Source of the DNA: Podarcis liolepis
Taxonomy: Eukaryota
DNA: 64,000 nucleotides
Strand: one strand, 5' to 3'
Assembly (NCBI GenBank): GCA_965112155.1
Contig: OZ218105.1
Shown here: positions 1 through 64,000 of the stretch, in pieces
Numbering within the stretch: position 1 is the first letter of the stretch
How the letters are laid out: the number at the start of each line of letters is the position of its first letter
Program-made: the position numbers and the translations under genes
Notes under the pieces: model-generated
Database searches by the model: none
Seen by the model: the letters and a program-made list of their open reading frames with translations, nothing else
What the model was told of the DNA's origin: nothing

Positions 1-70
1 ACCTTAAAGACCAACTAAGTTAGTTCTTGGTATGAGCTTTCGTGTGCATGCACACTTCTTCAGATACACG
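1..70 (-). mobile_element. Penelope-like retroelement (PLE) terminal repeat fragment
   Basis: Minus strand reads gtgtatCTGAAGAagtgtgcatgcacacGAAAgctcatacc...ttggtctttaaggt, the typical reptile PLE terminus; a related copy lies at 1177-1337. Confidence 0.7.
30..67 (-). ncRNA. Minimal type I hammerhead ribozyme motif (PLE-associated)
   Basis: GUAU-CUGAAGA-A-GUGUG(CAUG)CACAC-GAAA-GCUC-AUAC: stem I GUAU/AUAC, core CUGANGA and GAAA, 5-bp stem II, palindromic AGCU in place of stem III, NUH site CUC. Confidence 0.7.
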
Positions 71-1176
71 CTATCTGTAAGCTGAATGGGTTTATGATCC
101 AGCCTAAGTTTTCCCTCTCTGGTTCCATTCCTTCTACACCACTGGGAAATCCCATGATATAACATGATTTCCTTTTATTCTCTATATAGACAGCACAGCT
201 AATCCTCTTAGACCTCCAGCTAATCAGATTGTGGCATGGAGCAGGTATTTGCAACAACAGAAGTGGATGAAGATATGGATATATTACCCAAAGGAAAATG
301 CCATATCTTTCAGCTGACCGTTTCCCCTACCCTATTTTTGGGTTACTGTAACTGTAATCCAAATATTGGAAGTGTATAAACACATTGTGCCATTATCATC
401 AATGTAAAGAAAATCAATAAAAATATTTTTTTAAAGAAACAAATTCTCTTTTGGGGAAAATATTGGTGGTATTTATATGTGAACATGGCATACACTTCTG
501 TACAGTACTGAGCAGGTATTTTCCAACGATTAATATACTCCATACTTTATTTGCTAAGGTCCTAGCTGCAAATAACCACTAAAGAATATCAGCTTTACAA
601 ATATAAATCACTCTTTTTCAACTCTTTTTCCAAAAAGAGTTTCATCTTATATTTTATTATGCTGGCAAGCTACTTTTGAATGGAAAAAAACCCCTACAGT
701 TGTTAGGGGAGGGGAATATTATTCTCCAGTCTTCCTTTATTCAAAATTATTTTGCCCAATTTGCAGCAGTGTTTCATAGCATGAGAAGAAGAAAGGAAAG
801 CAGCCATGGATCGGGAGTGGGGTGGGGTGAGGATGTTAGAACTGTTATCTTTTTCCTCCGCTATGATGTTACAAACAAGAAAACCAAATCTCTAGTGTTG
901 CATGCTTGGAATAAATTCACTCGAGAATAACAACGGCTTATCCTATACCTGTAGATTTTAAAAATCAAATGCAAATGATTTCTTAGAGGAAAATCAATTA
1001 AAAAATCAATTCTCTTCTCAGTCTGCTAAAATTGGTTCACTGTTCCTAATGCAAGTGTTTGTTTTTGCTGTATGATCATAGATTTAAAGCACAAACATAA
1101 CGTAATATTTGCGATATAAAACAACAGTTTGCAAATTATTTTACATGGGGGACCTAAATTTTTTTTAAAAGTTGTA

Positions 1177-1337
1177 CAGTAGCACCTTAGAGACCAACTC
1201 AGTTTGTTCTGGGTATAAGTTTTTGTGTGTATGCACACTTCTTCAGAGACACTGAGACAGAAGTCACCAGACCCTTAGATATAGTGGGAGGGTGGGGTGG
1301 GGTTTTTCTCAGAAGGGTAGCAGAAGATGGTCTCTGA
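1177..1337 (-). mobile_element. Second, more decayed PLE terminal repeat running into an assembly gap
   Basis: accttagagaccaact...atgcacacttcttcagagacac matches 1-70; the hammerhead GAAA is mutated to AAAA. Confidence 0.7.
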
Positions 1338-1473
1338 NNNNNNNNNNNNNNNNNNNNNNNNNNNNNNNNNNNNNNNNNNNNNNNNNNNNNNNNNNNNNNN
1401 NNNNNNNNNNNNNNNNNNNNNNNNNNNNNNNNNNNNNNNNNNNNNNNNNNNNNNNNNNNNNNNNNNNNNNNNN
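1338..1473. other. Assembly gap (136 N)
   Basis: Run of N. Confidence 1.
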
Positions 1474-2094
1474 TTAATCCAGACCTTATGGCTCAGATGT
1501 CACACACTCACTTATAATATTCTTAATATATACATGAGGCCATATGGAATTCAGTCACCAATGTGTAGATGATGCAGTGAATCTTTGAATCAGTGTTCGG
1601 GGTATGCAACTAGCTGAATGTGGGCTAACAAACAGATTCCATCCAGACAAGATGGAAGTGCTGTTGTTCATCATGCTGATCTGGTGTCAGCGGTGTAGGG
1701 GCAATCCTATGTATGCCAACTTCTGCCAGGTTGAGCAGCTTATGATGTGGCTGATTCCTGGCTCAGCCAAGCTCAGATTGCATTAATTCCCCAACCCTGG
1801 TTCAGCTGAAGATATGCCCATGCCACCTGATGTGAGGTTCATCCAGCTAAAATGAAATTCCTTGAGCCAAAGCTACTGCAATTCACACAAAAGGGGTGCT
1901 TCAGGAGCACGGTGGAGCCAGGACAAGAGCAGGATTTAGGCTGGATTCCAATCCTGTTCACCTCTGTCACATGACTAAGGAACCCATAACAATATTTTAA
2001 AGGCTTGTTTTCCCTCTGCCCATGGGTTTTGGGTTGGGGAGGGCGTGTTGATCATCTGAATGTAGCCTTAAAAACCAAATGGGATCTCAGTATA

Positions 2095-3015
2095 TCATCA
2101 TCACCTTCAAACCTTTTATGGGCATCACATACAAACATCCATAGTAAATCAATACAGAATTACCACCTCCCTAATGTCACAGAGCATTTGTCAAATGAAA
2201 AGAGGCAAAACAGTCTAACGTTACATCTCTAGGTCTCCAGGCAGATAAGACGTCTGCAATGTGTTTCTGCGACAAAAAACCAAATAAAGATATTTAGCCA
2301 CCAACTTGGTGAGCTCCTGATCATTCCCCAGTAATAGACAATGTATGACCTCCAACTCTGGTTTCCATTTGGGGATGTAGAGTTGATCTAGAAACTGCTG
2401 GTGGAGATGAACATATAGTTTACATTTAAGAACCATATGAGTTAGAGTTTCCAGCAGGTGGTCTTCATATGGGCAAATTCTTTCTCCTTCCACCATTCCC
2501 AAGAAACTTCCCCAAAGGAGGTTTGATGGGTTTGAATTAAACCTGGCCAGCGAAAATGCCCTTCTTTCTTGAGGGATAAGCAGAAATTCAAGATAATTGT
2601 GATTAGTTTCATATGCCCAAGAAAGTTGAAAGTAAAGAGGGGAACATGTTTTCTCTGCTGCTGCTGCTAGTTCCTGGGGTTCAATGTCCCACAACCTAGT
2701 TTTTATTATAGCCTTGGCAGATGGTGGAGGCATCAATCACAAAAGTTCCATTGACAGTCCAAGTTGCTGTACCTTTATGTTAAACTGTTGTAGCCCTGGG
2801 GAAAGAAAGGGGTCTGACAAGACTTCGCTAAGATGAGGATCTTTGTCTAATGTGAGGGTATTACAATGTGGGACTGCAAAAATCTTAAAAAGGAAAGCTG
2901 CCTGCACTCGTTCTACCAGCTGGTTAAACCCTGGCAGTCAGACTGGAATTCCATAGAGCAGTTGAGCTATTCTTTTGGCATTGAAGACCTTGAGGGCAGT
3001 ATATAAAGTATGAGA
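2095..3015 (-). mobile_element. Non-LTR retrotransposon 3' fragment (RTE-X-like ORF2 C-terminus, decayed)
   Basis: ORF 2221-2736 RRAFSLARFN..PS...ERICP...ETLTHMVLKC (degenerate zinc knuckle); upstream frame ALKVFNAK..QLLYGIPV*...ERVQAAFL; 3' end ...cataaaaggtttgaaggtgatgatgat. Confidence 0.65.
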
Positions 3016-3057
3016 AAGCACCCCCCCCCCCACACACACATATTTAGTTTCTAGTAT

Positions 3058-3915
3058 CATAGGAACATAGGGAGTTGCTTTGTACTGTTACGGAAATTAC
3101 TGGGGGGAGCACATCTTTAAAGTTAAATATTACAAATATTATGCCTGAATGTATCCTTTCAACTTGACAGCTCAGGGAAGTTACCTAGCTTTAAAAATAA
3201 TATAAAATCATCTCCTTTTCCAGTTGCCTCCATTCCAAAGCAATTTTCCCCTTGAAAAAGGACTCCAGGAAGTTCCCAGAGGTGACAATTACTGGGCACA
3301 TTGTTAGCCAAAGGAAGCCAAATCTCATCACCTGACTCGCCTCAGGCTCCAGATATGCAAAGGAACTTCTATTGTACTTTTGGGTGGTGGGCACTTAAGA
3401 CACATTTGTCTATGCTAATCTTATACCTGAGTCTTTCCCTGTCATGTCTGCTTATGCTAATCTTGTACCAAGGACTTGTCTGGACATGTTTGCCAAGGTT
3501 AACCCCTCCCCTTTTGTGACATGTCAGTGATGTAGCAATGATGCTGTACGAACTGTATTCTGGGATATGGTGGGAAAGTTTTAAAAGTCCTTGTCACCCC
3601 ATCCTCGGGGTTCAAATTTGCTCTTTGAACCTATTGCGCAATAAACTTTGCTCCGGTTGGCTGGACTCCTTCCTTTATTCCGCAGGGACCTGCGGGCTCT
3701 GCCCGACGAGCTGGGTGACTGAGCAGCCTCACACCTAGATTTTTCCATAACAGTACCAAGTCAAAACAATGGTCTATCCCCACTGACTGGAAGCATTTTT
3801 CCAGGGTTTTAGACAAGGGGACGTTCATAGCCCAACCTGGAGATACCAGGAAGTGAACCTGGGAACCTTCTTTGTGCAAAGCAGATTCTTTGCCTCTAAG
3901 CCACATCCCTTTCCC
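3058..3915 (-). mobile_element. Old tRNA-derived SINE with CR1-type tail, split by the solo LTR
   Basis: cataggaacatagg tail at 3058; body resumes after the LTR; B-box-like gaacctgggaaccttc near 3856-3870. Confidence 0.55.
3086..3752 (+). mobile_element. Solo LTR (667 bp), 4-bp TSD GTAC
   Basis: gtac|TGTTACGGAAA...TTTCCATAACA|gtac; 11-bp imperfect inverted termini; AATAAA at 3640-3645. Confidence 0.85.
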
Positions 3916-5260
3916 ATCATACTAGGCTTTATGCATGTCCATTTCATTGCTCAATAAGTGAACATTTGTTGACTCTCTCACCTGAATGAGATAGATCTGT
4001 TTTCATTGAAAGAGAACTGTGTTTGGAGCGGACACCTTGTTAATGTGAAAATGGTGATAAATCTGTGAATCCTGGTTCATATCCCCAAATCATGCAATAA
4101 GCATTCATCAGGTGTCTGTGAACTCACTTTTAGAAAAGGCCACAATGAATCAAGGTCCTAACTTTTTAAAAAATAAATTGAAATGGTTTTTTTCTGGCAT
4201 AATACAAGATGCGGGTTCTGGAGTGTTTTCTTTTCCTTCCAGTGTAACATCTGATCCCATTGTTACACTTTCGGAAAGGGGAAAAAAGTATTTTTTTACA
4301 TGGCTTTTTTCAGCTAAGTAGTGTTATCAGCTGTCACTGGAGAACTGCAGTCTTCTGATTTGGCGTCTTGGCAGGGGAAAAAGTGTTTCATCTAGCAGTT
4401 ATTAAATTAACTTTAACAAAATAGGATCACATCACTGATGGAAAGGTTGAACGGGAGTGTCATCCTCTTTCTTAAACTAAAGTTCAAGTGTTAATGTCTT
4501 CTTCTCAGGAGTGTCTAACGTATGAGGCCAAATCAGACAAACTGCAAAGGAAGATTATATAGACATAGTGAAAGGGGCAGTGAAGAGAAATTGAGATTTG
4601 CAAAGAGAAAGAGCGGGGATGGATGCTAAATCTGAAAGCAGCACCGTGAATGAGAACATGTAGTGTCAAGAGGATTGATTTTTGGACCCTGACTAAGCAT
4701 CAAAACTTACTTTAGACATGCATGCACCAAATGACTTAGAAAAAGACTCTTTTCTATCCATAAAATGGAAATATGGCCAGTCTCCCTAACATGGCTGTTC
4801 TGAGGTGTTTTCTCACATTTAACTTGAAAATATTTTGTTGCATATATTAACTAGATTAATAATGAGACTTTCAAAAGAACAGCAGCACAAACCTTTAAAT
4901 GAATGAACTACACCTCTTGGACAGCTCTGAGAATTGTAGTTTAGCTACCCACGATAACTTTTGCACTTTCAGAATGTTCCAACATGGCTCTTGGTCCATA
5001 TCAAAATGTGTATTGTATTTGGGAATGCTTGTTGTGGAAGAGAAATGCATCTAAAATAGATTTTTAAATATGCATTTAAATGTCAATATTTGTGGTGATG
5101 CATCAGTATAAGGCAGTCATGTCTTTGGGGCATCACTGAAATGCCTAAATACCAAGCCATCTCCCTGTCTGCATATTCCTGCCCCAGAGTTCTTCCTTTT
5201 GGTTGCACAAAGTGTGGCAGACTGCTGGGGACTGATTTTAAGGACATATAAATCTGTATA

Positions 5261-5486
5261 CAGTGGTACCTCAGGTTACATATGCTTCAGGTTACAGACT
5301 CCACTAACCCAGAAATAGTACCTCTGGTTAAGAACTTTGCTTCAGGATGAGAACAGAAATCGTGCTCTGGCGGCGCGGCAGCAGCAGGAGGCCCCATTAG
5401 CTAAAGTGGTGCTTCAGGTTAAGAACAGTTTCAGGTTAAGAACGGACCTCCGGAAGGAATTAAGTACTTAACCCGAGGTCCCACTG
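5261..5486. mobile_element. Tc1/mariner-pogo (Tigger-like) MITE, 226 bp, TA TSD
   Basis: ta|CAGTGGTACCTC...GAGGTCCCACTG|ta; near-identical copies at 24668 and 49395. Confidence 0.9.
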
Positions 5487-6387
5487 TATAGGAAAGGTTG
5501 ACTGGCGATATGGATATGATTTGTCCTCTTGAAGAAAACAGGTCAATCTGTATGTTAGCTCAGCCTTTTCCCTATGAGTCCCTTCCTTGGTCCACAGTAT
5601 TGTTTTTTCATTATTTATACACCTGCTTTCATTCATTTACTGCTCTTTCTTTCATTGCCTCCACTGGAGTGTGGGTGGTGAGAAGCAGTTTAATAGACTG
5701 TTGGCAAAAATGATTACAAGAGCTCTAATTGGCAATATATAATCCCACTTTTGTTGTACCAATACAGTATGTTGCATTTATAATCTCTCCTCTACAGGGA
5801 GGAGAAAATACCATTAGTCGAAGCAAATGTAATAGAGTCGATAATGATGTATTGTAGTATACAGAGTACAGTGGCCAAAATATGCTTTAATAAAGTCACT
5901 ATAATAAGGTATAATAATAAAGCATAATGTAGGGTGTGAATGGTAGACTAGAACTAAAGCATCATACTTCTGTGGTGGTGTTCAAAGAGATATTTGGTGA
6001 TTTGCTTGACCTTTCTCTGTCTATGTTTGCCATCTGGTAGAGCCAATATATCACTCTCATAATTTACAAGAGCTTCATGATGTCAGTAAATCACTTTGAC
6101 AACATTAGATACAAGCTGGTGAGAGAATGGCATTTCTGTCCTGTGACAAAAATTGTAAATCTTCCAAATTCCTCTTCTGGGATGCACAGTGCACATTACA
6201 TACACAAACGGCGCAGCAAATCATTGTCCTCTATTATCAATAGGTAGTTTGAACTGTCCTGGTCCCCACGGGGCTTTGTGCAGTTTGTAAAGAAAGTATT
6301 CATGAAAAATATATCTTCATTGGGTGAACCGGTTCTCAAGGTCCTGAGACCGTGGTGCTGGTTCTGACTTCTACAACCCTGGGTCAT

Positions 6388-7177
6388 TTGTGGTTCGAGG
6401 ACCCGACCCCCGCAAAGTAAAATGAAGACACAGGGACACGTGATATAAGGTTAATGGGCCAGAAAAGGCCACAACTTTATTGATTACAGCAATGAAAAGG
6501 TATTGGCTTAGGCATTGGATCGCAAAACAAGTGGGTTTATTCACCAGGGGTTCATCACCTGTTGATGCTAATCCAACTATAGGCTCACCCCTGATGTCAC
6601 CGCGGGTCGTGCCATGGCCTCCCGCCAAGCAGGCTTCGGACGGAATACACGACCGCCAGATTCCTTTACCGGAATACCCCTATAAATTGAAGGCATAGGC
6701 GATGGCCACACCTAGCACTTCGACACACCACAACACATTATTCCAATGCCTAACCTACCCACCAATACCACCAGAAAGTTGTGACGATTGCTACAAGGTA
6801 GGCGAAAAAAAACCAAAAAGCCTAATGCCAAATGGAAAAACTCCTACCAGGCCCCCCGGGCAACCGGGGCGACCAACCTAAGGTCCATAGCAAGGCCAAT
6901 GACCTAAGCCCTAACTCAAAGGGAGTGGAGGGTGGGTGACTCGCACAGGACGACGAAGAGAAATGAGGCCGGGGAGAGGCTGGCACTGCAGCATAAAGGC
7001 TGCTGGACACGCCCCCCATGGCACCTGGTTGGGCGGCCACCGGGGGGGTGTGAGTGCCAGCCAGGTGAGCTGGAGGCAGGGGGCAACGCCCCCTGCTAGG
7101 AGCGGTGTTCGGGCTCCCGCCCACAACCACTCCCCTCTCTTTCAGGGAGGAGAGTCTTTAGCGTAAAAGGCTTGCGG
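6388..7177 (-). mobile_element. Ngaro/DIRS-type terminal repeat unit without ORFs
   Basis: CpG-rich; minus-strand polyA motif aataaagttgtggcc; shares ggtattggcttaggcattgg and its terminus with 9357-10480 and 51569-52567. Confidence 0.65.
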
Positions 7178-7537
7178 CAGAAACATGGCAGAAAATCAGA
7201 GAAAGGGTGGAGAATGTGTTGCCTTCCAGTTATTGCTGGACTCCAACTCCCATCAGCCCCCAGTCACCTGGGAAGGGGAGAGTTGTCATTAGGGATGTAG
7301 AGATGTGCCTAAATCTGATCTGGGATTCATTCACAATTTCAGTTGGTGATTTCTGTTCCACTGTTTTACACAAGTCTGTTTTTGTTTCTTCACTCACTTA
7401 CCGTACTTCAGAAATATGCTTCTTTTCATATTTCTCAGTGTCAAGTAGATGTGCATACCTCAGCCATCAACAGATATTTACAAATCGATCACTATCTCAG
7501 CATGTTCCCTTTCAAAGTGAATTTCCACTTAGTCTTT

Positions 7538-7686
7538 NNNNNNNNNNNNNNNNNNNNNNNNNNNNNNNNNNNNNNNNNNNNNNNNNNNNNNNNNNNNNNN
7601 NNNNNNNNNNNNNNNNNNNNNNNNNNNNNNNNNNNNNNNNNNNNNNNNNNNNNNNNNNNNNNNNNNNNNNNNNNNNNNNNNNNNNN
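7538..7686. other. Assembly gap (149 N)
   Basis: Run of N. Confidence 1.
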
Positions 7687-7929
7687 ATCACAATGTCATC
7701 TATTGCTGCAGTTTTAACCATGCAATTTAGTGGGGCTTAGCTTATTGCTAGGTAAGAAAGGTTATAATTATACCCTGTCTCACTAGCTTAACCCAATAGG
7801 ATTGCTCACATGACCACATATAAGTTTTTCATTATTACAAAATGGTTTTTTTCATAAATGTGTATTTTATTCAGAAAGTGATCATGTGTACATGAGACAT
7901 AACACTCAAGCTAAGTTATGTTTTAACTT

Positions 7930-7977
7930 AGCCCAGAGTGGCTGGTGAAACTCAGCCAGATGGGCGGGGTATAAATA

Positions 7978-8028
<51 letters not shown>
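7930..8028 (+). mobile_element. L2 LINE extreme 3' tail with (TTA)n
   Basis: gcccagagtggctgg...cagatgggcggggtataaataa followed by (TTA)n, the same tail as the L2 copies at 21 kb and 37 kb. Confidence 0.75.
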
Positions 8029-8029
<1 letters not shown>

Positions 8030-8390
8030 TTAAATGTTTGTAGTAAACATGGGCTTGTGTTTGGCAGCATGAGATCCTTTCTATGTCAATTTATTATTGT
8101 CATGGGGAATAATTAGTATGTTCCACTGTTTTTTAAATTCATTTGGGATTTCATGAGTAGTGGGGCAAGGGCACGGGACAGATAAAAATAATACAATGAT
8201 TGAAGGGTAGGGTAGTTGGTTATATATGAGCAGTCAAATCCAGATGGTTCTCCCTCACTTTGACTATCAACCAAGGGCTTTAACTGATTGAGTATACAGG
8301 TTGTGAAAGAAAATACAAATCTCCATGCAAATGCAAAATCCCAGTAATGAATGATGCATTTCATTGGCTTTTAATAGTCACAGTAGATTA

Positions 8391-8482
8391 AGGGTGCAAT
8401 TCTAACATCACTTACCTGGAGGTAAGTCCTGTTGAAGTCAATAGGGCTTACTTCTGAGTAGACATGGTGCGGACTGCAGCTT
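8391..8482. repeat. Short (~90 bp) imperfect-palindromic interspersed repeat, probably an old MITE
   Basis: tgcaat...acttacctgga.gtaagtcc...gggcttacttctgagtagacatg...actgcagc; similar decayed copies near 17280, 39100, 42240, 43420, 45610 and 54620. Confidence 0.55.
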
Positions 8483-9169
8483 TTGTGCAGATAGGCTGCC
8501 TCTAGTAATGTACTATTTATATACATATAATATTAACAAATAACACTTCAGGAAAAAGAACAGCAACGAGTCACTTGTCAGGACTGTGGTTATTACACAT
8601 TGATGAGTATGCAAATAATGCACATTGCAAAGCAATTTAAATATCTGTTTTTTTTTTTATATAATGTGTACTATGTGTGTGTATAATGTTATATTATTGT
8701 TGAGAACTGAGGCAAAAACCATTCATAGGAAGAGTCCATTCTGTGATGTGGGATGAAGGTATGGGTGGAAAGAAATTTGCTTGAATGTTGGTTTTCAGTA
8801 GACTACTTTAACATTTTTAGTTATACTCCAACAACATTGAGAGGTCTCCAGAGTTTTGGCATCCCTGCTCTAGAGTTTGGCCACTGGGAGCCGCTGGCAT
8901 ATACAACATGCCAACTTACATGGCTGACAAGGAGATCGTAATTCCATAGTGCTTTCTTGCCTCATCAGCCATAAATGGGATAAACCTTGTCAGGTATTTC
9001 TCTCTCTCTCTACTAGATATCTGATTGTAAATAAAACAAGAAACCCTTTAAGAAGTTTACAAGGTGGCTCACAATAACACATAAACTAATACAGGTAATA
9101 TATAAATGATTGACATATAAATAATAGTTTACAAAATATAAATTAAGGAAATTTTATACTAATGTTATA

Positions 9170-9220
9170 CAGGGTGATTCATAACGAAGTAAACTGTATA
9201 CTTCATTATGAATCACCCTG
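9170..9220. mobile_element. 51-bp minimal Tc1/mariner-type MITE (TIRs only), TA TSD
   Basis: ta|CAGGGTGATTCATAACGAAGTA aactgta TACTTCATTATGAATCACCCTG|ta; 22-bp TIRs with one mismatch. Confidence 0.8.
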
Positions 9221-9356
9221 TATAGTTAAACATCATAGTTTATAATGAGAACACAGACAGTGACAAAGAAATTAATAAACTGCACTGCAACGACATGGAA
9301 AAATGGCCCTGCATTACAAAAATGTTGCAAAATATTACAAAAAAGAAGAAGTGTTC

Positions 9357-10480
9357 ATTGCGGTTCAGGGCCCCGATGCACCCCCGAATAAATAACAACA
9401 CATTGACACCGAAATTTAGTTTAAGGTTAATGGGCAAAATTTAGGCCACAAGTTGATTGATTACAGAAATGTGAGTGGTATTGGCTTAGGCATTGGCAAA
9501 TCTATATCTGACTCCTGCCCGCCTTGCAGGGAGTCTGGAAGGGTAAACCACCAAAAGAGGGAGCTCCGTCGATGGCTACCAACTGAAACTCACCCCGGGG
9601 TTCCCGATGGGTCCTGGCATGGCCCTAACCCCTCAAGCGGACTTCAGACGAGATTCAGACTTACTGATTCCTTTAACATAATACCCTTATTTTTGGAGGA
9701 GCAGGTGATGGCCGCACCTCCCCTCCCTCACATATCACTAAGCCAATGACTAACCGCCACACAAGCCTCTTGTTCGCCGCCAATACCCTCACATCTGCAA
9801 CCAATCCTTCAAACCTTTAATAATCTCTGCCATCCACACATTGTTTCTGCCACTGGAAAGATGCACACCGTCAACCCGAAACAGGGCTCCATTACTGAAG
9901 GTAATGCCTGGGTGGTGGATTACTCCACCACCTAGCGTCAACACCTTATTCGCCACATCACGATTGACACGTTTCCCGGTTTTGTTGGTGGCAGCTGGGC
10001 ACGTGCTATTGCGCCAAACCCGCCGTACCAGGAGCTGCGACCAAAATATAGTTGTGATTGGGAAGGCTGTCGCCTTCTCATCCAAGTCCTTCTTAATGCA
10101 AGCCTGCAAGTCCACACCCTTCAACAATGGCAAATCATTTTCGCCCACGATCAATGTGGAAGGTGGGCCCCATGAGACTGCCTGAGCCTTCACAAGTGGC
10201 ACCAGCTCCTTCCAGTGCATCTTGTGCCTGGACACCTAGGAAACCTTAACTTCATCAGGTAAGCCGAGTTGGCACCCCAAGCCAGACTTATCCCCCACCC
10301 CTCCCACGGATGGAGGAGGGAGCGCCTTGGGTCCGCATGCAACGCGGACCCTCCATTAAGAGGATCCGATTTCCCTTATGCTCCCTCATCCAAAGGAAAC
10401 CAAATCTGGGTAAGACTGACCCTGGAGTTTGTCAGAGTAAAGTGGGAAGCCTTCAACAATAGCATATATCAAAGCTTCGC
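9357..10480 (-). mobile_element. Ngaro-type (tyrosine-recombinase) retrotransposon remnant: SGNH ORF plus 3' repeat
   Basis: SGNH pseudo-ORF followed on the minus strand by a repeat homologous to 6388-6750 and 52134-52567; right boundary approximate. Confidence 0.65.
9789..10292 (-). pseudogene. SGNH/GDSL hydrolase-like ORF of a Ngaro-type element, 5'-truncated with an in-frame stop
   Basis: GENDL (block III GxND) and DGVHLS (block V DxxH) motifs; in-frame upstream KSGLGCQLGLPDEVKVS*VSRHKMHW with TAG at 10236-10238; no block I catalytic Ser motif seen. Confidence 0.75.
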
Positions 10481-11679
10481 AAACTCCATCCAGATTGGTA
10501 GAGGGTGGCATGGTTCTGTTTTGTGACAGATTAGTCGTTCACAGCATTCCGAACTTTATTTTATTTGTTTACTTGGTGGATGGGAAACAGGGCGATGGTG
10601 AGATTTATAATGTCATCCGGCAGCGCTGCCTCCATTTCCCTCTCATCTGTATTCTTCACAGATCCTATAAACATGGGCTGTCAGCCAACCCATCCTGTCA
10701 GAATTTCACGTTCCCTCCTCCCCACCACAGTCCTGTCTTTTGCTTGTGCTCCCGCCGCCTCCTCGGGAATTGTACATGCTGCAACCTCAGTATGCTTCTC
10801 ATCATCGCATCTCGTTCATCACTGTGACACCAAACACTGCACAACTTCTTAGAGAGGGAAAAAAAGGTCAGGGATATGAAAGGGAAAAGAGAAATAAACA
10901 ACTTCTCCCCAGAAGCAGCTGTGCTACAAGAAACTGTGGGAGGTAAGATTGGAGCCAATTTCTTTGCCAGCAGCTGCGTTGAGCATAAAGTACTTGATGG
11001 GCAAGTCCTAAGCATTTTGAGTTAGAGGGCTGTGTAGGGGTAAAATATTGGCGTTTCTAGATCTCTTTCCTAGAATAACAGATTAACTGAGGGGCTGGCA
11101 AAGAGTAGATAGGTAAGGGGAGAGGAGCCTCACAAGGAAAAGGATGAAAGTCTGTATTTGCAAAGAGCTTGATACATTCAACAGAAGTATTATGGAATGT
11201 TGCTGGGGTTTTTTTGTTATTGAAATAGAAGTGCTGAGTGTTCAAGAAGGAATGTGCTCATGAATTGCATGTGCTCCAGCTCTCCTTATTTACCAGGGGC
11301 AGTCTTGATTTGCTGGTGCTTTTTCCTAGGGCTGCTTCAGTGATCTGGTGTGGGTGAATTTCCAGATTTGTACCTGTCTATCTAATGTGTAGAACAGACC
11401 TTAGCTACCTGCTGGATTTTGCAGTTTTCCAAATGTCACAGGGTTGTGCTCAACAGGATAAATATCTCAATTTAACTGGGTATTTTAAGAGGAGGTGCAC
11501 CATGAAATGTGTGTTTTCTTAAGATGTATCATAGATTAATGCAGAAATGCAATATGATTATGCAAAAGTGATATGGACTGGAAGTATATTTACCTATCAT
11601 TACTTTCCCTTGGTAAAACAGTTTTCTTATTTTGTCTTTTGGGGAGATGCTGGGGGCATATTTTTCAACTACTGTTAGA

Positions 11680-12110
11680 ACACATGCATTAGAGGTCTTT
11701 AGATGCCAGGCCACTTCTCCAGGTCTCTAGAATTTGCATCTGAAAGACCATCACCTTTCCTACAGACCCTCTCAGGTATTAAAGATCAGCAGAGGGACCT
11801 TAATTCTAATTCCACTGCCCTTACAAATTTTGGGTGGCAGTGGTCCAGAAGAGGGCATTAGAAATCCCTCCCCACAAAGGTGTATCTGACACCTTTGTTA
11901 TATAGCTTACATCATATGCTTAAGAATGCATCTCTTTAACCTGACCTTCAGCACCTGCTATATCTCTCTATATAGTTCTTTATGACCACACTATTCTTCT
12001 GATTGTAAATTGTTTTAACGGATTTTAATATTGCATTTCCATATAGTTGAAACCCACCTTGGGACCTTATGGTGAAGGATGGGTAAGAAATCTAATTATT
12101 AATAATAATA
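11680..12110 (+). mobile_element. Old L2 LINE 3' fragment
   Basis: Decayed match to L2 ORF2 end (accctctcaggtattaaagatcagcagaggg...ccagaagagggc) and tail ...gggtaagaaat.(taa)n. Confidence 0.55.
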
Positions 12111-12921
12111 CAATTCAGACAGTGAGATATCCCTAGAGGTAAATGCATTCACAGAGGTAGAGAGTGTCAGTGCACTTTTGCCTTCCACCACCTATTGAGA
12201 TAATAGATATTGTTTAAATCACAATCACAACGTATTAACTGCAGCTGCACATGTCTGAATTGGAACTATTATTATCTGTAAAGGCATTAGGTCCATCAGG
12301 AGATTTTTTAAAAATGAAATTCTTATTTGCTAACACATTCTACATCAGTTAGTGCAGGGCAGTCTTTCTATCACAGAAGAGATGAAGTAACTACAACATT
12401 AAAGGAGTCAGAAGAAAAACTTACGCAATGTGCTGAAGAGATGTGATCTCTTACTGAGTGGTGCTACAAGTATAAAAAGATGGTCGTTGTTTTTATGTAA
12501 GATGTTTGAGAGTATGGTGATGTCAGAGAGCAAGGAGGACTGTTAACTTGGAAGAAGAACCACTTGTGTTCTGCTTTCATGCTCGCATATTGTCTGTATT
12601 TTTGAACAGGAATGCGAGGGGAAAGATTTGTCTGCACCTCTTTCATATAATTGAACAGTTGGCAGGTGATGAGTTGTGGGGAATTTCAAAGAAGCCCAGC
12701 AGAGAGAATAGGGTAGGCATTTTCCCTACAGAGTTGCCCAGTTTAACTTATGCCTGTTTTATAGCATAATTAACCTAATGGTTATTCTGGCTCTGGCTGT
12801 TCAGTTCCAATTGTATGAAAAGCACATTGGTGGGTTGATGGGGATGAGAAGAACTCATAATTGGAAATGAATTTATTTTGGCATGGACAAATATAACAAC
12901 AATTATGATCGCAACTTCAAA

Positions 12922-13054
12922 CGATAGCTCAGTCGGTAGACCATGAGACTCTTAATTTTTCTCCATCTTGGGCAAAAGATTCCTGCATTGCAGGGGGTTA
13001 AACTAGACGACCCTCATGGATCCTTCCAACGCTACAAAATCTGTGATTCTATGA
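12922..13054 (+). mobile_element. tRNA-Lys(CTT)-derived SINE with CR1-type tail, B-box region deleted
   Basis: tagctcagtcggtaga.catgagactcttaat matches the tRNA-Lys 5' half; tail ccttccaac...gattctatga; another tail near 20490-20566. Confidence 0.75.
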
Positions 13055-14739
13055 CTAGTATCAATTTTGGTAAAATAAAAAAGAAATCAATGGGGGCAGA
13101 TTTTAGAAGAAAAACTGCTGGAGGGGAAAGGGCTAGTATGGCTGAGTGAAAATGGCCTCCAAAAATTCAGCTAAGGCAATGAACAAGCAGAATGTAACTT
13201 TTCCTCCCTGTCTTCCCTCCATATATTCCCGATGGCACCCTCCAATCTCCTTTAGACAATTGGAGATCCTCCCCGCGCCCCCCAAAACAAAAGATTTGGT
13301 GGGAGCAGGAACATGAAGTTGTCATTCTTCCTGTGGAATGGCTCGGTTGAATACAGTGTTGGTAGCAAACTTGGCACTGGCATTTTTTCCAAAGAAAGTT
13401 TTCCAAAACTGTCAGAAAATGCTTTTCTGAGAATTTTCAGCTTCTCTTAATGTTGGATGAAACTCAATTGTTAGTTTACGTTGGTGGATGAAGGAAGCAG
13501 TGGACCATGAGAGGAGGACAATAAGGAACTTGTTGTTTCTATTAACAATGTAAAACATAATGTTCAACAGAATTAAAAATGGATCCACAGTTGCACCCAG
13601 AATTCATGGGTGGTGAAACTGGGGAGGGCTTTTTGCTAAATATTCTCCGGGGAGAAATGAAATGAAATCATCTCTCTCTCTCTCTCTCTTTCTGATGTAG
13701 ATCACCCAATGACTATTCTGATGAAGGGTGGCATAGAAATAACTTAATAAAGACAATTGTTTTTGTTGAGCAGTTCAGAAAGAGGTCAAAATGGGAAACT
13801 TTCAAAAGATTGCCAGAATTTTTTAATTTTAATTTTATTTTTGAAAAATTTTGTCTTAGTCATATGCTTTCCCTTTCCTTCAGGATTTCATTTTATATTG
13901 TAGCCTTTGCGGCTGCAGTTTGCAAAAGAAGAGAAATGTCAGGAACATGATGTGCAGTTTGGCAGTTACTCTTAAAGACTTTGCAGTATCCTAGTCTATA
14001 ATTATGTATCATCTGACAAGCAGCTTTGATTGTGACAATATACAATCTGCATTTTTTATCCACATATGCCTAATAAGAACAGTCTAGAGAAAGTCTAGAG
14101 ACAGTTCTTTGTAGAAGGAGAAGGATCAGGGATGTAACCATTTAAATTCACGAAGGCTTTTATTGGGGCTTTAGTTCCCGGGTGAGTGTTTGTTTGTCTT
14201 TAGAGAAAACCTCTATTTTCAACATGATGGTGTATAGCACTTGAGGGAATACATCTTGTCAGGTTTGGCCAATGCTGCTTTTTTTAAATCCAAAGAAGCC
14301 TACATATTTAAATCCTAAAAGTTTGGGAAAGGGAATTAGATATAGCATCAAATCTAAAAGATGACCACACATTACAAGGGCTCCTTAGAGATTCATGCTC
14401 GGTGTGTTCATTCCAAATTGTTGATTTGTCACTGAAGAAAGCAGTTGGGTCAAAATGTATCTGGCTGTGAATGATCTCTGCCTACTGCAAACTGCATGCT
14501 TTTTTCCACCTTAAGATGTATGAACCATTAGTTTAAAAACAATCCAGCATGTTTTCTATACACACCAAATAATATACTCACCTACAACCATTGGTTAATT
14601 TGTGTTGTGAATGAATATTGTTAGCTATGTTATTTATTCTATGAAGCTATTGTATTGTAGGTTGTGTGTTCAGTGTATGAAATAGGTGTGCATTTAAATA
14701 TATAGCTCTCCTGAGACGCAGTTCACTTTTAAAATGGTC

Positions 14740-15280
14740 AAACAATACAAATATCAAAGCAACATAGTATCAGCTAAAAGAGCAATAGGAACATTCAAAA
14801 CTATCAGGAGGGCATTTCCTTTTTGCAGGTCTCATTCTCTCAAAGGTCTAGCCAGTCTCCAAAAAACCCTGGCAGGATGGTTCTACTGGCTGCTATTAAG
14901 GAGGATACCATTGCAAAGAAGGGACTTTCTCCTGGTAGCCATTAGCCTGTTGATGGCAAATGCACCTGGAGCAAGCCATCATGCAAGGACACATGGTTGG
15001 AGGGCACATAAGTGAGGAGGTGCTCCCTAATATATATTCTGAGCTCAAGCTGCTGATGGCTTTAAAGGTCAGAACCATCTCTTCTCATTCTGTCTGAAAA
15101 CTAATTGGCAACTAGCCAACCTCCTTCAATGCTGTTGCAAAGTCTTCCCTGTAGCTAACTTGAATAGCAGTCTGTATCCTGGATCAGACGCGCTTTCTCA
15201 ACCGTCTTCAGGTACATTCCACCATAGAACATCTTGAAGTAACTGAGCCTATTGTTATTGCCCCCTCCCTGCTATCCCCT
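14740..15280 (-). mobile_element. Old L2 LINE 3' fragment
   Basis: Minus-strand MVLTFKA... and ctgaagacggtt (LKTV) remnants of L2 ORF2. Confidence 0.55.
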
Positions 15281-15784
15281 GCCTTTCATCATTCTCTTGA
15301 TGATTCTACTTCCACTTTCCCCTACTTCTTGAAGATTGAAGGCATCATGACCAGATTTTATGCCTTTAATTATAATCCTAACAAGCCAGTGTTCAGTGGC
15401 ATGCAGCTGTCTGTAACAAATGACAGAAGAAATAAAAAACACTTCTTTGTTGAGCTTTGCCCCTGGGAATACTCTCCACACCCAGGGAATGAATTGTCTG
15501 CAAGAGTCCCCTCAGGGTCCAATGAAGCTGAATAGGAAGGTGAAAATCCAAACTCACAAAATCCCAGAGCACAAGACAGTATTCTAAAATAATTTATGGT
15601 AATAGGAAATCTTATTGTTCATCAAGTAGTGTGAAGACCATAGATTTCAGCTAGACCATTTCCCATAGGATGCACACTACATGAGGAAAACAAGATGCTT
15701 TTGAATTGAATTCAGAGTTGTTAGCTGTATTCAGAGTTGGATGGTCTATCCTCACATAGCAACATGACAAGCGTTGGTGATTTG

Positions 15785-16073
15785 TGAACCTGAAGGAGTG
15801 TCTCCACCCCCATCGTTCAGCCGGGACACTGAGGTCCAGTTCCTTCACGGCAAGAAGTGAGGTTGCAGGGAACCTGGCAGAGGGCCTTTTCTGTAGTGGT
15901 GCCCACCCTGTGGAACGCCCTCCCATCAGATGTTCAAGGAAATAAACAACTATCTGACTTTTAGAAGACATCTGAAGGCAGCCCTGTTTAGGGAAGTTTT
16001 TAATGTTTGATGTTTTATTGTGTTTTTAATGTTCTGTTGGGAGCCACACAGAGTAGCTAGGGAGACCCAACCA
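15785..16073 (+). mobile_element. L2 LINE 3' fragment ending at a gap
   Basis: Homologous to 21096-21340 (cagagggcc...ccctgtggaacgccctccc...aaggcagccctgtttagggaagtttt). Confidence 0.8.
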
Positions 16074-16201
16074 NNNNNNNNNNNNNNNNNNNNNNNNNNN
16101 NNNNNNNNNNNNNNNNNNNNNNNNNNNNNNNNNNNNNNNNNNNNNNNNNNNNNNNNNNNNNNNNNNNNNNNNNNNNNNNNNNNNNNNNNNNNNNNNNNNN
16201 N
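16074..16201. other. Assembly gap (128 N)
   Basis: Run of N. Confidence 1.
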
Positions 16202-17606
16202 CCACTGCACAGAAATATGTTGTGAATCTTTTTTAAAAATAAATAAATAAATACATCATTTTCTTTAAATTCATTGGCTGTTTCACTTCACCTGAGGTGG
16301 AACCTCGACAAGTTCTCGAATTCTGAGTGAAATATGGTGACTCCATAGGGATATGCTTCCCTAAAGTGTTTTTAGACTATTCACCTGAGTAGAATCCCCA
16401 AGTATATTTTGAAGTAAACAACATTTGGTGGCAGGGAATATTTCATTATCTTCTCTGTTGCTCTTCTTGTTGTTTTTACAAGGATAGAAGATGATGCAAC
16501 CACCTGACTGTTGGCAACATCATATTGGTAGTAGGTGTGAAATCTGCACACTAATGCTGATTTAATGTGCTGCATGCATTTGTCTGGAGTATGAAGCCCG
16601 AGGAGAAGGCGGAGAAAGGGTAGGAAAGATGTGTACAAATTGAACACATGGGGGATAAGATATTCAGAAATCAGACAGAACTAAGTCAAGCTGAGAATAA
16701 AACAAATTCTAGATTAATGCAAACAGCAGGAAACAACACAGAGTGTCTGCTGAGAATAATAATCAGCAATGTGAGTACATCAGAGAGGGGAAGTGTATTT
16801 AGTCGCAGGCACGTTACTATGTGCTGTCAAGTATAAATACAGCATTGTGACTTCATAGTGCTCAGTGCTGTCTTGAGTCACCTCTTCTTATGGCTGGGCC
16901 TAATGTGAAATGATTCGTACACTACAAAATAAGACAGGAAAGTGCATCAGAAATGAAACTGACTTGTGAACCAGGATGCTTGAAAGACACATTCATTTAT
17001 ATGCCATGGAAGAAAGGGGGGGGGGGCTTGATATTCATGACAGCATTATAGTAGCAGCAGAGGCTCTGTAAAATGCTAATTCCATTATTCAGGGGAGGAG
17101 AGAGGCAGAAGAGAAAGAAATATTAGGGAATGAAATGAAGGCTATTCAGTTAATAAACGGGCAAAAGGACATAGTTAGGAAGTTTGTGGTAGTAAAACAA
17201 CTAGGGAAACCAAGACTGTCCTCCTATTCCCACTTACGTAAAGTTCATGTGGCTGAATACAGCAATGAGTGAATACACATAGGATTGACTTTCATTGCTA
17301 AAAACTCTAGGCATGCTTACTAGAAGGAAAGTCTGATTGAATACAGGTATCTAACCTCAGACTGAATATGGATAGGATGATGACTTTGCAATCCTAAAAA
17401 CAAAAACGGACATCTCACAGCAAAAGAGGGCCAATACCTTTGGATAGTGGCCATTGTGATCCATTTGAAATGCTGGTGAGGTCCATAGAGTTTATGGACC
17501 TTTTATCTTGATGCAACCCCATTCCAACATCACAAGAAGGGTGATGCATACTACAAAGCTCATGGTGATCCCTCAGCCCTGTGATCAAGACTGGAAACCC
17601 TATGTG

Positions 17607-17903
17607 CAGTGCCGTCTTACCCATAGGCACTAGGGCACCAGGCTTTCAGGGGTGCCAGGCCGAGAGTCTGGGGCCTAAGAGTTGAGTCCGGGGAAGAGCC
17701 CGCGCTTTGGTTGGAGCGCCACAGTGGGCTCTTCCGCTGTGAGTTCTTCAGTGCTGCGAGTTCAGGGGTGACTGAGCCAGCGAGACATTGAGGTGGCCGG
17801 GCAGCCGGCTCCGCCCTCCTGCGCGCCTGGGACTGGACAACCCAGGGGGGTGTGCTAGGAGGAACTTTGCACCCCGGTGCCGCATATGCTTAAGACAGCC
17901 CTA
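17607..17903. mobile_element. hAT MITE, 8-bp TSD CCTATGTG
   Basis: cctatgtg|CAGTGCCGTCTTA...TAAGACAGCCCTA|cctatgtg; GC-rich interior; same family as 38256-38777. Confidence 0.85.
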
Positions 17904-18882
17904 CCTATGTGACTTCATGCAAGACTTGACAGGGTTTGCTCAAAGGTTCCCAGTCACGTGTTGGTATCTGCTCTGACTGAATATGAGTCAGTATGGACAA
18001 TATATGTGAAGCAATCAGTGAAGTTCAGGTTGTGAGTGAAGCAACCATGCACTTAGCCTCATTCATATTCCCTAAATGTGCCTTGCAAAGAGGTCCAAAA
18101 GGTTTTCTTTTTCAGAGTCCAGCAGCAGTAGTAATAGTGTGCTTGAACATATAGTACATTAGCCAGCCTTCACTAGCAGAACACCAGTAAAAATGCAATT
18201 GAGAGGAGGGTAGGAGAAGAAGACAGCTCAAGGCAGCCTTGTATAGGGAAGCTTTTTAATGTTTAATGTTTTACTATATTTTTATATATATTGAAAGCCA
18301 CCCAGAGTGGCCACCTAGTCAGATGTATGAATAATAATAATCATAATCATAACAACAACAAATTTAGCATCTCCTTCCCCACCTCCTGTCTCAGGTGAGT
18401 GCTTGCATACTGCCTGCCTGTACCTCTTGCCTTCCGACAGTCCCAGATTGCTCTAACTGGCTTCATCCAACCCAGAGTGACCCAGGGTTGTTGCAACCTG
18501 GCTCTGCCCAGGCCTGGATTCTGTTGAATTGGCCTAATTTGTTTTGCAATTTGGGTTTGGGCCAAATCCAGCGCACAGCCCTAGTATGTAGCCCTCTGGA
18601 GACAGGCACGCATGCCAAAGGAGGAGACCTGGAAGAAAGATGACAGGAAACATGAATCACCTAAACCTCTTCTCTTGCTCTTTCGGTGGAATCATGTGCA
18701 ACATGATATTCTTTGTCCCATTAAAAACGAAACTTGAGGTTGCCATTTTTATTTTATTTTTTGAATCAAAAAAATGTATGGTATCAACCCTAGCCACCCC
18801 AAAAATTAGTAAGCCACATTGAACTCAGTGGGCCTTAGTTCCAAGTAACATGAGTATGATCGAGCTGGCAGAACCTTGTGGT

Positions 18883-19283
18883 GAGAGCCAGTGTGGTGTA
18901 GTGGTTAAAAGCGGTAGTCTCGTAATCTGGGGAACCGGGTTCGCGTCTCCGCTCCTCCACATGCAGCTGCTGGGTGACCTTGGGCCAGTCACACTTCTTT
19001 GAAGTCTCTCAGCCCCACTGAGAGTGTAGTGTAGTGTAGTGTAGTGGTTAAAAGCTGTAGTCTCGTAATCTGGGGAACCGGGTTCGCGTCTCCGCTCCTC
19101 CACATGCAGCTGCTGGGTGACCTTGGGCCAGTCACACTTCTTTGAAGTCTCTCAGCCCCACTTACCTCACAGAGTGATTGTTGTGGGGAAGGAAGGGAAA
19201 GGAGAATGTTAGCCGCTTTGAGACTCCTGAAGGGGAGTGAAAGGCGGGATATCAAATCCAAACTCTTTTTCTTTCTTCTTCTT
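18883..19283 (+). mobile_element. tRNA-derived SINE (Squam3-like) with duplicated head
   Basis: A-box tggtgtagtgg, B-box ggttcgcgtctcc; about 124 bp duplicated (18896-19019 and 19039-19162); (CTT)n tail. Confidence 0.8.
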
Positions 19284-20988
19284 GTGATTTGTTTTGGATA
19301 ATGCACAGAACAGCGTGTCGAATGCATATAATGCTCTGGCAGCTTTGCTTCGGCCTTGACATCTCCACAAGCGAGGCTCCTTGGTCCTTTAATTTATTGT
19401 GAGAATTTGAATTCAGGTGCTGCCCTGTGGGAGAGCAGGCATCATTATCTGTTACCTCCATAAATGGTCAGCTTCAGACTGTGCTCTGGTTCACATTCTT
19501 TGGAGCCTTGATTCAAGATTGGAAAAGAGCAGGAAGTAGTAAAAGCTCTCCCTTTCCGAACACCATATGCTGCCATATATGAGAACAACAGGATGCGTTA
19601 CAATGCTAGACAGAACAAGTGTGTTTCTTTGCTCCAAGTGGTGGGCTATGATGCCGTAGCCACCTGCTTGGAGTGGGCAAATTAGGCTGATGGGTGTGTT
19701 AGACCCCAGGCAAATAACAATGATGATAAAAAACCTATGGATTTTCTTTTCTTTTTACAAAGCATAGTTTTCCTATATGAAGTACCATGAAAGCTATTGA
19801 AACCATCAGATGCACCATAGTATAGCACATCAATCTTAATACTATATATAAAGATGACACTTTTGTAAAGCACTGAAATGCAAACTACAGGGTATATACA
19901 ATGGATTGGGGGTCTGACTTTAATAAATCTTCAAAATTCTATTAATAATAGGATAGGGTGGGTTTTCCAAATGAGACTTGTTCAGAACACATTGTTGGGG
20001 ATTTCTGAGACATCAGTTGAGTGGCAGACAGTGCTGAAGCACATTGTTAGTTGCTAAATACTCTCAGCTTGTCTGAAAACGAAAAAACTTGTCGCAGGCT
20101 GCTAGTTTCAACTTAATAAGGAGAAGGTTTTGTGCACTAATTATGTCAGAACTTTCCTCCCTTTTTAAAGATCTGGGAGCTGCTAGACTGTCTTAAGGTG
20201 GAGTTTGATCATATACTGGGAAATTCAGATTGTGCCATTGTAGCTGATTGGGAGCTTTTTCCACAACTAACTCACCTCCCCCAAAAGATTTGGCTTCTTT
20301 GCAGTAAGAAAGGGATGGAGAATGACTACTTGCTGTAATGCAACGTCATCCAAACTCACAAAAAGTGAAAGTGAATGTTCAATGGCATCCAGTCTCCCTG
20401 CAAATAGATCAGGGTGCATGCTTAATAAATGGCTAACACGAAAGTGCCCTCAGACCAAGTTCACACATGCATCTAATCATTCCTGCATATTCCTGTATTG
20501 GCAGGAGTTAGACTAGATCATCATCAACGTCGCTTCCAACTCTACAATTCTATGATTCCATGATTCCAGCCCCAGTGACTTCCACTTCACTAAGGTGGTT
20601 GCCATCCAGGCAATAACTTGGAAACCTTTCAGCAGAATGAAATACTTCAGCAGAATGAAAATAACCAATTACAGTTATTATAATAGCAAAGTGTATTGTC
20701 TGGCTTATTTACAGTTGTGAAGCTAAACATGAGCATACCACCCCAACAGGGGGGGAAATGCACAACTAATGAGAATTCTCTCAAAATCCGTACTAACCTA
20801 CTTGAAAAAACAACTCTAATGGTGCATTAAATTTATTTTTCTGCAACGCGTTTAAAGGTGGGCAACATTCTTCCTTCGACACCCCACAAAATGTTGCTGG
20901 AACTAAGGAAATAAACAAATATTTCAGTTGAGAATGGCCTTTTAAACTCATCTCAAATGCGGACACATTTTTATTATCATTACATTTC

Positions 20989-21511
20989 ATAATAATAATA
21001 ATAATAATAATTTATTATTTATACCCCGCCCATCTGGCTGGGCCTCCCCAGCCACTCTGGGCGGCTTCCATAAAAACCAAAAATGCAATAAAATATCACA
21101 CGTTAAAAACTTCCCTGAACAGGGCTGCCTTAAGATGTCTCCTGAATGTCAGGTAGTTGTTTATCGCTTTGACATCTGCTGGAAGGGCGTTCCACAGGGC
21201 GGGCGCCACTACCGAGAAGGCCCTCTGCCTGGTTCCCTGTAGCTTTGCTTCTCGCAATGAGGGAACCGCCAGAAGGCCCTCGGTGCTGGACCTCAGCGTC
21301 CGGGCAGAATGATGGGGGTGGAGACACTCCTTCAGGTATACTGGACCGAGGCCGTTTAGGGCTTTAAAGGTCAGCACCAACACTTTGAATTGTGCTCGGA
21401 AACGTACTGGAAGCCAATGCAGGTCTTTCAAGACCGGTGTTATATGGTCTCGGCGGCCGCTCCCAGTCACCAGTCTAGCTGCCGCATTCTGGATTAGTTG
21501 TAGTTTCCGAG
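20989..21511 (-). mobile_element. Young 5'-truncated L2 LINE (ORF2 C-terminus plus tail)
   Basis: ORF 21096-21470 DHITPVLKDLHWLPVRFRAQFKVLVLTFKALNGLGP...WNALP...FRRHLK; (TTA)n tail. Confidence 0.9.
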
Positions 21512-21514
21512 TCC

Positions 21515-21725
21515 CACATTTCTATCCCACCTTTAATCCAAGGAGCTCTAGGTGGCAAAAACAATTTCATCTTTCTTCTTCACAACCACCCTTTGAGGTA
21601 TGTTAATCTGAAAGATTGCGACTGCCTAAGGTCACCCAGTGTGCTTCATGACTTTGTCAGGATTTGAAACCTGGTCTCCCAGGTCCTAGTCTGACACACT
21701 AAGCACTACACCACACTGCCTCTCC
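21515..21725 (-). mobile_element. Older tRNA-derived SINE whose tail abuts the L2 copy
   Basis: Minus strand gtgtggtgtagtgcttagtgtgtcagactaggacctgggagaccaggtttcaaatcc...tgggtgacctt. Confidence 0.7.
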
Positions 21726-22591
21726 CAGCTGAACTGTCTTGGCAGCGGTATGTGGAATATTATGTGTACCTTAATTCATGTACCTTAATTCAACTTTGGA
21801 ATTTACTAGAGTCACAGTGAGTTTAGCTATCAGTCCCTCAATGAGAATATTTTAGTTATTGGCTATTCTGCCTCCATTTCCTTGTATATCCACAAGACAG
21901 CAGAAGCAAGTGGCTGTCCTATCCATTTCCTTCTGCAATAATTAAGATGCCCATGAGAGGATGCGTGCCTGGAAAAGGACAACGTATTTGTTATCTGTCA
22001 CTACACAACAGAAGCTAAACTGGAGGATTAATTCCCTTTTGTCTTCTGCTATTGCTCTTAATTGAGATTCCCCCCCCCCCGCCCCTCGCACACTTTAGAA
22101 TTCCATATATATCTAATTTCCCCGAATCAAAATTCACAACGGTCTGTTGACAGTGGGAGATTGTCTTTTTAATTAAAAAATCTGCCAGTCCCTTACAAAA
22201 TGATACAATTTCCGCTTTAATGCCAAGGTCCACAATCAGTTTTTGATGTGACTGGTTGATATGAAGTGTATTACTCCATTCCACGGTTTCTTCATATTTC
22301 TCCATGGACTTCTGTTGGTTTTGTACCTTACATGCTGTTGTGACAAAAGAGATGAACTTGCAGTTACATCCATGACATTCATGGGAGCTGATCAAGTCTC
22401 CAAATAACAAGACACTGTTTTATGTAGGTTTCCCTAAAGACATGTAAAATAGATCGTGGGAGTGATTACGTTAATTCATGGAAAATAACTGTATAAGTAA
22501 CTTTTCAGAAATGCAATGATTATTGCCAATGATACATCTATTAAATTTCCTCTGGCTTCTGGCTGTTCTAATGTAGAAAGGCACCCATACT

Positions 22592-22682
22592 CATAGCTGT
22601 CAACGTTTCCCTTTTTTTAAAGGGAAATTCCCTTATTCGGAATAGGATTCCTCGTAAGAAAAGGGAAAAATTGACAGCTATG
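22592..22682. mobile_element. 91-bp hAT mini-MITE, 8-bp TSD CCCATACT
   Basis: cccatact|CATAGCTGTCAA...TTGACAGCTATG|cccatact. Confidence 0.9.
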
Positions 22683-23183
22683 CCCATACTTCACATTTGC
22701 TTTACATGTAGATTTGGATATTTGTTTGTCAATCCTATATTTGATTCCAGATTGACAGTAGTAAGAAGCCAACACATACAGACGGCAAACTCTTTTAGAG
22801 AATCAAACAGGCATTAAGCTTTGCTATGCAGAAAAAACTAAACTGGTGGGGAATGTGAGTATGGGTGTGTGTATGATTTCACCATCTTACCATCAGGTTG
22901 CTGCTATACCTTTATATTTCCCAGGCTTGGACAAAAAACACACAATCTCCATTGGTGGCCAAGCCAAGCCGCCATGATTGTTGTACTGGGGTTGGAAGGG
23001 AGGGGACATCGGTTTAAAGATGTTCTGACTCAAATGCTATCCACAACCTCCCTTCTGATCCCTTCTGACATCTTACTAATTCCCATCTGTCCTTACTGTT
23101 TTTGCCTTTACTAGCACCTGAAAGGGGGAGCGAAGTTGTTGACTTAGGGGCAATGGTGTGTGAGAGAGGAAATTACATGAGAC

Positions 23184-23185
<2 letters not shown>

Positions 23186-23247
<62 letters not shown>
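23186..23247. repeat. Compound microsatellite (TG)n(AG)n
   Basis: Directly visible. Confidence 0.95.
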
Positions 23248-23904
23248 ATATGGCACATATAGGGCCCAAAACTCACAGTCTGCCCTTGAGCTTGCGGTTT
23301 CTCCCTAGAAAAAGCCAGCACAGGGATCCTATTCTAGATCCAAAGTCTGGCATGGGGCGGGGAGATGTTATCCCTTTGCTCCCTACTGTGGTCCTGATGC
23401 AAATTAGAGCCCTGGAATTTGCTTGGGGAAAGGAGGTTGCAGGTGCAGGTGTGCACTCTGATCTGAATCAGGCCCCTGTGCTAGCTGTAGAAGAAAAGTT
23501 ACAGACCCCAAACCAAAACCACATGATTAATGTCACGTGTAATTTGTCCCTTGTCCTGCAGAAATGGAAAGAGAGGGCCAGATTCAGCTCATCTACTGTG
23601 CTAGGAGAAGCCAAGGCTGGAGCAAAGTAGCTTTTTCTTCTCTCTCTTCACTTGCATCTGGCAAGCAGAAATACTTGCACTGACAAAACAAAACAATCCT
23701 ATTAGCGCAATGTTAAATTCCGCCCAAAGTTTGCAATTTTAAAACTCCTGTTATCTACATCTTTTGCACGTATGAGGTTGTCCTATATTCGCACTGACCT
23801 CATTGGACTTTGGGTACATCTTACATTAAGTAGAGATGATGATGATAATAATGAATTATGCATGTGTTGCTGAAAAAAAAAATCATTTTCTTCTTTATTT
23901 CCCC

Positions 23905-24350
23905 CCGCTTTAATGATTAAAAAAATATAGTCAGTCAGGCTGCCAAAGTGCTGAACTATTTAAATGTGAAATCTATTTAATTCTGAGGTTTAATGCACCA
24001 CTGTGTATCTGCTGTTTCCTGCTGTAGTACACATATCATGAATGTAATAAATCATTATGCTATTGCTGATGAGTTATAAATGCTCACTGTGCCACCGCAA
24101 ACAACTGTTTCCTTCATAGAACTGACGGCTGTCGCTACCTGACAAGTTACCTTGCCATTTTTAAATGAGAGCCCGAGTGTCAAATAATATCACGAAGAGG
24201 TGCCTGGGCGCCAGAAGTGATTGATAAGTTTTTAATTATAAATCAAATTTTAATTCAGTTGCTCTGTTCGCTCAAGTATAACTTATGAAATTTAAGGTAT
24301 AAAATATTCATACGTGCAATAATTGAGTTTGTAGCGCTGGTGGGTCCCAT
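23905..24350. promoter_or_regulatory. Candidate conserved non-coding enhancer with PBX-HOX/MEIS motifs
   Basis: No recognisable repeat, AT-rich but CpG-retaining; TGATTTAT (rev) at 24047 and 24238, TGATTGAT at 24218, TGACA at 24140 and (rev) 24178, many TAAT cores. Confidence 0.45.
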
Positions 24351-24667
24351 TGCTCAGGGATGCAAAACAGCTCACCCCCCCCCGCCCAATTGGAACGACG
24401 ACTTTTGTAAGCTATGTGAGGCACTAGTGAAGTGGCTGCTTGCTGTTCTGATAATGTCATTACTGGGGTACGCTACAGATTATTACATAGCTCCCCCACC
24501 CCCATTTAGAAGTAATGACAGCTAGGAATGTCAAAGAATTATGATGGCCAATGGAATAGAAATTGATAATGTTTGCTTATTTTTCCCATGTCTGGAACAA
24601 AAATCAGTGCAGTGAATATGTTTGGTATTCACTATTGCTGATGACTTCAGTCCACAAATGACATGTA

Positions 24668-24910
24668 CAGTGGTACCTTGTGTTACATACGCTTCAGGTT
24701 ACATACACTTCAAGGTTACAGACTCCGCTAACCCAGAAATAGTACCTCAGGTTAAGAACTTTGCTTCAGGATGAGAACAGAAATCGCGTGGAAGCGGCAC
24801 AGCAGCAGCAGGAAGCCCCATTAGTTAAAGTGGTGCTTCAGGTTAAGAACAGTTTCAGGTTAAGAACGGACCTCCGGAACGAATTAAGTACGTAACCAGA
24901 GGTACCACTG
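24668..24910. mobile_element. Tigger-like MITE, TA TSD, with a small internal duplication
   Basis: ta|CAGTGGTACC...GGTACCACTG|ta; same family as 5261-5486. Confidence 0.9.
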
Positions 24911-27476
24911 TACAGTAATTGATTCCCCCCACTCTTTGTCTCATTTGCATGGTGTTTCCTTTGCATTCAAATGCATGGAGTGGAAAAAATTAATGACAGC
25001 ATAAGTTACAAAAGTTGCACAATTAATTATGAAAACTAAGTAAGTTTGTCACAGCAGACAGTAAGATTAATAATGTAGTTTTTGGCAGAAGACAAACGGA
25101 AGCAGAATGGGAACAGTTCTGCGTACAACAAATACAGGGTGGAATGGAAAATGATGCCTTCCATAATTTTTTGCTGCTTTAGGCAAGCCTTCCACCACCA
25201 CCACCCTTTTTTTTTAAAAAAAAAATCAAATTCAAACCCACCCCTCTCCATGACAGAAAATGCTATCCTATTCTGTGGGGAACAAATAGCCCCATGAAAA
25301 TGGGGGGGAGGGGGGAGGAAAGAGATTTCTGTTCCAGTGTTAATTAACACCAATTTAGTTACAAATGAGACATCTACAAGTGGTTCTCATTTAAACCTTG
25401 AAAAATCCTATCGCTTTGTTAATGGTGTTCAGTGAGTGGTGGTGATCAGTAAGTGGCTATGACTGGAGAAATGATTTTGCAGATTACACTGTGCAATCTC
25501 AAATGTGCTCTCTCTTTCTCTCCCAGCAATTTCGAAAACACATTTGCACAGTCTCTGAAAGGTTCATCAGATAGAGCTCCATCATTTCATACCATCTAGA
25601 ATCCAATCCAATCCTTATGGTAAATTGCCTTTAAACCTGACTCTGGTACAGCTCCATTGAAAATGATGGGTGGGTACAACAACCGTTTCCCAAATGTAGT
25701 TGTTCGGTCAGCTGCCAATCAGAAATGAATGCTTTCCCAATTTATCAGGTGCAAGAGTAGTATATGTGGCAAAATGGCAAGCCACCCATTGTTTAGTGGG
25801 AGTTGGCAGATATGAGAAATGGACAGCTGGACTTGACACTCTTCCACATTAGTTTTGTTGATTGGTGGTACTTCTGGCCAATCAAATAACCCCTTCTTGC
25901 TTGCCTGGCTATTTCCCCCCTTCATCCCTCCCCTCCATGTGAAGTGTGTCTTTGGCCTTCATTCCTTCGAGCTTCATTTGAACTTTCTTTATTTTGCCAT
26001 CTGGGGTGCTTCAGAGAAGATGTTTGCTCTCCTCACCCACCTCTTGGCTCAGCGGAGCGGATTGCAACAAAGTTTACAAACTGTTGAGTTAGAAGAATAT
26101 CATCACCGGCTTCTTCCCACTGTGAATCTCTTTATGAAGGAAATTCCACTCGGGGATACTGGCAAAACTCAAGCATCTTTGTCACTGTCACCGTTCATAC
26201 CCTTCCCAATTTGCTGGATATTCCCAATATCACTTCTGGATTTCTTGTAAATCAAAACCAAGCACTATTTGATTACCTCTCTCTGTAGTGGAAGGCGTTC
26301 CACAGCAGGAGATGCCGGGGAAAGCGTTATAGGATTTATTCATCTGTTTGCTTCCTTGGCTGGCAGTTTATTTCTAGTATTAGTTCCGTAATAGGTGGGG
26401 AATATATATTTTTTCTGTGACTGCTGTTGTGGAGCTTAAAAGGAGCCAAGCTGCCTCATCTTCCAGACCAGCCCTAGTAGCAGAACAGTTAGCTGTTCAT
26501 TGGGACTGAGAGCCGTTTCACACATTATGCAAAGCAAAACGAAGATGAGCATATAATCAAAAGGAAATTGCCATCAATCATTCTGCGCACACATGCTCAT
26601 AAACCAGCATGTGCCCCATTCACACTTTATGTTTGTAGGCAGGTCATGCAGATACCTCTTGTGTGCCGTTAAAAATATAATTTGTGAAATGACTCTTAGG
26701 GCGGAACTAGAAATGTGTGCAGCAAAACCTGGACAGCTGCTTCCATTAGGGCACAGCAGCTTTAGGTTTGAAGAGGAGATGTTGTGAGGAGAAGGGGGTA
26801 TTAAATCTTGTTGATGCTATCCAAAAAAGTCAGCCCATTGCAATGTAACAACGTGGCAAAGTTAGGTTGATTCATTTCAGTGGATCTGCTTTGAATCAAA
26901 CTCATGACTCCTGCCCCTGTATCTGCCTAATTTTCTGCTGCAACCTTTCCTCCCAGTCCTTCCGCTCCAGGATTTGAGATGCACATAAGGGTAAACCTGT
27001 ATCTGGAATCTTGCAGAGGATAGACAGGTCGCTGGGGAGTAGTGAGTTTCGGCAGCAAGGGAAAAGCAGGAATGTACATTTTGGAGATGAGTGTGCATGC
27101 AGTCATCCTGACAGCCACCTGCACATGTATACAGGAACCACGAACATGTGTCCTATGTAACACCTGCACAGAATAGTGTTAGTAAGAGCATGGTGAGAGA
27201 ACATCACCTGTACTCCTTTGTCTCAGGAGGTCTTTATCTGAGACACTCAAACATCTTTTATTTCTCAGGAACACTGTGTTAACTCAAGCCCAAAGGGAGC
27301 ATTTAATTGATTTCTTCTTCTTCTTGCTTTTTTCAAAGACTTTATGATAATTATCCTCAGCTGTTGCAAAGATAAAATGAGGATGACCAGCATAGTTTCA
27401 TTTTTCTTTTCTTTGTTTATGTTCACAGAGTTGTCCTGGGCAAGTTTCACTGCTGGGCTCTTTATTTAGTCTAAAG

Positions 27477-27681
27477 CAATATTCCATATGGCCCCCTGTC
27501 CTTCTGTCCCCCAGATATTCCAAGGGGGACACAGGTGAAATTATTTAATTTTAAAAATTATAAATAAAACATGTTTACAAACAAAATAGCTACCTTTCTA
27601 CCAGTAGGATAGCGGGGAGCACAGGAAGGAAACAAGGTTAGAAGGGGGGCCACACAGTCGGAAAAAGGTTGAGAAACACTG
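27477..27681. mobile_element. hAT-Charlie-type MITE, 8-bp TSD GTCTAAAG
   Basis: gtctaaag|caatattcc...ggttgagaaacactg|gtctaaag; TSD resembles the NTCTAGAN target preference. Confidence 0.7.
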
Positions 27682-28378
27682 GTCTAAAGAATGAAAAACC
27701 CATTTAGCAGCAGAATACTGTGACCCTTCAAATGTTTTTTTTGGACTCCAGCTGTTATCAGCCACAGCCAATATGGCCAATGGCTAGGGAATTATGGGAG
27801 TTGGAGTCCAGTAACCTCTGGAAGGCTACAGGTTCCCCATCTCTGCTATAACACAATGACATTTAAAAAATAAGGGGTTTCTCCTTCCTTCTTGGCCCAG
27901 CCTGAACTTGGGACAGGATAAGCAGTGAACCTCTGATGAAGTCCACCACCTTCTCTCACCCAAACACACACACACTTGAGCTTTTCCCTGTCCATAACTT
28001 TTTCAGCTTAAGAAGCCCAAAAATTCTTACTGCCAGAATGTGTCCACATTCTTTGTGAAAGCATCAAAACCAACTTCAACCAGTCCCACCTTCATTTATT
28101 TTTTAAATGTAGTTTGTGGGGGAAAGAGTTTTCAAAGACAGGGAAGAACAGTGGTTTAAAATAAGTGAAAACAGAACCTATTGGGGGAAAATTATTCTGT
28201 ACAAACAATAAAACATTCCTGTTTTGTTCAGCATTACCACTCAAAAATCAGAATTGCTACATAGGATAATGAAGTCATCCAAAAGTCTGTAGGCAACAGA
28301 CCAGTTCGGTATTTAATAATAGATACTATTAAGAACAATGACAGTTGCTAGATTTGCCCACCAGTATGGTTAAGGACA

Positions 28379-28732
28379 GGGGACGTAGGTGGCGCTGTGG
28401 GTTAAACCACAGAGCCTAGGACTTGCCGATCAGAAGGTCGTCGGTTCAAATCCCCATGACGGGGTGAGCTCCAGTTGCTCGGTCCCAGCTCCTGCCAACC
28501 TAGCAGTTCGAAAGCACGTCAAAGTGCAAGTAGATAAATAGGTACCGTTCCGGTGGGAAGCTAAACGGCATTTCCATGCGCTGTTCTGGTTCACCAGAAG
28601 TGGCTTAGTCATGCTGGCCACATGACCCGGAAGCTGTACACCGGCTCCCTTGGCCAATAAAGCGAGATGTGTGCCGCAACCCCAGAATCGGTCACTACTG
28701 GACCTAATGGTCGGTGTCCCTTTACCTTTACC
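28379..28732 (+). mobile_element. Sauria SINE (Squam1), 13-bp TSD
   Basis: gggacg..ggtggcgctgtgggttaaacc...tttacctttac tail; TSD tatggttaaggac at 28365 and 28733. Confidence 0.92.
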
Positions 28733-29599
28733 TATGGTTAAGGACTGGACAGGCCATAATTTTTCCAGTTATTGCCACTTCACCTTCGATCTCATCTATA
28801 GAAGTGCTGTAATTGTTGGAGAGGCTACCACTAAATAGGGCAAGGCCCAGTACTCAAAATGGCAGAATCTCAGGATAAGCAAGGAAGCCTTCCCTTCACA
28901 AAGGCACTCTGCTCATTCACAGAGGCTCTATACCAGCATCTTTACAACAGGTGTCATGAACATCTTAAGGGTGAAAACAAAAAGGTGTCAGGTTTCCTGA
29001 CTTTCCCACACTGCTTTAGCAGAGGTAGAACATCTAAACTCACTTTTTCCAACAGTTTTGGAATGAGAATTTCATTTGCCGGAAGATCAATATCCGAGTT
29101 TTAAGGAAAAAAACAAGATAATGAAACAAGTAGATCCCATCTCTGCAGGCTCAGTAGACTGCTATTACCATGGAAAGAAGGAAATATTCATCAGGTAAAT
29201 TATTCATGGAAATGTTCGCTTCTTTGCAGCAAGCAAAATGAGGCCTTGTGCAGCCCTCTCTCTGTTTGGGGGGCACTGCTGTATCGACATTTTGAAGAGA
29301 GAGGGAAGGCTTCACCTTGAGTGGACGTAAGTGATTGATGCACAAGCTTGATGTGGAGCCTAGTCCTAGGCAGAGCTAGGCACGCCTTGGCCGATTTATT
29401 TCATAGAATCGTATAGCTGGAAGAAGGACGATTCAAGTCACCTAATCCACACACACCCTCAATGCAAGAAACTCTAGTTCTAGTGCATTCCCTGCAGATG
29501 GTTATCCAGCCTCTGCAAGGAAACTTCCCCTGTAGAAAACTGGCTTCATTGTCAAAGTGGTCTTTCCACCAAGATATTTTTTTCCTTAATGTTCAGTGG

Positions 29600-30124
29600 C
29601 ATAGCTGTCAAGCGTCCCTTATTTGGCGGGACAGTCCCTTATCCCAGCGCCATGTCCCGATGCTGTCCCATATTGATAATGTCCCTTAAATTTCCCGGGT
29701 TTCAAAAGAAGCAGCTCCTCTCCCTCCCTCCTTGCCAGCCACTTTCTTCCCTGTGCCCCCGGTCACATCTCCCGTGCGGCTTGCTTGTTGTGCCATGCTT
29801 TTTGCGCTGCTGGCATCTGCCCTTCTCATCATCCATCACGGTTTGGGGGGGGGGGGAGAAAAGCAGAGACTGTGATGAGGTGGGGATGACTGATATATGT
29901 TTATGTGCTTTAAAATGAAATGAGAGCAGGCTTCCATTCAAAGGGTTAAACCCGCCGCTTTCCCTCCACGTAGAAAGCGCAACTTTGGCAACGAGGAGTA
30001 GCAGAACTGTTGCTATTAGCTGAGTTCTTTACTTTGGGACCTGTGATCCCTTATTTTGGCTGATGATCTCTTATTTTCGAGGCTGTTGGTCCCTTATTTT
30101 CAAATCTGAAAGTTGACAGCTATG
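29600..30124. mobile_element. hAT MITE (525 bp), same TIR as the 91-bp element
   Basis: ttcagtgg|CATAGCTGTCAA...TTGACAGCTATG|ttcactgg (7/8 TSD). Confidence 0.85.
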
Positions 30125-30251
30125 TTCACTGGTAATCTATTCTCCTGCACCTTAAACCCCTAAAATCTTTTCTTACCCTTCTGAGCAGCAAAGAACAAGT
30201 ATCCACCCTCTTCTGTGTAGCAGAGCTTCAGGTATTTGAATAATGTGATCA

Positions 30252-30781
30252 TGATGAGGAGATTTCACCCCTCCCATATCCAAGAATCTGCTGATGTTCT
30301 CTGCTGATTCTCCAGAGAGGAGGGGCGGTTTTCTGCTCTCTACTTATTCCGCTCCAGCACCACATCAAAGTGTCAGTCAGTGTGTCAGAGAGAGAGAGAC
30401 TGAGTGTTAGAGATCGTGTGTATAGATAAGGTTGCTGCTAAGAGCAGCTGCAGACACTCAGTGCAGTTCAGCATTCATTTTTGTTTAGACCTCATTTAGC
30501 TCTGTATATAGTTGTGTATTATAGTTGTAGATAGAATAAAGAAGATATTCTACGGAGCTGCTCTCCAAGTCGTTTATGCTCTGCTATACTCTGCTGTGCG
30601 ACGACTGTCTTCTTGTGGAAGTGAATCCGGTGCTCACAACTCTAAGCTGTGAGTCCACAGCACTTTGACCTGTTCCTGTGCAGAAGGTGGTCTCTGGAAG
30701 TGCTACCCAGCTCGCCTAGCCCAGTCCGGGCTGAAGTGAATGAGTCCAGTTGGTGGCACTGGCTCAAGGGTGATGCTGACA
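30252..30781 (+). mobile_element. Probable solo LTR (~530 bp), TSD CATG
   Basis: Interrupts the CR1 at atcatg; ends ...CTGACA|catg; AATAAA at 30535-30540. Confidence 0.6.
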
Positions 30782-33149
30782 CATGTCTGCTTTCCACCTT
30801 TCCCAGGCTAAACGTAGCACGTTCCTTCAGCCTTCCTTCTGCATTTGATCTCCAGGTTGTTGAACCATCATTCTTGCCCACCTCTGAACCCATTTCTATT
30901 TCCCTTCACTGTACTTAAAATGCAGCAGTCAAAAGTGGATGCTGTACCCCAAATGAGGTGTCAGTAGCTGTGCAGAATAAAGTGGAACTCTAGTTGTTGT
31001 GACTTGCAAACAAGGGATCTCTTAATGAAGCCAAAGATCACATTAGCATGGCTCGTTTTATGTTCAGCTTCTGATCAACTACAATTCTGAAATTATTTTG
31101 GCCTGTACTGCTGCCAGTCGAGGTATCTCTCATTCCACACCTGTGCATTTGATTTCCTCCCTTTCTTCTTTTGGGGACAGGGGTTGGAGGCTGAATGCGT
31201 AGCTTTGTACTTCCCTTTGTTATGTTTCATTTTGCTGATTTCCTCAGGGACAGATGCAGCAGTCAGGAGGATAGGGGCCCCAAAATCAGCCCACCCACAA
31301 TTGCCCTGCATACCTCAATTATTTTGGCTTTCCACTCCTCCTTCTCTATATTTGACCCTATCCTTCCTGTGGTTTAGTTTTTGTGCAAAAATGGAAATAA
31401 GACGTTGGTGGCTGTGGGGTTCCAATGAGGGAAGGGAATCAAAACTCTAGCTGTGTCAAAACAATTTTGCCCATTCACACTCTGCTGCAGAGGCAGGACT
31501 TGATAAGAGCTGTAATCCATAAGCTCTGGAGGGCACTAGGTTGTGGAAGGCTAATTCTGTGCAATGTCAGAATAACCACCACAAATCAATTCTGAAAATG
31601 CTATGGGAGGCTAGCACAGGAAACACTAGCCTACAACCATCTGACTGTACTATTGTATGGAAGGTCTGCAATAAGTAAATTAATGAAAGACAGCAAGTCC
31701 AGAGAGTAAGATACGTACATGTCAAAATCTCCTTCCACTGCTAGCTGCATCCATCCATGTTCTCACCATGAACTGCCCATTCATTTCAGATGCATCTTAC
31801 ATATGTAGCCCTCCTTTCCCCCCTTCCTCTTCCTTGTTTTACATGCTTTCATTTTCATTCACTGGCAATCCGCCAACTGTGAAAAGAGTAACTTGTTGCA
31901 AAGCATTTGCCTGGAGAATTTTGGGTCATGGTGCTTTGGCTGTGGAGATGGCTGGAGGCGTTTGGCTAAGCAACCTGTTCAGTGGATTGTGGATGCCTTC
32001 ATAGTTCTTCATGTGATGAACACTGCCAGTATCAGCTTACGGTCTGCATGGAGAAGCTAATCTGTCTTGAGTGGAAGGGATGGAGCTAGGCAGCAACATA
32101 CTTTACACCTTACCTCATGCCAGCTGAAACGATTACTAGATTTTATGGAAGCTCCTTTTTCTACAGTTAATGGCTTTATAACAAAAGCAGGAGGACCACC
32201 TCACCTCTCTGCATAGCTTTTCCTTCCTGATTATCACTGAGAAACAGACTAGAAAAGCTATGAGGAGAGAAAATGTTGCCGGAGACCAATGGAGATTTTT
32301 TTGTCTCCAGGTCTAGACTCTGCTAAGACAAATGGAGAGAGACACAGAATTGATCTGCACAATGTCTTTCCTTATTCCTAAGCCTAACTCGGAAAACACT
32401 TCCTGTTGCAGATGTAAGTGATTTTAAAATGGTATGCTTATTATTTGCAAGCATGTGTCTATAAATATTAGCAAGTGACTGATGTAATTGGGAGGAAAAG
32501 GGAAAGATTGCTAATGTAGTTTCATGGCCAAAGTAGGTGCTTGTGTGAAGATGTCCCTCTGTGTGTGGCGAGGCTCTCTCAAACCTGACCCACCCCACCT
32601 CGTTCTTCTCTCTTGATTCCACCTAATACTCACACTTTGAATGAAAAGAAGGCTGTGTTTTGGTGTTCATATTGTTCAGGAAAGTGCAGATTTAAAATAT
32701 CCACCTTTAAATGTGAACTGAATCAGATTACTACCCCATTCCTATGCCCAAATTATGGACCTACTCCTTCGGGAGGAGGGGTGCAACTGGTTAGCATGCA
32801 CGGATCCTGCAGCTACACAGGTTTAAAACAATGCAGCAATGCCTCCTTAAAGCAACAGGTCTTAGTGATGCCCTGTCGGTCTCGGGGAGATTAGTGCAGG
32901 TAATATGGGCAGTTTTTTGTTTTTGTTTTAATCTGTGGGACTATCCTCAAGAGCAATGGAGTATTATCAAGCTTTGAACGTTGTTTTGAACTCATGCAGT
33001 AGCAGGAGCCCCATATTCTGGCTAGATCCTCATCCAGTAGGTTTTTCACTTTTTAGAGAAGATGGGAAAGGAAGGCAGCCCTCAGACCACTTCATAATTG
33101 GAATTCATAATCAATTAAGGAATCCACTGTCAAATGTATAGATTTGAAA

Positions 33150-33800
33150 TTGGGCTGTGAACTGATATGCACAATTGATATGGACAAATTTGATCAGGGT
33201 TTGGGAACCAAACCTGCTGGATTCATCTCCAATCCCTACTCCAGGCATAATTTCAGCACCAGCATAACTTCATCTGGTCTGGATAGTATGGAAAAATAAA
33301 GCTGAGTGGAATCCAGATACTGGAAACACTGAACTCCCTGATGATCACGCTAAGAATTTTCATGTAGAAGAACATGTAGATAAATAGCATAGGAGACAGT
33401 ACAGAACCCCGTGGAGCCTCATATTGCAACTGCTATGAGGCTGAGCAGGAACCTCCAATGACCACTTTCTGGACATGTCCCTGCAGGTAGGAGTGAACCA
33501 TGTCTCTCACTTCCAACCCACATAACCACTCCATAGTCATTGGTATCAAAAGATATGGAGAGTTCAGGGGAAATCCACAGGGTTGCACTCCCCATGTCTC
33601 TTTCCCAAAACAGGTAATCAAAGCTGTTTTGGTGCTGAAATCAGCTCTGAGGCCAGTTCGGAATGGGTAGGGACAACTTGGTTCATCCAGCCATGTCCAC
33701 AAGCCTGTTGCACAGTCACCAATATTATGATGACGTTGCCCCCAAAACTATTGTGAAGTGCTTTTCATGCATCTTAGAGCCAAGGCAGGGATCTTGAGGA
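33150..33800 (-). mobile_element. Decayed L2 reverse-transcriptase fragment
   Basis: ORF 33433-33702 PFRTGLRADFSTKTAL...SYLQGHVQKVVIGGSCS resembles L2 PFQSGFR..STETAL...SYL.GR.Q.V. Confidence 0.65.
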
Positions 33801-33954
33801 GTAGCTATGCCACACTTTGATCTCTCTCTAGGGGGCATTTACCATTCCCTCCAACTACCTGACACCTTCAGACTTGTCTGCAATTTGCAAGAGCTTGGTG
33901 GTATACCTGGATATAGAGAACTCCCGTCAGAAAGTTACATGCACGACCATCACT

Positions 33955-34215
33955 TAGAATTATAGCATCAGAAAAGGCTGTAAAGGTCATCTGGTCCAAT
34001 GTCCTGTGGATGCAAGAAATTCAGTGCTACAACAGCATTAATAGGAGTCCATCAAGACTCTGCATATAAAACTCTAACAAAGGAGGACACTTCCTTCGGA
34101 GACAGTCGTTTCCACTGTCAAACAGCTCATACCATCAGGACGTTCTTCCTAACACTTAGTCAATAAGGCTTTTCTTGTAATTTTAACCCACTGGTTCAGG
34201 TCTTACCCAGAAAAG
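33955..34215 (-). mobile_element. Old CR1 3' end
   Basis: tagaattatag...aaggtcatctggtccaa...ttccactgtcaaacagctc...ttcttcctaa. Confidence 0.6.
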
Positions 34216-36795
34216 ATCACAGGATTAAGTGCTCATATATTTGGCTTGAGAATGCATCTAATTACCATATCTTCTTTGAAAAGGACCTTCAAGAACATTT
34301 GAGAAATAAAACAAGACCTGAGATATAAATGAAACTTGTGGAATGGATGAGCACTTCTGGGGAGTGATCATAATAGGCAAATATATTCACTTCTGTTATA
34401 TTGGTACATGTCCCTTGATTTCCGTAAATGCATATCAATATTTGCAAGAAATTCCATTTTGGGGGCACTAAACTTGAGAACGCATCAAGGACAACCCAAT
34501 AGGAGGTTTTCTCGGGGGAAACATAAAAACAAAGGAATAGATCGACTGAAGCCAGAGGTATATTTGGAAGCATCTGTTGAGAGATTGTAGCAGAAACATG
34601 AGATCAAAGAAGAGAAGATGAAAACAGACTCCCGAGACACCCCTCTTTTTGATTGTATTGTTGCTTTGGTGCTTGAAGAAACATTAAGTTACTTGGGATC
34701 ACAAAGACACACATACTAAAAATATGCATAAGCACCCATCTGAATTTTAATTTAAATGTTCCCCTTTATCGTTTTTTGTAAAATTCTAAGCTAGCTTCAG
34801 AATTGTCTTGACCAATGCTAATTGTCTCTAGCTGGGACTAAGTGGTATCCCCTTTTATTTTACTGGGTTGTGTGTGTTTTTTAAGAAAGACTACAAGATT
34901 TCAACACACAAACACACTGGGTCCTAACACAGAGAAATAGGCAATTAGTGCATAGAGCTATTTGTGACCTGATAGCTAAATCAAGAGAGAGGTGCTTAGG
35001 CTTGGTCGAATGAGGGCCACTTTATTTAAGAGTAAACCCATAATAGAGCTCCTGCAGAGGGAAACACTATTGGTGTGGAAGCAAACCTTAAATTGAAGAA
35101 TGTGCAGCCTCTGTGATGACCCAAACCCATTCCAGCAAGAACTGGAGGCACGGCTGTCCAACCCCATTCTCAGGCCACATCATAAAGGTGGGTATGAAGG
35201 CCTATGCTGCTCTACACACAGCATAGACCCCATAGTTTCAGGCCAATGATGCTAATTAGCTTCAGTGTTGACCTCTATCCTACCCTTAGCCCAGAGAGTA
35301 GGCATCAAGGCCAGCCCATCACACCCTGAAAGGTGCCTAAAGAGGGTCACCAGTCTGGAATTCCCTTTTCTCCCCAAAGTGGCTAAATTAAACACCACAT
35401 GAACCTAACAACACAGCAGACTGCCAACACCCAGCTACTCAGTCTGGAGTTGGTGAGAAAAACCAACCAAGCAAGAAAGTGGATTAGCAAAAAAATCCTA
35501 CATGGCCCCAAAGTCACTAAGGAGTCCTCCTGAGAGTCAGGGAGGGAAGGACAGTGCTGTAGTGAAGAGGAGGAGGAGAGAGTGGAGGAAGGTGAACGAG
35601 TCCATATGTCCTCTTTTTGCAGTACGTGTCCTCTTTTTCATGAGTATGTAAAATGAAAGCCGTCATAGCGATCCATAGTTAAACGCAGAAGTTGGCAAAT
35701 GTGTCGTATTTTTTGCTCTTCAAATTATGGGAGCCCTACCTTAAATAGTTCTCCAACATTGCCCTGCACCATGCACCAGGTACGTTTGATCTCATCAGCT
35801 GAATAGGCTACAAATGTCCCCTGCTGGCAGGTAGCTGGGCAGTAGCATGGTGGAATGGATTAAGAACCTGTCTTGTATCAATTCATACTATCATCATCAT
35901 AATTTTATTTGTATGCCACCTTTCCATAGTCGAAGCTACGCTCAAGGCGGCTTACAACATGGCAAGTTTTACATAATTACAAACATAACAGAAGTCATAA
36001 ACAATAAATAAAACACATCAAAAATACACAACCAAATGGAAGCAATTTCCGTGTAAATCATAAGGTCTAAAACTAAAGATACAACAATAATATTAATAAC
36101 AGCAACAGCTCTCTTAACCTCCCATAAACAATACTCCAGTCCAAGAATCTGTTCAACAGCTTCAGCTTTTGTAGTTGGAGTCAGTCCGCACTCCACTCTC
36201 TCAGGCCAGATGGGAAAGGGCCAGCAAGGCAGGGTGCAGGTCTTCCAGGGCTTACAGCCAAGATGGTCTCATTTAAAACAACACAGATAAAAATTAAAAA
36301 CAATTTAAAATCAGCCACAGTCCTTGTGAAGCCTGTGAAGCCCCGCCCCAAGCCAGGTGGAAGGAGGCAGGCAGTCCTCCTGGGCAGCAACAGCAGCAGT
36401 CCTTAAGAGCAGAAGTCCTTGAGAGTCCTTAAGAACAGCTATGTGAATACTGTTTCTACAGTGACTGGCAACAGCTCTCCAGGGTTTCAGAAAGGACTTA
36501 GTCCTATCTGGAGATGCCAGGATTGAAGCTGGGAATTTTGGTAGGTAAATGACCTTATCACCGAGCCCTTCCTATGACTTTACAATGACAATGCATTTGA
36601 AAGGGATAACAAAGGATTGGAGGTAGGGCAATGGTTCACAGAGGAGAAGCTTTGCACCAGCTCCAATCCCAGGAATCTCTGGTTATAGCCTGAAATCATG
36701 GATAATTGATGCCGGGAGGAGAAGGAAGTATTGAGGTACAAGGACCAATGGTCTAATTCAATTTAAGTCAGCTTTCTTTGTGCTTAAGTTTTACT

Positions 36796-37194
36796 CAGTA
36801 CGTTTCCGAGCACAATTCAAAGTGTTGGTGCTGACCTTTAAAGCCCTAAACAGCCTCGGTCCGGTATACCTGAAGGAGCGTCTCCACCCTCATTGTTCAG
36901 CCTGGACACTGAGATCTAGCGCTGAGGGCCTTCTGGCGGTTCCCTCACTGCAAGAAGCAAAGCTACAAGGAACCAGGCAGAGGGCCTTCTTGGTAGTGGT
37001 GCCTGCCCTGTGGAATGCCCTCCCATCAGGTGTCAAAAAGATAAAAAACTACCTGACATTTAGAAGACACCTGAAGGCAGCCCTGGTTAGGGAAGTTTTT
37101 AATGTGTGACAGTTTAATGTATTTTTAATCTTTGTTGGAAGCCGCCCAGAGTGGCTGGGGAAACCCAGCCAGATGGGCAGGGTACAAATCATAA

Positions 37195-37233
<39 letters not shown>
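36796..37233 (+). mobile_element. Young 5'-truncated L2 LINE with (TTA)n tail
   Basis: ORF 36780-37109 VRFRAQFKVLVLTFKALN...WNALP...FRRHLK, close to the 21-kb copy in opposite orientation. Confidence 0.9.
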
Positions 37234-37235
<2 letters not shown>

Positions 37236-38255
37236 GCAGTAAAGTTGCATTTTTAAGAGTAAAATAGATACTGTGAAGGATTTCTCCCCACTTCCTTGCT
37301 TTCTCCCTAGAGACTGTATACTGTTTTCTTGTAGGGACAAATGCTTCCCTTCTTCTGGAGCTGTTATATAAATGTCCTTTTCCAGCTAAGAAAGTTGGGT
37401 TGTGCCTGAGGCAAAGTACGCTAGTTTTTAGGCAAGTCATTTTTATAGATTTTGGAAATGTCTAGTTGAACAAGATAGACCACACTTGCATCATACAGGA
37501 AGATAACAGCCTGGTAAATGGGCATATGCTTTCATCTTTTCACATGGCTAAAAATCCCTCAACAGATCTTGGCAAGTAAAAACTAAACTGATCTGCTGTC
37601 AAGTGGATTGATTGGCAGAAGGCTCAGGCAGCTGGGGTGGGGGAAAAATACTTCTCTGTACAAGACGTAATTCATTTATCAAATTCCTAGTCACAAGGTG
37701 GGCTGGTGGCTAGTACTTTAAACAGATTTAGACCAATACATTTTTATTGCCAAAACTTGAATCAGAAAGTACTGTGAATGTGGAGGTCATTTAGTGAATC
37801 CGCTGTTACTGTGATGTTCATCGTCACTGAGCCTTTATGTACCATGCCAAGCACTCTGACTCTTATTTTCATTTTGCTCGGAAAAGACTAAGAATAAAGC
37901 TTATGGACAACAAATGCAAGAAAGTTCTAGTTTGTACCGAATGACCTTGATCTGAATTGGTTAATGAAATGCATTAAGTATGCACACCAGTGTGAGAACT
38001 CCAGACATGCAGACGTCTTTCTCCTAAGCTAACTCATAACTTAATCAAGTTATCCAAGAGCAGATCTTGAAACTGATCCTCTTACGAGCCCGTTTAAGTA
38101 CCACTCTTAAAGTACTATCACTGCCTTAGCCTCCACATGAAGGTATATACAGGAATTCAATCTCTCTGTTCATGACTTTAATTATGCTGCTGGTCCAACT
38201 TAAGTGCTGCTTGCCTAACTTTTCATTCATTCTGTAACAACCTCCATATTGCTTG

Positions 38256-38777
38256 CAGGGCTGTCTTAAGCATATGCAGCGCCGAGGTGCACAAATCCGC
38301 CTGGTGCCCCCCCCCCGCCAGGTTGCCCAGAATTATCAACCTTTTTTTTAGCAGAGGAGCCCAGCGCAAAAAACCAGCCCGAGGTAAGAGGTGGCCGGCT
38401 GCCTCAGTAGCAACAGAGGATACCGAGGCGGCGGCAGCAGCAAGGCTGGGGCCGGGTGCCTTGGGGGGGGGGTCAGCGATAAAGCAGAGTCCACAACAGT
38501 TGAGCCCGAGGTGGCAGCCTTGTGTGAGCCGTGTGTGTGCGCTGGGCGGGCCTCTCGGTGGCCTGCCTATCTGAGCCCCACAGGAGGGCGGAGCCACCCG
38601 GCTGCCTCAGTGCCCGCAGCAGAAAATCCTGCGGTGCTCCGACAGGCTCTGCTCCACTCGGCAATGGCTTTCGGCTGGCCTGGCTCTGTTCAATCCCTGT
38701 ACTCTAAATCTCGGCCCCGGACTCTCAGCCTGGCTCTCAGCCCTGCACCCCTAGCGCTTATGGGTAAGACGGTCCTG
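38256..38777. mobile_element. hAT MITE (522 bp), 8-bp TSD
   Basis: attgcttg|CAGGGCTGTCTTA...TAAGACGGTCCTG|gttgcttg; inverted relative to 17607-17903. Confidence 0.85.
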
Positions 38778-39409
38778 GTTGCTTGATATCTCTAGTTGCA
38801 ACAAAATAGTACAAGTGCTAGTGCGAAATGCAATCTCTCTGTGGCATGCCATGTCTCTCATTACGTATGTGCCAGCTGAGAGAATATGTGCATATGTGTT
38901 TGCGTGAACAGATGATGGCAGACATGAAGCAGCACCTGGTGGTGAGTGCAATTTGTGCTCCAGTCTTGAGGAAAGAAACTCCCAGCTTCATGTCCCTATT
39001 GCAGAAAAATAAAAAAATCCAGCCCATACAATTACCATCTTCTCCCGTATGATCTGTGCTGCTTTGCAATGATGTAAGGTGAAACAAGAATTGTGGGTTG
39101 CATCTGTGTCCTACTCAGAGTTAGCCCACTGGAATCAATGGACCTAAGGTAGTCAGGTTAATTAATTTTCATGGGACTGTTCAAGGTAGGACTAACATTG
39201 AATAGAACCTTCTGAATAGAACCGCTATGATACCAGGTTGTCACTTTGGGTGGTGAAACTGCAGTGTGCACTCAAACCTTAACAGTGCTGTCCTGTGCCT
39301 GGCTATGTGTTATGTGCACCCATTTCTGTGCACTGGTATTTAATTTCTAGTGACTGCAGTGAGTGTTGTATCTTGGCTCAATTAAGCACTCATAATTAAG
39401 AGAGTGAAC

Positions 39410-39411
39410 CA

Positions 39412-39468
<57 letters not shown>
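39410..39468. repeat. Compound microsatellite (CA)n(GA)n
   Basis: Directly visible. Confidence 0.95.
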
Positions 39469-39471
<3 letters not shown>

Positions 39472-40274
39472 ATTGGTGTGCCATTCAGTGGCTGTAGCAT
39501 GAAGTAATGGCTAGCCCGGCCAATATCACCACAGATACAACAATGCCACAAATAGAGTTTATTGCCAACACCACTCCTAATGTTTCAGTAGAACTGGTTC
39601 ACCTATTCAGCTGCCAGTCATTGTGTCCAGGGAATTCAAGAGATATGCATGGATGCATGAACTTGCCTTCAGCCTAACACAGTGCTGAATGGAAATGCCT
39701 TTCACTATTAAAAGAGTTACATGCTTCTGTGCCCTGTGAGGCCAACAGAACACTGAATTGAAAGGGGACAAATGAGGCCTCTAGCCTAAAATTCCTAGGT
39801 TAGGATTTCAGAAACCTAAGTCAACACTAACAGATACCTAGTTCTAGGGATTTGATCAGTGCAAGGTCAGTTACAGTTCCTGGGATTCTCCATGATTGTC
39901 GAAGTGAATAAGAATGCTTTAAATGTATAGTTTCAATGTGATCCATGCCTCACATTTGGAATACCCTGAAACCTAGCTGAGCTTTGGCTGATGAAGTGCA
40001 GGGCTTTTACATATTTTATATATCAATATGATTTATATTGAGGGGAAGCTAGTCCAACAGGGTGAATGGGGGCACAAACCCACCAACCTATCCTCTTTCA
40101 GCCAGCCTCCACCCACCTGCCTTCTTACTTGGAACCAATCGGGAGGTGGCTCTTTGGCTAATTAAACTATCTATGGCATTTTAAACTGTGTGGTATTGTT
40201 TTTGTTATAATGTTATGCACTGTTGTTTTTAAATGGTAAACGATCCTGTCATACTCAATTGAAGGGCAGTATAA

Positions 40275-40625
40275 AAAGGTAAAGGGACCCCTGACCATTA
40301 GGTCCATTTGTGAGCGACTCTGGGGTTGCAGTGCTCATCTCGCTTTATTGCCCGAGGGAGCCGGCGTACAGCTTCCGGGTCATGTGGCCAGCATGACTAC
40401 GCCACTTCTGGCGAACCAGAGCAGCGCACGGAAACACCATTTACCTTCCCGCCAGAGTGGTACCTATTTATGTACTTGCACTTTGATGTGCTTTCAAACT
40501 GCTAGGTTGGCAGGAGCTGGGACCAAACAACGGGAGCTCACCCCATCGCAGGGATTCGAACTGCTGACCTTCTGATTGGCAAGTCCTAGGCTCTGTGGTT
40601 TAACCCACAGTGCCACACGCGTCCC
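40275..40625 (-). mobile_element. Sauria SINE, 16-bp TSD
   Basis: TSD ttgaagggcagtataa at 40259 and 40626; aaaggtaaaggg tail. Confidence 0.92.
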
Positions 40626-43544
40626 TTGAAGGGCAGTATAACAATTTAATAAATAAGTAAAATAAATATTGTTGGTCCCTCTTCCTTCCAGCCTACCAGT
40701 CCCAATGGCCCAGAGCCACCACTGTCTAGCTAGCTAGCGATCTGCACACATCACACCTCTGAATTTGTTCAGATTGGAGCAGGAAGATAAAAAGGAGAAG
40801 AAAATATTAAAACACTACAAGTGTAAGATCCCAAGTTTACACTAGGGCAAAGTGTTTCTCAGGCCACTGGGAAGGAAACACTTGTTCTTATTGAAGTTTA
40901 GATGGATTCGGTGGGCATGTTTTCCAAATGATTCTTCAAAAACAATTATGTCTACAATAATTTTCAGCTTCAAGTCATTCGTAAAGAAAGAAAAAAAAAG
41001 GCAGCATGCCACAGAGTTTGTCAACAAACCAAGAGAAAGTAAAAGCTACATGTGAAGCAATTCTCTATCTAAGCGCAACATTGCACACATTAGCACTTTT
41101 AACCTTGGCTAGTCAAGCAAGCAAGCAGGAGGTGGAAACTAGTGAATTTATCCTCTTCTTGAAAGAAAGGCTGCACATTTCTATGGCATGAAACTTCCCC
41201 GCACAATCAAGAGATGGAAGAGCTAGGTGCCTGCAGGGAACAATATGAAGTCAGGAATGAGTTCCATTTCTGAGCTCCCTCACCCTTCTTCACCACTTCT
41301 ATGCTAGCTTTGGTGCTTCATCCATGCTTTGATGGTTCATACCTATTATGTCTTGTTTTACATTATGTCTAAACCAGGGAACTCAGACAATGCCAGGGGG
41401 GAAAAGTCAGGAAATGATGTGAGGGATAGAAAGCGTGTTCCACTTCAGTATTTATTCCCAGTTTCACAAACCATGGTTTATGAAGCAGAAAAGGGCTACC
41501 AAAACACAGATGTGTTCTTCATTTTGGTAGGTTCAGCATCAAGAAGATACAAAGGTTTCACTAAAGCTAGGTGGTCGCTAGGTGGTGCATTTTGCACCTT
41601 ACTCTATGAGGCCAAATTGACAAAGCCAAATCAAAAGCCCCCCAGCATATTCCTTTCAAAACTAGTTTCACTTTCATTAAAAAAGTACAATAAATCCACA
41701 ATATATGCTTCTGAAACTAGATAATCAAATATACCTACATATATAGAATCCAAAATGCATATATTGATTCTATAAACCAACCAAGTGTTCTGCTTTCTAT
41801 TTAGTTTTATTTCATTGGTAACGATGTATCCATATCTGATGCAATCTTATTCTAACATTACTGATGCTAGCTTTGCCCTTGTATACAATTCTGAGTCCTA
41901 TGTTCATAAGGCAAATCTATCCATAATTTATTATTATGCAATCATTCTAGAGTAATTATTTTTGCTGCCTGATCCTTGTTGTTCGCTAGCTTGTGAGGTA
42001 ATAGGATTTCTCTCACAATGCTTGCAGCAATTTTCTGGGTTCTGCTGCTGAAGCATCTAATTGCTCTAATTTTTCAGCCTGATAGCTTATTTATTCTGAA
42101 TTATGGAACAGAAATTTGATGGTGGACAACATGTCGCTTCCAGGAAGCGAATCATACCTTGAGCTTAAGGTGAAGAGTAAAACAGATCGACAAGCTGAGC
42201 TTAAGTAACCAAACCAGCACAACCTTATATATGTTTAATCAGAAGCAGGTTTGACTGAGTTTAATTTGGCTAGTTTGATGGGTCTTACTCTCAAGCAAGC
42301 ATGCAGAGGATTGCACGGTACATTTTTAGGAGTGTGAAAACCTTCCTGTGAAATTCCGCAAGCCTTTCATAAATTATTTTTGCTTCCTTCAAGAGCATGC
42401 TGTTACTCCTCTTGGCCAAAATGTTCCTAGGACTTGTACTTCTTTTATGCATTCATCTCCAGATGGGAACCCTGTGCAAGTGAGATTACTGATTGTGGGT
42501 GAGGTAACTTGTTCTGCAGACATTCTGGGATCAAATCAGAAGCTGGGATGGCTTTCATAATTCTGGACTGTCCCTGGAAAATAGGAACACTTGGAGAGTA
42601 TGGGCTTATGTCACCGAAATTGCCTTGAAGGGTGCTTGCACATTTTCCTGTATAACTTTCCTTCTTGTAGGGCTAGGGAAAGGAAGGAAGGAAGAAGAAA
42701 GTCAGTCTGGCACCCCTTACAGACATAGGCCCTGGTGCAGGTACACCATTATTTATCTGACTGTGGTCACATGGCTCTGTATCCTTCTCCATGGTCCCTC
42801 AAAACAAATCAACATAGAAGAGGAATGCGTCTCAACAACTCTCAGGTTTATTCAGTGAACCGAAAGATAAGATCAACCCAGTAGCTGGGATGGGTTAACT
42901 TAACATTACACCACTTATGCTTTGCCTATCTTGTTTTTGGTCCTTCAGAGCTGCGAGTTCCAGTTTCCCTTTGAGATACATTGTCACCCACAGCTGTGGT
43001 TGTTACTGCTCATCTTCTTGTTTCAGGTTGGATGCAGTTGTAACAGACTCTCTTTGCTCACACCTCAGCCTCTACCCTTGGTCCTAACCAGCTGTAGCTT
43101 CAGCTACATTATAGTACTAGTCATGCCATTTCCCTTCCTAGCTATTCAGCTTCTTCTTACCCAAACACACCATGCTTCTTTATACACTATTTTCGTTTAA
43201 AAAGTACCTCTTGCCTTGTATGCCAGATCCAGTAACTCCTACCACTTGCTGCTCACTCTCAGTATCTAACCCATGTTCATCTTCCAATGGCTTGGTCAAC
43301 CATAACCCCTCTTCCCTTGTGTTTTCATCCATGACTTGTTCTGCCTCTGGATCTCCATTCTGGCTGGGTTCTTCTGCTCATCTCTCACATATACCAATCT
43401 TCAAATTAGATAAATAACTTACTTAAGTTACACTGAATTCAGTGGGACTTATGCCCAGGTAAATGGGGTTATGATTGCAGCCTGAATCAATGGGTTACTT
43501 GTAGCCAGTTCACTCTTAAGTATTATTTTCTACTTATGGAGCAT

Positions 43545-43960
43545 GCTTTTGCAGTGATCATGGTCAATATCATTATTGGTTCCTCCATTCCTGGTCATTT
43601 ATGACATCCATTTTGATCAGTTTATAGTATTAAATTGTTTTGTGAGATGGTTGTTAATGTTTGCAGTTATTAATATGGCATACAATTCAACTCCATTATA
43701 CCAATGACAGGTTGGCAAATCACTTCAGTGGGATATAGATTGCTCCCTTGCTCAATAGTATATCCTTTATTGGTAGGCAAGAAATGGGTCTATAGATTTT
43801 TCAGGACTGCTGGAATTGCTATCCATATAATTATATATAGGCAGAATAATTCAAAATTCATTGATGGAAATCTGACAATCTGTCGTGCCTTGGTGTAATT
43901 TTTTAAGGTGCCCATATTTTTTTAGTTCTTTACATCAATAACTGTACCAATATCATCTCT
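43545..43960 (-). mobile_element. Highly decayed non-LTR RT fragment (R4/Dong-like)
   Basis: Minus strand 43794-43771 encodes YRPISCLP; frameshifted GC.K...EQL.ID-like remnant downstream. Confidence 0.5.
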
Positions 43961-44613
43961 CTCTTTTTTTTTTTTTTTTGCTTATATGATTTATATTACT
44001 TTCTATTACTTTCAACAGACTTCTAAAGCACACACTCACACACACTCACAGAGAGAGCTAGCTAATAGAACAGTAGATATTTATTCAATTGTTAGAGGAT
44101 ACACAACACTGGTTGAGCTCCAGCCTTATCATTTTATATACACATTTAGGGGCATATTTGCAAATATTTGCTGCAGCAAACTTTATTATTAATGTAAGAA
44201 GGAGACTAGTATGCACAACGAAAGAATTTTACTTGAAATATGCAACCCACTTCCAATGATACCTACAATGTTTGTGCTTTACATTTACATTCCTTGTGTG
44301 CTGTTTGAAAAACCTCTTTCCTTCATATTGTTACAAAAGTTGGGTGCCCCCCCCCCGCCAAGCGGTGGCAAGAGGCCATGGGGTTCCAGGCACTCACCCA
44401 GCACCTGTGCTCCTTTGGAGAATCGAAGATATGGCAGAGACTGTCATAGCTTAAAGAAATATGGTTTATTCATGGGAAGGAGTCCAGATCTTACAGTATG
44501 GTTATCGCAAGAAGGGTTTGTTCCCGATATCTCCTTATTTTGCTGCTCGTAAACAATATGCCTCCTTTATTTAGTTGCATTCTAATGGCCATTTCTTTTG
44601 ATGCTCTGAAGTA

Positions 44614-44981
44614 AAAGGTAAAGGGACCCCTGACCGTTAGGTCCAGTCGCGGACGACTCTGGGGTTGTGGTGATCATCTTGCTTTATTGGCTGAGGGAGC
44701 CGGTGTACAGCTTCCGGGTCATGTGGCCAGCATGACTAAGCCGCTTCTGGCAAACCAGAGCACACATGGAAACGCTGTTGACCTTCCCGCCGGAGTGGTA
44801 CCTATTTATCGACTTGTACTTTGACATGCTAGGTTGGCAGGACTGCTAGGTTGGCAGAACTGCTAGGTTGGCAGGAGCAGGGACCGAGCAATGGGAGCTC
44901 ACCCCGTCGTGGGGATTCAAACCGCCGACCTTCTGATTGCAAGCCCGAGGCTCTGTAGTTTAGACCACAGTGCCACCTGTG
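44614..44981 (-). mobile_element. Sauria SINE with 34-bp TSD and internal triplication
   Basis: ttctaatggccatttcttttgatgctctgaagta at 44580-44613 and 44982-45015; tgctaggttggcag three times. Confidence 0.92.
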
Positions 44982-45710
44982 TTCTAATGGCCATTTCTTT
45001 TGATGCTCTGAAGTACTAATGGTTAATCCCTCCCAGGTGTCACCTAACAAAGGAGCTTCCCTGAGTTCATCAACACTTGTTGATTGACTAGGATTAAGGA
45101 CTGGTTAACACTTAGGACATTTACATAGGTTAATTAACTCTTCACATGCTAATTACTGATGCTCAGAAGTAGGTACACACATTCCAAAATGCATGGGACT
45201 TGATTATATTCTCAAAGTCTGACAGTCTTTACACATAAACACTACTTAAATACCTCAAACTCTTTGCATAACCTCCTTTCTAATACACTTTGATACTCCC
45301 TTATTGCATATCCTAGTTATAACATGCAAGTTCTAATTTAATCCTAATATTTACTAAACCTAAACGTTTAGCACCGCAGATCTATTACAATACGATCGTT
45401 CGCAGTGTTTGGTTACTGCCAGTGACTGTTGATACAATACTCAGAGTAACTGCTGGATACTGTAAATCTCTATTATTATGTGCTAAAGTTATATGAAGGC
45501 ATGGTTTTATAAACCAGTTACTCTTAGTTTTGTTCTGTGTTAAAGTTCCTTGGCTTCCCTTTCTTTTGCCAACCTTAGCAGAATAGAACACTAAGACATC
45601 GACATCAATAGTGCAATCTATACATGTTTTATCAGAAGTAAACCCTATGGGGTTGTGCTTGGACTTACTTCCAGATAAATGTGTGTAGGATAAGGACTCA
45701 GCATTACTTA

Positions 45711-46070
45711 AAGGTAAAGGTACCCCTGACCATTAGGTCCAGTCGCAGACGACTCTGGGGTTGTGGCGCTCATCTCGCTCTATAGCGAGGGAGCCAGTGT
45801 TTGTCCGCAGAAAGTTTTCCCGGGTTATGTGGCCAGCATGACTAAGCCGCTTCTGGAGAACCAGAGCAGCACATGGAAACACCATTTACCTTCCTGCCAG
45901 AGCGGTACCTATTTATCTACTTGCACTTTGACATGCTTTCAAACTGCTAGGTTGGCAGGAGCTGGGACCAAACAACGGGAGCTCACCCCATCGCGGGGAT
46001 TTGAACCGCCAACCTTATTATCAGCAAGACCCAGGCTCTGTGGTTTAACCCACAGCGCCACTCACGTCCC
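45711..46070 (-). mobile_element. Sauria SINE, 13-bp TSD
   Basis: TSD tcagcattactta at 45698 and 46071. Confidence 0.92.
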
Positions 46071-46097
46071 TCAGCATTACTTAGCTAAATAATAATA

Positions 46098-46448
46098 CAG
46101 TGGTGCCTTGCAAGACGAAATTAATTCATTCCACGAGTTTTTTCGTCTAGCGAATTTTTTGTCTTGCGAAGCACGGTGACGGAAAAGTTTTGGAAAAGCT
46201 TCAAAAATCACCAAAAACCTCAAAAAAGGCTACCACACCGCGTTCTATGAGTTGCTCCTCGAAGTCAAGTCGCAACTGTATTAACGGTGTTAAGAGAAAG
46301 GAAACAAACTTGCAAAAAACGCAAGACGTTTTCGTCTTGCGAAGCAAGCCCATAGGGAAATTCATCTTGCGAAGCAGCTCAAAAACTGCAAAACCCTTTC
46401 GTCTAGCGAGTTTTTCATCTTGCGAGGCATTCGTCTTGCGGGGCACTG
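46098..46448. mobile_element. Second Tigger-like MITE family (351 bp), TA TSD, inserted in an L2 (TAA)n tail
   Basis: ta|CAGTGGTGCCTTGCAAGACGAA...TTCGTCTTGCGGGGCACTG|ta; repeated ttcgtcttgcga subterminal motifs. Confidence 0.85.
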
Positions 46449-46450
46449 TA

Positions 46451-47100
46451 ATAAAAATAAATTTTATTTGTACCCCGCCCGCCCCGGCTGGAGCCGGCCT
46501 CAGAGCAGCTAACATCATATAAATAACACAGTATACATAAAAACAGGCATCAATTAATTAAAATACATCTTAAAATTAATCCAGACAAATTAAAATCTGG
46601 ACAAATGGCAGTTATCAAGTTAAGATTGAGAACGGTTAATACTTGTCAGGACCAACTGTTTTCACTGATTATATAAGGATCTGTTAACAGGCTGGGAGGC
46701 CTCCTTCATGCTTGTTCTTATATAAAGGAAATTAGATCAGACTGTACCCTGGCCGAAGGCCTGGCAGAACAGCTCCGTCTTGCAGGCCCTGTGGAAAGAT
46801 TGTCAAATCCCGCAGGGCCCTAGTGTCTTGTGGGAGAGCATTCCACCAGGCCGGGGCCACGGCTGAAAAGGCCCTGGCTCTGGTTGAGGCCAGTCTAATT
46901 TCCCTGGGACCGGGGATCTTCAAAGTGTTATTGTTTGCAGACCATAAGGTCCTCCATGGGGCATACCAGAGGAGGCAGTCCCATAGCTACAAGGGTCGTA
47001 GGTTGTATAGGGCTTTGAAGGTTGAAACCAGCACCTTAAACCTGATCTTGTACTCCACTGGGAACAAGTGCAGCTGGTATAGCACTGGGTGAATGTGATC
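46451..47100 (-). mobile_element. L2 LINE 3' fragment (second subfamily, long 3' UTR)
   Basis: ORF 46732-46923 IRLASTRARAFSAVAPAWWNALP; tail ggcggggtacaaataaa. Confidence 0.85.
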
Positions 47101-48076
47101 CCACAGCAAGAAGAAAGAAACTTTACTAGTTCCATTTCTGCAGCTCACCTATTGTTTACGCAAAGTAAGTTGCACCTAAATAATGAGGGGTGGTGATGGC
47201 CTGCCCCATCCTCACAACACCCAGAAGTTCAGCTGTGATAATCACTTTGCTCTTAACTTTCAGCACAGCTCTTATCACTCACCCCAAATTGTTCTGTGTC
47301 AGAGTCATTTGCAATAGTTGCAAACTCTCGCAAAACTATTGGTCCATGAAGGAAAAGGTGCGGTCTGGTGATTGAACGCTTTGGCCTCGGAGTGCAGAGA
47401 GCCAGCCAGCATCTAGGCTAAAAATCTGCTACTCATTGTCCCTCATCTGATATGAATCCTTGCCTACAGTGTATTATGATATCAATTATACATCTGTGCA
47501 CACCATTTATAATTAAAGGGTTTTTTCATGTTAAGACTGGAGCTACAAATCTGTTGAATGTTTATAGCAAAGAGGATCATTATTTTTTCAGGTACAAAGG
47601 CTGCATGGGCAGAATTTTTTACAAGCTGGTTTAAGACAGGTAAGCCTGCAGAGATTCCCCCCCCCCTGCCTCCCCTGTTTAAAATAAGAAGGAACACATT
47701 AATGTGCAGGAGTTAAGAGTGGAAGGATCTCATCTGAAGGCAGATATGCAGTTTGTTAATATTACTTTGCTTTTTTAAGGAAAATAGAAAAATGCAAAAG
47801 ATAACAAAATAGTAAATTCTATCCATGTCTCTGCATCTCTCACACAATATTTGGCTCAGCCTTTCACATTTGTTTTTGCAGTTTCACAGCATATACATGT
47901 TTATGAATCTGGTAGTCTAATTGGATGCTAATAGGATATGCTTAACAAAGAAAGTTAGCACTTGTTTGGTGATAATTTTTTGTACTGTTGCCTACTGCGC
48001 AGGAAAAATAATAACCTAACTAGATTTGCTGTGAGTGTGTGTAGATAAAGATGATATAGATACAGGCAGTTGCTCC

Positions 48077-48079
<3 letters not shown>

Positions 48080-48119
<40 letters not shown>
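48080..48119. repeat. (TG)n microsatellite
   Basis: Directly visible. Confidence 0.95.
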
Positions 48120-48125
<6 letters not shown>

Positions 48126-48656
48126 TCATAGACTGCACAGTGTATGCATGTGCATCTTTCATATCTTCTGCTTACAGACTTTCCTGAGTGAAGAAAAATC
48201 AGTGTAACAGCTTGGTAGTAACAGCTGCAGGGTTTGCAATTGTACCCATTTCCCTGTACAATTTCTTCACCTAGTGCTAGAGCCCAAATACAAGCTCTGC
48301 CCGCAACATCTGCTAGCACCAGCCACAGAAGTAGTTAAGTACCTTTTGCTGCTATTGGGTCCCTCCAGGCTTTATCTCGGATGCCAGCGAAATGTCAAAA
48401 GGGGTTTTGTATGTTTGTTTGCTTGCTTGCTTTAAACAAACTGGCAAAACTAGCACTTTGTCCTAGACATGCATATGTTAACTTATAGCTGCCACAATGA
48501 GGTCCTTTTCAATCGGAACACATAGTAAAACACTCATTTGTGACATAATTTGGACAATTCCATTAGAGGCTTGTGTCTGTGAGCGTACTTACATGCAAAT
48601 ATGCACCTAGAGTGTTTTTGCAAAAGTGGATACCCACTGAAAAGTTGTGGCAAGCA

Positions 48657-48830
48657 TTTTTTTTTAAAAAAATAATTTTTATTAAGATTTTCATTTTTCC
48701 AGTATTACATCATAACAAATAACATAATCCACAATTCTAAAATTTCCCCATCCCCCCCCCCCCCCCCGGACTTCCCTCAACCTCCTTCTCTGGTTTATTT
48801 CAAAATAATATGATTTCCCTTCATATTTCC
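48657..48830 (-). mobile_element. L1-type LINE 3' UTR/polyA fragment
   Basis: Minus strand G-rich tract then AATAAA and an A-rich tail. Confidence 0.55.
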
Positions 48831-49057
48831 TGGCAAGCTTCTTTATTGATGGCATCTGGGATGGTCATGCAGGAAACAGATATGGTGATTCAGTGAATTG
48901 CTATGACCTTTAAACTGCCCCGCTGTGACACTGCTTTAAGCAGCTATGACTTCCCCTAAAGAATCCTGGGAACTGTAGTTGGTTAAGTGTGCTGAGAGTT
49001 GTTAGGACCCCCTGTTCACCTTGCAGAGCTACAGTTCCCAGAGTTCACTAGGAAGAG

Positions 49058-49327
49058 GTTGTTGTTGCTTAGTTGTTTAGTCGTGTCCGACTCTTCATGA
49101 CCCCATGGACCAGAGCACGCCAGGCACCCCGTCCTCCACTGCACACCACAGCTTGGTCAAACTCATGCTGGTAGCCTCGAGAACACCGTCCAACCATCTT
49201 GTCCTCTGTCATCCCCTTCTCCTTGTGCCCTCCATCTTTCCCAACATCAGGGTCTTTTCCAGGGAGTCTTCTCTTCTCATGAGGTGGCCAAAGTATTGGA
49301 GCCTCAGCTTCACGATTTGCCCTTCCA
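49058..49327 (-). mobile_element. Bov-B (RTE) LINE 3' end
   Basis: Minus strand aagctgaggctccaatactttggccacctcatgagaaga...gaccctgatgttgggaaagat...gtccatggggtcatgaagagtcggacacgactaaacaac(aac)n. Confidence 0.9.
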
Positions 49328-49394
49328 TTGACTGTTAAACCACTCTGGAAATTGTAGCACACTGATGGAATTTTATGTAGAAGCCGTGACTCTA

Positions 49395-49620
49395 CAGTGG
49401 TACCTCGGGTTACATACGCTTCAGGTTACAGACTCCGCTAACCCAGAAATAGTACCTCGGGTTAAGAACTTTGCTACAGGATGAAAACAGAAATGGTGCT
49501 CCAGCGGCGCGGCAGCAGCGGGCGGCCCCATTAGCTAAAGTGGTGCTTCAGGTTAAGAACAGTTTCAGGTTAAGAACGGACCTCCAGAACGCATTAAGTA
49601 CTTAACCCGAGGTACCACTG
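49395..49620. mobile_element. Tigger-like MITE, 226 bp, TA TSD
   Basis: ta|CAGTGGTACCTCGGGTTA...TAACCCGAGGTACCACTG|ta. Confidence 0.92.
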
Positions 49621-49681
49621 TATAGGTCTTCTTATTCACCCCAAGATGTACAGCCCTGGTCCCTGTCACTCCCAGCTACAA

Positions 49682-49971
49682 CAGACCCTCCAAGTGTCCC
49701 TATTTTCCAGGGACATATCTGATTTAGAAAAGCCATCCCAGTTTCTGATTTGATCCCAGAATGTCCCACTTTTCTTTAGGACATCCCTATTTTCATTGGA
49801 GAAATGTTGGAGGGTATGGAGTTATTTGACTCCTGAGTTTTTTTGGAAGCAATCCTGTACAGGGATGGGTTTTTTAATGTTTAATGTTTTGTTATATTTT
49901 TATATATGTTGGAAGCTGCCCAGAGTGGCTGTGGCAACCCGATTTTCAATGGAGAAATGTCGGAGAGAATG
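49682..49971 (+). mobile_element. Composite MITE (CAGACCCTCCAA terminus, 6-bp TSD CTACAA) carrying an L2 tail
   Basis: ctacaa|cagaccctccaag...ttggagggtatg, spacer, L2 3' UTR, second end gaaatgtcggagagaatg|ctacaa. Confidence 0.7.
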
Positions 49972-51568
49972 CTACAACTTCCTATTTTTGCTTACTTCTA
50001 GCCATCTGTATTCCTAAACTAGCTGGCTAATGGGGAATAGACCGTGAATCTTAAGCTTCTGAGTACCAAACAGGGATTGCTGACCTTTATCAAAAATCTT
50101 TAATTCCCTTTATAATTCCTACAGATGTTTCTTCTGAGCAGGACCTTATAAATGTTTATAGTTATCTTGTTTTATTTATTGTTGTCAGCTCTGACAATTG
50201 TGTTCTGTGCTGCTTTCTTTTTTCTTGTGTAAATTGCTCGAGAAAGGCAGCCAAAAAAGTATTTTAAAGGAAACTTTTAAATAAAATTCACTATTATGCA
50301 TTTATTTAGTAAGTATTTCTACTTACAGCCCATCCTCCACTGAATAATTGAAGGGTGCACAACAGAAAATATGGCAGTTAATGTAATTATTAATAGAATT
50401 GATTATATTAAAAGTAATAAAATAAAAACAGTGAATCAATGACAATCTTAGTAAAACAACAGCACAGAACAACAGTGTAGCAGGACGGAAGGCGACCTCT
50501 CAACCCCTGTGATTTTTTTTTTTTTAATTTAGGATATCTAGTAAAACACAAGTGTAGGGATGGGCATATATGTCATTTTTCATCCATCTAAATTTATTAT
50601 TTTTCCAGTCCTATGTTCAGCACTCCACAGTTCCACTTCAGTTTGCAATGATTATTCTTTTAAGGTTCTGATGAAATTTCATCAGTATTTTACTGCAAAT
50701 TTCTCCCAATGTACACGTTTGCATGCAACCTTTCCTAATATAATATTTTTGTAGAAAAGCTTTTCTTAATATAATGCATTTCTGTTTAATAAATGTTGAC
50801 TCTTCAATAGATGCTAATTCCATCTGCAGAAGCCATCTCCTCTTTTGTGTGTGCATGTGTGAGAGAGAATTCCTGCTATGAGAAGGGAAGGAGATTTTGT
50901 GCTTCTGGCAAAGTACCATAAAGTTTGGGGGTGGTTTTGCTTATCATAATTCTAGATAAGGTGGCCAGGAGTAAACGCTGTTTTGCATTTGCCAGACTTT
51001 CCCATTAAATCAATTTCAGGCTGTGGTGCTGAGAGATACTCCTGAGTCCTCCATGTTTCCCACAGTATTTAGCCACCATAAGGAGGAGATTGTTTAATTA
51101 GAGATGTCTTGCTTAACGTCTCTGTTCAGTCGCATTATCCACCCCACCACCTCTCACTACTTTTAGTTAGGCTTCTCTGCCACCAGATAAAATAAAAGAG
51201 GATTTCAATCAGTTTCTCCCTTGCCTTGGATTACAGCTGCATTCATTTCAATTTGACATTTGTTTTATTTCCTGACTGATCTGATTTGAACGCAATCACT
51301 CTTGAGCAGGAGCAAGTAAGGAACTGAAAATAGACATCTTGACCTCATCCTCCAGCTATTCTCTTTGTCCTGTAGCCAGTATCATCTTCCTCCCTCTTCT
51401 TTTTATAGTTGTGAAAAACAAATATTCATTTCTCAGAAATGATGGGGTTACTTCAGAAGCTGTCTAAGCTCGGGGGTGGGGGCGGAGAGAGAGAGGTGAC
51501 TCTCAATTGTAGGAGAAGCAGGTGCCTTAGCCAGGGTTAACCCACCTAATGCCTGCCAGATGTTAAAC

Positions 51569-52567
51569 CACAACTCCTATGCTTTCTGGGACCGATGGGA
51601 AATTGAGCCACTTCCTGGTGGGGCCTTGTTGCGGTCCGGCCCCCTCAGCAGCGGGATGGGACGGCATCCCGCATCATGCTGGGGGAGACCCTGGCCACGT
51701 CAGGATGTCAGGCACCAATAATCTTGCCTGGGGGTGTGGCTGGGGACGATTTAAACCTTGGCGCGAAGGTTGCGTTATTGGCCTTGCTATGGACTTCGGT
51801 TGGTCGCCGTTGAGGAGCCTGGTAGGAATTTTTCCACTTGGCAAATTGGCACCAGCCACTTGGTTTTCACCTACCGTATTTTTTGCTCTATAAGACTCAC
51901 TTTTTCCCTCCTAAGAAGTAAGGGGAAATGTGTGTGTATCTTATGGAGCAAATGCAGGCTGTGCAGCTATCCCAGAAGCCAGAACAGCAAGAGGGATTGC
52001 TGCTTTCACTGCACAGCGATCCCTCTTGCTGTTCTGGCTTCTGAGATTCAGAATATATATATTTTTTGTTTTCCTCATCCAAAAACTTGTGGTCTTGTGG
52101 TCTGGTGCATCTTATAGCGCGAAAAATACGGTACCTCATAGCAATCATCTCAATTTTGTAAGGTTAGGCGGTTAGGCATTGGAATAGCGATGTGTGAGGG
52201 AGGGAAGGCGCGGCCATCGCCTGTCCATCCATGCTCAAGGGTATTCCATTAAAGAAATCCGGGGCTGTGGATCTTGTCCGAAGCCCAGGGAGCGGCTAGG
52301 GGCATTCCACAACCCCAGCGGGAAACCCAGGGGGGCTCGAGTCGATCCGCATCGGCGGGGCTCCCCCAACTAGAGGTTTAACTTTACCAGACTTCTTGCA
52401 AGGCAGGCAGGAGTCAGACATAGCCTGTTGATGCCAATGCCTAAGCCAATACCGCTCACATTCTGTAACCGATATAGTTCTAAATTTGCCCATTAGCATT
52501 TAACCTAAAAGTTCTGTGTCCTTGTGTTTTATTCAACTGGGCGTGGCTTGGGGGCCTTGACACGCAA
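51569..52567 (+). mobile_element. Ngaro/DIRS-type terminal repeat unit, interrupted by a MITE
   Basis: attggccttgctatggac...ggcctggtagga-like block and ccaatgcctaagccaatacc match 6388-7177 in reverse complement. Confidence 0.65.
51874..52131. mobile_element. Tc1/mariner-pogo-type MITE (258 bp), TA TSD, with a long internal hairpin
   Basis: ta|CCGTATTTTTTGCTCTATAAGA...TCTTATAGCGCGAAAAATACGG|ta; the empty site is visible in the paralogous repeat near 6798. Confidence 0.88.
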
Positions 52568-55344
52568 TCTGATTTGGATGTTACCCCATCTGTTACCCCT
52601 TCCTCAAGCCCCACCTGCACAAATGTTTTAAGACACATTGTTTTAGTGCTGCGTTGCTACATAATTCAACCCCAAAGAGTTGTTTTTTTTGGGGGGGGGG
52701 GGAATCTGCATTTCATCTAACTAGAACCATGCACAGAAAATGGGGCAGGTGTAGCATGATGCTATATCTACATTGTTTCTCCTGAATTTAGCTATTCCCA
52801 TTTATTCCATAAATGTCATCCTTTACAAGTCTCCAAAAAAAAAAAAAAAAGTTCTCATTCATGCTGCATCATGTGTTTTGCAGTCTATTGAAGACTTCAC
52901 ATTCATTCTCCTTTGGATGTGAATAGTGACAGCTGAGAGCTGATCCTTGTGTAAACAAAATGGCATCATCCATGCATGAGAGGGAGATTTCAACAGGCCT
53001 GGGGTAACCCCAAGGTTTGTAGAAGCAGAAGCACACATGCACACACAAAAAATTGTTTAGAAGGAAAGAAAAACCCTTAAAGAGGGACATAAAATAGTTC
53101 AACATGCTCATTGACCATAGAATGCTAACTACCTGAAGCAGGCAGGGTGAATTGAATAGATTATCCTGAGAAAGGGTATGGTTGGTTGGCTAGAACCCCA
53201 AACAGAAGTGCATTTTGTTGCATGCTCCAATTATTCCATCTTTTCCTCTTTTTCAAAATGTGTTTACATTCGTGGCCTTGTTTTTATATTGTATTTTCCA
53301 CAGTTCTATACTCCCAACTGAGCAGGAAAGGAATGTGATAAATGGAACAAACATGCTAAGTAAATGAAGTATCCCTCGCTAGCCCATCATAATTTATTTT
53401 CTTCTTTTTTTACACTTACTATTATTACTACTAAGTTAAAAGGAAACCAAGAATGCCGAATTGCATTGAGCAAAAGGCCTATAAGCAATATCGGTCCATG
53501 TATGTGGATAGCAATATGAGATTGCAAACTACAGAAGAAGAGTGTAATTATGAAGCCTGGATAGGACATGAGAACTGGAGAATTAGAGAGAATTAGATTA
53601 GAGACCTGATGAATTATTTGGTTCTAATGTTATTTCCAGAAAATGTGTTTAATATTACTGTCTGCTTGGTCAGGGAAGGAATGACTTATTGGGAGAAAGG
53701 CAAGGATGTTGTCAGCTGGGGTATGAAAATTCAGGTGACTAGCATTATGGATAAACTGGCTATCCATATTCACTAAGGTAGGACCTGACCAATACATTAA
53801 AGTGGTGCTCCAATCTGTCTCATCACTTCTACCAGTCTATGGTTGATATCCACCATTGCACCAACAGACATGGTAGGATCTCCCTTTCCTCTTCTCCATT
53901 CTTCAGCCATCTTCTGCCCTTCAATTTTCCCTGGAGGGTCCCAGAAGCTGCAGAAGGGGAAAACACATTTGTGCAACAGGAAGACCATTTGGTTGGCATC
54001 ACTGGATGGCACCCAAAACCTGATAAACAAATCAGATTAGTGCCAGTACAAATGAGAGGACTGCAAGCCTGGGAAGTGTCTGTTTTGCTACAATACAAAC
54101 TTTTTTGTGCTCTTATGTAAAAAACAAAAATAAATTTAATAGCAGCAAAAGCAACAGGATGTCAGAAGTATTTTGGTATTCATCATGAGGTAGCTGGGAG
54201 CCATGCTCATCTCTAAGATTACAACTTCAGCCTTACCATTGGACAGTGATTCTTCATGACGGTTCCCTCTTACTCTTAGTTGAGGGAATGCTTGGTTCTG
54301 TATCCTCCTGAGATGATGCTACTCATTTTAGAACATCATGTTGGACTTTGTAATTCACTTTGTGCAAGCCTCCGAGAGAGGATTTTAAAATTAAGCTTGT
54401 ATAAATGTGCAATTGCATTTGTATATTTTGTAAGGATTCCCCCCTTCTGCAGGCTGCTATTAATGGACTATATGCAATTATGCAGGAGGTGGCAAAATGT
54501 CAGGAAGCCATAACACTAGCTTTATTTTCCTCCCTTTAATTAAAAAGTCACTTCTGGCTACTGTGAGTGTGCTGCTTATGTAGGATTCCTTCTGTGCGTC
54601 TGCAAGGTGTTCCTTACAGCACAATCCAACACATGTAAACTCAGAGCTAAGTCCCATTGGGCTTTCTCCCTGGGAAGTTGATATAAGACTGCATATCTAA
54701 ACAGCACCTGCACAACTTAGGAGCTGTCAAACTGAGCATAGCTCTGCATTTCTGAACTGAACCTCCTGTTTGATTCTCATCTGGCATTGCACTGCATTGC
54801 ATTGCAACAAACAAACATCAAAACCTCAGGTGACTTATTGAGCTCATGGTGGGACATAATATTTGACCAGCAGGCTTCATTGGACTTGGTGACTCCAAAA
54901 TTGTGTACGCATCAGCTCTCTATGCTGATTTGAATAAAGCTGCATAACAGTTAGTCCTCCTATGTTCCATGAAATCCTACAAAGCTCGTGGGTGTCACAG
55001 TGCTGAAGGTAATTTCATTCTGGATTTAAGTATGCTTTCAGACAAGATTGAGTCTGCCAGATCTTATTTTATGTGCTTTATTTGGCTCTCCACTCTCTAT
55101 CAAACGTTATTTTGACAGAGCCACTGTAGCAGTCGAATGACCCAGGTCTCGACCTATTAATGTGAGGCAAGTATTTTTAAAATGACATTCTTGATTGTGA
55201 AGGAAAGTAGAAGTATGATCTGCCAAAGTGGATTAGGGTTTGATCTGTGCTACATGCTAAATGCATTGCTATTTCTGCAGCTGCTTTATGAAATATATAG
55301 AACATCAACTGGTGGTTTGACTTTAGTTTTTATTCTCCTCCATT

Positions 55345-55655
55345 CTTTTTTTAATAATAAATTTTATTAGATTTTCAAAAAATTAGCATATAAACTTCAA
55401 TACATGATAAATTTATCTTTATCTTACTTCCCACCCCATTTTCTAGGGTGTTTTTATTTCTCCTCCTCTGCTGCACACTACAGGCTCTATCTCTTATACC
55501 ATGGCAACAATACTATATTATCTAATTCCTTCAGTTGCTCATATTTTCTTAAGTAGTCCGAAAAGGGCTTCCATTCTTCCACAAAGAAATCATTTTTAGA
55601 TTCCCTTATTTTGGGTGCCAATTCAGCATAGTCCATCACTTTACTCTCCTCCCTT
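55345..55655 (-). mobile_element. L1-type LINE 3' end
   Basis: Minus strand KVMDYAELA.KIRE....F.EEWKPF then 3' UTR, AATAAA and an A-rich tail. Confidence 0.65.
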
Positions 55656-58208
55656 CTTCACTGTAAAGCATGGGAGCTTGGCCCCGTAATTTGTAATAAG
55701 TGTCTAAAGAAAGACAGAAGACTAAAACAAATGACCACTTCCTAATATGTGGTTTTGGATCATCATGTTATGCCAGTGAGGTGGTGTCTAGGCTTCAGGA
55801 AATCCTATCTCTCCCACGGTGGGATGCCCAGAAGCAGATAAACAAGAAGCGTTCTTACAAAGTAGTTCATTCAATATTCACAGAGATGAAGGAATGTGGT
55901 CTTTCTTAGATAATGCTCCAAGTAAAGTCCCACCTCCTCAGTCCCTCCTATTCTATGTCACCTCTGTGCTTTCTGCCTCTGAGCTTTCTTTTCTACTACT
56001 CTCAAGGCATGCCTGGTCCTGGGAGAGGGGGCAGGTCAGGAAGGCTTTATAGAGACACTGAGTCTGTTAGCTGTCTCTCCCCTGGTGCTTCTTCTTCCTG
56101 CTGCTCTCCCAATATTTCCCAGCTGCAGCCTCTGAACTGTGACCTTCTGCAAACCACTGTTTTAAATCTATACTGTCCTCCTCTTCTTGGGAAGGTGCAG
56201 GAAGGGGTGGGGGGTTCCTACCATTCCTTCTCAGCCCAGCCCCTGACAGGTGTTAGCACTTCTGCCAGCTGAGCAACATGGAAGGTTCCACCACTGTGCA
56301 CCTCCATTTCTCAGTGCAAATGCTCCAAAACCTGAGATGATGTTGGCATCAGGATGTGCTGTAGTATATAGGCTCCTCTCATGTAGCCTATATCTTCTGA
56401 TGTTAGTCCATCAATATACATAGGAAGGAATAGCTCTACTTTTATAACACCACCATTGCAATGCTTCCCATGGAAAGTTTGTATTCTGTCGCATCTGCCC
56501 ATTGGGTGGTTGAAACATATCCCACCCGTATCATAAACTGAGTCATTCCAATCAGAAACTGAGTAGGAATATTTTCACTGTAGGGTTGACATCTCCTACT
56601 CAGGGCATGAGGTGGAAACTTTTATATCTCCAGATGCTGTAGGAGTCAAGGCAGACACAGCTGCTACTTCCTGTTTGCTTCTTGATTCTGTCTCATGCCT
56701 ACCTCCCCTGCCTACTGGAGCAAATAGTTGTCCTGATTCACTTTTTATTCTAATCTTAGTGGCAACTCTACTGCTGTGATGTCAGTGAAATATAAATTAT
56801 AGAGTTGCCACCAAAATTGCCCCTGGAACAAACTTGGAAATTAATTTTGTGGGCTAACCATCAGGAGAAACTTCCGAGGAATGTCAAGGGAAGTCCAGAA
56901 AGTTCTAGAAGGCATCAAGCATTTTGGATGAAATGAATTCATGCATTCCTACCACTTAATAAATGGTTTCTTGTGTTGACCCAGAATATCCCCACATTTT
57001 CTGGGCCAATCATGGTTGCATCCTCTAAATACTGCTTTTGATTTCATAACACATGGATCTGATGTTGTCAAATGAAATCTAGTGGAAATGGTATGAAACT
57101 GATGCAAGGTTATGATTATGGTACGTGTGACTCTGATCAATACTTTTGCTAAATAGGGATGCCTTTCAATAATTTACTATTTTATATGTATATACAAAAT
57201 CTTATTTGAATCTATTTCAGGATGATTTCAAGCCAACATCTTTCTACACCCATGTTTTTCTTAACAGAAATGTGGTTTGATGCACTGCCTCTTTCCAATT
57301 CTGTTATGATGGCTGCAAAATCTGCTAGTGAGAGAGAACCCAAAACATTAGGGTTTTGCATAGTGCAGAATCCATGTGATTCAATACTAATTGGCAGCAT
57401 GGATAGAACTTGGAGATCTCCTGTTCTGCCTTGAAACTGCTATCTCATCTATTTATACTGCGGTGGGCAGCTAAACCCTATCATCACCCCATCAGGTCTG
57501 ATTTGTGGCTGTCGATTTGTCTTCCTTTCAAACCTGTGCTGGTGAGGTGATGGAAGAGGTGGTGAGCAATTGCCTTAGGAGAAATAACAAAGAGCCACCC
57601 TCCCAACTAAATGTCTAATTTGTCAAGTTTGGCGAGTATCGCGCAGGGTTTCCCTGTGTGAGCTTTGCACGACCCATCTGGATTCCAATGGTTTTTATTT
57701 TTCCTTCCTGAAAGTGTCATGCAGAGCCTTGGCAGGGATTAATAGAGGACTCTGGCTCCTCTACATGTTGCCCTGTGTACTGTGTGTGCATCCAGATTGC
57801 TAATGATAAACTAGTTTATACTTGCAGCTCTGCTAGCAAATATCCATGCATTTCAGGGAACCGGGCTCTGCTGGTTGGTGTGTGCACCATAGATTCTCAG
57901 TTTGCTCCTAGCATGCCTCTCCATAACTTGTCTTATTTAAAAAAAAAAAAAAATAATAGTCTGCTGTAATCCAATTAATCAGCAGAAACATTTTTCTAGG
58001 AATGAAACCAGCTGCAAATGGGGTTTTAACATCATCACTCCTCCTTCAAGCACCCCCCTTTAAAAAAAATATCAAGGAGTCTTAAACAGGCAAGTTCCAA
58101 GACTATCAAATAGTCATTTTGTAGAATGTATAAGTGAATGGAGGAAAAGTTGAAATGTATTGAATCTAGCAAAAATAAATAAATAGCTCCAATAGTGGGG
58201 AAAGGATA

Positions 58209-58570
58209 AAGGTAAAGGTCCCCCTGCCCGTATGGGCCAGTCGTGTCCGACTCTAGGGTTGTGCGCTCATCTCACTTAAGAGGCCGGGAGCCAGCGCTGT
58301 CCGAAGACACTTCCGGGTCATGTGGCCAGTGTGATGAAGCTGCTCTGGCGAGCCAGCACCAGCGCAGCACACGGAAACGCCATTTACCTTCCCACTATAA
58401 AGCGGTACCTATTTATCTACTTGCACTTAGGGGTGCTTTCGAACTGCTAGGTGGGCAGGAGCTGGGACCAAAAGATGGGAGCTCACCCCGCCATGGGGGT
58501 TCAAACCGCCGACCATACGGTCGGCAAGTCCTAGGCACTGAGGTTTTACCCACAGCGCCACCCGCATCCC
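58209..58570 (-). mobile_element. Sauria SINE (variant 3' region), 12-bp TSD with extra 5' junction bases
   Basis: TSD ggggaaaggata at 58197 and 58584; 13 extra nt at 58571-58583. Confidence 0.9.
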
Positions 58571-58689
58571 TATAGAAAGGATAGGGGAAAGGATAGAATT
58601 TGACAAAGGAATAACAGTAGATGTGGGCTTATACTTCATTAGGGATGAAGGAGAAATGTGATTCAGTTTCACACTTAAAGATGAACCTT

Positions 58690-59720
58690 CCTAACTAATG
58701 GTATCAAAAGCCACTGAGAAGTTGAGCATTAACAAAGACATATTTCCTCCGTCTCTCTCCCATCATAGGTACAGGCCAACCAAAGCAGCTTTGGTGCCAA
58801 ACTAAGCCTAAACCCTGATTGAAATGAATATAGAAAACCAGTTTCCTCCAAGAGTGCCTGGATATGGTCTGTGACCACCCACTCAAGAAGCAGAGATTGG
58901 CAAGTGGCTGGTAACTACTTAGATTTTCTGAATCCAATGAGGGTTTCTTGAAGAGTGGCTTTCACCACTGCCTCCTTCAAACAGGCAGGGACCACCCCCT
59001 CTTGCAAGGAAGCATTGATCACCTCCTTGGCCCAACCAGTTGTACTCTCCCTGATAGTTTTTATCAGCCACAAGGGGCAAGTGTCCAGTTGCCAGCAGTC
59101 ATGTCTTCAACCCTTAGTAACTGAAATTCATCCAATGCAATAGGACTAGGCAGTGCTCTGGACATTCCTCGGGATTCATCTGCTGTGATAGTGGAGCCAA
59201 GGTCCCAGTGAATGCAACCAAATTTTTGGTCGAAATAATTTGCGGACAAGTTACAGTTCCACCACCTCCTTTGGGTCAGACTGTAAAAGTCCCCACACTA
59301 CCTGGGAGAGCTCTGCTGGACAGCACAATAAGGATGCAATGGAGACAGCAAAGTATGCCTTCTTTGCTGCCTTCATTGTTAATAGTTAGGCTTGATGATG
59401 AGCCCCACCAGTATTTGATTGTATTTGACTGGAGTTTTCCTCCACTCATGTTCAAACCATATCCCAGCTTGTTTCCTCACCCTAAGTTCTGGAGAGCACC
59501 AAGTGGAAGTGGGCATTGAAGACTGATCATGTCAACAGTCTGAGCCATTTGGATGTTCCAGAGGTCGCCCAGGGCTTCTACAAAAGTGCCAGTCACATCA
59601 GCCAGAAAATCCCCCAGAGCTGTCTGGAAATCCATCAGCCTCCGAGGGTGAAACATTCCGCACAAGGGGGAGGGTAGAGGCTGAAACACTAAATCTCACT
59701 TTCAGATCACCGCCTTCCTA
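58690..59720 (-). mobile_element. Decayed L2 ORF2 internal fragment (post-endonuclease to RT)
   Basis: ORFs HPRRLMDFQTALGDF...VEALGDLWN and SYQPLANLCFL resemble L2 RPRRLMDP..FQ.ALG and NYRPVSNLPFL. Confidence 0.7.
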
Positions 59721-60416
59721 CCCAGCTGAGAAAACAAGGTCCAGAATGTGGCCTGCAACATGCTCTCTTCCATAGCTTGGGCTCTGAAAAGAACATTGCT
59801 ATGTGAATTAAACTATGTCCCAAAGCCTCCTTTACTACATTTATAGTACAAATGTAGCCAGAAACCACTGGTATGAATCCATGTGTGTTTGTCAGAGAGG
59901 GTAAGATTCCAGATGAAAATAGGAAGGCTTAACAAAACACACACACACACACACACGAACACACGAACACACAGAGAGATGCCATGCACTTCTCTTTTCT
60001 TTTTTTCTTTGAAAAGCAGGATAGAATTATTTCAGCATTTCATGCCACACCAATTCCAGGCAGAATAGCATTCAAAACTCTCCCTGTGTATCTCTGCTCT
60101 GTTACCCACATGGAAAAAATGATACATTGATTCTCTCTGTGCGTGCTGTATCTTGTTGCAAAATGTCTTCTATCGGTGTAGATTCACCTGTTCATTTCCT
60201 GTGATTATAATGTGCAAACTGTCTCGCCATTGACATGTAGAGCTTGCCTTGCACTAGTGCTGTGCTGACAATATATATCCTATATTCTGTAGCAGTTAAT
60301 GAAAAAAAGAACTGCATATCAAAGGGAAGACAATGTTTTGGTAAAATTCCCATTGGTAGACTGCAGAGTTTTAGTTGAGCTAACCTTACTAGGTGACCGG
60401 AGGAACTCTGTGTGAC

Positions 60417-60460
60417 CCTTCCTTCCTTCCTTCCTTCCTTCCTTCCTTCCTTCCTTCCTT
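60417..60460. repeat. (CCTT)n microsatellite
   Basis: Directly visible. Confidence 0.95.
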
Positions 60461-62349
60461 TAAATTTTATTTTCAGTGGTGTTCACTCTGTAGCCTTCTT
60501 GGGAGGCTGTGTTTCCTGAAAACTCCATAACCTCATCATCTTAATTTCCTTGTAAGTCTGGAAAAGTAGGGAGGCTAACAATTGTACATCTGAAAACTGT
60601 TCATTTGTTTTTCTATGGTGTGTTCAAATTATGGTATGCGGGACCACTCTAGGTTTCCATGGAAACAGACATTGGTCATAGTAGGTGACATATCATGCTA
60701 GGTTCACTGTTGTCCTGCAAAGCACAATAGTATTAGATGTGAGTAGTAATGTATTCTCTATACGTGTTGTGTGATGTTGAGGGCAAACAGGCTATAGGAA
60801 CATAAGAGGCCTGGTGGGTCAGACCAAAGGCCCATCTGCTCCATCCTCTTGTTCACATAATGACCACCCAAGTTCTTATTACACATCCTTGGCATGCATT
60901 ACTAAGACATGGGTGGAAGTGATGGTTGGGTAGGGTTCTGTCATTTGTTTCCCTTATGGCTATGTAAACTCACCTGAATTAATTACTGCTGTAAACTTGA
61001 ATCAAAGCTACTTTTCATCCTGAGAGTGATTATTGGCCAAAGTCATCATTGGTTTGAATTCAGCAGTGCTAAACTGGAAATGAATCGGACATGAAAACAC
61101 ACAGACCATGGCTTTTCCTTTATGTCTGAAAATGGCAGGTGCAATTGGTTTGGAAAGGGATAAAGCAAAATTGACTTGAGCCGTGACCTTCTATGCCAAG
61201 TTAAAGACCAGAACAAATTTCTAAAAGGTTGAGTTATAAACCTCAGAAGAGCAGTTTTTATTGCAAAAGTGCTGATGCAACCTTAACCATAAGTGTGGGT
61301 GACTGGTGTGGCTATAATTTTGTTAAACAGCAGATATGGGTGCCTGTGCCCGTTAACAACTAATATATCATGAATGGCAAATGCTGAACAGAGGAAATGT
61401 GGAAGCAAAATGCAGCAAGAGATGAGCAAGTAATTAATGCAAAGAGTCCACAGGAGGGCAAGAAATCTTCCTTTGACTAGCTGTGATGGAGGACATATCT
61501 TTTATCAGTTGTTAAATCCATTAATTGGAATGTTTCTGGTGTTTGCATGAAAGTGGTGCACAATAATTTATGGATGTTCAGGAAGTTGTATATTGCACCA
61601 TGTGCCGATTTTCTGTCAACAGAGAACAGATCACATCACAATATTTCTACATTTTGTAGCTAAACGTGCAAATTTAGAGTGATCTAATTTCGAATGAAAC
61701 CGGAGCATTACTTTTTACTTGTGAATCGTGGTTTGGCTACTTGGTATATTCTTGCACAACACTGTATTATAGGCTTGGGCACACTTTTGTTTCTGTATCT
61801 TTCTGACCAAGCGATTGTCCACACTTCCACTTCTCCCGCCACTTTCCCCCAAGGAAACCCACTGTTTCCTGCTGAATCAGAACAAACATCAAACGGGTTT
61901 TCTGCAGATTAATGTTTGCCCTCATTCAGTGGCAAAAAGCGTGTTTTCCCAGGGGAAAGTGGTGCGGCCACCAAGAAACTTCTTGGACCTATGCCCAGAA
62001 AGCATGGAAGAAGAGAAAGTATGGACAAGCCCTGATAGCAGAGGAACAAATAGCTGAACAAGAAGCTGAAATAGAACCTACTGAATTGCAACACCAGTTA
62101 TCCCCCCCCCCCACCGATGGTTCTCATCTATAGTGTGTTGCAAAGACCCATCACAAAGCATATCAGAAGACAATGGTTTTATCAAATGGTATAAGAATTT
62201 GACACCTAGGTTGAGCATTGTATTACAGAGTGTGCTAACTGACTGAATCAGGGGAAATAAGGTCAGTCTAGGCGAAACGGAAGTGGTATAGTTAGAAGTG
62301 GTATAGCCTCATCTGAGTACTAGCGCCCCCTATTTCCCCACTGACTCTT

Positions 62350-62689
62350 GCAGGTGGAGCTGTGGTCTAAACCACCAAGCCTCTTGGGCTTGCCGATCAG
62401 AAGGTTGGCAGTTCGAATGCGCACGATGGGGTGAGCTCCTGTTGCTCTGTCCCAGCTCCTGCCAACCTAGCAGTTCGAAAGCACACCAGTGGAAGTAGAT
62501 AAAGAGGTACCACTGCAGCGGGAAGGTAAACAACATTTCTGTGCACTCTGGTTTCTGTCACAGTGTTCCACTGCGCTGGAAGCAGTTTAGTCATGCTGGC
62601 CACATGACCCGGAAAGCTGTCTGTGGACAATTGCTGGCTCCCTCAAGCTGAAAATGAGATGAGCACCGCAACCCCATATTCACCTTTCC
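62350..62689 (+). mobile_element. Older Sauria SINE
   Basis: ggtggagctgtggtctaaacc...ctcctgccaacctagcagttcgaaagcac...ggccacatgacccggaa; imperfect TSD ccactgactc/ccattgactc. Confidence 0.85.
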
Positions 62690-62897
62690 ATTGACTCAGC
62701 CAGCAGGTTGCTGGGCTGGCTGTTCCAGGTCGAGGAAGTTACAGCCATAGGAGTCAACTCCTAGGGACTGAGATACCTTTGCCCCCCAATAAAACATTTG
62801 AGGGGTTCAGCCCCCCCCCAAAGTTGATGGGCATTGCCATTCATACGGTGTGTGCGCACCACATCTCTGTGATCAATTATGTGGGGTGGTGCTTACC

Positions 62898-63247
62898 AAG
62901 ACCCTCCAAGTGTCACTATTTTCCAGGGACTGTCCCAAATTTACAGAAGCCATCCCAGTTTCTGATTTGATCCTGGAATGTTAGGGCGGCCCTATTTTCA
63001 TCGGAGAAATGTTGGAGGGTATGATGTTATGTGACACCCCCCCGCCCCGAGCCAAGGAGTAAATAACCATACAACCTTTAGAAGACATCTGAAAGCAGCC
63101 CTGTATAGGGAAGTTTCTTAATATTTGATGTTTTAGCATGTTTTTGTATATGTTGGAATTCACTTAGAGTGACTGGGGAAGCCCAGTCAGATGAGTGGGG
63201 TATATAACAAGAAGAAGAAGAAGAAGAAGAAGAAGAAGAAGAAGAAG

Positions 63248-63279
<32 letters not shown>

Positions 63280-63333
63280 GTGGTGACAGTGTAGGGCATC
63301 CCTATTTTCAACAGGGAGATGTTGGAGGGTGTG
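62898..63333 (+). mobile_element. Composite MITE (6-bp TSD CTTACC) carrying an L2 tail and (GAA)n
   Basis: cttacc|aagaccctccaag...ttggagggtatg, spacer, L2 3' end, (GAA)n, second end gttggagggtgtg|cttacc. Confidence 0.75.
63209..63277. repeat. (GAA)n microsatellite at the captured L2 tail
   Basis: Directly visible; source of the poly-R and poly-S ORFs. Confidence 0.95.
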
Positions 63334-64000
63334 CTTACCTCCCCCCCCCCAATATTTTGTTCAAGTTGGCACCCCTGGTTACAGCCCAAGATTACCCTGT
63401 TCCAAACTCACTAAGGCCAGTGAATATTGCTCTGGAGTAAGCTGTAAATGTCAGAAAGGTGTGTGTGTTTCAGCCGGTTCCTGCAGAGCTCCCAAGATTG
63501 CTCACGTAATACTTTGAGGATGCACAAATGTTGTTGTTGTTGTTACACTTTTACTGTATTTATTATTAAAAACATATCCTTCCCTGCCTAGCAACCATGC
63601 TTTAGGAGGTGACTGGTGTCTAGGCAGGCAGTCTTTCCAATCACTATCAACCCCAGTTTTCTCCCCATATCTCTTCCTTCCCCCTTTAACTATCTTTTTC
63701 TGTGTCTTGGCAGTGCTCCTTGAGATTGTCATGTTACTTTTGCATTCCTTTCGCAAGAGATTCTAGTGCAGAGGACAGCCAAACACTCTGTTTCAACTCG
63801 CTGTCTCTGTGTCAACACAATGCTCAAAGGAATACGCTTACATAAGTGAAGTTCCTCTCTTAACAACTTGTGCTGATGAAACATACACTAGAACAAAACC
63901 TAACGTGAAGCTTCCATCGATCTGGGACGTAGCCTAGTATCTGGACGTTTAATGTATATACGTATTCCCTATGGCTGGCTTCTTATCTTCCTTTTTGTAC

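Follow-up and report, generated by a model that had tools for sequence, protein, structure and literature searches.

Among described systems, MER6 is a Tc1/mariner MITE that received a retroposed SINE, spread and gave rise to a deleted subfamily (PMC6887750; this and the other papers cited are represented by those portions of their text that were available). Pack-TIRs have been described from animals, in low copy number and with host sequence as cargo (PMC8277862), and the seeding of microsatellites by LINEs is known in squamates (PMC6050309). Regarding target-site duplications, the hAT6 group, near Blackjack, is defined by a length of 6 bp, which is also found in IS3EU elements, with ends of the form TAYGG..CCRTA and inverted repeats over 30 bp (PMC12730594). 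Human composite and hAT families have also been described, none like the present element being shown in the available text (PMC5753468).

The element reported here (hereafter the composite) is a MER6-like MITE with hAT6-like duplications and no new class of element. It is distinguished by having its cargo between two copies of the right end and by sister forms that still survive. Like MER6 and MER6A, it consists of an internally deleted MITE with a retroposed non-LTR element and was amplified with long and internally deleted subfamilies (PMC6887750). A retroelement within a MITE, amplified with it from a single junction, was found in the composite as in MER6, with the order of events in the composite being the part that we infer. 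MER6 differs in its TA duplication and mariner ends, in carrying a V-SINE as opposed to L2, in numbering hundreds of copies per genome as opposed to about 10^4, and in that no duplicated end is described in the available account, whereas the composite has two right ends; furthermore, unlike MER6, the cargo-free sister form and L2 donor of the composite persist in the genome (PMC6887750).

Pack-TIRs and Pack-MULEs likewise hold foreign sequence between transposon ends and became multi-copy by transposition, but the cargo of the composite is the tail of another transposon, whose own enzyme probably inserted it; the composite also has a second right end internally, and its copy number is thousands of times above that of multicopy Pack-TIRs (PMC8277862). 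Rather than the host cargo with an identifiable non-TE parent that marks a Pack-TIR, an L2 3' end was found. LINE seeding in squamates also spreads simple repeats at a LINE 3' end genome-wide, with the difference that here a DNA transposon carries the tail, so that spread requires no reverse transcription once the first event has occurred (PMC6050309). The preliminary description of this locus overstated its novelty, as hAT6 already has 6-bp duplications (PMC12730594), Pack-TIRs occur in animals (PMC8277862) and MER6 is a precedent (PMC6887750). What stands is that no description of the family was found in the open literature searched, PMC10058329 included as far as its text was available; Dfam, Repbase and subscription papers lay outside the scope of the search, and the composite may already be present, unnamed, in an automatically built repeat library.

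Layout of the two copies and extent of the family

The window, the whole stretch of 64,000 nucleotides analysed (G000:C8:73656001-73720000, genome size 1.57 Gb), contains two copies of the composite on the plus strand, at 49682-49971 (copy 1) and 62898-63333 (copy 2). The repeat sequences point to a lacertid-like lizard. The order of parts previously claimed for both loci was confirmed by coordinates: left end, inner right end, spacer, L2 3' end and outer right end. The head of copy 1 (49682..49818), which has the bases of subfamily B, consists of the left end (positions 1-97 of a longer MITE, P2) and the inner right end (49777-49818; P2 789-830). It is followed by a spacer of ~20 bp (49819..49838, the end being approximate), an L2 3' remnant (about 49844..49940, 83% to the L2 consensus over 49854-49940) and an outer right end that alignment placed at 49938..49971, shortened and decayed. 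Target-site duplications of CTACAA were read from the window sequence at 49676..49681 and 49972..49977.

Copy 2 belongs to subfamily A. Its head (62898..63023, with the inner right end at 62982-63023), spacer (63024..63052, with a lengthened C run), (AAG)23 microsatellite, which occupies the L2 tail position (63209..63277), and outer right end (63292..63333) were located by alignment, and its L2 piece (63053..63204), the last ~20 ORF2 codons plus 3' UTR, matches a consensus built from 15 free L2 copies at 81%. The duplications, CTTACC, were likewise read from the window at 62892..62897 and 63334..63339. In copy 1, the L2 remnant shows the subfamily B deletion on its 5' side, and a deletion between the L2 3' UTR and the shortened outer right end fused the two directly, with loss of the simple-repeat tail. 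Copy 1 is consequently without a microsatellite, and of the two window copies only copy 2 carries one.

A lone parent-type left end of the same terminal family, starting CATAC, was identified on the minus strand at 42519..42602, and no right end was found for it. At 49396-49621, 60 bp upstream of copy 1, there is a presumably mariner-like palindromic MITE that has CAGTGGTACCTC at its ends and is flanked by TA; the same element interrupts many copies of the composite family. Five L2 3' ends in the window have no family ends nearby (7935-7973, 15935-16069, 18218-18311, 21020-21149 and 37056-37184).

Genome-wide, the 19-letter junction of inner right end and spacer gave 2,561 exact matches, with none for the reversed control. 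A 303-bp query returned 4,939 candidates, and 40 scored places, the window being one of them, cover most of the query at 78-83%. Five composites in an evenly spaced sample of 569,800 bases correspond to about 14,000 genome-wide (Poisson range roughly 4,500-32,000), and the family is estimated at ten thousand or more copies. The consensus measures about 344-388 bp and has no coding capacity. Subfamily A is 384 bp long; subfamily B (344 bp) lacks about 45 bp on the 5' flank of the L2 piece, has diagnostic bases of its own and made up 13/30 junction-picked composites by reading of their sequences. Both subfamilies were amplified.

The cargo is one 5'-truncated LINE, which we take to be an L2 in agreement with the earlier labelling, and comprises the last ~20 ORF2 codons, 3' UTR and tail, with a junction common to copies. 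The base from which the cargo begins is also where its alignment with 15 free L2 copies starts, but these copies extend further upstream into ORF2; their consensus is 89% alike to the cargo over 186 bp. In the evenly spaced sample, 4/33 L2 3'-core matches sit inside a composite. Perfect repeats of at least 15 bp were found at the tail of 14/33 A copies vs 0/11 B copies (the AAG run of copy 2 lies outside the copies listed). The claim that the element spreads L2 tails holds, and that for microsatellites holds in subfamily A.

Parent MITEs, L2-free forms and the arrival of the cargo

Two longer MITEs, P1 (~690 bp; L044:7150-8352) and P2 (~830 bp; copies at L168-L197), share the termini and 6-bp duplications of the composite and contain other internal cargo. 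The composite head is P2 1-97 joined to 789-830, i.e. an internal deletion of P2, and the outer right end is P2 786-830 (its last 45 bp), three bases longer than the inner right end. Head-only copies with a duplication were few (L094, L097 and L101 among 20 loci); a class in which true head-only copies and spacer-mutated composites are mixed (class M) was left out of the counts. P2 was also seen to hold pieces of other small repeats and an exon-like open stretch of about 53 codons, for which there was no Pfam match over the cut-off and no Atlas match.

A genome search for right ends with the 45-bp unit immediately after them gave 199 matches. This L2-free arrangement, form D, consists of the head plus one to many 45-bp right-end units, the unit being the same 45 bp as the composite outer right end, and copies at L257, L259, L266 and L278 are flanked by 6-bp duplications. 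The units extend to minisatellites of 28.4 units at 94% identity (L403, G000:C3:120.255-120.257 Mb) and of about 15 units (L271-L274, G000:C1:132.37 Mb). Alternating 45-bp and 35-36-bp units at L257, L262, L263, L279, L283, L314 and L315 suggest further D subfamilies.

Form E carries a nested MITE of ~135 bp, which has the ends CAGTGCT / AGCACTG and an 8-bp duplication and lies in the second unit, at one site and in one orientation, at 7/27 loci listed (form E loci being L258, L262, L270, L275, L276, L277, L280 and L324). Outer 6-bp duplications are retained by L262 and L275. Amplification of form E from one insertion site with such duplications indicates that D was a mobile master element, with the nested MITE as its second cargo. 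The composite, in turn, equals D plus an insert bracketed by TATGGA, this motif being located on both cargo sides in the B consensus and in the majority sequence of the loose contig ends from four other genomes. Subfamily A has a variable tail end, and its TATGGA is often damaged.

The reading that we favour, with a probability of about 0.68, is that the composite is a gene-less transposon of about 345-385 bp that arose when an L2 retrotransposed into a tandem-right-ended MITE, after which a hAT6-like transposase spread it via its outermost ends. The first step would be the internal deletion of the ~830-bp P2 that gave the head, with the last 45 bp of P2 as outer end, and the second the L2-free form D, of head and one or more 45-bp units with 6-bp duplications; both products can be read in the genome. 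Target-primed reverse transcription would then have placed the L2 where the two right ends of D meet, with duplication of TATGGA and the addition of about 18 further bases at the 5' junction. The composite would next have been amplified as A and as the deleted B, with growth of tail microsatellites in many A copies, as is observed. The transposase would have been of the hAT6 group, and the family may since have fallen inactive.

Insertions of the L2 clade in zebrafish have about 5-bp duplications and often extra 5' bases, and the 6-bp repeat and 18-bp extra are consistent with an L2 insertion on this basis (PMC4245944, in the available text). The spacer (20 bp) gave no good match in P1, P2 or L2, and likely consists of nucleotides added at the 5' junction of the L2, the first two of which complete the TATGGA repeat. 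A founder locus having the spacer without the inner right end was sought and rejected, as all 26 spacer matches not preceded by TG carried a decayed inner right end.

Pack-type or end-bypass capture, as claimed in the preliminary description, is less well supported than L2 insertion, although the claim of a real composite spread by transposition stood. Here a short element would have had 20 bp of flank and an L2 tail as its neighbours and would have acquired them by gap repair, template switching or pairing with a neighbouring P2 right end, with D formed by later TATGGA-TATGGA deletion. Animal TIR elements are reported to acquire sequence by such routes (PMC8277862, in the available text). The outer end retains three P2 bases absent from the inner end, as capture would explain, and D is not measurably older than A, their heads being indistinguishable, with a divergence of 0.064 (7 D) vs 0.066 (45 A). 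Gene conversion between inner and outer right ends was not significant (51 pairs, p=0.13).

One chimera of the kind capture would produce is known, in which P2 1-656 is joined to the L2 tail and right end of the composite (L171:1405-2202); however, it has no target duplication and its junction is unique among 40 matches, and it was rejected as an ancestral family for the latter reason. Capture is also opposed by the spacer never occurring without the inner right end (26/26), no parent copy of these 20 bp being found among the genome spacer matches or in P1, P2 and L2, and by the 6-bp repeat around the cargo, which would be a coincidence. The L2-free double-ended form and this repeat favour insertion of an L2, and capture is considered unlikely, though it is the strongest competitor.

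B-derived D forms, which later deletion from composites should leave, are nearly absent. Subfamily B makes up 13/30 composites, yet 0/11 D/E heads carry B bases, which argues against D being a recurrent deletion product of all composites. The pattern behind the 199 matches is biased against B-derived joints, and a B-type joint search was run as an offset. It returned 13 matches, spread over 8 loci, and at no locus could a B head be read (two composites with chance flank, three A-type heads, one long array and two without a readable head). Possibly, one early deletion between two TATGGA copies yielded the same D form. The order of events in the favoured reading, L2 insertion into D and then spread, is accordingly likely rather than proven.

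Movement of the composite as one unit

Target duplications were scored in 25 of 31 elements with both ends, including the two window copies. Flank identity at k=6 averaged 0.69, with 8 exact and 16 within one mismatch, as opposed to 0.20-0.30 at k=2-5 and 7-11, and the flanks of the inner right end gave 0 exact duplications at every k. A second sample of 30 copies was taken in genome order by the inner junction alone; the outer end was present in 26 and both ends in 22, and 9 of these 22 matched at 5/6 or better (shuffled mean 0.08, max 2 in 2000). Both samples support the earlier claims of 6-bp repeats at the outer ends and transposition of the whole composite, and tabulation showed the length to be consistently 6 bp. 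With 0 exact of 25 and 0 of 22 at 8 bp, the composite lacks the 8-bp duplication of a canonical hAT element.

The terminal inverted repeat is 12-13 bp long, perfect in P1/P2 and with one mismatch at position 3 in the composite. Inverted repeats, a locus-specific duplication fixed at 6 bp, short length, lack of coding sequence and high copy number were all found, as in MITEs. The composite moved as DNA, as one unit, with 6-bp duplications at its outer ends only.

That the element is instead a SINE-like retroposon, with a MITE-derived head and moved by L2 machinery, is favoured by the presence of an L2 3' UTR and its simple-repeat tail, the part recognised by LINE proteins. However, a retroposon of this kind would have copies ending at the tail and duplications of variable length. 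The 29 L2-tail loci examined divided into 13 with both right ends, 11 free L2 and 5 with neither, and a single right end was found at none of them, so that both right ends were present in 13/13 loci having either; copies thus stop at the outer inverted repeat and not the tail (13/13; 26/30), the duplication is constant at 6 bp, and subfamily B was amplified despite loss of most of the repeat tail. The SINE-like reading is largely refuted at the loci examined and is highly improbable.

The differing 5' sides of the L2 piece in copies 1 and 2 might point to separate MITE copies that an L2 entered independently or came to adjoin by chance. This reading is refuted, as that difference is the subfamily B deletion and the spacer and junction are common to 2,561 exact matches, supporting a single L2 acquisition as the founding event.

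Transposase, age and significance

A PF05699 search gave 62 matches (150 of 315 candidates scored); none of the 60 examined was bounded by composite ends, two look-alike copies being left out of the end check. Near these matches only nested fragments of the composite family were found, at L129 and L332. CATAC left ends numbered 70. Thirty of these were read as far as 1.5 kb, and 50 stretches, some of them at the same sites, as far as 4-7.5 kb. The classable left ends start as P1, P2 or composite, several matching only over the first 30-110 bp, and no match to long hAT ORFs was found in the 50 extended stretches. A transposase flanked by these ends, as suggested for follow-up in the preliminary description, was therefore not found among the PF05699 matches and CATAC left ends.

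Regarding superfamily, the composite ends are unlike those of IS3EU, which have the form TAYGG..CCRTA with repeats over 30 bp (PMC12730594, in the available text). The composite, P1 and P2 share the 6-bp duplication of hAT6, and the composite has short terminal inverted repeats, CA...TG ends and subterminal repeats, as hAT elements do. CA...TG termini are the rule among hAT elements. The composite is set beside hAT6 by description, no transposase having been found for it, and the putative assignment is one of likeness that draws on termini and duplication length.

In four related genomes, 22,778-32,688 contigs each align on copy 1, and loose contig ends pile up at 49682 and 49818 (417-499). 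Contigs crossing a junction of copy 1 itself were found in three of the four, indicating that its insertion is older than their split. At the orthologous sites, whose examination had been proposed earlier, no empty site, i.e. no joint skipping the element, was found among the joints listed for the four. Non-CpG divergence was 0.064-0.073 for A, B, D and E, and at 6-7% the family appears to be now inactive.

From copy numbers, we tentatively raise a rather improbable hypothesis, namely that the L2 tail made the element a better substrate, with a duplicated transposase-binding end and a stiff-DNA LINE spacer raising its mobility. Single-ended copies of 138 bp are rare, and double-ended copies of ~183 bp are about 13 times rarer than the composite (199 vs 2,561 junction matches), so that the form of 345-385 bp predominates. 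If true, a piece of a retrotransposon would in this natural example have enhanced the mobility of a DNA transposon, and LINE-type microsatellites and end-derived 45-bp minisatellites would be by-products seeded by cut-and-paste.

About one in eight L2 3' ends in the evenly spaced sample (4/33) was placed by a DNA transposon and not by retrotransposition. Annotation that splits the composite would overcount and misdate L2 activity, and would credit LINEs with microsatellites spread by a DNA transposon. One genome preserves the parent MITE, the double-ended form, two separate cargo insertions, a deleted subfamily and minisatellites of up to 28 units, and this preserved history makes the family a tidy model for the origin of composite MITEs.
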